NCBI GenBank assembly: GCA_950097015.1 | Contig: CATNEN010000031.1 | Location: 1,488,001-1,552,000 of the forward strand | Direction: 5' to 3' | Source of the DNA: Macrostomum hystrix | Taxonomy: Eukaryota; Animalia; Platyhelminthes | Length of the DNA stretch: 64,000 nucleotides | Part shown: one piece after another, positions 1 through 64,000 of the stretch | Layout of the letters: every line of letters begins with the position of its first letter | How positions within the stretch are numbered: position 1 is the first letter of the stretch | Translations under genes and position numbers: made by a program | The notes under the pieces: model-generated | The model's database searches: none | What the model was told of the DNA's origin: nothing | What the model saw: only the letters and a program-made list of their open reading frames with translations

Positions 1-3000
1 AAGCTGTAGATGGTCAGTTATACTACTGTGGAGTGTTAGATAAAGCTGTAGATGGTCAGTTATACTACTGTGGAGTGTTAGATAAAGCTGTAGATAGTCA
101 GTTATACTACTGTGGAGTGTTAGATAAAGCTGTAGATAGTCAGTTATACTACTGTGGAGTGTTAGATAAAGCTGTAGATGGTCAGTTATACTACTGTGGA
201 GTGTTAGATAAAGCCGTAGATGGCCAGTTATACTACTGTGGAGTGTTAGATAAAGCTGTAGATGGTCAGTTATACTACTGTGGAGTGTTAGATAAAGCCG
301 TAGATAGTCAGTTATACTACTGTGGAGTGTTAGATAAAGCTGTAGATGGTCAGTTATACTACTGTGGAGTGTTAGATAAAGCCGTAGATGGTCAGTTATA
401 CTACTGTGGAGTGTTAGATAAAGCTGTAGATGGTCAGTTATACTACTGTGGAGTGTTAGATAAAGCCGTAGATGGTCAGTTATACTACTGTGGAGTGTTA
501 GATAAAGCCGTAGATAGTCAGTTATACTACTGTGGAGTGTTAGATAAAGCTGTAGATGGTCAGTTATACTACTGTGGAGTGTTAGATAAAGCTGTAGATA
601 GTCAGTTATACTACTGTGGAGTGTTAGATAAAGCTGTAGATAGTCAGTTATACTACTGTGGAGTGTTAGATAAAGCTGTAGATGGTCAGTTATACTACTG
701 TGGAGTGTTAGATAAAGCCGTAGATAGTCAGTTATACTACTGTGGAGTGTTAGATAAAGCTGTAGATAGTCAGTTATACTACTGTGGAGTGTTAGATAAA
801 GCTGTAGATAGTCAGTTATACTACTGTGGAGTGTTAGATAAAGCTGTAGATAGTCAGTTATACTACTGTGGAGTGTTAGATAAAGCTGTAGATAGTCAGT
901 TATACTACTGTGGAGTGTTAGATAAAGCTGTAGATGGTCAGTTATACTACTGTGGAGTGTTAGATAAAGCCGTAGATAGTCAGTTATACTACTGTGGAGT
1001 GTTAGATAAAGCTGTAGATGGTCAGTTATACTACTGTGGAGTGTTAGATAAAGCTGTAGATAGTCAGTTATACTACTGTGAGGTGTTAGATAAAGCTGTA
1101 GATAGTCAGTTATACTACTGTGGAGTGTTAGATAAAGCTGTAGATAGTCAGTTATACTACTGTGGAGTGTTAGGTAAAGCCGTAGATGGTCAGTTATACT
1201 GCTGTGGAGTGTTAGATAAAGCTGTAGATGGTCAGTTATACTACTGTGGAGTGTTAGATAAAGCTGTAGATGGTCAGTTATACTACTGTGGAGTGTTAGA
1301 TAAAGCCGTAGATGGTCAGTTATACTACTATGGAGTGTTAGATAAAGCTGTAGATAGTCAGTTATACTACTGTGGAGTGTTAGATAAAGCTGTAGATGGT
1401 CAGTTATACTACTGTGGAGTGTTAGATAAAGCCGTAGATGGTCAGTTATACTACTGTGGAGTGTTAGATAAAGCTGTAGATAGTCAGTTATACTACTGTG
1501 GAGTGTTAGATAAAGCTGTAGATAGTCAGTTATACTACTGTGGAGTGTTAGATAAAGCTGTAGATGGCCAGTTATACTACTGTGGAGTGTTAGATAAAGC
1601 CGTAGATGGTCAGTTATACTACTGTGGAGTGTTAGATAAAGCTGTAGATGGTCAGTTATACTACTGTGGAGTGTTAGATAAAGCCGTAGATAGTCAGTTA
1701 TACTACTGTGGAGTGTTAGATAAAGCTGTAGATGGTCAGTTATACTACTGTGGAGTGTTAGATAAAGCTGTAGATAGTCAGTTATACTACTGTGAGGTGT
1801 TAGATAAAGCTGTAGATAGTCAGTTATACTACTGTGGAGTGTTAGATAAAGCCGTAGATAGTCAGTTATACTACTGTGGAGTGTTAGGTAAAGCCGTAGA
1901 TGGTCAGTTATACTGCTGTGGAGTGTTAGATAAAGCTGTAGATGGTCAGTTATACTACTGTGGAGTGTTAGATAAAGCTGTAGATGGTCAGTTATACTAC
2001 TGTGGAGTGTTAGATAAAGCCGTAGATGGTCAGTTATACTACTATGGAGTGTTAGATAAAGCTGTAGATAGTCAGTTATACTACTGTGGAGTGTTAGATA
2101 AAGCTGTAGATGGTCAGTTATACTACTGTGGAGTGTTAGATAAAGCCGTAGATGGTCAGTTATACTACTGTGGAGTGTTAGATAAAGCCGTAGATGGTCA
2201 GTTATACTACTATGGAGTGTTAGATAAAGCTGTAGATAGTCAGTTATACTACTATGGAGTGTTAGATAAAGCTGTAGATAGTCAGTTATACTACTGTGGA
2301 GTGTTAGATAAAGCTGTAGATGGTCAGTTATACTACTGTGGAGTGTTAGATAAAGCTGTAGATGGTCAGTTATACTACTGTGGAGTGTTAGATAAAGCCG
2401 TAGATAGTCAGTTATACTACTGTGGAGTGTTAGATAAAGCCGTAGATAGTCAGTTATACTACTGTGGAGTGTTAGATAAAGCCGTAGATGGTCAGTTATA
2501 CTACTGTGGAGTGTTAGATAAAGCCGTAGATGGTCAGTTATACTACTGTGGAGTGTTAGATAAAGCCGTAGATGGTCAGTTATACTACTGTGGAGTGTTA
2601 GATAAAGCTGTAGATGGTCAGTTATACTACTGTGGAGTGTTAGATAAAGCTGTAGATGATCAGTTATACTACTGTGGAGTGTTAGATAAAGCCGTAGATG
2701 GCCAGTTATACTACTGTGGAGTGTTAGATAAAGCTGTAGATGGTCAGTTATACTACTGTGGAGTGTTAGATAAAGCTGTAGATGGTCAGTTATACTACTG
2801 TGGAGTGTTAGATAAAGCTGTAGATGGTCAGTTATACTACTGTGGAGTGTTAGATAAAGCCGTAGATGGTCAGTTATACTACTGTGGAGTGTTAGATAAA
2901 GCCGTAGATGGTCAGTTATACTACTGTGGAGTGTTAGATAAAGCTGTAGATGGTCAGTTATACTACTGTGGAGTGTTAGATAAAGCCGTAGATGGTCAGT

Positions 3001-4418
3001 TATACTACTGTGGAGTGTTAGATAAAGCCGTAGATGGTCAGTTATACTACTGTGGAGTGTTAGATAAAGCCGTAGATGGTCAGTTATACTACTGTGGAGT
3101 GTTAGATAAAGCTGTAGATGGTCAGTTATACTACTGTGGAGTGTTAGATAAAGCTGTAGATGGTCAGTTAAACTACTGTGGAGTGTTAGATAATGCCGTA
3201 GATGGTCAGTTATACTACTGTGGAGTGTTAGATAATGCCGTAGATAGTCAGTTAAACTACTGTGGAGTGTCAGATAAAGCCGTAGATGGTCAGTTATACT
3301 ACTGTGGAGTGTTAGATAAAGCTGTAGATGGTCAGTTATACTACTGTGGAGTGTCAGATAAAGCCGTAGATAGTCAGTTATACTACTGTGGAGTGTTAGA
3401 TAAAGCCGTAGATGGTCAGTTGTACTACTGTGGAGTGTTAGATAAAGCCGTAGATGGTCAGTTATACTACTGTGGAGTGTCAGATAAAGCCGTAGATGGT
3501 CAGTTATACTACTGTGGAGTGTTAGATAAAGCCGTAGATAGTCAGTTATACTACTGTGGAGTGTTAGATAAAGCTGTAGATGGTCAGTTATACTACTGTG
3601 GAGTGTTAGATAAAGCTGTAGATGGTCAGTTATACTACTGTGGAGTGTTAGATAAAGCCGTAGATGGTCAGTTGTACTACTGTGGAGTGTTAGATAAAGC
3701 CGTAGATGGTCAGTTATACTACTGTGGAGTGTCAGATAAAGCCGTAGATGGTCAGTTATACTACTGTGGAGTGTTAGATAAAGCCGTAGATAGTCAGTTA
3801 TACTACTGTGGAGTGTTAGATAAAGCTGTAGATGGTCAGTTATACTACTGTGGAGTGTTAGATAAAGCCGTAGATGGTCAGTTATACTACTGTGGAGTGT
3901 TAGATAAAGCTGTAGATAGTCAGTTATACTACTGTGGAGTGTTAGATAAAGCCGTAGATAGTCAGTTATACTGCTGTGGAGTGTTAGATAAAGCCGTAGA
4001 TAGTCAGTTATACTACTGTGGAGTGTTAGATAAAGCTGTAGATAGTCAGTTATACTGCTGTGGAGTGTTAGATAAAGCCGTAGATAGTCAGTTATACTAC
4101 TGTGGAGTGTTAGATAAAGCTGTAGATGGTCAGTTATACTACTGTGGAGTGTTAGATAAAGCTGTAGATGGTCAGTTATACTACTGTGGAGTGTTAGATA
4201 ATGCCGTAGATGGCCAGTTATACTACTGTGGAGTGTTAGATAAAGCTGTAGATGGTCAGTTATACTACTGTGGAGTGTTAGATAAAGCCGTAGATGGTCA
4301 GTTATACTACTGTGGAGTGTTAGATAAAGCCGTAGATGGTCAGTTATACTACTGTGGAGTGTTAGATAAAGCTGTAGATGGTCACTTATACTACTGTGGA
4401 GTGTTAGATAAAGCCGTA
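1..4418. repeat. 42-bp minisatellite, ~105 copies, runs off the window start
   Basis: Unit AAGCTGTAGATGGTCAGTTATACTACTGTGGAGTGTTAGATA repeated head-to-tail with point variants and no spacers. Confidence 0.98.
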
Positions 4419-5295
4419 AAGTGTCGGATACAGAAAACCATAGAGTCGGACAGGGTAAACTTTTGGGTAACTATAATGTGCAATAATTATTTTGCTGAAT
4501 TAGCGGCAAAGATAATTAGACTCAAGTACAGCTGCTGGTTCCTAGGGGCAAACGGTGCAGCTCTTAACCCAATAAGATTCCTCCTTGACCAGAGAATGTT
4601 GTTGGCAAGCCAATAAGTGCACTTAATTAATTAATAGCACTGGAGGCTGTTAACTGACTGGGCAGGCACAAGCTGAAGGAACCAATAGTTTCAAAGACCG
4701 AATAAATATTATATTGCTTGACTGAGTTGTCTAAAAGTATTAGCTCGTAAAGTAAAAGTTGGCTTAAAATGACTTCCTATATCATATATTTTTGAGGCGG
4801 GAGTTACACGGAATAGGAAAAAGGCAGGGACAGACCGCAGGAGGAGACAGTCTCCCCTCCGTCACTGATTGGATAAAGACCAATGAAGCGTGTGATCAGC
4901 TGCCGTAGCCTTTTAATTGCTTGCTGGATGTGATGGCCAACATTTAGTCAGAGAAGGAAAGCAAACACAGCAAGGATGAATGAGAGCTGTGTCACAATGT
5001 GCTGCGCATCTGCAGCTGTCAAAATTAAATATTTGTGATCAAATCATTTGAACTCCGATGTATCAGGTCGCAGACAAAGCAGCGATCGACCTGACAGGGC
5101 CTTCCCGTCAGGCCCAGAGACATTGTGATTCGGCGAGGATCTGCAGCAACAGCGGAGGCGGCGGAGGAGGCGACGGAGACAAAAGCTGTCGGTTGGTTTT
5201 TCTAAGAAACTTGACCTGACGTTTTTCGAATTTTAGATTTCACTGTCGATATTTGGCCCCACACCGGGTGGCCCAGTGGCCCCCTTTTGCAGAGA

Positions 5296-5779
5296 ATAAT
5301 GTCCCTCCTTTTAGCATGCAGTGAACCAATGCCCCCCTTTTAGCACGCAGTGAACCAATGTCCCCCATTTAGCATGCAGTGAACCAATGTCCCCCATTTA
5401 GCATGCAGTGAACCAATGTCCCCCATTTAGCATGCAGTGAACCAATGTCCCCCATTTAGCATGCAGTGAACCAATGTCCCCCATTTAGCATGCAGTGAAC
5501 CAATGCCCCCCTTTTAGCATGCAGTGAACCAATGTCCCCCATTTAGCATGCAGTGAACCAATGTCCCCCTTTTAGCATGCAGTGAACCAATGTCCCCCTT
5601 TTAGCATGCAGTGAACCAATGCCCCCCTTTTAGCATGCAGTGAACCAATGTCCCCCATTTAGCATGCAGTGAACCAATGTCCCCCATTTAGCATGCAGTG
5701 AACCAATGTCCCCCATTTAGCATGCAGTGAACCAATGTCCCCCATTTAGCATGCAGTGAACCAATGTCCCCCATTTAGC
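5296..5779. repeat. 29-bp minisatellite, ~16 copies
   Basis: Unit TTTAGCATGCAGTGAACCAATGTCCCCCA in tandem. Confidence 0.95.
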
Positions 5780-6748
5780 AGAGAATTATTTTATGAATAT
5801 TTCAATGTATCGAAGATTTAAACTCGGATCAATGAAGTCAACGGAACTGCCTTTTCAATTAAAATGTTTATTTTAGGGTGAAAATATTGAAGTTGCATTA
5901 AAGTATGCATGTTCTATTACTTATAGTTAAAGCCATGTAATTTTTTACAAATCAAATCAAATCACTCAACCATCTGGCCTGGGCAAAGATTGTACGCAAC
6001 TCAAACTCAAATTAACTTACTAACACAGCCTCCCCAGCCCATGGACTGGACATATTGGCTAGGAGTATAATTTCATACTACGAGTGATATAATTAGATTT
6101 CATTCTTAATCCAACAAATGCTTAATCCGATTAGATTGTCCCAGCCTGCCTGATCGCTCGCGGATAATTGGCACTAATTAGTTCTAATCGATACTGGCAA
6201 TGCTTTTTAGTGCAGCAACTAAATTGGAAATAAAAATAATGATACCGCCTATTGAGTGCATCCGCTGTGACATCTGGTTGCTTCCTTAACGACAGACTGC
6301 AGAGTAAACGAGATTGAGCGAATGGGAGTGTGAGACACAGCGGGCTTTTATCTTAGATCCCGCCTCAATCGATCAGGAACACTATTCGATAGGTTCAACC
6401 AGAATATAAAGTATTCCTTGTTTAAAATACTTTACCTATGAGCTTACAAATAGCTTTGATTTTATTCTAGTGCCAACTAATGCCAAATTTTGGGCGACGG
6501 CTGCAAGAAATTCGGCTTGGTTGCCAACGAGTGGAGCCGGAATACTCACATTGATTACTTGAACATCTAGCACAGACTCATCGATTAATGCTCTCAGGAA
6601 TTCGCTCTCTAGATCACGTAGTTCAAGAGCTCCTGTCTCTCCCTCCTTTTGGACTTCAGAACTATGATCATAGTTGCACTATTGAGTCAGTGCAAAGGTT
6701 TAGTTGGCAGACACACAGAAGAAAGATTACATTTGATAGAGCTAGGAA

Positions 6749-6994
6749 GAGATACTCACTGAGATTGTGAGATACCCACTGAGATTGTGAGATACCCACT
6801 GAGATTGTGAGATACCCACTGAGATTGTGAGATACTCACCGAGATTGTGAGATACTCACCGAGATTGTGAGATACCCACTGAGATTGTGAGATGCCCACT
6901 GAGATTGTGAGATACCCACTGAGATTGTGAGATACCCACTGATATTGTTAGATCCGAGACCCACTGAGATTGTGAGATACCCACTGAGATTGTG
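6749..6994. repeat. 20-bp minisatellite, ~11-12 copies
   Basis: Unit GAGATACCCACTGAGATTGT in tandem. Confidence 0.93.
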
Positions 6995-7493
6995 ACATCA
7001 GAAACCATAAAGCCAACCTTAAGAACTGAGTGCATCGGTCTTTAGTAACTCCTTTGCCACTCCCTCGCGCAGTAGTTCGTGTTTCAGCTCTACTATATAT
7101 ATATACTATATATTTGTAGTGCATTGTCTAACTGGAAAGAAATATGTCAAAATATTTCGGTAGCAATTGGTGCGTTACGCGCACGGCCCGTGTACCTCGG
7201 ATTAACCTAAAGATGTGTCTCTTGCGGTGACCAGAATTTCCATGTGTTACAAGCGTGCTAATTACGAACCATATATATTACGAACAGATGGTCCCTGTGC
7301 TGGGCTAGGACTAAGTTATTAACCAGACAATGCGAAAGTAAATATTCTAGTTTGGAAACAGCTGACTCGCTACATTTAATTTTTTTCTTTTGCGAGTGCA
7401 GAACATGGGAGCAATGGGTTTGCAGAAGTTAAACACATTTTTGTTGAGTTCGTATCAAAATAGTGCCTTATTAGGTGCTTATTAAACACGGTT

Positions 7494-8377
7494 CACAGAT
7501 CCTATGTACACTAGATGGTTCACTCAGCAGGACTCTTATGATGGAGCTTGATTCCTCTGGCGATGTCCTCTGCCTTCCATCGCATTCCTTGACATTTTCT
7601 CTGTCGCAGCTTTTTTCAGAAATCTTCCGCTTTGCCCTTTATCAATGTCCGCTGAGTCTTTAGTCGTGAAATCCGAAAATTGCGCAGAGACTTAGCCTTG
7701 GTTTTTATTGTCAGCTTTAGCGTGCGCTTGAACATTTGAGACTCAATGGGCTGCTAGTCAAACTTGTCCGACTCCAGCGATTCTGCCGAGACTTGTCCGC
7801 ATAGGCTCTCTGATGAGCACTGGTGGGTACATGTTATCAGCCTCCTCGTCGGTACGAAGAATCACAGGCTGTAGCCCATCAGGTAGCAATCGCGGCAGCA
7901 CTTTCTCCAGATTTGGTAGTGCATTCCAAGCTAGACGAGAACCCGGCTTATTCCTCATGCCTGGTGGACACGTATATGATTCATCGTCGAAATGCTTACT
8001 GCACAATTTTAGATCGCTTGCCCGGATGTCTTCCAGACGGAGGTCCAGCATTTGTAACTCTAGAATCTCCATCCATCGAGTCGCGACGGTATCGTCTTGA
8101 GGAAAGCGGTGAAGTAGAACAGTAGCTTCTTGTGCAGAGCCGCGTACACACGAGCTGCCGCAGCCAGCAGCGCAGCAAATCTTTGAGTTCATGAAACTTC
8201 TCGGCTTCTATGCAAGGTCAACTTTCTTTTGACCACCACTGTCGACTTCTTCGTCTGCCAAGCATTTTTTAGACTTTTCTGGCCTTACTGCAACTCACGA
8301 TTCCGACCATAGACATTTGCAAAAGCGTTCCACATAGGCTAATGGAAGTGAACCATCTAGTGTATATAGGATCTGTG
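7494..8377 (-). mobile_element. Inverted-repeat-bounded non-autonomous DNA transposon (P-like) carrying a THAP domain
   Basis: 31-bp inverted repeat CACAGATCCTATGTACACTAGATGGTTCACT at 7494-7524 and 8347-8377 (1 mismatch) brackets the THAP ORF. No clean 8-bp TSD; only GTT is on both sides. Confidence 0.55.
7758..8192 (-). CDS. THAP (C2CH zinc-finger) domain protein or truncated transposase N-terminus
   Basis: MNSKICCAAGC...HRFP...W...LCSKHF...L...ALPNL matches the THAP signature (C-x-C, FP, W, C-x-x-HF, AVP-like). No catalytic transposase domain follows. Confidence 0.8.
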   Translation of the reverse strand: MNSKICCAAGCGSSCVRGSAQEATVLLHRFPQDDTVATRWMEILELQMLDLRLEDIRASDLKLCSKHFDDESYTCPPGMRNKPGSRLAWNALPNLEKVLPRLLPDGLQPVILRTDEEADNMYPPVLIREPMRTSLGRIAGVGQV

Positions 8378-8518
8378 GTTTACCCATTAGGCACTAGTTG
8401 AGTTAAGTTTGTTTAACACAGCTCCGACCATAGACAGCTTGTCAGTTTAGGCTAAATAACCATAGAATTGTCATTCTGATGGATGCTATCTAGTGTATGA
8501 GCTATGCTGTACCCGCAG

Positions 8519-11500
8519 ACTGAGCAGCAGCCCTGAGCACCCCAGCACCCCAGCTGAGGATACCAGCCAGTCCGAAAGCCTGCAACGGGACAAGCCGCCG
8601 TCATTCGTTAGACGAAGCAGCTCCGGCTCGATGGCCGCCTCCCTCAGTCCGGAGATGAAGCTGCGAATGCAGCAGCTGCTCAGGCAGAACGCCGGTGTAC
8701 TCAAGCTGGACTCCGTCTCCCTGCTGCTCGGAGCCGATACACGCAACCAGCGAGCAGCGGAACCTGTCAGTGTTTCGTGTAAAGAGCTGGACAAAAGGTG
8801 CGAGCCCGAACATTCTACTGTTAGTAGGCAATATATGCTGCGCTGTAATCGGGGCAGCACTGATTCAAGAACTGAAAGTTAAAAGCTCATTGATTCGAAA
8901 TTAGCAGTTTCGTAATAGCGAACTGTAAAGCTTCGCTGCTAATTCCCCTCCTGAATTTCTCTTCACTATCCCTTCTCGCTCCCCGCTCCTCTCTCTCCAC
9001 TCTCTCCTCTCGCTCCTCTCTCTCCACTCTCTCCTCTCTCTCCACTCTCTCCTCTCGCTCCTCTCGCTCCTCTCTCTCCTCTCGCTCCTCTCTCTCCTCT
9101 CGCTCCTCTCTCTCCTCTCGCTCCTCTGGCTCCTCTCTACCCTCTCTCTCCTCTCTCCACTCTCTCCTCTCGCTCCTCTCTCTTCTCTCGCTCCTCTCTC
9201 TCCTCTCGCTCCTCTCTCTCCTCTCTCTCCTCTCTCTCCACTCTCTCCTCTCTCTCGACTCTCTCCTCTCTCTCCACTCTCTCCTCTCGCTCCTCTCTCT
9301 CCTCTCGCTCCTCTCTCTCCTCTCGCTCCTCTCTCTCCTCTCTCTCCTTTCTCTCCTCTCTCTCTAATCGCTCCTCTCTCTCCTCTCTCTCCTTTCTCTC
9401 CTCTCTCTCTAATCGCTCCTCTCTCACCACTCTCTCCCCTCGCTCCTCTCGCTCCTCTCTCCTCTCTCTCTTTCGGCATGTCGAAAATATAAAACGATAA
9501 TAGTAACTTTTCTTTTTCTGCTTTGTGACTTTCTGTCCTATTTTTATCTACTCTTTACGATTCTTTATATATTCGCTCTCTCAACTTGTCCAATCTCTAT
9601 TCTATAGTTTAAGTCTCCTGCCCTGTCTCTATAGTACTTTCTGTTCAGAAAGTAAAAATCAGAAGTAATCAATCAGCTAAAAACAGTTAGTGTTGGTATT
9701 GATTGGATTTGATTACTCGTTGATTAAAAAGCTTCTAGCATTGAATTAGCTAGGCATTTTGCAGGACTTTTTTCTCAGCTAAGAAAAGTCTAGAACTGCC
9801 TACAATTAATTTCGCAGATAATTAAGGGAACATTTGTTTGACTCGCTTCCCAGTCAAAAATAAGGGATAATTACTACCGCTGGGAATTCGCAATTCCCAA
9901 CCGCCCCATACCCGAAAGGATCCAGCTGCAACAGCTGATTGCGACGGAAAAGAGATGGAGTCTTTGAAATTTAAAACCAAATTGATTCTTCATCTGACTG
10001 ACTGTGCTGCCCCGCGACTTGCGGTGTCAGTGCAGACCCTGCATGCGCTGCGCACTGCAGAACGCTTTGTAGCTCTACTAATCAATATATAGTCAGCGAA
10101 TTCTTTCTCATCACTGCATCACAAAACTCATTTGTCCTGGGATGACTGAGTGCGTAAAATAACCCCACTGAACTGCAAGTATCACTTCTCTCTCAAATCT
10201 TTATTCTCCCCTTTCTCATCTCACTCCTCCATCTCCTCTCTCTCCACTCTCTCCTCTCTCTCTCCTCTCTCTCCACTCTCTCCTCTCTCTCTCCTCTCTC
10301 TCCTCTCTCTCCTCTCTCTCCACTCTCTCCTCTCTCTCTCCTCTCTCTCCACTCTCTCCTCTCTCTCTCCTCTCTCTCCTCTCTCTCCACTCTCTCCTCT
10401 CTCTCCTCTCTCTCCTCTCTCTCCTCTCTCTCCACTCTCTCCTCTCTCTCTCCTCTCTCTCCACTCTCTCCTCTCTCTCCTCTCTCTCCTCTCTCTCCTC
10501 TCTCTCTCCTCTCTCTCCTCTCTCTCCTCTCTCTCCTCTCTCTCCTCTCTCTCCTCTCTCTCCACTCTCTCCTCTCTCTCCCCTCTCTCTCCTCTCTCTC
10601 CCCTCTCTCCTCTCTCTCCTCTCTCTCTCCTCTCTCTCCACTCTCTCCTCTCTCTCTCCTCTCTCTCCACTCTCTCCTCTCTCTCTCCTCTCTCTCCTCT
10701 CTCTCTCCTCTCTCTCCTCTCTCTCCACTCTCTCCTCTCTCTCTCCTCTCTCTCCACTCTCTCCTCTCTCTCTCCTCTCTCTCCTCTCTCTCCTCTCTCT
10801 CCTCTCTCTCTCCTCTCTCTCTCCTCTCTCTCCTCTCTCTCCTCTCTCTCCTACGTCCTCTCTCTACCATCACTCCAATACAATGTGTTGCTTATCATCG
10901 TTCGCAGCTGCTAGTGAGACCAGACGGTGCAGCCTAAACTGATTCCTAACGCGAGGCCAAACAAATGCAGGAACTGCAGTGACGCGCGTGCTGCTTCAGG
11001 GGTCTCTCTTTCGCTTGCAGATCCGCACCAGCGAAATAAGCATGGCTCCACGTCCACGAAAACAAGATTATGAGCCTACTCGCGAGGCAGCTAAGCTCCG
11101 ACCGCTGGCTGCTTTATTAGCATGAAAAATATTTCTTCCTAATGCAGTTTTTCTCCTAAATATTTCCTGCTGAAAAGCACGCTTCAAGTCAAGCCAACAT
11201 TGCCAATTACGCTCGTAATAAGGCAATTTGCCACATTTTCTATCGACACACGGCAGCTATAATGATCAGCTGAGAGAGGATGGCAGGGGGCAAGTGGTGG
11301 TTTTTTGCGAGTTTCACCTACGCCATTTCATGGAACGGGGCGGTGAAAGCGACTTGATAAAAGAGCTAAGCATATTTATTTGTGGTTGCCCTCCCCAGTT
11401 ACCCAGATCCAAAAAAATGCCCTTAGTTGAATGGCTTCCTCACGCCTCGACTGATGGATAAATAATTGGGGATTAGGCCTGAGGAAAAATAGGCTTGATT

Positions 11501-14281
11501 CGGCTAATAACTTCGCCAGGATGCGAAACAATACTGCCTGCGCTGCCTGGAATCTGGAAGATTCCGTCCCAGGTGCATGGACTCCTTTGACGCCAAGGAG
11601 CAATCAGAAGGCAGCCGAGACTCTGGGGTGAGCGTACTTCAGGGACAGGTGACGGGGCGTGTGTGCGTCAGGGACAGGTGACAGGGCGTGTGTGTGTCAA
11701 GGACTAGTGTGTGTGTGTCAGAGACAGGTGTGTGTGTGTCAGAGCCAGGTGTGTGTGTCAGAGACAGGTGTGTGTGTGTCAGAGACAGGTGTGTGTGTGT
11801 CAGAGACAGGTGTGTGTGTCAGAGACAGGTGTGTGTGTCAGAGACAGGTGTGTGTGTGTCAGAGACAGGTGTGTGTGTGTGTCAGGGACAGGTGTGTGTG
11901 TGTCAGGGACAGGTGTGTGAGTCAGGGACAGGTGAGTGTGATTGTTTCAGGGACAGGTGAGTGTGTTTGTGTCAGGGACAGGTGTGTGTGTGTCAGGGAC
12001 AGGTGAGTGTGTTTGTGTCAGGGACAGGTGAGTATGTTTGTGTCAGGGACAGGTGTGTGTGTGTGTGTCAGGGACAGGTGTGTGTGTGTCAGGGACATGT
12101 GTGTGTGTCAGAGACAGGTGTGTGTGTCAGGGACAGGTGAGTGTGTTTGTGTCAGGGACAGGTGTGTGTGTGTCAGGGACAGGTGTGTGTGTGTGTCAGG
12201 GACAGGTGTGTGTGTCAGGGACAGGTGTGTGAGTCAGGGACAGGTGAGTGTGATTGTTTCAGGGACAGGTGAGTGTGTTTGTGTCATGGACAGGTGTGTG
12301 TGTCAGGGACAGGTGAGTGTGTTTGTGTCAGGGACAGGTGTGTGTGTGTGTGTCAGGGACAGGTGTGTGTGTGTGTCAGGGACATGTGTGTGTGTCAGAG
12401 ACAGGTGTGTGTGTGTGTCAGGGACAGGTGTGTGTGTCAGGGACAGTTGTGTGTGTCAGGGACAGGTGTGTGTGTCAGGGACAGGTGTGTGTGTCGGGGA
12501 CAGGTGTGTGTGTGTCAGGGACATGTGTGTGTGTCAGGGACAGGTGTGTGTGTCGGGGACAGGTGTGTGTGTGTCAGGGACATGTGTGTGTGTCAGGGAC
12601 AGGTGTGTGTGTCAGGGACAGGTGTGTGTGTCAGGGTCTGAGTGACAACAGTGCTGTAGGAACATTTCGATTTGTTGATCTGCTCACAACAAGTAGCTGG
12701 TTGCTCATAGAACCTCTTTTAATTTTAGTACACATGCGATTGTATGCACCTGTCGATTTTGTTCCCAATTAACATTCTAGACAGTGTTCAGAAAATCAAA
12801 GCTTCGATTGCACATAAAGTTTTCATAAAATATAGTGCCAGCGCTTCATCTAACCTGGCAGCTGGCTTTTACTGTTTGCGGTTAACCATCACACACACAG
12901 AACACGAACAGGCAGAACAATATTTGTCCCGAAAGACAGATCGCTCAGCCTTCAGGCTCAGTTCATCACAAGCTAGCGGGGTTGACTTACTGTCAGTCTA
13001 TACTGCGGAGCCAAGTCTGTGCTGCATATTTTATCGGCTGCTGAACTGTTGTCAGAGCGGAGCCCAGATACTAGAACTGGCTTTGTATAAAATAGTGGAA
13101 GGTGACGCAGAAATGTTGGGGGGTGGGTTTGGGGAAATGATTCCCATATTCCTGCAGCTGCCTTCAGCACACAGGCGCCGCTGGCCCGCAGAAGATTTGA
13201 GGAAGAAAGGAAGGAAGCGAAGGCGGCAGAAAATAGACTGCCGGGATCTGGGCGGGGAGAAAACGAAGTAGGACGCTGTTTTTTTATGCGAGCCTTTGGA
13301 TGCAGGAGATTTCTCCCCCCCCCTTGCCCACCCCCTCAGGCTGAAGGGAGTTATATCCCAACTGCCTTCACCCAAACGGCAGCTGAGGCGGCGGCCCCGC
13401 TTGATCCAATTTTACGCCCGTTTCACATTCAAGATCCCAAAGCCTGTACTCCGGGCCTGCGGCTCGGCCCGGTCACCCGATTTCTCCGATCCCTTCCAGA
13501 AGGCTTGCCATTGCTTGCGCCGGCTGGCACCCAACCCCGGGAGCCGCCGCAGCAAATGGAACTGAACGGGAGGCTGCGAAAGGGAACTTTCAGATCCCAA
13601 CAAATTAGCGAAGTTGATGGGCCGCGGGGCTCCGGTGGAGGAGGGGGAGGGGGAGGTGAGTTGTGGGGGGAGGTCGAGCAGCTGCGATAACTGGACAGGC
13701 CTGAGCCGAGTGGATTGTGCGTGCACTCAGTTCCCAAGGAGGGCAACTCAGCGCCTCCACCCCACACAGCTTCACACGAATCTATTTTAAGGGGGATCTG
13801 TTGAGTCGCCGTGTCTCTCTTCCCGGTATTTTTGGGAGAGGAAAGAAGAACAAGACAGACAGGCTACCTTGGAGTATGAGCGGCATTGGAAGCATCATTG
13901 CTGGTAGCAGCGGCGGTTGCGGCGGCGGCGGCGGCGTTGGTGGAGGCGGCGGCGGCGGCAGTCGATCGCAGGGCGCAGACTGGGTCGAGCTCAGCAGGCC
14001 GCTGCTGTTTTCTGCCGGCTTCTGCGAAACCCGCCAACTGCAGGAGGGCAGGTCGGCCTCCGCGGGTTGAGGGTGGCTGGGGGAACAGGTGTGGCCCAGG
14101 TGCTGCGAAGCTGTCCTTGGCTTTGAAATGATCGAGTGGTAGCGCGAACGCCTGCCATTCATTGAGAACTTTCTGTCATGGAGGAAGCCAGGGCTTCCTT
14201 GTGTAGCTAAAAGATTTGTCCCAAAGTTTAGCAGCTCAAGATAAGATAAGGCACAGTGGTGTGAATGCTGTACGCAGCCAG
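8519..14281 (+). CDS. Candidate exons of an unidentified plus-strand gene (8519-8819, 11520-11627, ~13306-13655, 14207-14281)
   Basis: Each is a GC-rich open stretch between an AG acceptor and a GT donor. Examples: 11520-11627 DAKQYCLRCLESGRFRPRCMDSFDAKEQSEGSRDSG (phase 0-0) and 14207-14281 LKDLSQSLAAQDKIRHSGVNAVRSQ (phase 0-0). No homology recognised and connectivity is unresolved. Confidence 0.3.
8960..9475. repeat. CT/GA-rich compound microsatellite
   Basis: Near-continuous (CT)n with CCA/CG interruptions. Confidence 0.95.
10190..10865. repeat. CT/GA-rich compound microsatellite
   Basis: Near-continuous (CT)n with periodic CCA interruptions. Confidence 0.95.
11635..12637. repeat. Variable-length minisatellite GTCAGGGACAG(GT)n
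   Basis: Constant core TCAG(G/A)GACAGGT followed by GT tracts of variable length; some units contain GTGAGT. Confidence 0.93.
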
Positions 14282-15487
14282 GTGAGTAGCTCAAGATAAG
14301 ATAGGGCACAGTAGTGTGAATGCTGTACGCAGCCAGGTGAGTAGCTCAAGATAAGATAAGGCACAGTGGTGTGAGTGCTGTACACAGCAAGGTGAGTAGC
14401 TCAAGATAAGATAAGGCACAGTGGTGTGAATGCTGTACGCAGCCAGGTGAGCCAAGCTCAAGATAAGATAAGGCACAGTGGTGTGAATGCTGTACACAGC
14501 AAGGTGAGTAGCTCAAGATAAGATAAGGCACAGTGGAGTGAGAGTTGTACACAGGCAGGTGAGTAGCTCAAGATAAGATAAGGCACAGTGGAGTGAGAGC
14601 TGTACACAGGCAGGTGAGCAGCTCAAGATAAGATAAGGCACAGTGGTGTGAATGCTGTACACAGCAAGGTGAGTAGCTCAAGATTGATCCAATAAGATAA
14701 AGATAAAGATAAAGATAAAGCTCAAGATAAGATAAGGCACAGTGGAGTGAGAGTTGTACACAGGCAGGTGAGTAGCTCAAGATAAGATAAGGCACAGTGG
14801 AGTGAGAGCTGTACACAGGCAGGTGAGCAGCTCAAGATAAGATAAGGCACAGTGGAGTGAGAGTTGTACACAGGCAGGTGAGTAGCTCAAGATAAGATAA
14901 GGCACAGTGGAGTGAGAGTTGTACACAGCCAGGTGAGCAGCTCAAGATAAGATAAGGCACAGTGGAGTGAGAGCTGTACACAGCCAGGTGAGTAGCTCAA
15001 GATAAGATAAGGCACAGTGGAGTGAGAGCTGTACACAGCCAGGTGAGTAGCTCAAGATAAGATAAGGCACAGTGGTGTGAATGCTGTACGCAGCCAGGTG
15101 AGCCAAGCTCAAGATAAGATAAGGCACAGTGGTGTGAATGCTGTACACAGCAAGGTGAGTAGCTCAAGATAAGATAAGGCACAGTGGAGTGAGAGTTGTA
15201 CACAGGCAGGTGAGTAGCTCAAGATAAGATAAGGCACAGTGGAGTGAGAGCTGTACACAGGCAGGTGAGCAGCTCAAGATAAGATAAGGCACAGTGGAGT
15301 GAGAGCTGTACACAGGCAGGTGAGTAGCTCAAGATAAGATAAGGCACAGTGGAGTGAGAGTTGTACACAGGCAGGTGAGTAGCTCAAGATAAGGCATAGT
15401 GGAGTGAGAGCTGTACACAGCCAGGTGAGTAGCTCAAGATAAGGCATAGTGGAGTGAGAGCTGTACACAGCCAGGTGAGTAGTCCAA
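14232..15487. repeat. 55-bp minisatellite, ~22 copies, interrupted by a short (AGATAA)n tract near 14690-14720
   Basis: Unit AGCTCAAGATAAGATAAGGCACAGTGGAGTGAGAGCTGTACACAGGCAGGTGAGT; 55-bp period confirmed between 14941 and 14996. Confidence 0.96.
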
Positions 15488-16459
15488 GGATGAGAAGATT
15501 ACTTGTATAGGGATAAGATTACCGCCAGAGAGCAGGAAAAGGTGGGATCTCAAATAGCGGCGGGTGTTGTGCTGGCCATGGAAAGCTGGCCTGGGGAGTG
15601 TCTCCGAGCTGCTAATTGGACACTGAAAGTTGGCCGTCACGCAAGCACGCGACTTCGCCTTGATTACAGAAATTTCTGTCCCTAACCTGGAAAATTGAAG
15701 GAGAAAATTAGGGGAGTAGAAACGGCTTTTCCTGGGCCTTTTATTTTGCATTTTTCGGGTCTGTCAAATGAAGATGATCAACCAGCTAAAAAAACTGCGT
15801 GCATGTGAATCCCCGCGCCACACTCAAGTACCAACTGCCTTAGCCTCGATGTATCAAGTACAGAACTCAATCACTGCCTCAAGCAGTGGCCCAGTCTATC
15901 TCGCTTGCCTGGCTGTTAGATCCGAGAGTTCTTATCTGACAAGCAGCCTGACAGCCCACAGTTACTCCGTAAGAATAGAGCTAGCTCGTAGTTGGTTAAT
16001 CTGATCCTTACATTCGAGACTAGAGCCAAGTATGTGAAAATCCTCAATCAATCTTATTCAAAATTCCTAACTCCAAATCATACTATTCGCCAGAATAAAC
16101 AGCAGAAAGTACATCGTTCTCAAATAGCAGAATCTGTTTACCAGCTATGCTCAAGTTTTGCTATAAATTTAAACAGAGTCCCACGGAGCCCAGATATCAG
16201 AGCTTCAAAAATTTGAACTAGAGGTCGGGAGTTCGAATCTCAGCCAGGAGGGAAGCATTTTTTGTTCTTGTCCTTCAAGGGGAGAACATTTTGTGGGTTC
16301 GGTGGGCTCCCAGTCCATGGACTGTACAGCTGTTACACATGAAGTGTCACTGGCAGTGCACCTGACCCATGTGGTTTAAGTGTACTCAAATTAGCTATTT
16401 TTTATCTTTCATTGCAGCAATGAATCCTGACATTATTGTCATTATTGTCTTATGTTCAG

Positions 16460-16971
16460 ATTCTCAGCCGTGGCCATTGAGATGCTGCGCGAGCAGGAGG
16501 ACCGCGACCTTCATCCGTACGGCCGGGGCGGCAGATTCGAAGGCGTGCTGTACTCTCGCCGGGTCAAGGTGCAGGTCGATCACGCCAAATTCCTCGCCTG
16601 GATTGTGTTCGCCGGATTCATACTGCTCACCTCCGGTGCCATTATCTTCCTGGCAGGTGAGATACTCGCGGCTTGCAGAACTAATAAACTAACAATAACC
16701 GTATAGCCGATCAGGGCAGTCTTTGACGGAAGGCTTGGTCTGCAGCTTAAGCTCATCAAGGCCAATCTTCAAGACACAGTGCGAGTGTACACGTGTGTGC
16801 GTGTGTGCTCAGGAGTCAGCGAAATGGACATCATTGACTCCTCGCTGGCTGTTGACTGCCACCAAATGATAGCCATAGCTACGATCCGTTTCAGAGATGG
16901 AACGGCGGCAGAAGACGCAGCAGCAGTCTCCGCTTGCGACGGCGGCGACAAATGGCAGCGGCGCCACGTAG
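16460..16971 (+). CDS. Last two exons (16460-16656, 16895-16971) of a membrane protein, possibly claudin/tetraspan-like
   Basis: FSAVAIEMLREQEDRDLHPYGRGGRFEGVLYSRRVKVQVDHAKFLAWIVFAGFILLTSGAIIFLA splices in phase 1 to EMERRQKTQQQSPLATAATNGSGAT*. There is a clear C-terminal TM helix and a short tail. Upstream exons were not located. Confidence 0.5.
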
Positions 16972-17048
16972 CTGATCTGACACACCTGGCAGACTTTTCA
17001 TCCGTACACTGCGCATTCGGCTGGGTGTAAAAAAAGCTAACTGGGGCC

Positions 17049-18230
17049 GCAGCCCACCCCACAGATTAAGGTGATGACCCAACCCACCCCACAGATTCAG
17101 GTGATCACCCAGCCCACCCCATAGATTCAGGTGATCGCCCAACCCACCCCACAGATTCAGGTGATGACCCACCCGACCCCACAGATTCAGGTCATCACCC
17201 AGCCTACCCCACAGATTCAGGTGATCACCCAACCCACCCCACAGATTCAGGTGATGACCCAGCCCACCCCACAGATTCAGGTGATCACCCAGCCTACCCC
17301 ACAGATTCAGGTGATCACCCAGCCTACCCCACAGATTCAGGTGATCACACAGCCCACCCCACAGATTCAGGTGATCACACAGCCCACCCCACAGATTCAG
17401 GTGATCACCCAACCCACCCCACAGATTCAGGTGATGACCCAGCCCACCCCACAGATTCAGGTGATCACCCAGCCTACCCCACAGTTTCAGGTGATCACCC
17501 AGCCTACCCCACAGATTCAGGTGATCACACAGCCCACCCCACAGATTCAGGTGATCACACAGCCCACCCCACAGATTCAGGTGATCACCCAGCCCACCCC
17601 ACAGATTCAGGTGATGACCCAGCCCACCCCACAGATTCAGGTGATCACCCAGCCTACCCCACAGATTCAGGTGATCACACAGCCCACCCCACAGATTCAG
17701 GTGATCACACAGCCCACCCCACAGATTCAGGTGATCACCCAGCCCACCCCACAGATTCAGGTGATGACCCAGCCCACCCCACAGATTCAGGTGATCACCC
17801 AGCCTACCCCACAGATTCAGGTGATCACACAGCCCACCCCACAGATTCAGGTGATCACCCAACCCACCCCACAGATTCAGGTGATCACCCAGCCCACCCC
17901 ATAGATTCAGGTGATCGCCCAACCCACCCCACAGATTCAGGTGATCACCCAGCCCACCCCACAGATTCAGGTGATGACCCAGCCCACCCCACAGATTCAG
18001 GTGATCACCCAGCCTACCCCACAGATTCAGGTGATCACCCAGCCTACCCCACAGATTCAGGTGATCACCCAGCCCACCCCACAGATTCAGGTGATCACAC
18101 AGCCCACCCCACAGATTCAGGTGATCACACAGCCCACCCCACAGATTCAGGTGATCACCCAGCCCACCCCACAGATTCAGGTGATCACACAGCCCACCCC
18201 ACAGATTCAGGTGATCACCAAGCCTACCTA
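17049..18230. repeat. 30-bp minisatellite, ~39 copies
   Basis: Unit CAGCCCACCCCACAGATTCAGGTGATCACC in tandem. Confidence 0.97.
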
Positions 18231-18967
18231 ACAGGCTATCACTGCCCACATAAACTACAAGACATGCTCTTACTAAAATCCCATTCCCATATTTTACAAG
18301 CTTTCGAGAAAGTATTTTTAGAATCAAGTATTTGATCTCGTTGATACTGTATAATGCATGCATCGAATCATTTTGCCGATTGAATTTTTTTATTTCTTCA
18401 CTGCCAACAAGCTACTTACAGTAGCGGTGGAAGAAACTGATTGCAAAAATGCAAATCTACTCATTTGATGCGTTGAGCTTCTCAATGATTCCCAAAGAAA
18501 CAATAATAGTATTTTCTTGAAACTGATTTTACTCTGTGCTTCACAGTCAACAAAGCATAAGCATTTGTGTCGGACTGAATAAATGTTCTGCAAATGTTAA
18601 ACAATAAAAAAGTATTGTGCTGTGTTTGATTAACGATTCGGGGCAACAGTGCTTACATAACAATATGCTTTGACAGGAAATGCGAGTCACTTCCCTCGGA
18701 TAGGGAGCAAACTGTATTGTTTATTATAATTGTCCTGTGTGAAGAAGTCGAGAGAACTTATGACCACTATAGTAACTAAGCACCAGCATAGTGGGAATAA
18801 TGTGGATGGTCACAAAAATTACATAGGTGGTAGTCAAGGGAATGGGCAATTCCTGAAACATTTCAATGAAGAAAACGTAATTAATACGAGCGTATTTAAG
18901 CGGATAATATAATAGCGCTTAACATAAAAAATTTAAAGTAAAAGCTTAACTTTATGGCAATCACCAT

Positions 18968-19700
18968 TGTGGCAACCTACTGTGGCAACCAACAGTGGCA
19001 ACCTACTGTGGCAACCAACAGTGGCAACCTACTGTGGCAACCAACAGTGGCAACCTACTGTGGCAACCAACAGTGGCAACCTACTGTGGCAACCAACAGT
19101 GGCAACCTACTGTGGCAACCTACTGTGGCAACCAACAGTGGCAACCTACTGTGGCAACCAACAGTGGCAACCTACTGTGGCAACCTACTGTGGCAACCAA
19201 CAGTGGCAGCCTACTGTGGCAACCAACAGTGGCAATCTACTGTGGCAACCAACAGTGGCAACCTACTGTGGCAACCAACAGTGGCAACCTACTGTGGCAA
19301 CCAACAGTGGCAACCTACTGTGGCAATCTACTGTGGCAACCAACAGTGGCAACCTACTGTGGCAACCAACAGTGGCAACCTACTGTGGCAACCAACAGTG
19401 GCAACCTACTGTGGCAACCAACAGTGGCAACCTACTGTGGCAACCTACTGTGGCAACCAACAGTGGCAACCAACAGTGGCAATCTACTGTGGCAACCAAC
19501 AGTGGCAATCAACAGTGGCAATCTATTGTGGCAACCAACAGTGGCAACCAACAGTGGCAATCTACTGTGGCAACCAACAGTGGCAACCAAAAGTGGCAAC
19601 CAAAAGTGTGGCAACCAAAAGTGTGGCAACCAAAATTGTGGCAACACAAAGTCGGGCAACCAACAGTATGTTAACCAACAGCAGCGGCAACCAACAGTGT
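18968..19700. repeat. 13-bp minisatellite with two alternating monomer types
   Basis: GTGGCAACCAACA and GTGGCAACCTACT alternate, and the array degenerates toward the 3' end. Confidence 0.95.
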
Positions 19701-19723
19701 GACAACCAAGGTCACCTTAGTCA

Positions 19724-20443
19724 TCAGTACAGACCATCAACCGGCCTGCTGCCGTACAGCAGTCGCCATGACGCCGGCTGCGGTCGTCCAGGCACCGGCG
19801 CCAATCCCGGCTGTCCTAAAATGGCGGCAGCGGCGCTGGCCAGCTGGTCGGCGTGCCCGGAGTTGTCACCCTCGGCGCAGAACAGACAGGCTAAGGCAAC
19901 GGCTGGAGATGGCCTGTCAACGAGTCGGCGATAGAGCGGCCCAGCCAGGCCGACGCCAGACAGGAAGCGAGTTCGCTCTGCGTCCAAGGATTCGAACTCC
20001 AGACCGTCAGGCGCCGGATCGGGCCAGCCGGACGAGCCGGCCAGTCCAAGCGGCGGACAGCTGGGCTCCCGCCTAGCCGAGTCCCAGGCGCTTGCCAGCA
20101 GCAGGACGCGTCCAAAGCCGGCCTCTTCAATGAGGCGGCATGCCTCGGTCAGGAAGAGGCGCCTCCGATTGGCCAGCACAGGCGAGCGCAGCTGAAGGAC
20201 GACCAGGCGGCGCTGCTCGCTCTCCCACAGTTCGGCGGCTGTACATGGCGGCCCACCGAACGGGCCGGTGCCACAGACGGGTGTCAAGGCGGCGCTGTGC
20301 CAGTAGCCGACGGAGTAGAGCCGGCCGCAGTTAATCAGCAGGTCGGCAGCCAGCTGGCCCACATTGCCGACAGACACGCTCGGCAGCACGCAGGTGTAGT
20401 CGGACCACTTGCCCGGCCCGATGGACTTGTCAGATAGCACCAG
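19724..20443 (-). CDS. PSMG2: Proteasome assembly chaperone 2 (PAC2); coding exon lacking its own ATG
   Basis: LPSVSVGNVGQLAADLLI near the N-terminus, FCAEGDN and PASWRLLYG near the C-terminus. The exon opens after the acceptor TTCCTTGCAG at 20443. The ORF-track extension to 20575 runs through a repeat. Confidence 0.9.
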   Translation of the reverse strand: MVLSDKSIGPGKWSDYTCVLPSVSVGNVGQLAADLLINCGRLYSVGYWHSAALTPVCGTGPFGGPPCTAAELWESEQRRLVVLQLRSPVLANRRRLFLTEACRLIEEAGFGRVLLLASAWDSARREPSCPPLGLAGSSGWPDPAPDGLEFESLDAERTRFLSGVGLAGPLYRRLVDRPSPAVALACLFCAEGDNSGHADQLASAAAAILGQPGLAPVPGRPQPASWRLLYGSRPVDGLY

Positions 20444-20471
20444 CTGCAAGGAATGCGGGCGATTGCCTGGC

Positions 20472-20625
20472 TGGCTGCTGACTGACTCACTCAACTGACT
20501 CACAGACTGGCTGCTGACTGACTCACTTAACTGACTCACAGACTGACTGCTGACTGACTCACTCAACTGACTCACAGACTGGCTGCTGACTGACTAACTC
20601 AACTGACTCACAGAATGGCTGCTGA
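20472..20625. repeat. 36-bp tandem repeat, ~4 copies, between CWC22 and PSMG2
   Basis: Unit CTGGCTGCTGACTGACTCACTCAACTGACTCACAGA. Confidence 0.9.
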
Positions 20626-20950
20626 CAAACTGTCCCTAGGTGCTTTGAAAGTAAAACAAAAACAAAAAAGCAGCAGTTAGATTTTCAATGCAACAAGGCG
20701 AAGGTCGGTGCAACCGGTGACAACTATTTATTTTTTTAATCGTCTGAGAATGGACACGTGAATTAAAACTTAAATTTCTGTACAGATTGACAGTACTGTA
20801 GGCATGAAATTATAAAATAGGAAATTTCGGTTAGTTTTGCGTTATAGCCCGTATAGCAACACAGTGCTCAAGTGCCCTCGATAAAACTACTCCACCAGTG
20901 CTGCAATACCCAGTGTATTTATTTTAGTAATAAGTATGCGCGGGTGGAAT

Positions 20951-23900
20951 TCAGCGGCCACCAGCTGCGCGCACAACAACACTGCTCCTCATTCGCTGCC
21001 TCTGATCTTTCAGTCCATCGTCGGCTCTACTGGACGATGCCACTTCGCTGCAACGGTCCTTAGACTGCGGCCGGTCAATAATCGGAGAACGGCGACGAAA
21101 TTCATCGCCGCCTCGACGCTTCGCATCGCGATCAAGTCCGACATCGCCACGGTCGGCGTCTCGCCTTGGATCGCCACGGTCGGCGTCTCGCCTTGGATCG
21201 CCACGGTAGGCGTCTCGCCTTAAATCGCCACGGTCGGCGTCTCGCCTTGGATCGCCACGGTCGGCGTCTCGCCTTGGATCGCCACGGTCGGTGTCTCGCC
21301 TTGGATCGCCACGGTCGGTGTCTCGCCGGGAATCATCACGGTCGGCGTCTCGCCGTGGATCGCCACGATTGCCATCTCGACGACTGTCGACACGACCGTC
21401 ATTTCGACGACCTTCGCCACGTTCGCCGTCTCGCCGTATGTCGCTACGGTCGCCGAATCGACGTCTTCTATCGACGTCGCCGTCTTGACGCTGTTCGCTC
21501 CGATCCCCTAGATGATCATCATCGCTATCTCGAAGGCTTTTATCGCGATGGTCTCGACGACCGTCATCGCTGCCTCGCCGAACATCGTCTCGATCGCGTC
21601 CTCGACGATATTCACTGTGTTCACTGCCCCGGGCATCAGAATTGCGCCTAGAATGTATTTCGATGAATCAAATGAATCTTAGATAAATGGAGTGACTAAT
21701 TTAGCAGACAATCCTGCCAGTTCAAACGCTGACAAGTTTTCTCACCCGTGCTTTTGGCGGTCTCTCTCAGAAGGCGCTGCGGACTCCGGCTCCCGTTTTA
21801 TTTCTTTGTCCCGCAGCCGGTGCTGCCGCCGCCTCCGTCCGGACCTCTCCTCCTCTTCATCCTCATCCGAAGACGAAGAACTCTCTGACGAAGAAGACTC
21901 CGAGGAAGAACTGGAAGAAGACTCCGAAGATGGCGAATCCTGCTTCGCTTTGGGCGCAGTCTCGTACCACTGGCGCAATGGCAGGGTGACTCCGTTAAGA
22001 CCGATGCTCTTGAAATAGTTGATGGAGAATCTAGTATTGCGCGGATGATCTCGCGGAAACAGGCCCTCGAAGAAGACTTGCAAGGTGCAGTCGTTGAAGC
22101 GCTGGCAGAGCTGCTCCAAGCCCATGTGTTCGGCCAGGTCCTGGAATAGAATCTTCAGGAATATCCTGCTGGATGACGTGGTGCCCTCCTCCGTCAGCTG
22201 GACGCACTGGAGCACGCCCCACGAGATGGAGTCGGTGTACAACAGGTGGGCAAAGAATCTAGCCACATTCCTGAGCTTCATAGTCTCCAGGCGGTGGATG
22301 GTGGTGTACTGCTCGTTGAAGATTCTCTCATAGTGCTGCACGTAGACCCGGGCCAGCTGGCAGAATCTCTGCGCCAACAGGCCGTAGAATTTCTCGTAGG
22401 TTCGCAGTTGGGCGCAGCAGTCTAGAATCATGCTGGCCAGCTCGGCATCTTCGCCAGGCTTCAGCTGCAGCCGACGCAGCTTGTGCGCGGCCTCCTCATA
22501 GTCCAGGCTGCTCTGCACAGTCAGGTAGATGGTCTTGCGCAGCTGCACTAGCTGGATCTGGGTCTGGTCGATGGCCGGCTTGGCTGCGTCAGCTGTCTCA
22601 GCCGCGGCGCCATCCTCGTCAGCTTCGTCACTGTCGCTACCGCTGCCGCTATCGCTGCTGCCGCTGCTATCGCCGCTGTCTTCGCCTTCGCCAAGCAGTT
22701 CCCGTTGAATGGCCTTGTACTCCTCTTCGTGAGTTAAGAAGTCTAGATCGTAGCGGAACACATTCAAAGCCTGTTCAGTCGAGTGCTCATCCTCCAGGCT
22801 GAGCAGGTGCGTCACTTGGTCCTCCTCTTCGACAAGGTCCAAGGCCTCCTGGATGGCTGGATACTGCTTGAACTCGTCCTGGCGAATCTGCGGATAGAGC
22901 CGATTTTTTGGAAAATAGAAGACGCATCTGCCTTAAGACGTGCAGTCGGCCATCTTTGGCCCGCATAGCTAACCAGTCTCCCGCCTCTCCCGTGTCATCG
23001 CTCTACCCTGTTTCGATTTATCCTTATCTCAATTCTCAGGAATACATATCACCTATGGCTTGTCTCCCCCAGTTTTAACTCTCCGATGTCTTAGAGCGGT
23101 TAACCCATTTGCCTCTCGCACCGAAATGTCCCTGGGCACGAGTCAGCGGTGCCACATTTATTTAGGGCGCAGCCGCGGAAACAAATATTGGGACTTGTCG
23201 TGCAGTTTACACCCTTGAAGGCCTACCTCCAAGGTAAAGTGAGAGGTACTCTCTTGAGTCTGTGCTCAAGAGTCAACGGAATGGGCAGAATTGTCTTTTG
23301 CTGGCTGCAGGTCTAGTGTTACAAAGGATGTGCCACTGCCCGTAGCCCTCCTACAAATCATATTATTGTCTAAAACTCTCTGGTTTCTTATCTTTCCTGC
23401 CGTCTCATCTCCCCTATCACACAGTTCGCGAGTCTTATCTCTCCCGTATCTCATCAGCTCGCCTCTCTCTGTAATCAGTAAATGAGAAGCCTCACCTGGA
23501 ACAGGGTCTCAATCATATACTGGACTCGTTTGTCCAGCACAGCCTCGTGCAGGATGCCTCTCAGCTGGTCGAAGATCATGCGCAATCCCCTTGGCGTAGT
23601 CTCCAACAGGCGGGCGCCAACCTCTTTGAGCAGGCCGACGGCGATCTCAACTGAGCCATCGGTTGGCCTGTTGAGCAGCAGGGCCAGCAGTTCCAGGGCC
23701 AGAACCTCGTGTGCAACCCGCTGATTGACAAGATGGGCCAGGAAACTGCAGGCGGCCAGACAAGCCTCTTTATTGTTGCGTCGGAAGGCCTTTTTAGCGT
23801 CCTCAATCAGGCGTTTCAGCGCCAGCTCGCCAATCTGGGGAAATCTAGTATTGACAACGGCCACCAAGCCTGCGAACACGGGCGTGAACACTGGCGAGTT

Positions 23901-24386
23901 AGCCTGGGCTGACATCAGCGATCGGACAAACAGGCCGCGGCCTCTAACTAAATTCTCAGACAATAGTTGACGAACAACATTAGGCAGATTGGTGACATTG
24001 GCTGTGTTAATCAGGCTGTGGATGGTCTTCTTTAGGGCCTCCCAGGCCACTCGCTGGTACTGCTCGCTGGATTTGTCTGACATTGCGGCCTGCAGGGCGC
24101 GCAGCTTAGCCGGCGGAATGTAGGCGCCGCCAGTCCGAGTCAGCAAATCATCGTCGCCTGCCCGCTTGCGACTCTCGGCCGGGGCCGGCGCTGCCGCGGC
24201 TGCCGGAGCGTCCTTCTCGGAGGGGCGCTCTTTCTGTTGCTTTCTTTGCTTCTGCTGCTGCTGCTGCTTTTTTGGCGGACTGCTGCTACCGCTTTCCTTT
24301 CCACTAGCGCTGTCGCCATCAGTGCCGCTGCTGCTGCTGCTGCTGCTGTCACTGCTGCGGCTTCTACTGCGACTTTTATTTGACAT
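20951..24386 (-). CDS. CWC22: Pre-mRNA splicing factor CWC22, 3 exons (24386-23496, 22887-21746, 21647-20951), ~909 aa
   Basis: MIF4G domain ([36 protein letters not shown]) and MA3 domain ([44 protein letters not shown]). GT-AG introns have consistent phases (0, 2). AATAAA lies ~30 nt after the stop. Confidence 0.96.
23081..23367 (+). mobile_element. tRNA-derived SINE copy in CWC22 intron 1
   Basis: A-box-like head GAGCGGTTAA and body motif GGGCGCAGCCGCGG are shared with the copies at ~37.1 kb and ~52.6 kb. The tail GCTGGCTGCAGGTCTA..ATGTGCCA.TGCCCG.AGCCCTCCT is shared with the ~37.1-kb copy. Confidence 0.6.
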
Positions 24387-26444
24387 TTTTTGAAGAAAAA
24401 GGCTGCAAAAAGCAAACAAAATTAGTGCCATATTGAAAGCGTGAGCAGATAGATTAGCACTGAATATTCTACTTCTTTTAATGAGGTACTTGGTTACAGT
24501 ACAATTATCCAAAGCATTCTCACAGCACAGAATACCAAAAGGACACCAAATTCTATGTTTTGTTAAAGCTAGCTATTTCTGGAAAATTGTTATAGTCCTG
24601 ATTTTAATTTATTTAATTGATAACCATTGTTTAAACTTATAAACTACTAGGTGACAAAGAGTTATAGTTGATATTTTACAACCCATACAAAAATTAGGCT
24701 TCTATATAAGTATATTTATAAGGAGACATAATAAATGCATTTTTTATTACCTATAAGTTTTTATAGGTTTTATTGTATTGCTTCATATAAAAAACATAGA
24801 TTTCAACCCTTAAACATGTAGCTATATAGAAATGGTAAAGTGCATCATCTAGCTTTCAAGGACTGTTACGTACTATGCTAAAATGTTTAATCTTTTAACC
24901 TAATCAACAATAATTAACTTAAGCACAGTAACAATCTTCTACAAGTGTAACATAGCCTAATACATCAAATTTGTAGGTTAACTTCTAGTCAAGTCTAATT
25001 AAATATGAATTATATGAGCTAGCAAACCAATCTACCTTAACAGATAATACTGTCACCCCTTTAGCAGAGAAGTATGCCCCTATATAGCAAAGAACTAATG
25101 TGCCCCCTATAGGTAGCCAATGTCTCCTAGCAAGCAATAATATCCCACTTTCAGCAGTGAAACCAATGTCTAGTCTTAGCAGAGACACTTGATAAATCGT
25201 GATATTATCAGACTGTCTCATGCTATATCCTATATATATCATGTTTTTCCTTTGATAAACAATGCTAACAAAGCTAGCAAGAAACATCAACTAAAAATGA
25301 GAAAACCTTTTCTGTATTCAGAACAGGATTCATAAAATAGACTTTTAAAAGTTTGACATTTTTCATTAATATTTTTATAATTTAGATCAAAGATTTGAAC
25401 TTGAACAAATTAAATTTAGCCAAGGCTATCCTGGCTCAAGTTCTTAACAATGCATATGTTCTGCTTATGATTAGCAGAGTTGAAAAACTGCCTTTCCAAT
25501 TAAAATATTTCTGCTAAAATGTACCTAATTTAATTGTAGGCCTACTTGACTATGTAGACTCAATCCCTTGTCAATAAAGAAATGTAAACTCAGCCATCAA
25601 AGGCATGCAACTCAAACGTAGCATGCCTATTACTAGGGTAATGTATCATCAACCAAACAGTGTATCTTCAAAACCGAACAAGAATTTTGACTCCTTCCTT
25701 GGTCTTGTGCAAGACAGAAACAAGCTATTATATTTCACAGAACAACTATTTTGAATGTCAATGAAATTATTTACAAGCTAAGGCATGACATGCAACGAAG
25801 CATTAAAAGGAAAGAAAGATATGGATGTTTCAGTAGAAATTTTTATCACAAAAGCATACTCTTTAACAGCATTTTTAAGCATGTACTTTAGACTAAGATT
25901 GTATGTGGTTGCTTTCCAATTAAATTACCATAAATGTAGTTATTTATAGAGCATGAAAAATGCTTTCAAATTACAATTCATGATAGATCACTCCTTAAAA
26001 TAAGATTAAACCACTCACTCAAATTTTAAAACCGAAAATCAAATTCTCTGCTTGGTTTGAAGATACATGAAAATCATTGTTTGGTTTTAGATGAAAAACA
26101 TTTTTCTATTTGACAAAAATGCAAAAGCAGATACTATTTAGAAAGACAAAACTGTTTTCTATAACTTGGCTTTTGATTTATCATCATATCTTAAATAGAA
26201 AATCTGTAGCTTAGGTTTGAAGTTAAAAAAATGCATATTCTTGTTTGGTTGATAATACATTACCCTAACTAACAGATGTATTGGTGAGAAAAACACAGAT
26301 GTTAACAATTAAAATAGACAGTATTTTTTTAAAGCAAAGGGATCCACACAATTTCGAAAGAACTTCAAATCAAAAAGGCAAGTTTTAAAAATGGTTTAAC
26401 AGGCTATATACTGGAATACTGTTTATATCTTAGATATTTAGTAT

Positions 26445-27383
26445 GGCAGAGCTTATTCCCACGGTCCTATGCCAATAATTTCAATTTTATCCACACAGAT
26501 CCATGTGATAATTTTCTGCTTATCCACATGGCAGCTTGTATGAATAGGCCTAGGTCTACAACTCTTTATATATGTCGTGCCATTAATATCAATTTTATCC
26601 ACATGGTTCTGTTTTTTGAAATGAGGCCCTTTCGGGTTTGAACGTTTTGTTGAACCCTCGAGCCAATAGATTGACAAAGTTGCCAGTGTGTTACAACTAT
26701 GTTCTACATTTTGACCTACACATTCATTAACCAATAATTTCAATTTTATCCACACGGATCCATGCCGATAATTTTCTGCTTATCCACACGGCAGCTTGTA
26801 TGAATAGGTCTACAACTCTTTATATAAATATGATGTGCCATTAATTTCTGAAATTTTATCCACACGGTTCTGTTCTTTGAAACGAGGACCTTTCGGGTTT
26901 GAACGTTTTGTTGAACCCTCGAGCCAATAGATCGACAATTAAGTTGACAGCGTTACGACAGTGTTCTGCATTTCGACCTACACATTAATTAACCGACATT
27001 AATGTCATCCTTTTTAATTATTGTAATAACAAATTACTAAATCTTTTGTCATCGTTACGTGTTTTCATTCGAATTGTATTGACTTAAAAAGTAAAAAGTC
27101 TATCAAAGAAAATCATACAAGTCAACCAGCAGAATTCTAGTCAGTACCAAACTCGTCACACAAATTATACATCATTGTTATTCTTTTACACTATGCATTG
27201 ATAGTGTACACTATACACTATACTCTGAAGCAAAAGCCTTATGCTCAGAGAAGAATAGGCAGGGACTTGAAAGTAGACCTATTCATACAAGCTACCGTGT
27301 GGATAAGCAGAAAATTATCGGCACGGATCCGTGTGGATAAAAGTGAAATTATCGGCACGGGACCGTGGGAATAAGCACTTTCT
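26445..27383. mobile_element. Mutator-like MITE copy 1, ~939 bp with an internal ~260-bp tandem duplication
   Basis: ~100-bp TIRs start GGCAGAGCTTATTCCC and end GGGAATAAGCACTTTC. The TSD is degenerate, ATTTA(G)TAT. The interior is homologous to the copy at 59979-60649. Confidence 0.8.
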
Positions 27384-28761
27384 ATTTATATAGCCTAGGC
27401 ATAAGCCTAGATATAAAAAGCTAAGAATTTAAGTCCCAACCAGTCCAGTGTACATATTAATAAACTACACTAGTTATCTTCGACTTCCGAAATGCTAATT
27501 TAAGTTCAAAGATGCTTGGTTCCTTACGAAAATTTAAATAGGTTCTACTAGAAATTTAGTAAATGCTAAGGGGTGGTTGAGTCGTGATGGGACGATTTGC
27601 AAATTCCTGGAAATAAATTAGAGCAGTATAACTATGCAGCTCGTTCAAAATATTTCGATAATATGCTATTTGAAGGTACTACGAGGTAGTAATTTAGTAT
27701 TAAATATTTTTTAGTACTTAGATTAGGAGTCATTAGAATTTTTTTAAAGGGAGAGCCATGAGTGATAACTAGAAAGAGGCTCACGAAGTACAAAAACAAG
27801 ATAGCTCAGTTAAAATGTCATTTTGCTGCGCTTCGGATTTCTGACCGAGCGTTTGCGAGTTCCAATCTGAGCCTAAATGAAAAAATCGTGTATTTTGCTA
27901 GGCACGTAATCCTCCGATCGCACTAGCTCACTCAGCTTATCGAGAAATAGGCAGCTTTAATTTTTGGGTAGCAATTGGGGAGAACTTCAGCTAGCCCATA
28001 TGGACGACTGAACAACATTTGGTGCAAACAATTGCTGAACTTTTAGTGCTCTCTATTTTGTGACGTATCCGCTCGATTTCATCTAGTTAAGTAAAGCGAA
28101 ATTTTGCGTAGGCGGCAGTGCCCGACTGAACCGATTTACACAGATTATAAAGCTTCAATCATTTTCTAATATAGCTACATGTATAGCCAAGGACTACTAG
28201 TAGTTAGCTACTACTTTAATTCGGTAGTCCTTGTGTATAGCCTGCTAAAGTACTACACCTTGCGATGCTATATCTTACCTTATGATCATTCCTTCAAACT
28301 CAGAACGCAGCGTCTCCTTTTTCTATAAAGGAGAAATTCGACTTAGTAGGAAAGCGAATAATTGTGACGTAATACTCAACTACCACAACGGTCCCCATTG
28401 AACAAGAAGTACACAGGCTCTTGTTTTCGCCTATTGTAGATTTGCAACAGTCGGTATTTCGGCAAGTACGCTCAAAAAACCGCTGAATATTAAAACGATT
28501 AACACGAGATTTAATTTCTCTCCATGACTGTAAAATGTTTGCAGCAGGCGTTGACTGCTATTCTGGACAGAAAAAAATTACCTGATCAGTTTGATAAAGT
28601 TCTCTCGTCCGCATATTAAGTTACTCTGGAGCAGAGTTGAATTGAATTTGTCCGAAAGGGATGCTGCTACCATGGTAAGTTTTTTAATCGTCCTGAATAA
28701 GTTCAGAGACACAAAATAAGTTTTGGATTCTTGAGGTCAGAAAAGTTCTCATTTCACTTTT

Positions 28762-30068
28762 TCAGTCATAAAAGCCTTCATTCCAAGACTCCACATTCTT
28801 CTTTCCACGAAATCGCATGGTCGATCCCAGGTTCTTCTTTCCACGAAATCGCATGGTCGATCCCAGGTTCTTCTTTCCACGAAATCGCATGGTCGATCCC
28901 AGGTTCTTCTTTCCACGAAATCGCATGGTAGATCCCAGGTTCTTCTTTCCACGAAATCGCATGGTAGATCCCAGGTTCTTCTTTCCACGAAATCGCATCG
29001 CCGATCCCATGTTCTTCTTTCCACGAAATCGGAAAGCAGATCCCATGTGTCGCTTCGACGTAACAAAGTCATCATCCTCAGGCAGGTATTTGTGGTATTC
29101 GTCGACTCCGTAGATCGGATAGTACTCATCAAACTCGGTAGCCTAGTCACAAATGAAATGAGGAATAACGTTAGCAAACTGACTTGATTAACAGTAGATA
29201 GACCACGCTATTTCCCCCTGGGGAAAGACAACGGAGGGGATTTCAAATACACCCACTGCCTACTTCACGTTAGCTCCCAAACCGAATGACCGATTTTCGT
29301 CAAAGTTCACCATGGACATCAAAATTTCCCACCCTTACGATGAACTAACTTTCAAAGCATCGTCGAGATATTCAGCGATTTTTGTCAAAGAGTCTGACTG
29401 ATTCAAAAATGGTTAAATATTTTAGGAGAAACAGAAAAAAGAATAAAATATGGGCATTTGAAATATCCACGAGGCCTTTCTACTGATAAAGAGACCAATT
29501 CGGACTGTATTTGCAAGAGGTACTTCCAAAACTATCTGGCTACCACAGGCCCCTTACTAAGTTACTTATAGACAAACCCTCTGTTTAGAAGAGTAAATAC
29601 AAACTTGTATACAAATGATTTTTCATACATGGATTTATTTAGAATTGAATAGAATTTCTCAGAAATCATATTCCCATTTCATTGAGCTTATTATCTTACA
29701 TCAAGCTCCGGCATTCAGCATAGATAAAGAAGAAGCTGAGAACAAAAAATCCTTTTTGCTGATAGAGAGAACCAAGAGCTATAAATTGCAGTTATTTTGT
29801 AGGCTTTGCCTGCGGGCCAGCAGTTGTCTGCGAGGTTAATAAAACAAAATTCCCAACATTGATTGCTGTCCCGTCTTCCGCTTCTCTGCATTTGCGCATA
29901 AATCAAATCCTTCGCCAAGGGGATTACTGCATGGGCAGGCATCCATAAGCAAGGTCCCAAGAAATGGAGGCTCACCTCCTCCGGGGCGCCGCAGTCGGAA
30001 GCCGGGAGCAGGCTGAGGCAGCAGACGATTAGGAGCGGGCCGGCAATCTCCAGCAGCTTGAGAGACAT
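28762..30068 (-). CDS. Secreted neuropeptide precursor (RFR-amide peptides), 2 exons (30068-29976, 29142-28762), ~157 aa
   Basis: Exon 1 is the signal-peptide-like MSLKLLEIAGPLLIVCCLSLLPASDCGAPEE ending GAG|GTGAGC. Exon 2 follows TAG|GCT in phase 0: ATEFDEYYPIYGVDEYHKYLPEDDDFVTS-KR-HMGSAFRFRG-KK-NMGSAMRFRG-KK-(NLGSTMRFRG-KK)x5-NVESWNEGFYD*. Confidence 0.88.
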
Positions 30069-30647
30069 TTTCTTCTTCGCTGTGATGTCACTGCCAATGT
30101 GGGAGGCCCAGGAAGTCTTTATCGTTGGGCAGCATAAATTTTCCAGCTTTTTCTACCTTTCTGTCGTTTATAAAGTCAGATTCATTCGCATTTATACTTT
30201 ATATACTTTAAAACGGTTTCATAGATACTGATGCTTCAAAGGGCATAAAAATTGCTTCATAGCAACCAGGAAGAATATTGTGCCACAAGTCTACTAAATA
30301 GCATCATACTTTTGGATAAACAAAGACTTTTAAACTGCTTTTGTAGCTCATGCGAGTAGATCATAAGAGTAATCATCAATGGATAAAAAGAGTATTCAAA
30401 AAGGATATGTACACGTGCAGGTATTATTTGTAAAACAATAAGCTAATTAAATCACTCACGGTTTAATATAGTTTTGTCTTCGGTTTTATTTGCGCCGATA
30501 AAAGACCGTAAAACTCAAAAAAGGTGCCTTAACGGACTCTGTGCCGCTGCGTGTGGGTCGGAGCAAGCTCACACATTTATTCTTCTTCTCATCTCTGTGC
30601 CGCCAGCAGCCAATCAGATGGGATGCTGCAGATGCCACTGGAAGAAA

Positions 30648-31160
30648 AATCACACTCCTGGTATCTGACTGATGGAATCACACTCCTGGTATCTGACTGA
30701 TGGAATCACACTCCTGGTATCTGACTGATGGAATCACACTCCTGGTATCTGACTGATGGAATCACACTCCTGGCATCTAACTGATGGAATCACACTCCTG
30801 GTATCTGACTGATGGAATCACACTCCTGGCATCTAACTGATGGAATCACACTCCTGGTATCTGACTGATGGAATCACACTCCTGGTATCTGACTGATGGA
30901 ATCACACTCCTGGTATCTGACTGATGGAATCACACTCCTGGTATCTGACTGATGGAATCACACTCCTGGTATCTGACTGATGGAATCACACTCCTGGTAT
31001 CTGACTGATGGAATCACACTCCTGGTATCTGACTGATGGAATCACACTCCTGGTATCTGACTGATGGAATCACACTCCTGGTATCTGACTGATGGAATCA
31101 CACTCCTGGTATCTGACTGATGGAATCACACTCCTGGTATCTGACTGATGGAATCACACT
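30648..31160. repeat. 28-bp minisatellite, ~18 copies
   Basis: Unit GGAATCACACTCCTGGTATCTGACTGAT. Confidence 0.96.
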
Positions 31161-31852
31161 ACGTGTTGTCACTATTCGATACCAATGTCAATTTTCATCC
31201 CATCTACGTTGTCGGTGCTTATCAGCCCTCAGTGGTCATAAAATCACTGGGTGGCTCGTACTATCGTGTTTTCAAATATATTCGCCAAAGTGGAAAAAAT
31301 GTTCTACCCTATATGTAAACAGAAATGGCAGAGGTATATTCACGCCTTATACTAAAAATATTTTTTCCTTTCAGCAAAACTAATTTCGGTTCTGTCTCAG
31401 ATGACACTCTCCAGTATAGGTGAAGTTGGTTGTTGGGTGTGAAACCAATTATCTGAATAGAAAGCGAACTAGATTACTGGCTGCGGGAGTGACATCAACT
31501 CTGCACTTTCTTGGAATGAGTTTTCATTTCCTCAGCGAGGATACTGATCAGTTAGTCGCCCAATGGCCGACGTGAGACCACTGCAGTAGATGATCCATCA
31601 AGTTCGAATATTCATTTTGAGTTTCTCTTTCTAAAATATCAGATTGGAAATGTCGCATCGGATGCTCAGAGGGGAGAAATTAGAAAAGAACTCGACTTCT
31701 CCTAGCCCATAAATCAATCAAATTGCGAAAGATAATCGAGATAATATTTTTGCTGTTTGGTGAGACTTGCATCTACATGAGGTGAGATTGGAGTTGCTGT
31801 GCTCAAATACTAAATCAATAAATTCTACTGCAAAGGATTTTCGCCACCTGTA

Positions 31853-31997
31853 CGATCTTTCAATGTATCGTCGCTACCTGATGATCCTTCAATGTATCGT
31901 GGCTACCTGATGATCTTTCAATGTATCGTCGCTACCTGATGATCCTTCAATGTATCGTGGCTACCTGATGATCTTTCAATGTATCGTCGCTACCTGC
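31853..31997. repeat. 29-bp tandem repeat, 5 copies
   Basis: Unit GATC(T/C)TTCAATGTATCGT(C/G)GCTACCTGAT with alternating variants. Confidence 0.9.
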
Positions 31998-32174
31998 ACG
32001 TAATGATCTACTGGAATGATCTTTCACTTGCAACATGCCTATATCAGTGTGACGTCGATACCTGCATGCTAACTTTCACCGAGTTCACCGAACACACCAT
32101 TTACCAACACCATTCGTGTAAGCTTAAACCCACGCCATAAGTAATAATCGTACTTATGCAAATTACGCTGCGTA

Positions 32175-32508
32175 TGGCAATGGTGGTAACGATCGTTATT
32201 GACCATTTGGTAACGAAAAAATTGGGTAACGAAACATAATTTGTAACCATTTTTAATACCAGTAATTAAAAAAACAATTTAAAATGTTTTCAATTGCAGT
32301 GCTGCTAATTACTTATTTATTTTTTTCGGAAACTGGTAACGAAAACAGGCAACGGGAAATGCATGCACTGTTGGCAACGACTCGTTACCATCATTTTCGT
32401 TACCATTCCGTAGTAACGCGAAAAAGTAACTTTGCAAAAAAGTAACGACCTTTACCAAATCGGTAACTAGTCGGTAACGATCGGTAACGAGTAACGCGCC
32501 CAATACTG
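32175..32508. mobile_element. Probable degenerate hAT-type MITE with GGTAACG subterminal repeats
   Basis: More than 10 GTAACG/CGTTAC motifs. The right end reads CAGTATTGGGCGCGTTACT on the minus strand. Left TIR and TSD are not convincing. Confidence 0.4.
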
Positions 32509-35198
32509 CGTTTCATACACATGTATAAAATGTACGAGCGTAAGAGTACCAAGTAGCTTTACTTTCTGAAAGATGTATTGTCGCCGTCTGGGTTCCCATA
32601 CTTTTCATATAATTCTGAGGCCCAATAGCATCCATGGTCGAGTTGGGTCTGAGAAAATATGAATCTTTCGTGGGCATGAAAGACAAGAGAGCAATCTCAG
32701 CGATTTATGATCAGCAAGCCGACACTTGCTGTGGCACTTGTCCCGAAGATAAGGTTTCACACCACGGCCCATGCAGCTCCTTGACTTCGCTTAGACAGGA
32801 CAGACTCAATCTGATATGACACAATTTCACGCCCAGCGTCTTGGCGAGTGTTTTATCGACTTCTTTTTCGATGCTATGATCCCGGCGAATGGAAGGCGTA
32901 AGGAATAAATAAGGGAGGATTGGCGCGATGCTGGGTGGAATAGAGCCTTCGGCAAAAAAAGTGCTACGTCTGCAGAGTGGTGTCAAGGATAAACTGATGG
33001 CTTGAGATTAGACCCTGCGGCTTAAGCTTGGGTCTAAAATCTAGGTCCAGAGCAAGCACTGTCTCTACATTCTCTCTGTCTATACAGCTTCCGCCCCCAG
33101 GGGCCAGGGCTTCTGAGCAAAAAATCGTTTTTGCCTCGATCGGACGGGCGCAGGCCTACAGTAGCTTTTTTAAGCTCAGCTCTGCGCATCAGTTGATTAC
33201 TTTGTGAGGCTAATAGCTCATGATCCACACTGACTGGAATAGAAGATTTCACGACTGTGCGCTGCAGCGCTACAATCATTTTGAATCATTTTTATCCTCA
33301 AAATCTTAGACGTAATAATTTTCTCCAATTATTTCATCGATGAAGTGCAAAGTAGTTTGAAATAGGTTCTACAGGTTTAAATTAACATTTTCACTCTTGT
33401 TAAAATTGTTTTCTAAGAACTAACCATTTTGCCATACTGGACCTTTCAAACCTGGCTACCTACAGACGTACAGTCACTGTAGCCGATGCCAGGAACCCAG
33501 AGAGTTCGACAAGCGGATGTTAAAGTTTGAATAAAATTCAAGCATTATTAATTAACAGCATCCAGCTTCAACCATCGCGCCAGCTGTTGCGGGTTTGATT
33601 AATTGGCTGCCTCCCTGCCTGTCACTCAAATGATCGCCAAACGTTCTGATCGCCGGTGCAGTGCAGCTAACATACTAACCTATATATAGCTCATTCTTAT
33701 GGCTCGCGCTCATTAGCTTCGGCCGGACAGCAAAGCGTTTTAAATAAGATTGATGGTTCTGTCAATGCTGACTTCTTATAACTCTTTCTTATTCTGGAAA
33801 TAGCTTCATTGACTTGCTAAACACGAGCTGTGGGTGTTTGCGTGACTTTGCGACTTTTTAAATAGTCAGTATATTCCATATACACAACCTGAATGTCGAA
33901 TAGCAAGACAGCTTACAGAACACTATACAAATATTTGAAAGAAAATAATTTGGCGCCTTTTTATGCACATCCATATCAAGGACTGCTAAAGAAACGTATA
34001 CAAAATACGTAGGCTTATATATATACTTTAGTGCTGTGTCTAAGCAATTTCATTTCGAATATTTCATTTCTAATTTTAATCTGGCTGGCAGATCAGAATA
34101 GCTCACATATAGAAGAAGTAGCAAAGCAGACAAATGTCGGTGGTTTTTACTTTCTTGTAGACGTTTCTAATGCATAAATTTGACATTTTGTCATTTGGTA
34201 TCTTTTAAGAATTGCTATTTGCTAAAACTGTGCATTTTTATTATCTTTCCTACAAAATCGTTCGGGTTGTCATGGAAATATTTGTTATGTCAAGCTTGAA
34301 ATTTAACGTTCACTTTCTTATTCTTTTATTAATAGCTTGCCAGAGAGCCCTTTTGTAGTGAGTTATAATATCGATGTACGCTTACTTAGTACTCACATCC
34401 GAAAACAAACTTAAATGACAGCTTCAGGTTTGTGTAATGATATTTGTCGATGTAAGATTTAATTTACCTTTAATCTCAGATTTTCGCTGATGGAAATGGA
34501 GACGATATAATGTCAAGACTTGTCAAGACTTTCCACATTTATATTTTCGTTATAATAATAATAAGTAAAATACATTCGTATCGTTACAAAATGAAGCTGG
34601 AAAAGCAGTTCATAAAATTTCAGTTAAAATAATTTATTACCTTCAATATATTCCTTTCCAATGCTATTATGTTAATCTAAACGAAAGAAAAACACAAAAT
34701 CAAATCATTTAATTTTAAATTTATAAATGATTAATCTAATTTAAATGATTATTTGAATCATTTATCACGATAAATAATTAATCTATTATATTTTGCAACT
34801 AAAACCATATTTAAGACTGTAAATTCCAAACATGAAGTGTAAGAATGAAATAATTATGAAGCAAATATTTATATTGAGCTAGGTTTTAGGTGCATTACAA
34901 AGCACAAAAAGTAACTGGCCAAAATATTTATGTAGGGCCTAGTGGCATAACTTTTTAAATTTGTATTTGTTTCAAATTTAGATTAAACAATACATTATAA
35001 ATATAGTTATTTCAAATTAAGTTTCTGGTTTCCTTAAAAACGAATAACTATGTAACACACAATAAGCTAGCTAGCTTAACCTAGTTTGTTAATATGGTTT
35101 TCTTTTTACTCATTTTTGGATTTTTAGCGATTTTTTGTTCTAAAATTCCAGTTTGTTTACTTCGGCACCATTTTAAATTTCAGCTCTGAAAACAACGG

Positions 35199-37557
35199 AT
35201 GACTGATCAGGTGGAGTTGCAACACGATGAATATTCGATCAGGGACGACCAGAGAGTAGCAATTCAGGAACTGGAACGGCTGCAGAATGTTAGCCCCGAT
35301 GACTGGAACGGTGTGCCTCTTGCCTTCTATCCTAATAAAATAGTTACATTTTTCCTGCTATTGATTTCGAGGGAACTATTAAAATCGCAGCCTCCAATTT
35401 TCAGAAGACACAGACAATGAGTTCCTAAGCGCATTACAACGTAAGTTAAAAGTCTAAGTTCTCCTATGCAAAAAATTTGCTGACAAGCTTTGCACTGATT
35501 TAGAAAATGATGCTATCAATACAGTTTGTCTTTCTTTTGCCTTCGAGATATTATGAGATTTTTTATGCCTAATTCGCCTCCAGAGCCTGGGCCCGACTAC
35601 AATGAGACATTGGCTCGCCTGGACCAACTAAACGCCGAGCTGGAGCGCGAGCCATCGCCTGATGAGCCAGCCACAAGGCATTCGCGGGTTCGTTTCAGCG
35701 CCAGCCTAGTCGAGGTTGCTCCGTCGCCATCTCCACCGCCGGAAGAATCCGACATTGACTCGCCGACGTCAGATCCCCGGGAGTTACAGCCAACCGATGA
35801 GACGCCGCAGCGACAGGCCGTCGAGTCAGACGGCGGCGGAGACCAACCATCTGGGTCTGGCAAGGTGCTCCTAGTAAGCGATGCTGGCGAGTACAAGTAC
35901 GTAGACAGGCACGAGGTTGAGGCCGATCAGCAGGCGGACAGTGATGATAGTGACATCAACGATAACGAATTGGTGGGACCGGAGAGTGAGAGCAACGGTG
36001 AGACACCGTTAAGACCTGGTTCAGCAGCGGCCGGATCGAGTGGCGGTGGTGGCGGCAGCGGCGGCGGCTCTCCACGTTCTGCGGAGCGATATCGACGTTC
36101 GTCGAACGGTCGGCCGGGCAGCGCGCCCAGCAACAGCTGCCAGGACGAGCGGGAGCGCGACAATGAACTGGCTTTCCAGGCCTGGCTGCGGGCAAAGCGC
36201 GAGCAGCAGCGCAGGGAGCGGCAGGAGAAGTGGCAGAGGCAGCAGCAGGAGGAGGAAGAGGCGCGGGAGCGGGCCAACCAGCAGGAGAATGGCGCCTGCT
36301 TTCAGGCCTGGCTGCGCACCAAGAGTCAGCAGCAGCGAGACGAGCGGGAGAGGCAGGAGGCAGAGCGGCAGCAGCGGGAGGAACAGGAGCGGGAGGAGCA
36401 AGAGCGCGAGCGGGCCAACAAGCCGAGCTTCGACGCCTGGCTGCAGAACAAGCGGAAGCAGCACAAGCAGGAGAAGAAGTACCAGGAGATGGAGCGCGAA
36501 GAGATTCTGCAGCACTCGGAGAGTCACACTTCAAAGCAATGCCGCAAGGCTTTCAAACAGTGAGTGCCTCTTCTCTGGTGGAATCGACCAATCCTTTAAA
36601 ATTAGTGTTCTCATCCAGCCTCAATATGCGTTCTTGGAGTAGTTGGTTGCGTTGAAATTTCGAGTACTCTTACCAGTTCGCTCAGTATAGCTGTAGGCAT
36701 TTCCTATCAAGGTTGCATTCTAATTCAGTGCATGCGATGCTTTCACTTTAATTCGGGTTGGCAGCGCTTTCAACTTAATGGCATTGCTTCGTGCGTGCGA
36801 ATGCATTATTTAGCTGATGTTTTCGGATGGCTGGAGGAATTCGACTTCCTCTGGCCGTTTAAAAAAGGTTTTCGTGGCTTACTATTTAAGGTAGGAAGTG
36901 TCGTAAATTAGATTGCGTGGCGCTTAAATTTATCTATGATTCACCTTCGGTCTGCGGGTCACCTTTGGTCAATGGTTTACCTTATAATAATAATTGCAGG
37001 AGGGCTGCGGGCAATGGCACATATTTAGTAACAATAGACCTGCAGCCAGCGAGGAGGCAACTCTCCCCATTTCACTGGTGTGTACTCGTACATCAGCCCT
37101 GACTTTCTCATCGTCAGGCAGTGTACAATCTCTGCACTGTACGTTTGAGGTTGGCCCTACAATTAACGTCAACTAACGTTACACTTAATGTGAGCTCCCA
37201 AATTACACGTCAAGCCCCCCAAACATTCTCTTCGCGGCTGCGCCCAAATGAACGTGGCCTTTGGGAGGGTGCTCAGGGACATTGGTGCAATTGCGGCAAG
37301 CGCGTTACCCCACATGGTTAACCTTTGGTCTATCTTGCATAGTCTATGATTCAGTAGAAAACATGTACTCATTCTCTCTCCCTACCAGGTGGCTGCGTCG
37401 CAAGGAGGAGGAGCGGCGATACGAGGAGATGGTCGAGCGTCAGCGAGCTCGCATCACCCAGCTGGCGCTGCGACGATCCAGAAAGTCGCAGGCTCTGGCC
37501 AACGCCCTGCTGGTAGCCAGCTCCTACAGATACATGGATTATTATGGCTACCGCTGA
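35199..37557 (+). CDS. CCDC181: Coiled-coil domain-containing protein 181 (microtubule/flagellar), 4 exons (35199-35310, 35405-35440, 35584-36559, 37389-37557)
   Basis: DYNETLARLDQLNAELE..RVRFSASLVEV, KVLLVSDAGEYKYV, repeated AFQAWLRxK coiled-coil motifs and C-terminal FKQWLRRK...YRYMDYY. Intron phases 1, 1, 2 are consistent. Confidence 0.75.
36983..37325 (-). mobile_element. tRNA-derived SINE copy in CCDC181 intron 3
   Basis: The reverse complement shares head, GGGCGCAGCCGCGAA body and CTGGCTGCAGGTCTATTGTTAC..TGTGCCATTGCCCGCAGCCCTCCT tail with the 23.1-kb copy. Confidence 0.6.
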
Positions 37558-38729
37558 GAAAATGATCAGCGTTTTTGTACCTTTCTTTTTTTAACTTTCT
37601 GAGAACTTGCGTGCCCACTGTGCATGATGTATGTGAGTGTGTGTGTTTGAAATAGTTCAGAATTGTTTAGAAGTTGCTAAATTTTTATATTGAATTTCTG
37701 TATAACCAGCCTCAACTCAAGTATGTGACTCACCAATTCTACGAAGATTGTAGGAAATCAGTACGTTGCTAAAAATACTCTTAATTGTAGTGTTTTCCCA
37801 TGTCCAGGTTCTCAAGACAACTCGTATTTTTTCGTTTTGTAGTTCGAATCTCGATTCTCTCCGCTGTCCATTAATGCGTACTTTGGCTCACACAGGGAAG
37901 TTCAGTTCTATGAAAGTAAGTTAGCAATTTTTTGTGAATGCTATAATTAATCTGCACGGACAGACTGTTTATTTTGTTAATCTTCCTTACCGCCAATATA
38001 ACTCATGGAATCAGGGCTTCCAACGACTAGCTGTGACATCCGTTAACTGTACTCGAACTTTTTATCTATACAAAATGCACAATATACTCGTACATAGGAA
38101 GCGAGAGCACATGCATCTTTATATTTACCCAAAAAATGTTTTCGTACGCGAAGCATATGATATTTATTTCCAACCAAAAAATGTACTGATTACATGAAGT
38201 GCCAGAGATTTGATTCCTAGCTCATACATCAAAACAACTAGCGACAATTTCAAATCACAGAAGTTACAAGATATGAGGAGAACTGAACCACATTTGTAAT
38301 AGTGAGACTTTATTATCGCCTACGCGAATAGATAAGCTCAAATGCCTTGTGCGTGAACGAGATTTCCGGTGGAATTTCTTATCAAGCATAATTTTCTGAA
38401 AACCGTTAAGCTGCTATCTAGCTGAAGGTCTACTTGTGCGGCGGGCATTGTGGTATTGCACAAGTCGCTTGTTTACTCTAAAGACCTTCATTCGACACAC
38501 GCTTTTCTGGTATCGTATAGCCAGGTGCAAAATTTAGCCAAGAAGCAAGACATTTTACTATACACAAACCTCGTCTTATCTCTCATGCATGAATCAGCAT
38601 CATTAGTAATGTAATAGCAACACAAGGCCTAAGAAGCAGTCGGCATACTCTCTTAATTTCTTAGCCCCGTGGACATTCAGCACGTGGAATGATATGCATC
38701 CAGAAGATGCCTCCAGTGGGGACTATACT

Positions 38730-40033
38730 TCATAATTGCTGCAGCTGCGGGTCGATGCCCTGGCCCAGCAGGAAAGTCTCCTCAAAGCGGCGCCGCATGT
38801 GCTCACTGGTCTTAACCGGCGGGAAGCCGTCCGGATCGCCCAGCACCGGCCTGACGACGAATTCATCGTCGCAATGTGTAAAGTACACCAAACTGTAGCG
38901 CGGCTGCGCTCTCACAGCTGGATCAGAAGGCGCGAGCACGCGGTGGCGTGCCGAGTGAAGCCGGCCTCCTGTCCAGCGCTGCATCAGGTCGCCGATGTTC
39001 ACCAAGACACGACCGGTGAGTGGAGTCGCATCCAGGTAACGACCTGACCGTGACAACACCTGCACAAGAAGCAGAAAGCAGTATTGAATTAGCAAGCTAT
39101 ATTTCGCTTTGTGAGCTGCTAAATGAAGTTCATGAACAAATCATGCAGTAGCTTCAACTACTACCTTAAGTGCTCTTCTAATTTATTTTCTTCAACTGAT
39201 TTGCTGCCCATTACACGATTCCCGTAAAACAAGTCAAAGACATATAGAAGCGATTCAACGATTGAGCATGCTCACCTGTAGTCCGGGTTGTGAGTCGCAG
39301 AACACCAGAGTGAGGGTGCCGTAGTCGGTGTGCTCTCCGCAGCGGTCGCCGCAGACAGTGCCCTCTGTCACCGGAGGCAGTGGCGGGTAGTGCAGCATCC
39401 GCAGCTGGCTGGTGTTGCCAGGCGTGGCGAATCCAGCGAACGCCTCTAACAGCTGGTCCGGCGGACTGAGGCCGAGACCGAGCCCGACCAGCCGCATGAG
39501 ACGCAGCACCAGACCCTGAGTTGGTATTGAGAAAATTTTGGAATCGCAGGCTTAATCGCAGGCTGCAAAAAGCATTATTTTTTCAAAAAACTAAATATTC
39601 AAGAAGCGAATGCCCTCACCTGCGCTGCGTGAATGAGCTCCAGCGATGTCTTGCGAATCCCGTCAGAAGGCCACACGGAGTCATCGCAGGCGTGACAGAT
39701 GTCCAGCGCCTCCTTCTCATCGGGTGGTGCATCGAGATTGAAGCGCTCAACCGGAGGCTCGTCGGGATCACCTGTAGTGGCCCAGTGCGGTGGGATGTAG
39801 CCGCAGTTGGCCTTGCGCCAATCGCGACGGTGGCGCAGCTTCTCGGTCATCGGCTTGTCAAAGAAGCTGAACGACTCGGCGAAGGCCGCAGCCACCGTCT
39901 CCTGAGCGACGCCGTGGCCAACCACGTAGCAGAATCCGACTGTGGTCAGCGCAGCCACCAGCTGCTCTGCCACAGCCGACTCCGACGCCTGCGACATGTC
40001 GATCTCCGGGATCTCGTCGGCTTCAGCAGGCAT
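38730..40033 (-). CDS. 2-oxoglutarate/Fe(II) dioxygenase (IPNS-like, DIOX_N + 2OG-FeII_Oxy), copy A; exons 40033-39620, 39515-39276, 39059-38730; ~327 aa
   Basis: IPEID..GFCYVVGHGV N-terminal motif, iron ligands HTD...H (GEHTDYGTLTL, LHSARHRV) and RYS 2OG-binding motif. All introns are phase 0. Confidence 0.92.
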
Positions 40034-41797
40034 TTTGCAGCTTCTGTTGCGAGCTGTCTGTCAATTGTGTCTCTCTGGCTCTGATTCTCTGTCGCTTGTT
40101 TTCTTTCTAGGCCATGCATTCTGTTTTTGTACAGTCCTGGGAAAGAAAATCAACTAGAGAGACGGAGACGGAGAGAGCGCTGACTCTATTTTGGTTTTTA
40201 ATGGAGGGTTGGGTGAGAGAGTCAGGCAAGGTGCAGTGACAAATCGGCTGTGTACGCTCGTACAATGCCTCGCCTGCTCAGTTTAGGATGAAAATGAGTG
40301 TCGCTAATAACGTACGCAGTTTGGGCAGCCCCTCCGGCCCTCTGCTTTTTCTGAATTTTAGCAGGCTTTTTCCATTTTTTACTGACTTTGCAGAGCTTCT
40401 TGCCTGGCGAAATTATAGATGCAAACCATTTTTATGGAGATTTGCGACGATATAGCGCTGTTCGATCGCGTTATTTTTGTTGAATCGATAACACAATTAT
40501 TTTGCGCAGAGAAAATGAAAGAAACTATTTTTAGTGGTGCTTCTTCGTAAGAGCAATGACACATGATATTAAACTGGGAAAGTCAGCTTTCTCACCTATT
40601 CGACTAGTGGTGTTTTGGTCTGAGGGGATGATAGTCAACTAACCATACGTGCCAATGGGGTTATGGCACAAGTGAGTCATTTTTGGGCGATTGGGAGTTT
40701 ACGAGAATGATCAGCCGTCTGAGGTGGGGGATGATGACCCTCTGGAACACCATTGCCTATACGAAGCTCAGCATCAGCGGCACTGAAAACAACTTAAGAA
40801 GCATTAGTGGTTGTAGGAAACAACAGGGCCGTCGAGGTTATTGACGTTTCTAATCTTCTAAAATCTGCTTGTCGCTTCTTTGATTTCACAAGAGAGGAAC
40901 ACAAAATGCCAGGAAAAATGATCATCCGAGGGAATTTAGACAATAGCTTGGAGTTACATGCAAAATTGTACAAAAGTGAGCAATTAAGTACGAGTATAAG
41001 ATACCCCCACCAGATTTCGTGTCTATGTCAAAGGCACAGCTGAGGACGCGTTTCATGACCGAGGAGAAGCCGAGGCCAAGAAACAGCTTCCAAGGAGGGC
41101 CTTGGCCATAGACAACAAATATGGGGAATAGTATAGCTATAGTATAACCTGGATATTTAATATCCAGGTTAGGGCAGCCAAAGCGTTCTAAGCCGGCTTT
41201 GCCATAGACGACGACAATAAAATCATTTTTTATGGTCTTGGCCAATCAATGAAATACACGGACTATTTCAAGCTGGGATTAAACACTTGTTGTCACTTCT
41301 TATCAATTTTTCCGTGACACAAAGCCGTATAGATATGCGATATAGATATACAAACATAAATGTTGCGCAGCATAAGCAGTGAAGGCTTGTATACTTTGAA
41401 TTGAACCTCGCGGTAAATACAAAGTTTTGTAGATCAAATGAATCATTTGATGCAGTTTATGAATAAGGTGAGTATAAGAATTGATAACACAAAAGGCCAG
41501 AATAGTTTTTCCTAAACCATGGGTTGATAGCTGAGATATATCTCAATCATAATGGATCTAAAATCATTGATTCCTTTTTGCGAGGACGAAATTCAACAAG
41601 TTCCTGCAGCTCTAAATTGTCTTGTAGTTGGACACATGGAAGCAAGAGGCGAATTATGAGTTATTAAACATGACTCATGATATCGTGTTAAAATTATACC
41701 GTCTTTTAAAAGTAAATAACACAATCAGGATAAATTGCATCTTTTCGGTTTTTTCTTTTCTTTCGATTCTTTTCGATTCTGCAACTGAACTGGCCAA

Positions 41798-43159
41798 TCA
41801 GAGCGGCGGCATCTGTGGGTCGATACCCTGACCAAGAGTAAAAGTCTGCTCGAAGCGGCGCCGCATGTGCTCACCGGTCTTGACCGGCGGGAAGCTGTCC
41901 GCGTCGCCTAGCAGCGGCCGGATGACGAAATCGTTGTCAGTCTGTGAGAAGTACACCAGGCTGTAGCGTGGCTGGGACCGCAGGGTCGGGTCCGACGGAG
42001 CCGGAACGCGGTGGCGTGCTGAATGCAACCGGCCTCCCGTCCAGCGCTGCATCAGGTCGCCGATGTTCACCAGAACGCGTTCAGTGCGTGGATTCGCGTC
42101 CAGGTAACGACCAGAACGTGAAAGCACCTTTTCAAAGAAAAATATTTTTCTAAGCTTTTCCAGCCATATTAAGTACAATCCGGTTTTTCTTAATGTCCTG
42201 AACGCACTGGGGAACGTAGATAGGGAAGATTTTCGATACATTATTATGATTCGATCTCCAAGAGGAAACATAAATCAATTCCCAGAAACGGAATATGAAA
42301 GGTAGATCAATGTAACACCAGACTGACAGGAGTTTTGATGCTGCTCACCTGCAACCCAGGATGCGAGTCGCAGAACACCAGAGTGAGGGTGCCGTAGTCG
42401 GTGTGCTCTCCGCAGCGGTCGCCGCAGACAGTGCCCTCTGTCACCGGAGGCAGTGGCGGGTAGTGCAGCATCCGCAGCTGGCTCGTGTTGCCAGGCGTGG
42501 CGAATCCAGCGAACGCCTCTAACAGCTGGTCCGGCGGACTGAGGCCGAGACCGAGCCCGACCAGCCGCATGAGGCGCAGCACCAGACCCTGATTTGGGAA
42601 GCGTGTTTTTTTGTCTGAGGACATCGATTTAATCTCTGGACGAACCATTTTATGCTTGTCAAAAAGTCAAACAAAATTCTACATTTATCATGTTCATTAT
42701 ATATTTTTGTAAAGTAAACTTCTGCTTTGAATTACAATTTCTCACTTGTGCTTCGTAAATGAGCTCCAGCGATGCCTTGCGAATCCCATGAGAAGGCCAC
42801 ACAGAGTCATCGCAGGCGTGACAGATGTTTAGTGCCTCCTTTTCGTCAGGCGGAGTGTCGAGACTGAAGCGCTCAACCGGAGGCTCGTCGGAATCACCTG
42901 TAGTGGCCCAGTGCGGTGGGATGTAGCCGCAGGTGGCCTTGCGCCAATCGCGACGGTGGCGCAGCTTCTCGGTCATCGGCTTGTCAAAGAAGCTGAACGA
43001 CTCGGCGAAAGCGGCAATCACCGTCTCCTGAGCGACGCCGTGGCCAACCACGTAGCAGAATCCGACTGTGGTCAGCGCAGCCACTAGCTGCTCTGCCACA
43101 GCCGACTCCGACGCCTGCGACATGTCGATCTCCGGGATCTCGTCGGCTTCAGCAGGCAT
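41798..43159 (-). CDS. 2OG/Fe(II) dioxygenase, copy B; exons 43159-42746, 42588-42349, 42127-41798
   Basis: Same motifs and identical exon sizes (414/240/330 nt) as copy A. Confidence 0.92.
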
Positions 43160-44556
43160 TTTGCAGCTTTTGTTGCGAGCGGGGGCGCGTTTATTTGAGG
43201 CTCTTGGGCTGTCTTCCTCTGGCTGTCTAGACCATGAACTTAGCTTTAAAGCGGCCATGGCATAGACGCATGTGCAATGCGGAGTGGATAGGCTGATTAA
43301 CAGAGTGAGAGAGGCGCAACTGTGAGGCTTGTTTTCACGGAGGGCGTATAGGTTAGAGAGCCCACAGCCAGTAGCAGGCGGTAGAGCAGTTCGCAGCAGT
43401 CTACGAACATAGAATGTACACAAACGGTTTTCCGACCTGACATTTTTTTAATAAGACATTTGTTTTGACTGCCAAAGTATTTAATGGTGTTTACGAGTGT
43501 CTTGACGAGTGTCCTGTTTAGAAGTATCTTAAACGGGGCAGAGTAGAAATCGCGTCACGCATTATTGGATGGACGCACTTCTTCAGGAATAAAAGCAATT
43601 CGTACATGAAATTATACGGTTAGAAACAGTTCGTCAATCTTGAAAAAATAATTTTTCTACTCCATATAGCTTTTGCCTTTTGTTTTATTTTAGGAAAATC
43701 TGTCTGACGCCAATATGCCACAGACCATTGTCAAATAATCTAAATACTATGTGTTTTATTACACAGCCTTCAGAGTACGCAGCAGTACGCAGCCTTCAGA
43801 TGCGCCGAACAATAGCTGCGGCTGCGATGTCGGCTGCACATCTGATCTAATTGGGGTATTTTTTTATAAACAATTATTGATTTATCAACGCTCAAGCGGT
43901 TGTTAAACGTTTTTATTATCATTCAACTCAAATTTAATGCAACGACAATATGCAGATTTTGTCACTCTTGATGCTGATTCCTAGTGACCGCAGTCGGCAA
44001 TTTTAAGTTGGATTTTACCTTCGTGAGATTCAGAAAGTCCTGACCAGCCCAATTGCGAATGTCATCGTTGAAAACAAATTGACGAAAGATGGAAGTGTTC
44101 ATGAAAGTTAAAAGTCAAAAAAAGCTAAGAAAATAAAAAAAACTAAACATTTCGGTTGTCACGCTGAAATTGATTGCACAACGAACTCTAGAACTCATGT
44201 ACAACCACGTGTGTTGCCCTCCGAATTGGGTCCTGATGTTGTTTATTAAAATCGAGAGTTCATTTTGCTGCGATGCGAATTAGTATGGCGAACAGTACGC
44301 CCTTAATGGTTATGGAATCTAAGTATTGCAACTATTGTACAAATATAATCCATTGATCTATTTGCAGAGTGATTTAACAGATAACGACAATTGATTTCTA
44401 CTTTCGTCCTTCTTGGTATCAGGATGCCAAGGCGAACAATGAAATCACACTGATTTCGAGTTTAATTAAAAGCCTGTTTTATTGAAAACATAATTAGAGC
44501 GAGTCAACAGTCTCATTGGGTCAAAGTCCCATCGAGTCTACTTCTTAAGTGGCTAA

Positions 44557-46823
44557 TCAGAGCGGCGGCAGCTGCGGGTCGATGCCCTGGCCCAGCAGGA
44601 AAGTCTCCTCAAAGCGGCGCCGCATGTGCTCACCGGTCTTGACGGGCGGGAAGCTGTCCGGATCTCCGAGCACCGGCCTGACGACGAACTCCTCGTCGCA
44701 CTGAGTAAAGTACACCAGGCTGTAGCGCGGCTGGGACCGCAGGGTCGGGTCCGTCGGCGCCACCACGCGGTGGCGTGCCGAGTGCAGCCGGCCTCCCGTC
44801 CAGCGCTGCATCAGGTCGCCGATGTTCACCAGAACGTGGCCCTTGCGTGGGGTTGCGTCCAGATAGCGGCCTGACCGAGAAAGCACCTGTGAGAAGATTC
44901 AGCAGTTCTTTATCGAAATAGTATATATATATTGTTTCTTTATTACTATTTTATAAAAACAATGAGTTGCAGCCTTTTTTACAGAAGAGAGGTAAGGTAA
45001 CTAGTGTAGAAAAGAAGACGAGAATTTAAAGTAAAAGGTTAACCTTGTAGGGGATAAAATACAGCCGGTAAAATTATTTTCACGCTATGGCTTATACATT
45101 AACTAAGTCTTTCAGGAAGCGCAATTACAAGTTTAGTTTTCTATTTCTGTTCTGCACCTCGTGAAATTTATGCTTTCATATATGACTAGGTCTTGCAGCT
45201 CTTAACGTCTCGTCAGCCCGGGTCGGACTGGTGAACAATGCACGCAAGACAGAGGTGCTGCACGTGGGCACGGTTACCGCCCCGGCACTTGCCCTACCCA
45301 ACGGAGATGACATCGCTGTGTGCGAGGACTTCCGCTACCTCGGGTCGCTGTCAATGAGCCCGGACACCATCGTCTCCGACAAGAGGAATCAGGCCTGGAG
45401 CGCGGCGCACCTACTCAAGAACGTCTTCAATTCTGCTGCGAGGGACGTCCTGAAGGTGCGCCTCTTCCGCGCGGCCGTGGAACCTATCCTCCTGTACAGC
45501 TTGGAAGCGGTGTCAATGACCGACACGCGAGAGTGGGCCCTATCTGCGCTGTACAGGTCCCTGCTGCGCTACGCCCTGGGCATGCACTACCCGGAGAGGC
45601 TTCCGTCCAGAGACCTGATGGCCCGCGCTATCGTTCCGGACCTGAACGTCACACTGCGCCGGCGCCGCCAGATGCTGCTGGGCCACTGCCTGCGGAGTCA
45701 CGGCCGCGGCGCCCAAATCCCGCTTGCGCTGACCGTCCTGCACCAGCCGACGGAGCGGAAGCGCAGTGGCCAAGGGCGTACTGTTACCCTGACTGACTGT
45801 TTCGTGGCTGACCTGCAGGCGCTGGGACTCAGCCCCGCAGTCCACAGCTGTCTGCCCCTCCCGTCTTTTCTGCGAGCGCGTGCGCGCAAGGGCTCCTTAG
45901 CCTTCTGCGTCTCTCTATCTATCTATCTAACGTCTCGCAAGCTAGCCTGTGGTTGCCGAGTCGAAAGATTTACACTTTGCAGTGTTCTTCGGAGCTTGTG
46001 GTCTATGATTTCCATTTTCTAGACTAGACTAAACTACTGAGTAGAGTCTTCCAGAGCAGACTTAAACAATGCAGTATCAACTCTACTCACCTGCAGTCCG
46101 GGTTGTGAGTCGCAGAACACCAGAGTGAGGGTGCCGTAGTCGGTGTGCTCTCCGCAGCGGTCGCCGCAGACAGTGCCCTCTGTCACCGGAGGCAGTGGCG
46201 GGTAGTGCAGCATCCGCAGCAGACTCGTGTTGCCAGGCGTGGCGTATCCAGCGAACGCCTCTAACAGCTGGTCCGGCGGACTGAGGCCGAGACCGAGCCC
46301 GACCAGCCGCATGAGGCGCAGCACCAGACCCTGAGTTGGTAGTGAGAAGATGTTGGAATTGCAGGTTGAGTTTTTCTAAGCGAATTATCTGAATTTCATT
46401 TGCCCTCACCTGCGCTGCGTGAATGAGCTCCAGCGATGCCTTGCGAATCCCGTCAGAAGGCCACACGGAGTCATCGCAGGCGTGACAGATGTCCAGCGCC
46501 TCCTTCTCATCGGGTGGTGCATCGAGACTGAAGCGCTCAACCGGAGGCTCATCGGGATCACCTGTGGTGGCCCAGTGCGGTGGGATGTAGCCGCAGGTGG
46601 CCTTGCGCCAATCGCGACGGTGGCGCAGCTTCTCGGTCATCGGCTTGTCAAAGAAGCTGAACGACTCGGTGAAGGCGGCAGCCACCGTCTCCTGAGCGAC
46701 GCCGTGGCCAACCACGTAGCAGAATCCGACTGTGGTCAGCGCAGCCACCAGCTGCTCTGCCACAGCCGACTCTGACGCCTGCGACATGTCAATCTCCGGG
46801 ATTTCCTCGGCTTCAGTAGGCAT
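44557..46823 (-). CDS. 2OG/Fe(II) dioxygenase, copy C; exons 46823-46410, 46330-46091, 44886-44557
   Basis: Same motifs and exon sizes. Intron 2 is enlarged by an RTE insertion. Confidence 0.92.
45213..45927 (+). mobile_element. 5'-truncated RTE-clade LINE fragment, antisense within dioxygenase C intron 2
   Basis: RT C-terminal motifs VGLVNNARKTEVL, FRYLGS, LKVRLFRAAVEPILLYSLE, RRRRQMLLGHCLR. It has a (TCTA)n 3' tail and the TSD TAACGTCTCG at 45203-45212 and 45928-45937. Confidence 0.85.
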
Positions 46824-47534
46824 TTTGCAGCTTCTGTTGCGAGCTGTCTGTCAATTGTGTCTCTCTGGCTCTGATTCTCTGTCGCTTGTTTTCTTTCTAG
46901 GCCACGCACTCTGTTTTTTATTGACCACGAACGGTGTGCAATGCGGCGGGGAGGTTGTTGAGCCAAGGGAAGCAAAGCTGTTCTCACCACTGTAGCCAGT
47001 ATGTCTGTTAATTTTGAACAATTTGAAGTTGGCTTTGAACAAGAAGCCTGGCTAAAAAGTACAGTGGTTTGTACAGTACGAGTATGGCCATGTATGCAGA
47101 GGTGTTTCCACTCTAACCCTCCCCAGTGTGGGTGTGCAGACATTAACGAACGTGTGACGAATTGTTTGGCGAGTGGGTCAGCGGCTAACGTCGCTGCCTC
47201 GCACTCCAAAGGACGCTAGTTCGATTCACCCTTCAAGTCACGATTAATTTCGGGACTTGTTGGGGGGTTTGGACAGTAGCGACCGGCGGAGGTGCACCAT
47301 ATTTCGTGCAATCAAAGCTTGAAATAATAGCTTCGCTCCTTACCTTCTGTTCTGTGCCTGTTCTGCGTTGTGTGAGTTGTGTGCGTTGGCGCTGGGGCGT
47401 GAGACCCTGAGGGGGGTGGCTGGAGGGCGGGTGTACACCGCCGCGCGCTTTCTGGACTTCCGTCAGCGCGATTGGATAAGTGTACACTCATCACCCGGCC
47501 CCCCTGAGGACTGATTTCTTATCAGCCTTCCGCC

Positions 47535-47578
47535 CAAAGATTATTTATAGATTTATAGTTGTCTATAAATAATCTTTG
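47535..47578. mobile_element. 44-bp TIR-TIR remnant with 8-bp TSD (P-like excision footprint or micro-MITE)
   Basis: CAAAGATTATTTATAGA + 10 nt + TCTATAAATAATCTTTG, flanked by CTTCCGCC at 47527-47534 and 47579-47586. Confidence 0.75.
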
Positions 47579-48236
47579 CTTCCGCCCTGGCTTGGTCTGC
47601 TATGTGCGTGTGGGGCTGGGGTGGGGGGCACTGCTGCCTATTCTGGGTGCCTACTGCCCTCCCCGGCTGGTCTGTGCTGCTGTGTGTGGTGCCTGCTCAG
47701 GGGAGGCGGCGCGATAGGCGCAAAAGCGCCTAGTTCGCCGGTCTGGCTTGCCGCTCCGTCGCTTGTGCGACAAGTGCCCCGGGCCCCCCTGCAAATAGAT
47801 AGATAGAGAGATGAAGACGAATTGTTTACGCTCAAAGTCGATAAGGCCTTATGTTTTAGTTTCAAACACACAGAAAATCGTATCATGCTAGTCATGTGAC
47901 GCTTTATCGTCTCTTATCAGTAACCGCAGGCATTGAAGAGTATCGTCGTTTATTCTATTGTCACCTACACTCTTCATTTGCTTTCCCAAAGGATTTATTT
48001 TCAGTTTTTATGGGTATTCTAGCTGTGGTGTTCCTGTTAGTTTTGCATTTTTAACTAATCATTGACCGGTTCTTGTTCCATGGCAGGCACTTACACTCAT
48101 TTGGAACGGAAACCGTAGTCTTAATTTCTTGTTAGTTCATTGTGCTTCGGGCCAAATGCTTAACCGTGTGGGGTGGCTGCTTTCACGCCAAACTATGAAC
48201 TTTGATCCAAAACATTATCATTTCGACAGTCTGCAC

Positions 48237-49098
48237 TAGAGATGCCAAAAACCGGCCCTTTTTGAGAACCGGTTAACCGGTTTGAAAACCGCCTTTTATA
48301 AGAAAACCGGTCTTTAAAAACCGGTTTCTGTGCCAAGTTTTTAAAAAGTACTAAATAAGCATAGAAGATAGAACTTATATACAATCGTGAATTTGTTAAA
48401 GGTGTGCGTGCCGATTAATAATAATAAAAGTTTCTTGGAATTATTCATTTTAAATTTGTTATAGTTAGGTTTCGCGGAAATTGAATATCGCGCCAATTCA
48501 AATTTTCCGTGGACTTTCTTCGGAATCGTTCCGTAGCCAATGCGAACTAAATGCGAACTAAAATAAAGACCCAATGCGAACTTAATATAAATTGAGATTT
48601 AGTTCGGATCAGTTCGTAACTAATTCGCGAACTCTTAATTTTGCTGAATAATAACTTTAAACTTAATGATGCACTGGTAGCAATGATTGATTAATTTGAT
48701 GATTTTGGCCAAGGCAAACTGGTCACAGTCTCGAAATGGCGGTACCCTGGGATGGTTAGATTAGAAACGGCGAACCCTTGATGTTTTTATGTTTAGACTT
48801 AGATAGTTTTAGATTAGGCCCCAATTTAGATTTATACTTCAAGTTCAACTTAGATTTAATTTTAAGTTTAATGTTCAATTTGAAAGGACTTAGTAGCGCT
48901 GCCACCACGAAGCAAATTTTGTTACCAGTTATTTTGTCTCCAAAGTGCAAAAATTGTGACTCTGTGAGACATAATTAAAATAAAAAACCCATTAAAAACC
49001 GTCAAAAAACCGGACAAAAAAACCGGGTTTTTTAGAACCGGTTTTCCTGCTAAAAACCTGTTTTTTTAAACCGGTTTAAAAACCGGTTGGCATCCCTA
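48237..49098. mobile_element. Non-autonomous hAT (Ac-like) element, 862 bp
   Basis: TIRs TAGAGATGCC and TAGGGATGCC, many subterminal AACCGG motifs, and a perfect 8-bp TSD GTCTGCAC (48229-48236, 49099-49106). Confidence 0.92.
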
Positions 49099-50561
49099 GT
49101 CTGCACCCCTGATCTGCTCTCTGTACTGTTGAGCAGTGTGTTTGTTTGTGTAAACTGCACGTTCATATACTATTAACATTTAAGATTGACTCATAACGGG
49201 CAGAAACGCGTTGAAAAGAAAGATAGAGTAACAATCTAAGCAGTCTATGTTGAGTTTCGCCTTGAAATTTATTTTCTAATTTTTGCTCCATGCTGTCTGC
49301 TTGTGTTGGACGCAATTGATGTCATTCAGTTTATCTCCGTGGCACCTAACTAATGTGGCGTCGCCGCGGAATCCAGCATAGGGACCTGCCTACTTTAAGT
49401 AGCTAATTGTGCGGATGCAGGCAAGACGAGAACCAACATCCGCCAGGTATTTATTCGCCCATTGTGCAACGCAACCAACAAAGCATTGACAAAACAATTG
49501 GTTGTCAACATAGTGAGCTACTCATTTTGCTTTTTTAAATATTACAGGACCAAAGTGCAAGGTCGATAATTACTTTGACCGTGACAAGAGATTTAGAACT
49601 AGTCAGGAAGGACTATTGTGCTCCGCAGACTAGCCTATTCACTAATTAGTAATCTGAACTGCATCTCCTTAGCCTTAATTTATTAATTTTGCAGCATAGT
49701 TCAGTATGCTGAAGTACAATCATTGTGATAGCCGATTCAGCTGCTTGTCAAACGTCCTTTAGTTGTGGCACCACTGCAAAATGTGCTTTGGCTGTGCTCA
49801 AGAGTGTGATACAATGTGTAGCCACCTGCGCCAGACAGCCATGGATTTGTTGACTGTGGCAACACGCAGTCCTGTGCAAAAGCAGTATGTTTGCTTCTGC
49901 TCACCGCTTTTAGTACGGCAGCGGGTTACCACCCAGCGAAGTTGCCTTAAGTTTTAAGCTTTTAACAGGATTCTTTCTCCTATTTTCTCTCCAAAAAATT
50001 TCTTTGCTCATAATTGACGATATAATATATTAGTTCCCTATGCCAGACACAACCAACAGTCACTGAAGTTAAACAGGAAATGAGGATCGTGCTCTCACCA
50101 TTATTATTGTCATTTTTTATTCTCGCCTTGTTACGACAGGAGGCATAGGACATAGTCGGTATGACATGAGTACAATTATTAGACCTTAGTCAGACATTTT
50201 TACGATGCGTAAGACCTTAGCAAGGTTCAGATGAGGGCTAAGGATTTCTGAAGGAGCATCGTGAATTTTTTCAAAACCAATTCATATAAGGGATGTGTGA
50301 GCAAAGATTGAAAGCCGCCTTGCAGTATAAAATTGCCTGGTTCCTCGACGTTTGTTTGAACTGGGATTTCATCAAACTGGCAGGCAAGACAGAGGAAGCG
50401 TTCACTGTGTGTCTTGGGTGCGGGGTTTCGAGGGTATACTATCAAACAGCCAAGCTCCTCTCAATACTCAATCAAAAAGCTTTCATGATTTAACTGCGAG
50501 AAATCTGTTTGCTTCATCTTCGGTTTTAGGAGACAATAGGGTAGAGTGAAGCTGTAGTAAC

Positions 50562-52030
50562 ATGGTCAGACAGGCTCAAGATGGTCAGACAGCTCTCAAG
50601 ATGGTCAGAAAGCTCTCAAGATGGTCAGACAGTTCTCAAGATGGTCAGACAGCTCTCGCGATGGTCAGACAGCTCTCGCGATGGTCAGACAGCTCTCAAG
50701 GTGGTCAGACAGCTCTCAAGATGGTCAGACAGCTCTCAAGATGGTCAGAAAGCTCTCAAGATGGTCAGACAGTTCTCAAGATGGTCAGACAGCTCTCGCG
50801 ATGGTCAGACAGCTCTCGCGATGGTCAGACAGCTCTCAAGGTGGTCAGACAGCTCTCAAGATGGTCAGACAGTTCTCAAGATGGTCAGACAGCTCTCAAG
50901 ATAGTCAGAAAGCTCTCGCGATGGTCAGACAGCTCTCGCGATGGTCAGACAGCTCTCGCGATGGTCAGACAGCTCTCAAGGTGGTCAGACAGCTCTCACG
51001 ATTATCAGACAGCTCTCGCGATGGTCAGACAGCTCTCGCGATGGTCAGACAGCTCTCGCGATGGTCAGACAGCTCTCAAGGTGGTCAGACAGCTCTCACG
51101 ATTATCAGACAGCTCTCGTGATGGTCAGAAAGCTCTCGCGATGGTCAGACAGCTCTCGCGATGGTCAGACAGCTCTCGCGATGGTCAGACAGCTCTATAG
51201 GTGGTCAGACAGCTCTCGCGATTATCAGACAGCTCTCGCGATGGTCAGACAGCTATCGCGATGGTCAGACAGCTCTCGCGATGGTCAGACAGCTCTCGCG
51301 ATGGTCAGACAGCTCTCGCGATGGTCAGACAGCTCTCAAGATGGTCAGACAGCTCTCAAGATGGTCAGACAGCTCTCGCGATGGTCAGACAGCTCTCAAG
51401 ATGGTCAGATAGTTCTCAAGATGGTCAGACAGCTCTCAAGATGGTCAGAAAGCTCTCGCGATGGTCAGACAGCTCTCCGGATGGTCAGAAAGCTCTCGCG
51501 ATGGTCAGACAGCTCTCGCGATGGTCAGACAGCTCTCGCGATGGTCAGACAGCTCTCCAGATGGTCAGACAGCTCTCGCGATGGTCAGACAGCTCTCGCG
51601 ATGGTCAGAAAGCTCTCGCGATGGTCAGACAGCTCTCGCGATGGTCAGACAGCTCTCGCGATGGTCAGACAGCTCTCGCGATGGTCAGACAGCTCTCGCG
51701 ATGGTCAGACAGCTCTCAAGATGGTCAGACAGCTCTCAAGATGGTCAGACAGCTCTCGCGATGGTCAGACAGCTCTCAAGATGGTCAGATAGTTCTCAAG
51801 ATGGTCAGACAGCTCTCAAGATGGTCAGAAAGCTCTCGCGATGGTCAGACAGCTCTCCAGATGGTCAGAAAGCTCTCGCGATGGTCAGACAGCTCTCGCG
51901 ATGGTCAGACAGCTCTCGCGATGGTCAGACAGCTCTCGCGATGGTCAGACAGCTCTCGCGATGGTCAGACAGCTCTCAAGATGGTCAGACAGCTCTCAAG
52001 ATGGTCAGACAGCTCTCAAGATGGTCAGAT
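50562..52030. repeat. 20-bp minisatellite, ~73 copies
   Basis: Unit ATGGTCAGACAGCTCTC(GCG/AAG). Confidence 0.97.
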
Positions 52031-52545
52031 AGGTCGCATGAATGTGGACGCCACAGAGTGTTTCCTGGGACACTGTACTGTTGTTTTAGATTCCATGTGC
52101 TATGAAATTGAAAATGAAACCGAAATATTTTTGCTTGCAAGCCTGCTTAGATAGACAAAAGAACTGCGCATCGAGTAAGGGAGGCGGCCCGATTTTTGCA
52201 TGGATCTGCTCTGGAAATGAGCTTTCTAAAATAAAAAAAACGCAAAAATGCCAGTATTGTATACTCGTAAAATTTCAATTTAAAATGCAGATCTCTCATC
52301 TCATTGTTTCTCTAAATCCTAAAAGCCCCGCATACTCACGCTGCTACAACGCAATGGCTTAAATAATTTTTCGCTTTTGTCTCCGACTCTCGCAGTTGCC
52401 TTTGATATTTTTCTCCGCATGGTCTTTTTACAGGCGGTGAGTAGAATGTTCTGGACGAGCGTATTGTCGTGTCTTTAGTGAGCAGTGCAGTATTTTTTTT
52501 GCTTATTTTTTTAATTCGAAGTTTTTCTTCTGCTAAACACAAATC

Positions 52546-52750
52546 CGGGGGTTGAGTGGTCTAACCCGTCTGCCTCTCGCACCAAGGTCCCTTGTCTCGA
52601 TTCCGCGGCGAGGCCACATTCATTTGGGGCGCAGCCGCGGAGAGAAGGCTTGGTGGCTTGCCGTGCAGCCGTGCGTCCAACCACCAAGCCACAGTGAGAG
52701 TGTACACTGATTGATGATGAAAAAGTCAAAGCAAATGTACACACCTGCTG
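52546..52750 (+). mobile_element. tRNA-derived SINE copy, 3'-truncated
   Basis: GAGTGGTCTAA A-box-like head, TCTCGATTCC B-box-like motif, GGGGCGCAGCCGCGGAGAG, and GTACACTG..GATGA.AAAGTCA shared with the 37-kb copy. Confidence 0.55.
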
Positions 52751-54724
52751 TCACAAAGGTCATTGTAACTCGGAATAACAAAGCAGACAGACAAGTGCGC
52801 AGCACAAAAGTGCAATTTCGCCAGTCCTCACGCTCAGGCCTCCTGCTGAGGAGCTCCAGCATCCAGTCCCACCCAGAACCCAACTCAGGCACGACTCAAA
52901 TGTTTGTTTACCTAATTAAATTGGCTGGTGAGGCAATGCTGCTGTCTGCAAGAGATAATTGCTCGGAATTCTGAGTCTCGCAACACAACAATCAACAAGC
53001 TGAGACGGCGAGCGGAGAAAGAAAGAATGACGTCAGCGCGGCCCCCAAAGGCTATTTCGAAGGCTTTTATTACAGCAGGTCGGACAATAAGACAGCAATG
53101 ATAGGTGAGTAGAAAATTTGCTTTTACTCAAGTGTCAGCTCTTGGCGATGCAAGGTGTAGGAACTCTGAGCTCGAAAACTCATTGAGGAGGAGGGACTCA
53201 TCTGCTCGGACCACAATAGGCCTGCACTTTCTGCCCCGTGCAGCTGGACGAATGCAGCTTCTGTTACTGTAATATAAAACGGTACGGTAATAAAGAAAAA
53301 ATATGTTTTGGTCACCGCAGACAATTGCAGTCTGCGTCATTGATATTCTTTAATTTTATTTAATTATTTTTTAAGTTATAAATGAGCTTGCGTTGTTTGT
53401 TTGCTTCTCATCTGAATAGTTAATAGCACGAATAGGTGTTGTAGGCAGGTGTGCAAAATGTCGTCTATGCTGCTGCTTCGGGTGGAGCAATGTATTGGCT
53501 CTGAGACAGTCGGATTCTCAGTCAGTCACTTTGCAGTCAAACTCGCTATAGCTTTAATGTGGTACAAAGGGATCTACCAAACTCCAAAGCTGCCACATTT
53601 ACTACGCGACGTGAAAATAAATGCATGGGATGCACGGAGCAGGCAAAATTGGCGTGTAAAGTTGGCTGCGGATTGAAGGCATTGTCGGTGGGTTGTGCCT
53701 CAGGCCATGGCAGCGCGCAGTGAGAACTATAGCAGCTGTCCTTTCATTCTTCATGCTACCACCATCCCTTTAACTGTATAGACTTTCCTTGACACCTCCG
53801 CACGCTAGGAATCCTTGCCTAGGAATCCTTACTCAATCCTCCATTTTTTCTTCACCTGAATCTTCTCCTAGTTTGCGCCTTCATCAGTTGAGCTGAGCTC
53901 AAGCTGTGCTCAGATTCAGAAGTGGGCGCTTCTGAATTTTAATCTTTATCGTGCACTTCAACGGCCAGGTGTAGGCTCTGGGACAGATATATAAGGCGAC
54001 GACAGAGGAAGGTCCTCCGATGATGATGAGAAGGCTCAGTGACAAAAGGCCTTCTTATAGCGGTACAGGAAATCATATTTCGAAGTCTGGGTCAGCTTGA
54101 GTACTTTGCTGGCCTGTCTGGCTTCATTCGGGTGACATTTTGGTCAGCTATTATTTGTTGCATAATTAATTTAGAAATTTAATTGTGCGCCAGTCTGCTC
54201 AAGTAGCAAGTCTGAGTCTATTGCTGTGAGGAGTGATATAATAAGTTGGTACAGAGAACAGTGAACGCTGTAACTTTTCTGGTAGAGTCGTTGTGCTGCG
54301 GGTAATTGGATTCAGCGGGCCAAAAAAATGCACTACAGAAGTGAAACTGGTACACATATTTTGGAAGAGCGTCAGTATAATTAATTGGCTTTGAGCTGAT
54401 ATTGTATTATAGATCGTATGCGAGCCGGGCTTGTCAGAGACATTACAGATTCATCAAACACTTTGCAGAATAGATTGTGAACTATTACATTCACAATCGC
54501 TTATGGTTGGCAGTATTTGCAGAGCCATTATAACATGAGTGCAAAAACTTAAGCAACTTTATCAGGCATTGAATAATGATTCTGTATAACAATTATCTAA
54601 ATTAGACAGTCAATTTAAAAGAATCAAGTTGCACTGGGTGCAGAAGAAAATATAAAATATTATCACATCAAATCTGAGCATAAGTACAAGCAGAAAGCAA
54701 TGCTTTAGTTGAATCAGTAAACGA

Positions 54725-57010
54725 TCAGGCGAATGCTCCGCGCACTGGCGGCCAAATCTCTTCCGTGTCGTAAATTGTCGTGCACTCGATGACCCGACCC
54801 TCATCCAGCTCCCGTTGGCGATGCTTGAGCAGCCGTTGAACCTCTTTGACAACAAACCGCTCGGATGTTTTAATGTCGCGGCAGGAGCTCTCTGTGGCGC
54901 GGTTGAACGGGAAAGCCAGGCGTAGGGCGCCGAACTGCTTCGGCAGCCGCTTCCACTGCTTTGTGATTGGAAGATCACCGTAGGGACTGTTCGAGGCCTT
55001 CCACTCCTCTTCCTGACGACGGCGCTCCTGCTCTCCAGTGTCCAGCGCCTCCTGCAACTCCTGCTCTTGCTCATGCTGCTGATATCTTTGCTCGTCGCTG
55101 CCAAAGCGGCCATTGCTGCGCAAACGTCTGGCACTCTGAGGAACTCGACGGCTGAGCTGTCCGGCTGTTCTGAAACCTTTGACCGAGTCCACATCCGCTT
55201 CAGACTCGGCCGCTTCTGACTCTGCGTCGCCGGGTTCACGAAGCGCGTGAGGATCTCGCTCTGCCAGGAGGCGTAGTCTAGATGCCTTTGGCAACGGCGG
55301 ACGTCTTGTTGCTGCTGTCAGCGTCGGCTTTGACATCGCTGTCGGGGGCGGCAGCGGAGCCAGTGAGCTGATTCGCTGCTGATTTTGCTGGCTGCGAAGT
55401 AACGCTGCCCTGTTAATGCGGACCGGCTGGCCGATGCTCTTTCGTCTGAAAAGCTGCTGCTGCTGCTGTTCATCCGGCTCCTCGGCTGCCGAATCGGGCA
55501 CTAAGCTGGTTTCACTTTCACCTTCGTCTGGAGATCCTGGCGTCTGAATCGATGGCAAATTTGGAATTGATCTAGACATTCGTTGCATTTGTTGATTCAG
55601 CTGCTGCTGAATCGGCTGGTGACGCGCCGATCGCTGGCGACTTCGCAGAAGCTCCTCGAAGCCCCCGTAGGAAGACGCATTGCGACTGAGCCCTGGCAGC
55701 GAGGGTTGTGACAGTTCGGTCGGTGGTTTAGCCAACTCTTCAATAGACTCAAGCAGGCTGCAGCGAGACTCGCTGGCCCGCATGCTGTCGGTGCGGGTGA
55801 CGCCGCGAGACAGGTTGCCGCTCGAGCGCTGTCGGCGCAGCGACTTGGCCGAGCTGCTGCCGCTGGCGATACCGCTGTCCATGCTCTGCAGACTCAGGCG
55901 CTTCTCCTTGCCGGGCGCCTGCCGTCCGCCTCGGCTCTGCAGCTTGTCGGACTCCGTGAAGCACATCATATCGAAAACACCGTTGAGCATCTCACGCTTC
56001 ACCTGAGCGTCCACTGGACAGTCGATGTTGAGTGCCGGACTGAAATTTACCTCCAGTAGCCAGGGCTTGAGATTTGCATCGAGGAGGATGTCAAAGCCGT
56101 ACAGCTCGTAGCAGTTCCCACTTGACACCGTGGCAGATTTCGCCTGCGCCATCAAAGCCAGTACGATGATGGCGGTGACGCGACCGAAGATTACTCGGTC
56201 GTTGACACCGTGCCCATAAAGATAGTTTCTCAGACTGCTCAAACTCCATTTACAGCCCTCGCCAATGCCCATTTTGGCGGATTCGTACGACGGCCCAGTG
56301 ACATTAATACTGGTATTTGTGATGTGGCTGTACACATTGCACAGATTCTTCAGGTCATACTTTTCGGTACCAAACCGAACTAGACCCTCTTTGCAGATGT
56401 AGATAATCAAAGGCTTGAAGGAGACCACAACAGCATACAACCGGAGGTCGAACTTGTACCCACTGATAAGATAGGGATTGGACACGTACTCCTGCACAAT
56501 GGACTTCTCACTGTATCGCAGTTCACCAATGTCGTTGAACACGAAGATGCCCCGACCGCGACTAAGGTCTGCCGGCTTGAAAATCCAGAAGTTCGTTGCC
56601 TTCTTCTCCCTATTGTCAGCGAATTTCTGCTGAAACTGGCGCTCTTCTCGTGGCATTAGATAGGTGCTTGGAACAAAGTCAATCACCGTCTTGCCAAAGG
56701 TGCACTGCAAGATCTTCATCTCGCGGTGTAGGCCATCTTTAGTGGTGATGAGCGAGTTGCTTCCTATCTGGTGGTGATTGAGCCGTTGCCAGCTCTGCAG
56801 CTTCTCGAAATCAGACGCGCGAAAGCGTCCAATCTTCCACCAGAGGTTCCAATCGTTGGGCCCGTGCTCGCTTGGATCGAACTCGACCCAGTCGCGCTCT
56901 TCGCAGACCTCGCGCACAATGTCCGGCACGCCGGCGCCATCCGCCTGGAAGCGGACAACTATGCGACGGGCTTCGCTTTCCGTCGGCTCGGCAACTGACT
57001 GGTGCAGCAT
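54725..57010 (-). CDS. TTLL2: Tubulin tyrosine ligase-like protein 2 (probable polyglutamylase), single long coding exon, ~761 aa; exact start uncertain
   Basis: WNLWW, WQRLNHH, WIFKPADLSRGRGIFVF, IVQEYVSNPYLISGYKFDLRLY, EGLVRFGTEKY, HITNTSIN, GCKWSL, YELYGFDILLDANLKPWLLEVNFSPAL. The LNHH, SRGRGI and CKW pattern is typical of TTLL2. Confidence 0.88.
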   Translation of the reverse strand: MLHQSVAEPTESEARRIVVRFQADGAGVPDIVREVCEERDWVEFDPSEHGPNDWNLWWKIGRFRASDFEKLQSWQRLNHHQIGSNSLITTKDGLHREMKILQCTFGKTVIDFVPSTYLMPREERQFQQKFADNREKKATNFWIFKPADLSRGRGIFVFNDIGELRYSEKSIVQEYVSNPYLISGYKFDLRLYAVVVSFKPLIIYICKEGLVRFGTEKYDLKNLCNVYSHITNTSINVTGPSYESAKMGIGEGCKWSLSSLRNYLYGHGVNDRVIFGRVTAIIVLALMAQAKSATVSSGNCYELYGFDILLDANLKPWLLEVNFSPALNIDCPVDAQVKREMLNGVFDMMCFTESDKLQSRGGRQAPGKEKRLSLQSMDSGIASGSSSAKSLRRQRSSGNLSRGVTRTDSMRASESRCSLLESIEELAKPPTELSQPSLPGLSRNASSYGGFEELLRSRQRSARHQPIQQQLNQQMQRMSRSIPNLPSIQTPGSPDEGESETSLVPDSAAEEPDEQQQQQLFRRKSIGQPVRINRAALLRSQQNQQRISSLAPLPPPTAMSKPTLTAATRRPPLPKASRLRLLAERDPHALREPGDAESEAAESEADVDSVKGFRTAGQLSRRVPQSARRLRSNGRFGSDEQRYQQHEQEQELQEALDTGEQERRRQEEEWKASNSPYGDLPITKQWKRLPKQFGALRLAFPFNRATESSCRDIKTSERFVVKEVQRLLKHRQRELDEGRVIECTTIYDTEEIWPPVRGAFA

Positions 57011-59619
57011 TGCGCTGGGGCAGCCCGACCTGGTCGCATCCGAATCTGCGCGTGTGGATTTTTTAGATGTGAACGTCTGTGCACATCTCACTTTAGAAAG
57101 CAACACACCTTGTGAATTAACACACCTATGGCATGGAACAGGTCTGAGTAAGAGATACATATTTGCCATTTCATATAACACTCACATTATAGTTCACCAG
57201 ACAATGGCAGGTTATTTATTGAATTGCTCGTTGGTTGTTTTTCAGCACGTGTGCTAGTGTACAATGCTCTGTTATAAGCTGCACTTGACACGTCCTAGCG
57301 ACTGCCCTGAAGCAATCGCAGTCGATCAACCTTCTGAAGTATTGCACAACTGGGTCGAACAGCAATTAGCCTTTCTAGAAATTGTTCGTTAACTCTCGGA
57401 CTCTACTGAGCGAAACCGGTCGTAGAGTCTGGACTTTTATGCGAATCCTTTGCTATTTCGCCTTTCATGCACTGAAACTCTATACTCTGTGAGCCAATGA
57501 AATCGCGCCCCTATTCTCGCTATTGAGACCAAGTCACGCCTATAGGTGGGCAGAAAAGGAATGCAGCGGAACAGACAGTTTGAAGGTTGGCTGAAACACC
57601 ACAGGGTGAGGCGAAAGTGAGAGGAATACACGCTGACTGGAGATTGCGTGCTGAGACAGAGGAGGAGAGTGGGCGCAGCCGACTGGACGGAAAGAGAGTT
57701 TTTACGCAGGCACCGTTTTTATCTGAGCAACGTGCCTATATTCCGTTGTTTGGCGACCGCAGGACCATTCCTTCCAGCTCCAATTGCTCTCTCTCTCTCT
57801 CTTTACTTTATTCTATACTGTCTCTTTCTCATTCACTGAGAAAAGCGAGGGAGAGATCGAGAGAATGCACACGAGCACAGCAGCTTCACACACATCGCAT
57901 ACAAGGTGAATACACATCAAGGTGTGCGATGAGCACACACGGCTGCGGGCCACATTGAAAGACCACATGCTTATTGCTTCATACAGGTGTCGTAACGAGT
58001 GATAGGCGACGGTCTGCTGCTAGTTTACTCAGTCTGCTTGATTAGCCAGACCAAGCAGAGTCCATGGTTCAGAGTCCAGAGGCGATAGACCTCCTGCACT
58101 GCAGCTGCGAGAACGATAATGTGTGCAAAACTATACGAGACTTAAAAGGGCAATTAAAACAGCAAGAGCTGAAACAGAAGCCGTGCTCAGTTAACGGTGA
58201 TTAGATAAAAAATTTAAATGCATCGAGCACAACTTTATCCCAATGACTACTTAACTAGGTCTCGCAAGCGGTGGCAAAATAGGTGAAAATAGCATATTTT
58301 TCACGATCGTGTAACTTTTGATCGTTTCCGCGCAGAAAGATAATGGGCAGAATTTATTTCTCTTTCAGCCAAAATCATACTTGAGGCTGTGTTGCTGTAA
58401 GTAGTCGAAAGAATAGTACATTAAATTACACATACCCCAGAAAAAGCTGTTCAGAAATGATTTTCAATAAGATTTAAAATACTAAGGGTTTAAGCCATAG
58501 TTCTATATGAATCCAATTTATATTCTATGAGGGGCTCTACGAGTATACAAATCCAATCCAATCCAATTCGAAATTCGTACAGTGGATTGTAAGCAATAGC
58601 CAAGAAACTTACTAATTTTTTCATACACGTATCTAAACACAATCAATATGAAAAATGTTAAACTCCAAGGCCCTTTTTTATGGCATGCAAATAGCAAAAT
58701 GACACACAATCAATAATAAAACTATAAACACTGACTTCTTAACTACTCAACTAAACTTATACTTTAGATAAGTACTTTAAGTACATTAAATTCGTTAGGT
58801 AACTACAAAAATTATATAACTTTCCTAGTATCCTTTTTGCTTTATCCTTCTGCACTTACCACGATAAATCGCTTTCGCATTATGTGCATTTAATAGTCTA
58901 TAAACTCCAAGCTCTGATAGCAGTTGGTAGCACAGTTCACATTACAAAAAGCACATTTCTTATGAAGCTCTTACTATATAAAACCAATAGTAAGGTATCA
59001 ACTCTACACGTTTCCGCTCTGTCAACAGAAAAATGACAAAGTATCGACCAACAGTCCTTTTGTATACATCATATAGATCGTAGATTTAGAATGTCGTGTC
59101 AAAATATGTAATTTCCCATGTTAATTTTATTCATAAACATAGAGAAAGTTATAGAAAAAATTTGGCTAAAGCAGGGTATCAACATTTCAAATAATTCGAC
59201 ATTCCTCACTAGTGACATGCACTTATTAACATGTACTGCTCGATTCGGCATGTCGGGAATACTTTTGTTGGGAAGCAAAAAAAGTACTTAAAAAGAATCA
59301 GTTTGTGCAAGTAAAAGTGCTTTCCCTAATTCACATAAAGTGGCATTGAAGCACTATGTGCAGTTATAGCTTTTGTCGATAATTTGTTAGATTTCATGCA
59401 CAAATTAGTAGGTTTTTTAAAAAGAGGTAAAAGTTTATTGTCGATACGACGATACTCGATACTGTGTCGATGCGCGCGGTGCGAGCTCATTTCATTAAAA
59501 AATTCATAACTTACCATCCGAGCATAAGTACAAGTTTTACTTTTTAAGCAGCATAAAATTTCAAAATTGGTGCACTATTTTCATCTGAGCTCATAAGACA
59601 GGACGAAACAGCTACTGAC

Positions 59620-62600
59620 ATGGTAGGGCGCCGCAGAGGAGGCCAGAATAATGCTGCTAGAGCAGCTGCAAAGGTAGCTAGTCCACCGAAAGAAGTAATA
59701 GAAGAAGAAACGTAAGATATTTTTGCTAATGATATTATAATTGACATTATCATTAGGTTCTCCAATATATGTTTAATCCTTCTATGCTTTTGACTCTTAC
59801 AAAACCATGAACTGAACCTAAGCCAATTAAAATCCAAACTTTTATTAAAAAATCACTGGATGGGCATGGTCAACCATATAGATTGGCCTAAGGCTTAAAA
59901 TTATTTTAATTAAGCAAAATATTTCCTAAATAGAGTTATCAGCTGTCTTATTTAGTTCTAGCTGATACTAAAAGAAATGGAAGTGCTTATTCCCAAGGTC
60001 CCGTGCCGATAATTTCAATTTTATCCACACAGATCCATGCCGATAATTTTCTGCTTATCCACACGGCAGCTTGTATGAATAGGTCTACTTTCAAGTCCCT
60101 ACCTATTCTAATTCTTCTCTGAGCATAAGGCTTTTGCTTCAGAGTATAGTGTATAGTGTACACTATCAATGAATAGTGTAAAAGAATAACAATGATGTAT
60201 AATGTGTGACGAGTTTGGTGCTGACTAGAATTCTGCTGGTTGACTCGTATGATTTTCTTTGATAGACTTTTTACTTTTTAAGTCTATACAATTCAAATGA
60301 AAACACGTAACGATGACAAAAGATTTAGTAAGTTGCTATTAAAATAATTGAAAAGGATGACATTAATGTCAGTTAATTAATCTGTAGAAATGTAGAACAC
60401 TGTCGTAACACACTGGCAACTTTGTTGATCTATTGGCTTGAGGGTTCAACAAAATGTTCAAACCTGAAAGGGCCTCGTTTCAAAGAACAGAACCGTGTGG
60501 ATAAAATTGAAATTAACGGCACGGCATATATAAAGAGTTGTAGACCTATTTATACAAGCTGCCGTGTGGATAAGCAGAAAATTATCGGCACAGATCCGTG
60601 TGGATAAAATTGAAATTATCGGCACTGGACCGTGGGAATAAGCTCTGCCAAAAGAAATAGGTCTAAATTGACTTGTACATGTACCAACATTGTTAAGTAG
60701 CTATGATAAGTATTATGTTTATTTGATCGGATCCTAGACTCTTCATCATCTTACAACTTTGTCATCCACTTGGAAGGTAGGACACTTTGTCATCCAGCCA
60801 ATTGGCATGCTTTAAAGTTTGGTCAGTTAGTCATCTACTAATAACAAGCAATCTAGTTTGTCATCAATAAAGTGAGGGTGGGGTGGTCCCTTCAAAGGCA
60901 TGAAGGCCTTCCTGGGAGCCACTCCTTTGGATATATTCATCAATGGAGAGGCTGCGAAGAGCACCAGGCGCCTTATGGATGTGCATGACTTTCAATTTCT
61001 TGAGAGCCTTCAAAAAGTGCTCTTTCACTCCCCACTCCAATCTGTGCTTGAAAACTCTGGGCGAGTGTGAAAGGCTCAACATCCTCTCTGATGGAATACC
61101 CGCAACTCTGATCCTAAGCCACAGGTACATGGTCGAAATTCAGCCTTGCTAAGAGGCAAACGACAGCTGGACCGCCCTGAAATCCACTGTTATACTGACG
61201 GCTCCCTGATAAATGGAATCTTGGGATTCGGAGCCTGTATCTACAAGGGAGAAAAGGTCGCCTGGACTCACTCCCAGCACACTGGGAAAAACAACAGCAT
61301 TTTTTCAGAACAAGATGCTTGCCATCAGTTCAAGTGCAGCAGAGTTGCCCCAGAAGGGGCTCACTGACCGGAAGATCATTTTCCACTCTGACAGTCAAGC
61401 TGCCCTCTGGGCCCTTGACTGCAGCACCACCTGCTCTAAGACCACCTTGGACTGCAACGCCCAGCTCAACAGGCTAGCACGGGCCAACAAGGTCAAGCTC
61501 AAATGGATCCCAGGTCACGCTGGCTTCCTAGGGAATGAGATGGCGGACTAGCTTGCAAAAGCTGGAGCAGCCAGCACCCTGACGGGGCCAGAGCCTGGCG
61601 CTCCTATACCCTTCACTGTGACCAACCTCAAGCTGAAGCACTGGATGGAGGCATAGCACCTGGACAGATGGACCAAGACCCAGAACCAGAACTGCAAGCA
61701 GTCCAGGGCAGTGGTCCCATGTCCATCTCACCGCCTGCGCAAAGCCCTCTTAAAGCTGAACCGCAGAGATCTCTGCGCAGTAAGCATGGCCCTCTCAGGG
61801 CATGGCTGTTTTTCTTGGCATCGATATCTCCAGGGCCTGCTCCTAGAGGACAAATGTACCTTTTCTAGCTTGGGCAGCAAAAATGCCAAGCACTTTATCT
61901 GCCACTGCCCAGTTTTCACCAGGGCAAGGCTTGAACACCCTGAGCCTAACCCAACTCTCTCCAATGTTTGCAGGCCCAAGAGCATCCCTCCTCCCTCGTG
62001 GAGGACCACGCTGCAGGCGAGTCTGATGGGCCACCCTGAGCAACACCACCTCTCCTGAGGTTGTCTGGTTTGCCAGGGGTTAGCGGAATGGGCGGTCCTC
62101 TCTGCCTCCTTGCTGTGTCCGCCAGTCGAAACTTATTTCATTATAAGAGTTAAAAGATAGGTGCCAACACGATGTGGGGAGGGGTGGTTCTATTCTAACT
62201 TTGAAAACTTTTGTTTTATAGATGACAATGTGTCCACAAGTCTAAGTCTCTTTGTTATCCATCCTCTGCGATATTGGACAGATCGTCATCTGGATGACGA
62301 AGTTGTAAGATGACAAAGTGTCCAGGTACCAATTGATCTAAGACAGTATCTAGGCTATTTTAGCTATGCCTAATAAGAGCTATATTATTTTTGGCATTCT
62401 TTTCTAATTGTTAATTAATTATCTGTTTTTCTGAAAAGTTTTATTTCAAATCAATACTAAAACATTGGGAAATCATTTTAAAACAATGGGAAATAATTAA
62501 ACAATAGGAAAAATGATATGATGAGTGTCAAATATTGTGTCCAAATTCTGCAGGATTGCATGTCAAAATTCAGTAGGGATAATAATGTATTGTATATATT

Positions 62601-64000
62601 GTATTCTGTTGTATGCCAATATCTTGTATGCCACCTTCCTTTTTTTGCTGAAGCTTACTCTAATAAATAATTCAAAACAAGAAGAAAAATAAATTTTCAA
62701 AAGCCCATTTAAAATCATATTTTTCTGTAACATGTATAAAAAAATCATGCAGATTTATTTCAATAAAAATGTAGCATTTCTTTTGTTTTACCTAATTATT
62801 TTAATCTGATAAAATATAGTTGTACTTGATTTAAAAGACTTATTCTTTTTATTAAACAGTCACATAAGTTCACTCATGAGTTGGTGCTTGTGTATTATGA
62901 GTGGATAGCTAATAGCTTTACTATATGTCTATAGGTATGCCAGCTTGATTCACATGTTTGAATGTATGCCAAGTGTACATAAAGAAATGTACAGTGTTAG
63001 CTAGCAGCATGAGGCTTACTATAATTTTCATTTTTTTCATGATTATTTATTATGATTACTTTAGTAGTATGACAAAGTTCAATATTGAAAATAATAACAT
63101 TCACCTAATTGGCAGCTATGGTATAACATTTCCAATAGCTACATACAGCGTTTTTCTGGACTAAGGAAGCTGCTATATGTACCTAGACTTCTGACTAGCT
63201 GATGTTACCAAAAGCTATTACAGCAAAGGGAGCTGAAATAGCTAGGTAAAAGTGTCTTGTTTGAGGACAAATTGATTTCCTCTATACTGATATTTTCAGA
63301 AACTGACTGACCTCAAGGTCACAAGTTTTTAGATCTGATCACTGCGCAGTACTAAAGTCATATGCCTTTAAATGACGGGCAATAAAAATGGACCTATGGC
63401 TATAAGTTATATCATATAGACTTAGTAAGAAGCGCAATATCTTATTTTTTACTTGCTTTTTGAAAATAAGTATGATTTAAAATGTTTTAAATCATTTGAA
63501 ATGTAAATAATTGGTGCTAGTAGATTTGTAAATACGATTTAAAAAAACAAATACTAACTTGCACGCAGAAATTTTTTTTGCTATCTACATAAGTGATGTT
63601 GCATTTAATGCAAGTTCGTGAAATTTTCAATGATTGGTTTATACTTACTATTTTGTTATATCCTCAAACTTTGTATCCAGGTACTTTCTAAACCCAGATG
63701 CAGTGAGTCCGCACCTATATTGCTGCATCTGTCAGGAAGTGTTCAAAGAGCCTTGGCGTGCTCCCTGTGGTCACAGCTTCTGCAAGCGGTGTATATTTGA
63801 TTGGCTAGCTAAAAATGCCATCTGTCCTAGCGATCGCAAGCCAGTTACTGTTGGCCAGCTTCATCATGACTTTTTAGTGCAGAACATTATCGACGATTAC
63901 ATTGTGGCCTGCCCTTGGCGCGCTCTCGGCTGTAACAATGTTGGACCGCTGCACCAGCTGAAGGAGCACAAGAAGGTCTGCCCGTTGAATCCGAACACAA
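59620..64000 (+). CDS. RING-HC E3 ligase with a TRAF/SIAH-type zinc finger (RNF151/RNF41/TRAF6-like); exons 59620-59711 and 63681 to window end; absent from the ORF track
   Basis: MVGRRRGGQNNAARAAAKVASPPKEVIEEE-AC|GTAAGA joins CCAG|G-TAC in phase 2, giving TYFLNPDAVSPHLYCCICQEVFKEPWRAPCGHSFCKRCIFDWLAKNAICPSDRK...ACPWRALGC...HKKVCPLN. The last RING ligand is Asp. Confidence 0.85.
59979..60649. mobile_element. Mutator-like MITE copy 2, 671 bp, inverted relative to copy 1
   Basis: Termini GGAAGTGCTTATTCCC and GGGAATAAGCTCTGCC with a perfect 9-bp TSD AAAAGAAAT (59970-59978, 60650-60658). Confidence 0.9.
60729..62330. mobile_element. Non-autonomous DNA transposon (superfamily uncertain) hosting a nested LINE fragment
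   Basis: 40-bp imperfect TIRs (33/40 identical) at 60729-60768 and 62291-62330. Flanks ATTTGATC and AATTGATC (7/8). Subterminal TTTGTCATC repeats. Confidence 0.65.
60868..62135 (+). mobile_element. Decayed 3' fragment of an RNase H-containing non-LTR retrotransposon (I group, LOA/R1-like)
   Basis: RNase H motifs CYTDGS, IIFHSDSQAAL, LKWIPGHAGFLGNEMAD, followed by ALSGHG and the zinc-knuckle remnant KHFICHCP. Frameshifts and stops are present. Confidence 0.88.

Follow-up and report, generated by a model that had tools for sequence, protein, structure and literature searches.

A spliced and expressed Macrostomum hystrix gene for a predicted secretory preprohormone, probably a flatworm member of the HIGA (NPLP1-like) family of spiralian neuropeptides

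HIGA neuropeptides are known from annelids and ribbon worms. The Platynereis dumerilii HIGA proneuropeptide (KF515947) was described by Conzelmann et al. 2013 (PMC3890597), with units including KR-HIGAAMRLRPSKFED and KR-HLGAAMRLVQPK and peptides detected by mass spectrometry; nemertean precursors contain units such as HLGSIMR-GKK, HLGSAMRL-GKK, HLGSALRMRQ-GKR and NLGSAMRWKG-GKR (Thiel et al. 2021, PMC8557429), whose ends vary between GKK, GKR and SKK. In arthropods, the crustacean HIGSLYRamide derives from NPLP1 (neuropeptide-like precursor 1; Veenstra 2016, PMC4888303), and a partial crab NPLP1 precursor of 326 aa holds 15 peptides (PMC4655400). In the part of the literature that we searched, we found no record of HIGA in flatworms and nothing relevant on RFRamide/MRFRamide-type peptides or on Mlig010852. 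Here we describe a gene of Macrostomum hystrix, located in a 64-kb stretch of contig CATNEN010000031.1 (hereafter the window), which is expressed and encodes a predicted secretory preprohormone of 157 aa that we assign, with a probability of about 0.7, to the HIGA family. A preliminary description made from the DNA letters had read the locus as a neuropeptide precursor and had not recognized it as a described flatworm family; the precursor reading gains from the transcripts, the selection in the peptide frame and the database neighbours presented below, and no flatworm record was found, but the family itself is not new and the window gene would be an additional member of it.

The gene lies on the minus strand and comprises a non-coding 5' exon, an exon encoding the putative signal peptide and an exon carrying a 36-bp repeat (Table 1). 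Both introns are of the GT..AG type, and their exact joins occur in intron-less transcript contigs assembled from public runs (n = 7, two studies). The 29976|29142 junction, for which RNA-seq confirmation had been suggested, is present in contigs of six of the seven runs (X1, X3, X4, X5, X6 and X7), coverage in the seventh being limited to the 3' part of the gene, and the 30090|30460 junction is present in contigs of X3, X4, X6 and X7. Furthermore, the introns are at zero depth in the runs whose contigs carry the splice joints. The gene is transcribed and spliced, and its word depth is fairly high in whole-animal transcriptomes (about 86-315 in X4-X7). The preliminary model of two coding exons separated by a phase-0 intron agrees with these transcripts, the leader and repeat exons having been correctly placed and the non-coding 5' exon overlooked. 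The end of the latter at 30533 is a minimum, contigs extending to 30531-30533, and a trans-spliced leader was rejected as explanation of the loose contig 5' end, which is an ordinary upstream exon. On the 3' side, an ATTAAA lies at 28515-28510, 35 nt upstream of the contig end, and the contigs of X4, X6 and X7 all stop at 28475. Intron 1 holds a multi-copy repeat element (about 29196-29411), outside which it is at zero depth in the runs that carry its joint. Within the 64-kb window, neither a second gene copy nor M. lignano-type C-terminal peptides were found elsewhere, and Rfam and tRNA scans were empty.

Table 1. Features of the preprohormone gene (window coordinates) and its Macrostomum lignano homologues.
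Feature	Position or identifier	Strand	Details
Non-coding 5' exon	30460..30533	-	loose 5' end of mRNA contigs maps uniquely there; without ATG
Intron 0, 369 nt	30091..30459	-	GT 30459-30458, AG 30092-30091; contig joint skipping 369 bases, CT..AC on + strand
Exon 1	29976..30090	-	22 nt 5' UTR, then start codon 30068-30066 and 31-codon leader; contigs cover 29975-30090
Intron 1, 833 nt, phase 0	29143..29975	-	GT donor 29975-29974, AG acceptor 29144-29143
Exon 2	28475..29142	-	CDS 29142-28762 (126 codons + TGA), then 3' UTR of ~287 nt
Acidic Tyr-rich spacer	29142-29056, then predicted Lys-Arg cleavage site 29055-29050	-	
Seven 36-nt units, nonapeptide + Gly-Lys-Lys each	28798..29049	-	HMGSAFRFR, NMGSAMRFR, 5 x NLGSTMRFR
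Decayed eighth unit	28762..28797	-	C-terminal peptide NVESWNEGFYD + stop; AAT GTG GAG TCT vs AAC CTG GGA TCG
M. lignano homologues	BOX15_Mlig010852g1, Mlig031380g1, Mlig018182g1		PAA81134.1, PAA53821.1, PAA69001.1

In the 157-aa product, a hydrophobic leader and an acidic spacer precede a Lys-Arg and seven units of the form x[M/L]GS[A/T][F/M]RFR-Gly-Lys-Lys. The Met-initiated leader of 31 aa (MSLKLLEIAGPLLIVCCLSLLPASDCGAPEE, window 29976-30068, minus strand) has a Lys at position 4, a hydrophobic core at residues 8-22 and small residues at 24-28, with Kyte-Doolittle means over nine residues of up to 3.1 (residues 8-16), as is typical of signal peptides, and it probably acts as one. Minus-strand translation of 28762-29142 yields the other 126 aa and the stop, in which the acidic spacer, the initial Lys-Arg and the 12-residue units each ending in Gly-Lys-Lys, all noted beforehand along with the upstream leader, are readily recognized. 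Tandem Repeats Finder returns the repeat at 28796-29031, with a period of 36, 6.6 copies and 97% matches. After the Lys-Arg come HMGSAFRFRGKK, NMGSAMRFRGKK, then NLGSTMRFRGKK five times and lastly NVESWNEGFYD, which can be loosely aligned to SYNLPYLADWYFD in the M. lignano homologues. The seven nonapeptides are set off by one KR and by a G-K-K after each of them, which is the generic layout of a preprohormone; a Pfam search gave no significant match. In such a precursor, the leader would take the protein into the ER, a prohormone convertase would cut after Lys-Arg and each Lys-Lys, a carboxypeptidase would strip the basic residues and the peptidylglycine alpha-amidating enzyme would amidate the C-terminus at the expense of the Gly thus exposed. 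Such processing would yield HMGSAFRFR-NH2, NMGSAMRFR-NH2 and five molecules of NLGSTMRFR-NH2, with calculated [M+H]+ of 1107.563, 1068.519 and 1080.573, together with the acidic C-terminal peptide NVESWNEGFYD (1359.549). All these steps, from removal of the leader to Lys-Lys processing and amidation, are predicted properties, as are expression in neurons and signalling.

Since a repeat whose period is divisible by 3 opens several frames, the open frame alone is no proof of coding, and the locus might be seen as a non-coding minisatellite in a transcribed region, open by chance. Such a reading does not account for an in-frame ATG and a hydrophobic leader, which the observed transcripts join to the repeat across a phase-0 intron. 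Furthermore, over a 90-codon block compared with the M. lignano locus L001, pS is 0.705 and pN 0.124 in the peptide frame, and this excess is absent from the other two frames; synonymous divergence is near saturation with the amino acids conserved, a sign that the peptide is under strong selection. Splicing, leader and cross-species selection together establish that the repeat is coding and under coding constraint, and the minisatellite reading is refuted by the frame-specific selection and the spliced transcripts. Within the repeat, the synonymous TCT/TCG difference at Ser remarked upon earlier separates units 3-4 from units 5-7. An allelic change, Val-Thr to Asp-Ala at 29064-29059 (variant at 29061-29063 in X1, X5, X6 and X7), is located in the spacer and not in the peptides.

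The only database homologues are three unnamed "hypothetical proteins" of M. lignano, which, judged by their phmmer scores (E 1e-57, 57-64% identity), are true homologues. As in the window gene, a leader exon is followed by a phase-0 intron and the remainder is in a single exon; the leader is of the classical kind (MTRAALLMLLLCSALAVIAES) and the units, N-M-G-S-A-M-R-[F/L]-R-x-K-K, are of the same type. At 226-260 aa, the M. lignano proteins exceed the window product in length and carry further peptides at the C-terminus. We detected no synteny between their loci and the window, with which the flanks do not align, and the protein encoded in the window has no entry of its own among 5.8 billion database proteins. 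A phmmer search started from the window exon gave 209 matches, mostly unrelated low-complexity repeats; a Lingula protein (P0084) that was set aside bears the annotation pedal peptide 3 in Thiel et al.

Comparison with M. lignano also bears on which part of the peptide matters. The RFR-amide end, highlighted in the preliminary description, is predicted for the window peptides as stated there, but in many M. lignano units the Gly that would donate the amide is replaced by Ser, Ala or Phe, so that amidation is not a conserved requirement and this end probably does not define the peptides; the conserved element is instead the N-terminal core. As this core, [N/H/Y]-[L/I/M]-G-[S/A]-[A/T]-[M/F]-R-[F/L], is conserved across the family, it is probably the part recognized by the receptor. 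The Gly/Ser/Ala variation among Macrostomum copies offers a natural experiment on the importance of the C-terminal amide.

Neuropeptide families are usually assigned from a short motif together with precursor architecture. By this standard, the sequence that follows the cleavage site at once and opens each unit, [N/H/Y]-[L/M]-G-S-A-M-R-[F/L], agrees with Platynereis and nemertean HIGA, an assignment that rests on an 8-residue motif and architecture, is statistically weak and concerns a family picked after seeing the data. The window product and the HIGA proteins are multi-copy secretory precursors with units x-[L/I/M]-G-[S/A]-A-M-[R/N/K]-hydrophobic right after a dibasic site, and the HIGA unit start H/x-[L/I/M]-G-[S/A]-[A/L/I]-[M/L]-[R/N/K] is found in that position here. 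Scored with a position matrix tallied from 37 published HIGA unit starts, the window units reach 12.8, 18.5 and 15.4 bits, the commonest only 12.8, with values as high as 21.8 for units of M. lignano, against a background maximum of 4.2 bits among 1455 post-dibasic 8-mers from the rest of the window. Like the window units, those of nemertean HIGA are short, and many of them are amidated and have a GKK behind them. The Arg-amide ends, regarded at first as unusual, are not so within HIGA, where nemertean HLGSIMR-GKK provides a precedent. Multiple copies with variable, partly amidated C-termini are likewise a trait of HIGA that is found in Macrostomum (seven copies here; G, S, A or F after R[F/L]R in M. 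lignano), and Gly/Ser variation at the amidation position is common to Macrostomum and nemertean HIGA.

Several differences should be weighed against these likenesses. The first residue is Asn in 6 of the 7 window units and His once, versus His in HIGA; the window units abut without acidic spacers, whereas nemertean HIGA has acidic inter-unit spacers; the window precursor measures 157 aa, compared with 300 to over 800 aa; and the long, acidic, non-amidated tails of the Platynereis peptides are unlike the window peptides. The conserved N-terminal peptides of nemertean HIGA, of the HLGSLARHNWLP type (HLGSLARHNWLPKP...) and the YLGSLLRSG type (YLGSLLRSG.G...YPWW), are absent from the 157-aa protein; since the printed Platynereis HIGA sequence lacks them too, they are perhaps not diagnostic of the family.

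One competing identity would place the gene in the flatworm FRFamide (npp-4)/lophotrochozoan LFRFamide/sNPF group, as a derived form in which an Arg was inserted before the amidation Gly, turning FRF-amide into FRFR-amide. Those precursors are also multi-copy with a short G-S-x-F-R-F core: the unit 1 core, GSAFRF, resembles planarian Smed-npp-4 SSVFRFa, SVAFRFa and GSVFRYa (PMC2953531) as well as mollusc GSLFRFa and STLFRFa (PMC4208409), and one M. lignano unit ends in ...MRLRF-KR. However, the match covers 5-6 residues of one unit, the other units having Met for the Phe/Leu of that family, and its defining C-terminal RF/RY-amide is missing from every unit. The npp-4 and LFRFamide peptides lack an x-L-G extension, whereas in the window units RF is extended by an Arg and conservation lies at the N-terminus; the [N/H/Y]-[L/M]-G start, without counterpart there, is the hallmark of HIGA. 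Furthermore, sNPF/LFRFamide and HIGA are separate genes in nemerteans (PMC8557429 supplement), and we consider this identity unlikely. The C-terminus [L/F/V]-[F/A]-R-[F/Y]-amide of sNPF/LFRFamide/npp-4 is not found, the units reading R-F-R-G-K-K with the amide expected on Arg, and FMRFamide-type FLPs (x-[M/L]-R-F-amide) were set aside because, although M-R-F is present, an Arg precedes the Gly. The C-terminal motif of protostome tachykinin-related peptides is F-x-G-x-R-amide. The window C-terminus, [T/A]-[M/F]-R-F-R, has neither Phe at -5 nor Gly at -3, and this family was rejected as well.

Alternatively, the gene could belong to a Macrostomum-specific family, its resemblance to HIGA and NPLP1 being convergent, a matter of chance in an 8-residue motif. 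A sequence search of 1.84 billion representative proteins returned homologues from M. lignano only; the supplementary files of the planarian study that reported 51 prohormones (Collins 2010) contain none of the strings RHLG, RHIG, LGSA, IGSA, MGSA and LGAA; HIGA was chosen afterwards out of roughly 70 spiralian families; and the main window unit reaches only about 13 bits. Against this, the scores of the M. lignano units amount to 18-22 bits, and the motif keeps its register immediately behind the dibasic site; N, H and Y serve as alternative first residues in Macrostomum, nemertean HIGA and NPLP1 alike; and nemertean HIGA, too, has GKK sites and shows both G and S where the amide donor is expected. 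The M. lignano C-terminal HLGAAVRFGGERRWRYSWPNWY is, in addition, loosely like nemertean YLGSLLRSG.GTRKENYPWWK. On balance a family confined to Macrostomum seems to us improbable.

A precursor secreted by non-neural tissue (gland secretion, host defence or seminal product) would fit peptides that are short and cationic and the fairly high word depth reported above, but identically repeated nonapeptides with dibasic and amidation signals are typical of neuropeptides, and the relatives are neuropeptide precursors whose peptides were confirmed by mass spectrometry in Platynereis (PMC3890597). Moreover, a protein-language-model search with an M. lignano homologue (P0001) returned as nearest neighbours, without exception, multi-copy neuropeptide precursors (top score 0.93), and a non-neural role appears very unlikely.

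The locus adds a predicted neuropeptide gene that existing gene models lack. With the HIGA assignment, the orphan HIGA family would extend from annelids and nemerteans to flatworms. The likeness to crustacean HIGSLYRamide perceived from the DNA letters leads to arthropod NPLP1 (PMC4888303), with spiralian HIGA sharing the same N-terminal motif, and motif comparisons point to a link between the two. NPLP1 peptides such as NVGSLAR, HIGALAR, YLASLVR and HIGSLYR-NH2 start with [N/H/Y]-[I/L/V]-G-[S/T/A]-x-x-R like the window units, and their C-termini are variable and only some amidated. When set against the pattern [N/H/Y]-[I/L/V]-[G/A]-[S/T/A]-L-[A/V]-R, the window units fit at positions 1-4 and 7 and have T/A-M/F at 5-6, where NPLP1 has L-A. 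NPLP1 precursors are also large, with about 10-15 different peptides, versus near-identical tandem copies in the 157-aa window precursor. In Drosophila, an NPLP1 peptide is reported to signal via the membrane guanylate cyclase Gyc76C. From motif matches such as that between nemertean HLGSLARHNWLPKP and Tribolium HIGALARLGWLPTL we infer HIGA-NPLP1 orthology, which we did not find stated in the literature searched. We tentatively suggest, as a possibility that we hold to be somewhat doubtful, that HIGA and arthropod NPLP1 form one ancient protostome family with an N-terminal x-hydrophobic-G-S-x-x-R core, the short Arg-amides HIGSLYR-NH2, HLGSIMR-NH2 and NLGSTMRFR-NH2 representing the minimal active ligand. 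If the link is true, a "lineage-specific" peptide would become part of a protostome-wide signalling system, and a compact gene in the transformable, transparent genus Macrostomum would offer a tractable route to its receptor class and function. An NPLP1-type protein (P0091) matched the window exon by phmmer with an E of 5e-7, within a list full of low-complexity false positives, and matched the window by tblastn at 37% over 119 aa; scored with the HIGA matrix, the units of P0091 reach 12-14.5 bits.

Translation of the minus strand across the 36-bp repeat bears out the preliminary description of 12-residue units that end in Gly-Lys-Lys and follow a Lys-Arg. The exon 2 product runs from an acidic Tyr-rich spacer through Lys-Arg to seven units (HMGSAFRFR-GKK and NMGSAMRFR-GKK once each, NLGSTMRFR-GKK five times) and a decayed eighth, NVESWNEGFYD, directly followed by the stop. 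G-S and R-F-R-G-K-K are invariant across the seven, units 1 and 2 depart from the others at peptide positions 1, 2, 5 and 6, and the synonymous TCT/TCG (Ser) difference reported earlier is indeed, unit by unit, all that separates units 3-4 from units 5-7. In the leader, a single Lys is followed by a hydrophobic core, whose Kyte-Doolittle values reach 3.1, and by small residues close to the likely cleavage point. This predicted anatomy of leader, spacer, Lys-Arg and peptide-Gly-dibasic repeats is the textbook prohormone plan. Several further frames across the repeat are likewise open and, because its period is divisible by 3, an open frame alone is weak evidence of coding.

Logan contigs of public runs (X1 and X3 from one study, X4-X7 from another) were aligned to the gene region. 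Single contigs of X1, X3 and X4-X7 contain the joint 29141/29975, skipping 833 bases whose ends read CT..AC on the plus strand, that is GT..AG on the minus strand; X2 contigs cover the 3' part of the gene only. Depth in the same runs is zero over the remainder of intron 1 and over the DNA upstream and downstream, so the contigs represent assembled transcripts rather than genomic sequence. They show the gene to be genuine and expressed, with the 29976/29142 junction proposed from the genome joined in these intron-less contigs. The earlier two-exon model holds for the coding exons and their junction but missed a non-coding 5' exon: the contigs diverge from the genome again at 30090, their free end has a unique placement starting at 30460, and the joint 30090/30460 (369 bases skipped, GT..AG) is found in four runs. 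A trans-spliced leader at the 5' end of the contigs was ruled out, the sequence being an ordinary cis exon. The mRNA is roughly 860 nt long. An allelic or strain variant in the acidic spacer (Val-Thr to Asp-Ala) occurs in X1, X5, X6 and X7 and is absent from X4; X1 carries an additional synonymous change at 29065, and no variation within the peptides was seen in the contigs of public runs.

Coordinates of the precursor gene and of other elements (window positions unless a locus is named)
Feature	Position	Strand	Description
Non-coding 5' exon	30460 to at least 30533	minus	contig loose end and joint 30090/30460
Exon 1, coding part	30068-29976	minus	Met-initiated leader, 31 residues
Intron 1, phase 0	donor GT 29975-29974, acceptor AG 29144-29143	minus	
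Exon 2, coding part	29142-28762	minus	126 residues, open until stop (translation)
36-bp repeat	28796-29031		6.6 copies, 97% matches (Tandem Repeats Finder)
Variant allele	29061-29063	plus	TAA>CGT
Common 3' end of contigs	28475		three runs; ATTAAA 35 nt before
Multi-copy element	~29196-29411		within intron 1
28-bp minisatellite	30648-31170		~19 copies, 97% alike
65-bp element	43780-43844; L001 6162-6226; L002 10349-10413		~90% identical
ORF	16891-18363	minus	ATG-initiated, 490 aa

When 1.84 billion representative proteins were searched exhaustively with phmmer, a single convincing homologue emerged, the M. lignano hypothetical protein BOX15_Mlig010852g1 (E 1e-57), the other matches being mostly low-complexity repeats; two further M. 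lignano copies are Mlig031380g1 and Mlig018182g1. All three are unnamed and lack Pfam domains, and the window protein has no significant Pfam match. They share with the window gene the exon plan (Glu-ending leader exon, phase-0 intron, remainder in one exon) and units of the form N-M-G-S-A-M-R-[F/L]-R-x-K-K. In a gap-free 90-codon block, pS is 0.705 (synonymous sites nearly saturated) versus a pN of 0.124, a contrast whose direction is clear even though repeat units are non-independent observations; the other two frames give 0.33/0.24 and 0.08/0.30. The peptide in this frame is clearly what is conserved, under coding selection. Since the gene flanks fail to align, no synteny with the M. lignano loci was found and pS is high, the window gene is either that of a Macrostomum species that has diverged considerably from M. 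lignano or an old paralogue. The residue before Lys-Lys in M. lignano is Gly in some units only, otherwise Ser, Ala or Phe, so that the conserved element is the N-terminal and central part of the peptide and not the predicted RFR-amide end, formerly the headline feature, whose Gly stands in all seven units here but is inconstant there. A protein-language-model search with BOX15_Mlig010852g1 placed nearest to it only multi-copy neuropeptide precursors (prothoracicostatic peptide, 0.93, then allatostatin, tachykinin, PBAN, TRH and FLP-1).

As to the family, planarian npp-4 (SSVFRFa, GSVFRYa; PMC2953531) and the mollusc LFRFamides (GSLFRFa; PMC4208409) recall G-S-A-F-R-F, the core of unit 1, but their defining RF-/RY-amide is absent here, and the N-terminal extension of the window peptides is missing from them. 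FMRFamide-type and tachykinin-type motifs were ruled out on the C-terminus of the units, and a Lingula match (P0084, YGSVFRLPxGKR) has been annotated by Thiel et al. as pedal peptide 3 (PMC8557429). The spiralian HIGA proneuropeptides fit better. The Platynereis HIGA precursor is long and contains dozens of KR-H[I/L]GAAM[R/N]L... units, such as HIGAAMRLRPSKFED and HIGADMRFAE..., several peptides of which were detected by MS (Conzelmann et al. 2013, PMC3890597). Nemertean units are short and often amidated: HLGSIMR-GKK, in many copies in Cerebratulus, HLGSAMRL-GKK, HLGSAMNSRF-GKR, HLGSALRMRQ-GKR and NLGSAMRWKG-GKR, along with non-Gly variants such as HLGSAMKSRPS-KK (Thiel et al. 2021, PMC8557429). 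On a position matrix tallied from 37 published HIGA unit starts (8-mers), the window units score 12.8, 18.5 and 15.4 bits and those of M. lignano up to 21.8, against a maximum of 4.2 among the 1455 8-mers that follow dibasic sites in the remainder of the window; HIGA was chosen after the data were seen, and at 13 bits the commonest unit, taken alone, would not withstand correction. Because units reach 18-22 bits, start in the same register directly after the cleavage site, and share with nemerteans GKK usage and Gly/Ser variation at the amidation position, the window gene is likely (probability about 0.7) a HIGA family member.

HIGA was previously known from annelids or molluscs, according to Thiel et al. 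(2021), who found it only in nemerteans (PMC8557429). The window protein is absent from a 5.8-billion-protein collection, the supplementary files of a planarian study of 51 prohormones contain none of the HIGA-like motif strings searched, and the peptide strings occur in no open-access paper. The view that this is not a described flatworm family thus stands for the open-access flatworm literature, but the family itself is known, and we regard the gene as a probable flatworm addition to it.

The likeness to HIGSLYRamide, suggested at first from the sequence, is supported at the motif level. HIGSLYRamides derive from the arthropod precursor NPLP (Veenstra 2016, PMC4888303), NPLP1 peptides begin with NVGSLAR, YLASLVR, FLGSVAR or HIGALARLGWLP in the reference set of Thiel et al. 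(PMC8557429), and an NPLP1-type protein among the phmmer matches (P0091), whose peptide GVESLARNGELPGKR is comparable to Tribolium GIESLARNGELHNRR, has units of 12-14.5 bits on the HIGA matrix. HIGA may be the spiralian counterpart of NPLP1, perhaps one family with it, in view of the close resemblance between HLGSLARHNWLPKP..., with which nemertean HIGA precursors start, and Tribolium NPLP1 HIGALARLGWLPTL... (PMC8557429 supplement). No paper linking the two was found in the literature searched; this unification, while unproven, is the more interesting reading behind the gene.

Following established prohormone biochemistry, the precursor would enter the ER co-translationally and lose its leader, a convertase would cut after Lys-Arg and after every Lys-Lys, a carboxypeptidase would trim the basic residues, and the exposed Gly would become a C-terminal amide, yielding five NLGSTMRFR-NH2, one NMGSAMRFR-NH2 and one HMGSAFRFR-NH2. 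Lys-Lys cleavage is rarer than Lys-Arg cleavage in many animals; Lys-Lys between units is the rule in all Macrostomum copies, and such sites are common in nemertean HIGA (PMC8557429).

Other elements were also noted. The minisatellite lies upstream of the gene, ~115 bp from where the 5' end of the first exon maps, and shows no transcription in the contigs of public runs. Part of the intron 1 element (29251-29310) is common to many unrelated transcript contigs (X1, X3-X7) at 90-97% identity and high summed depth, and the element probably represents a fragment of a transposon or SINE-like sequence. For the 490-aa ORF, the 5.8-billion-protein collection yielded no homologue at E<=1e-10. Finally, the 65-bp element of the window, with no Rfam or tRNA match, recurs within a few kilobases of the M. 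lignano homologue genes at loci L001 and L002; it contains a short palindrome (cagatg...catctg) and may belong to a repeat family or be a conserved element.
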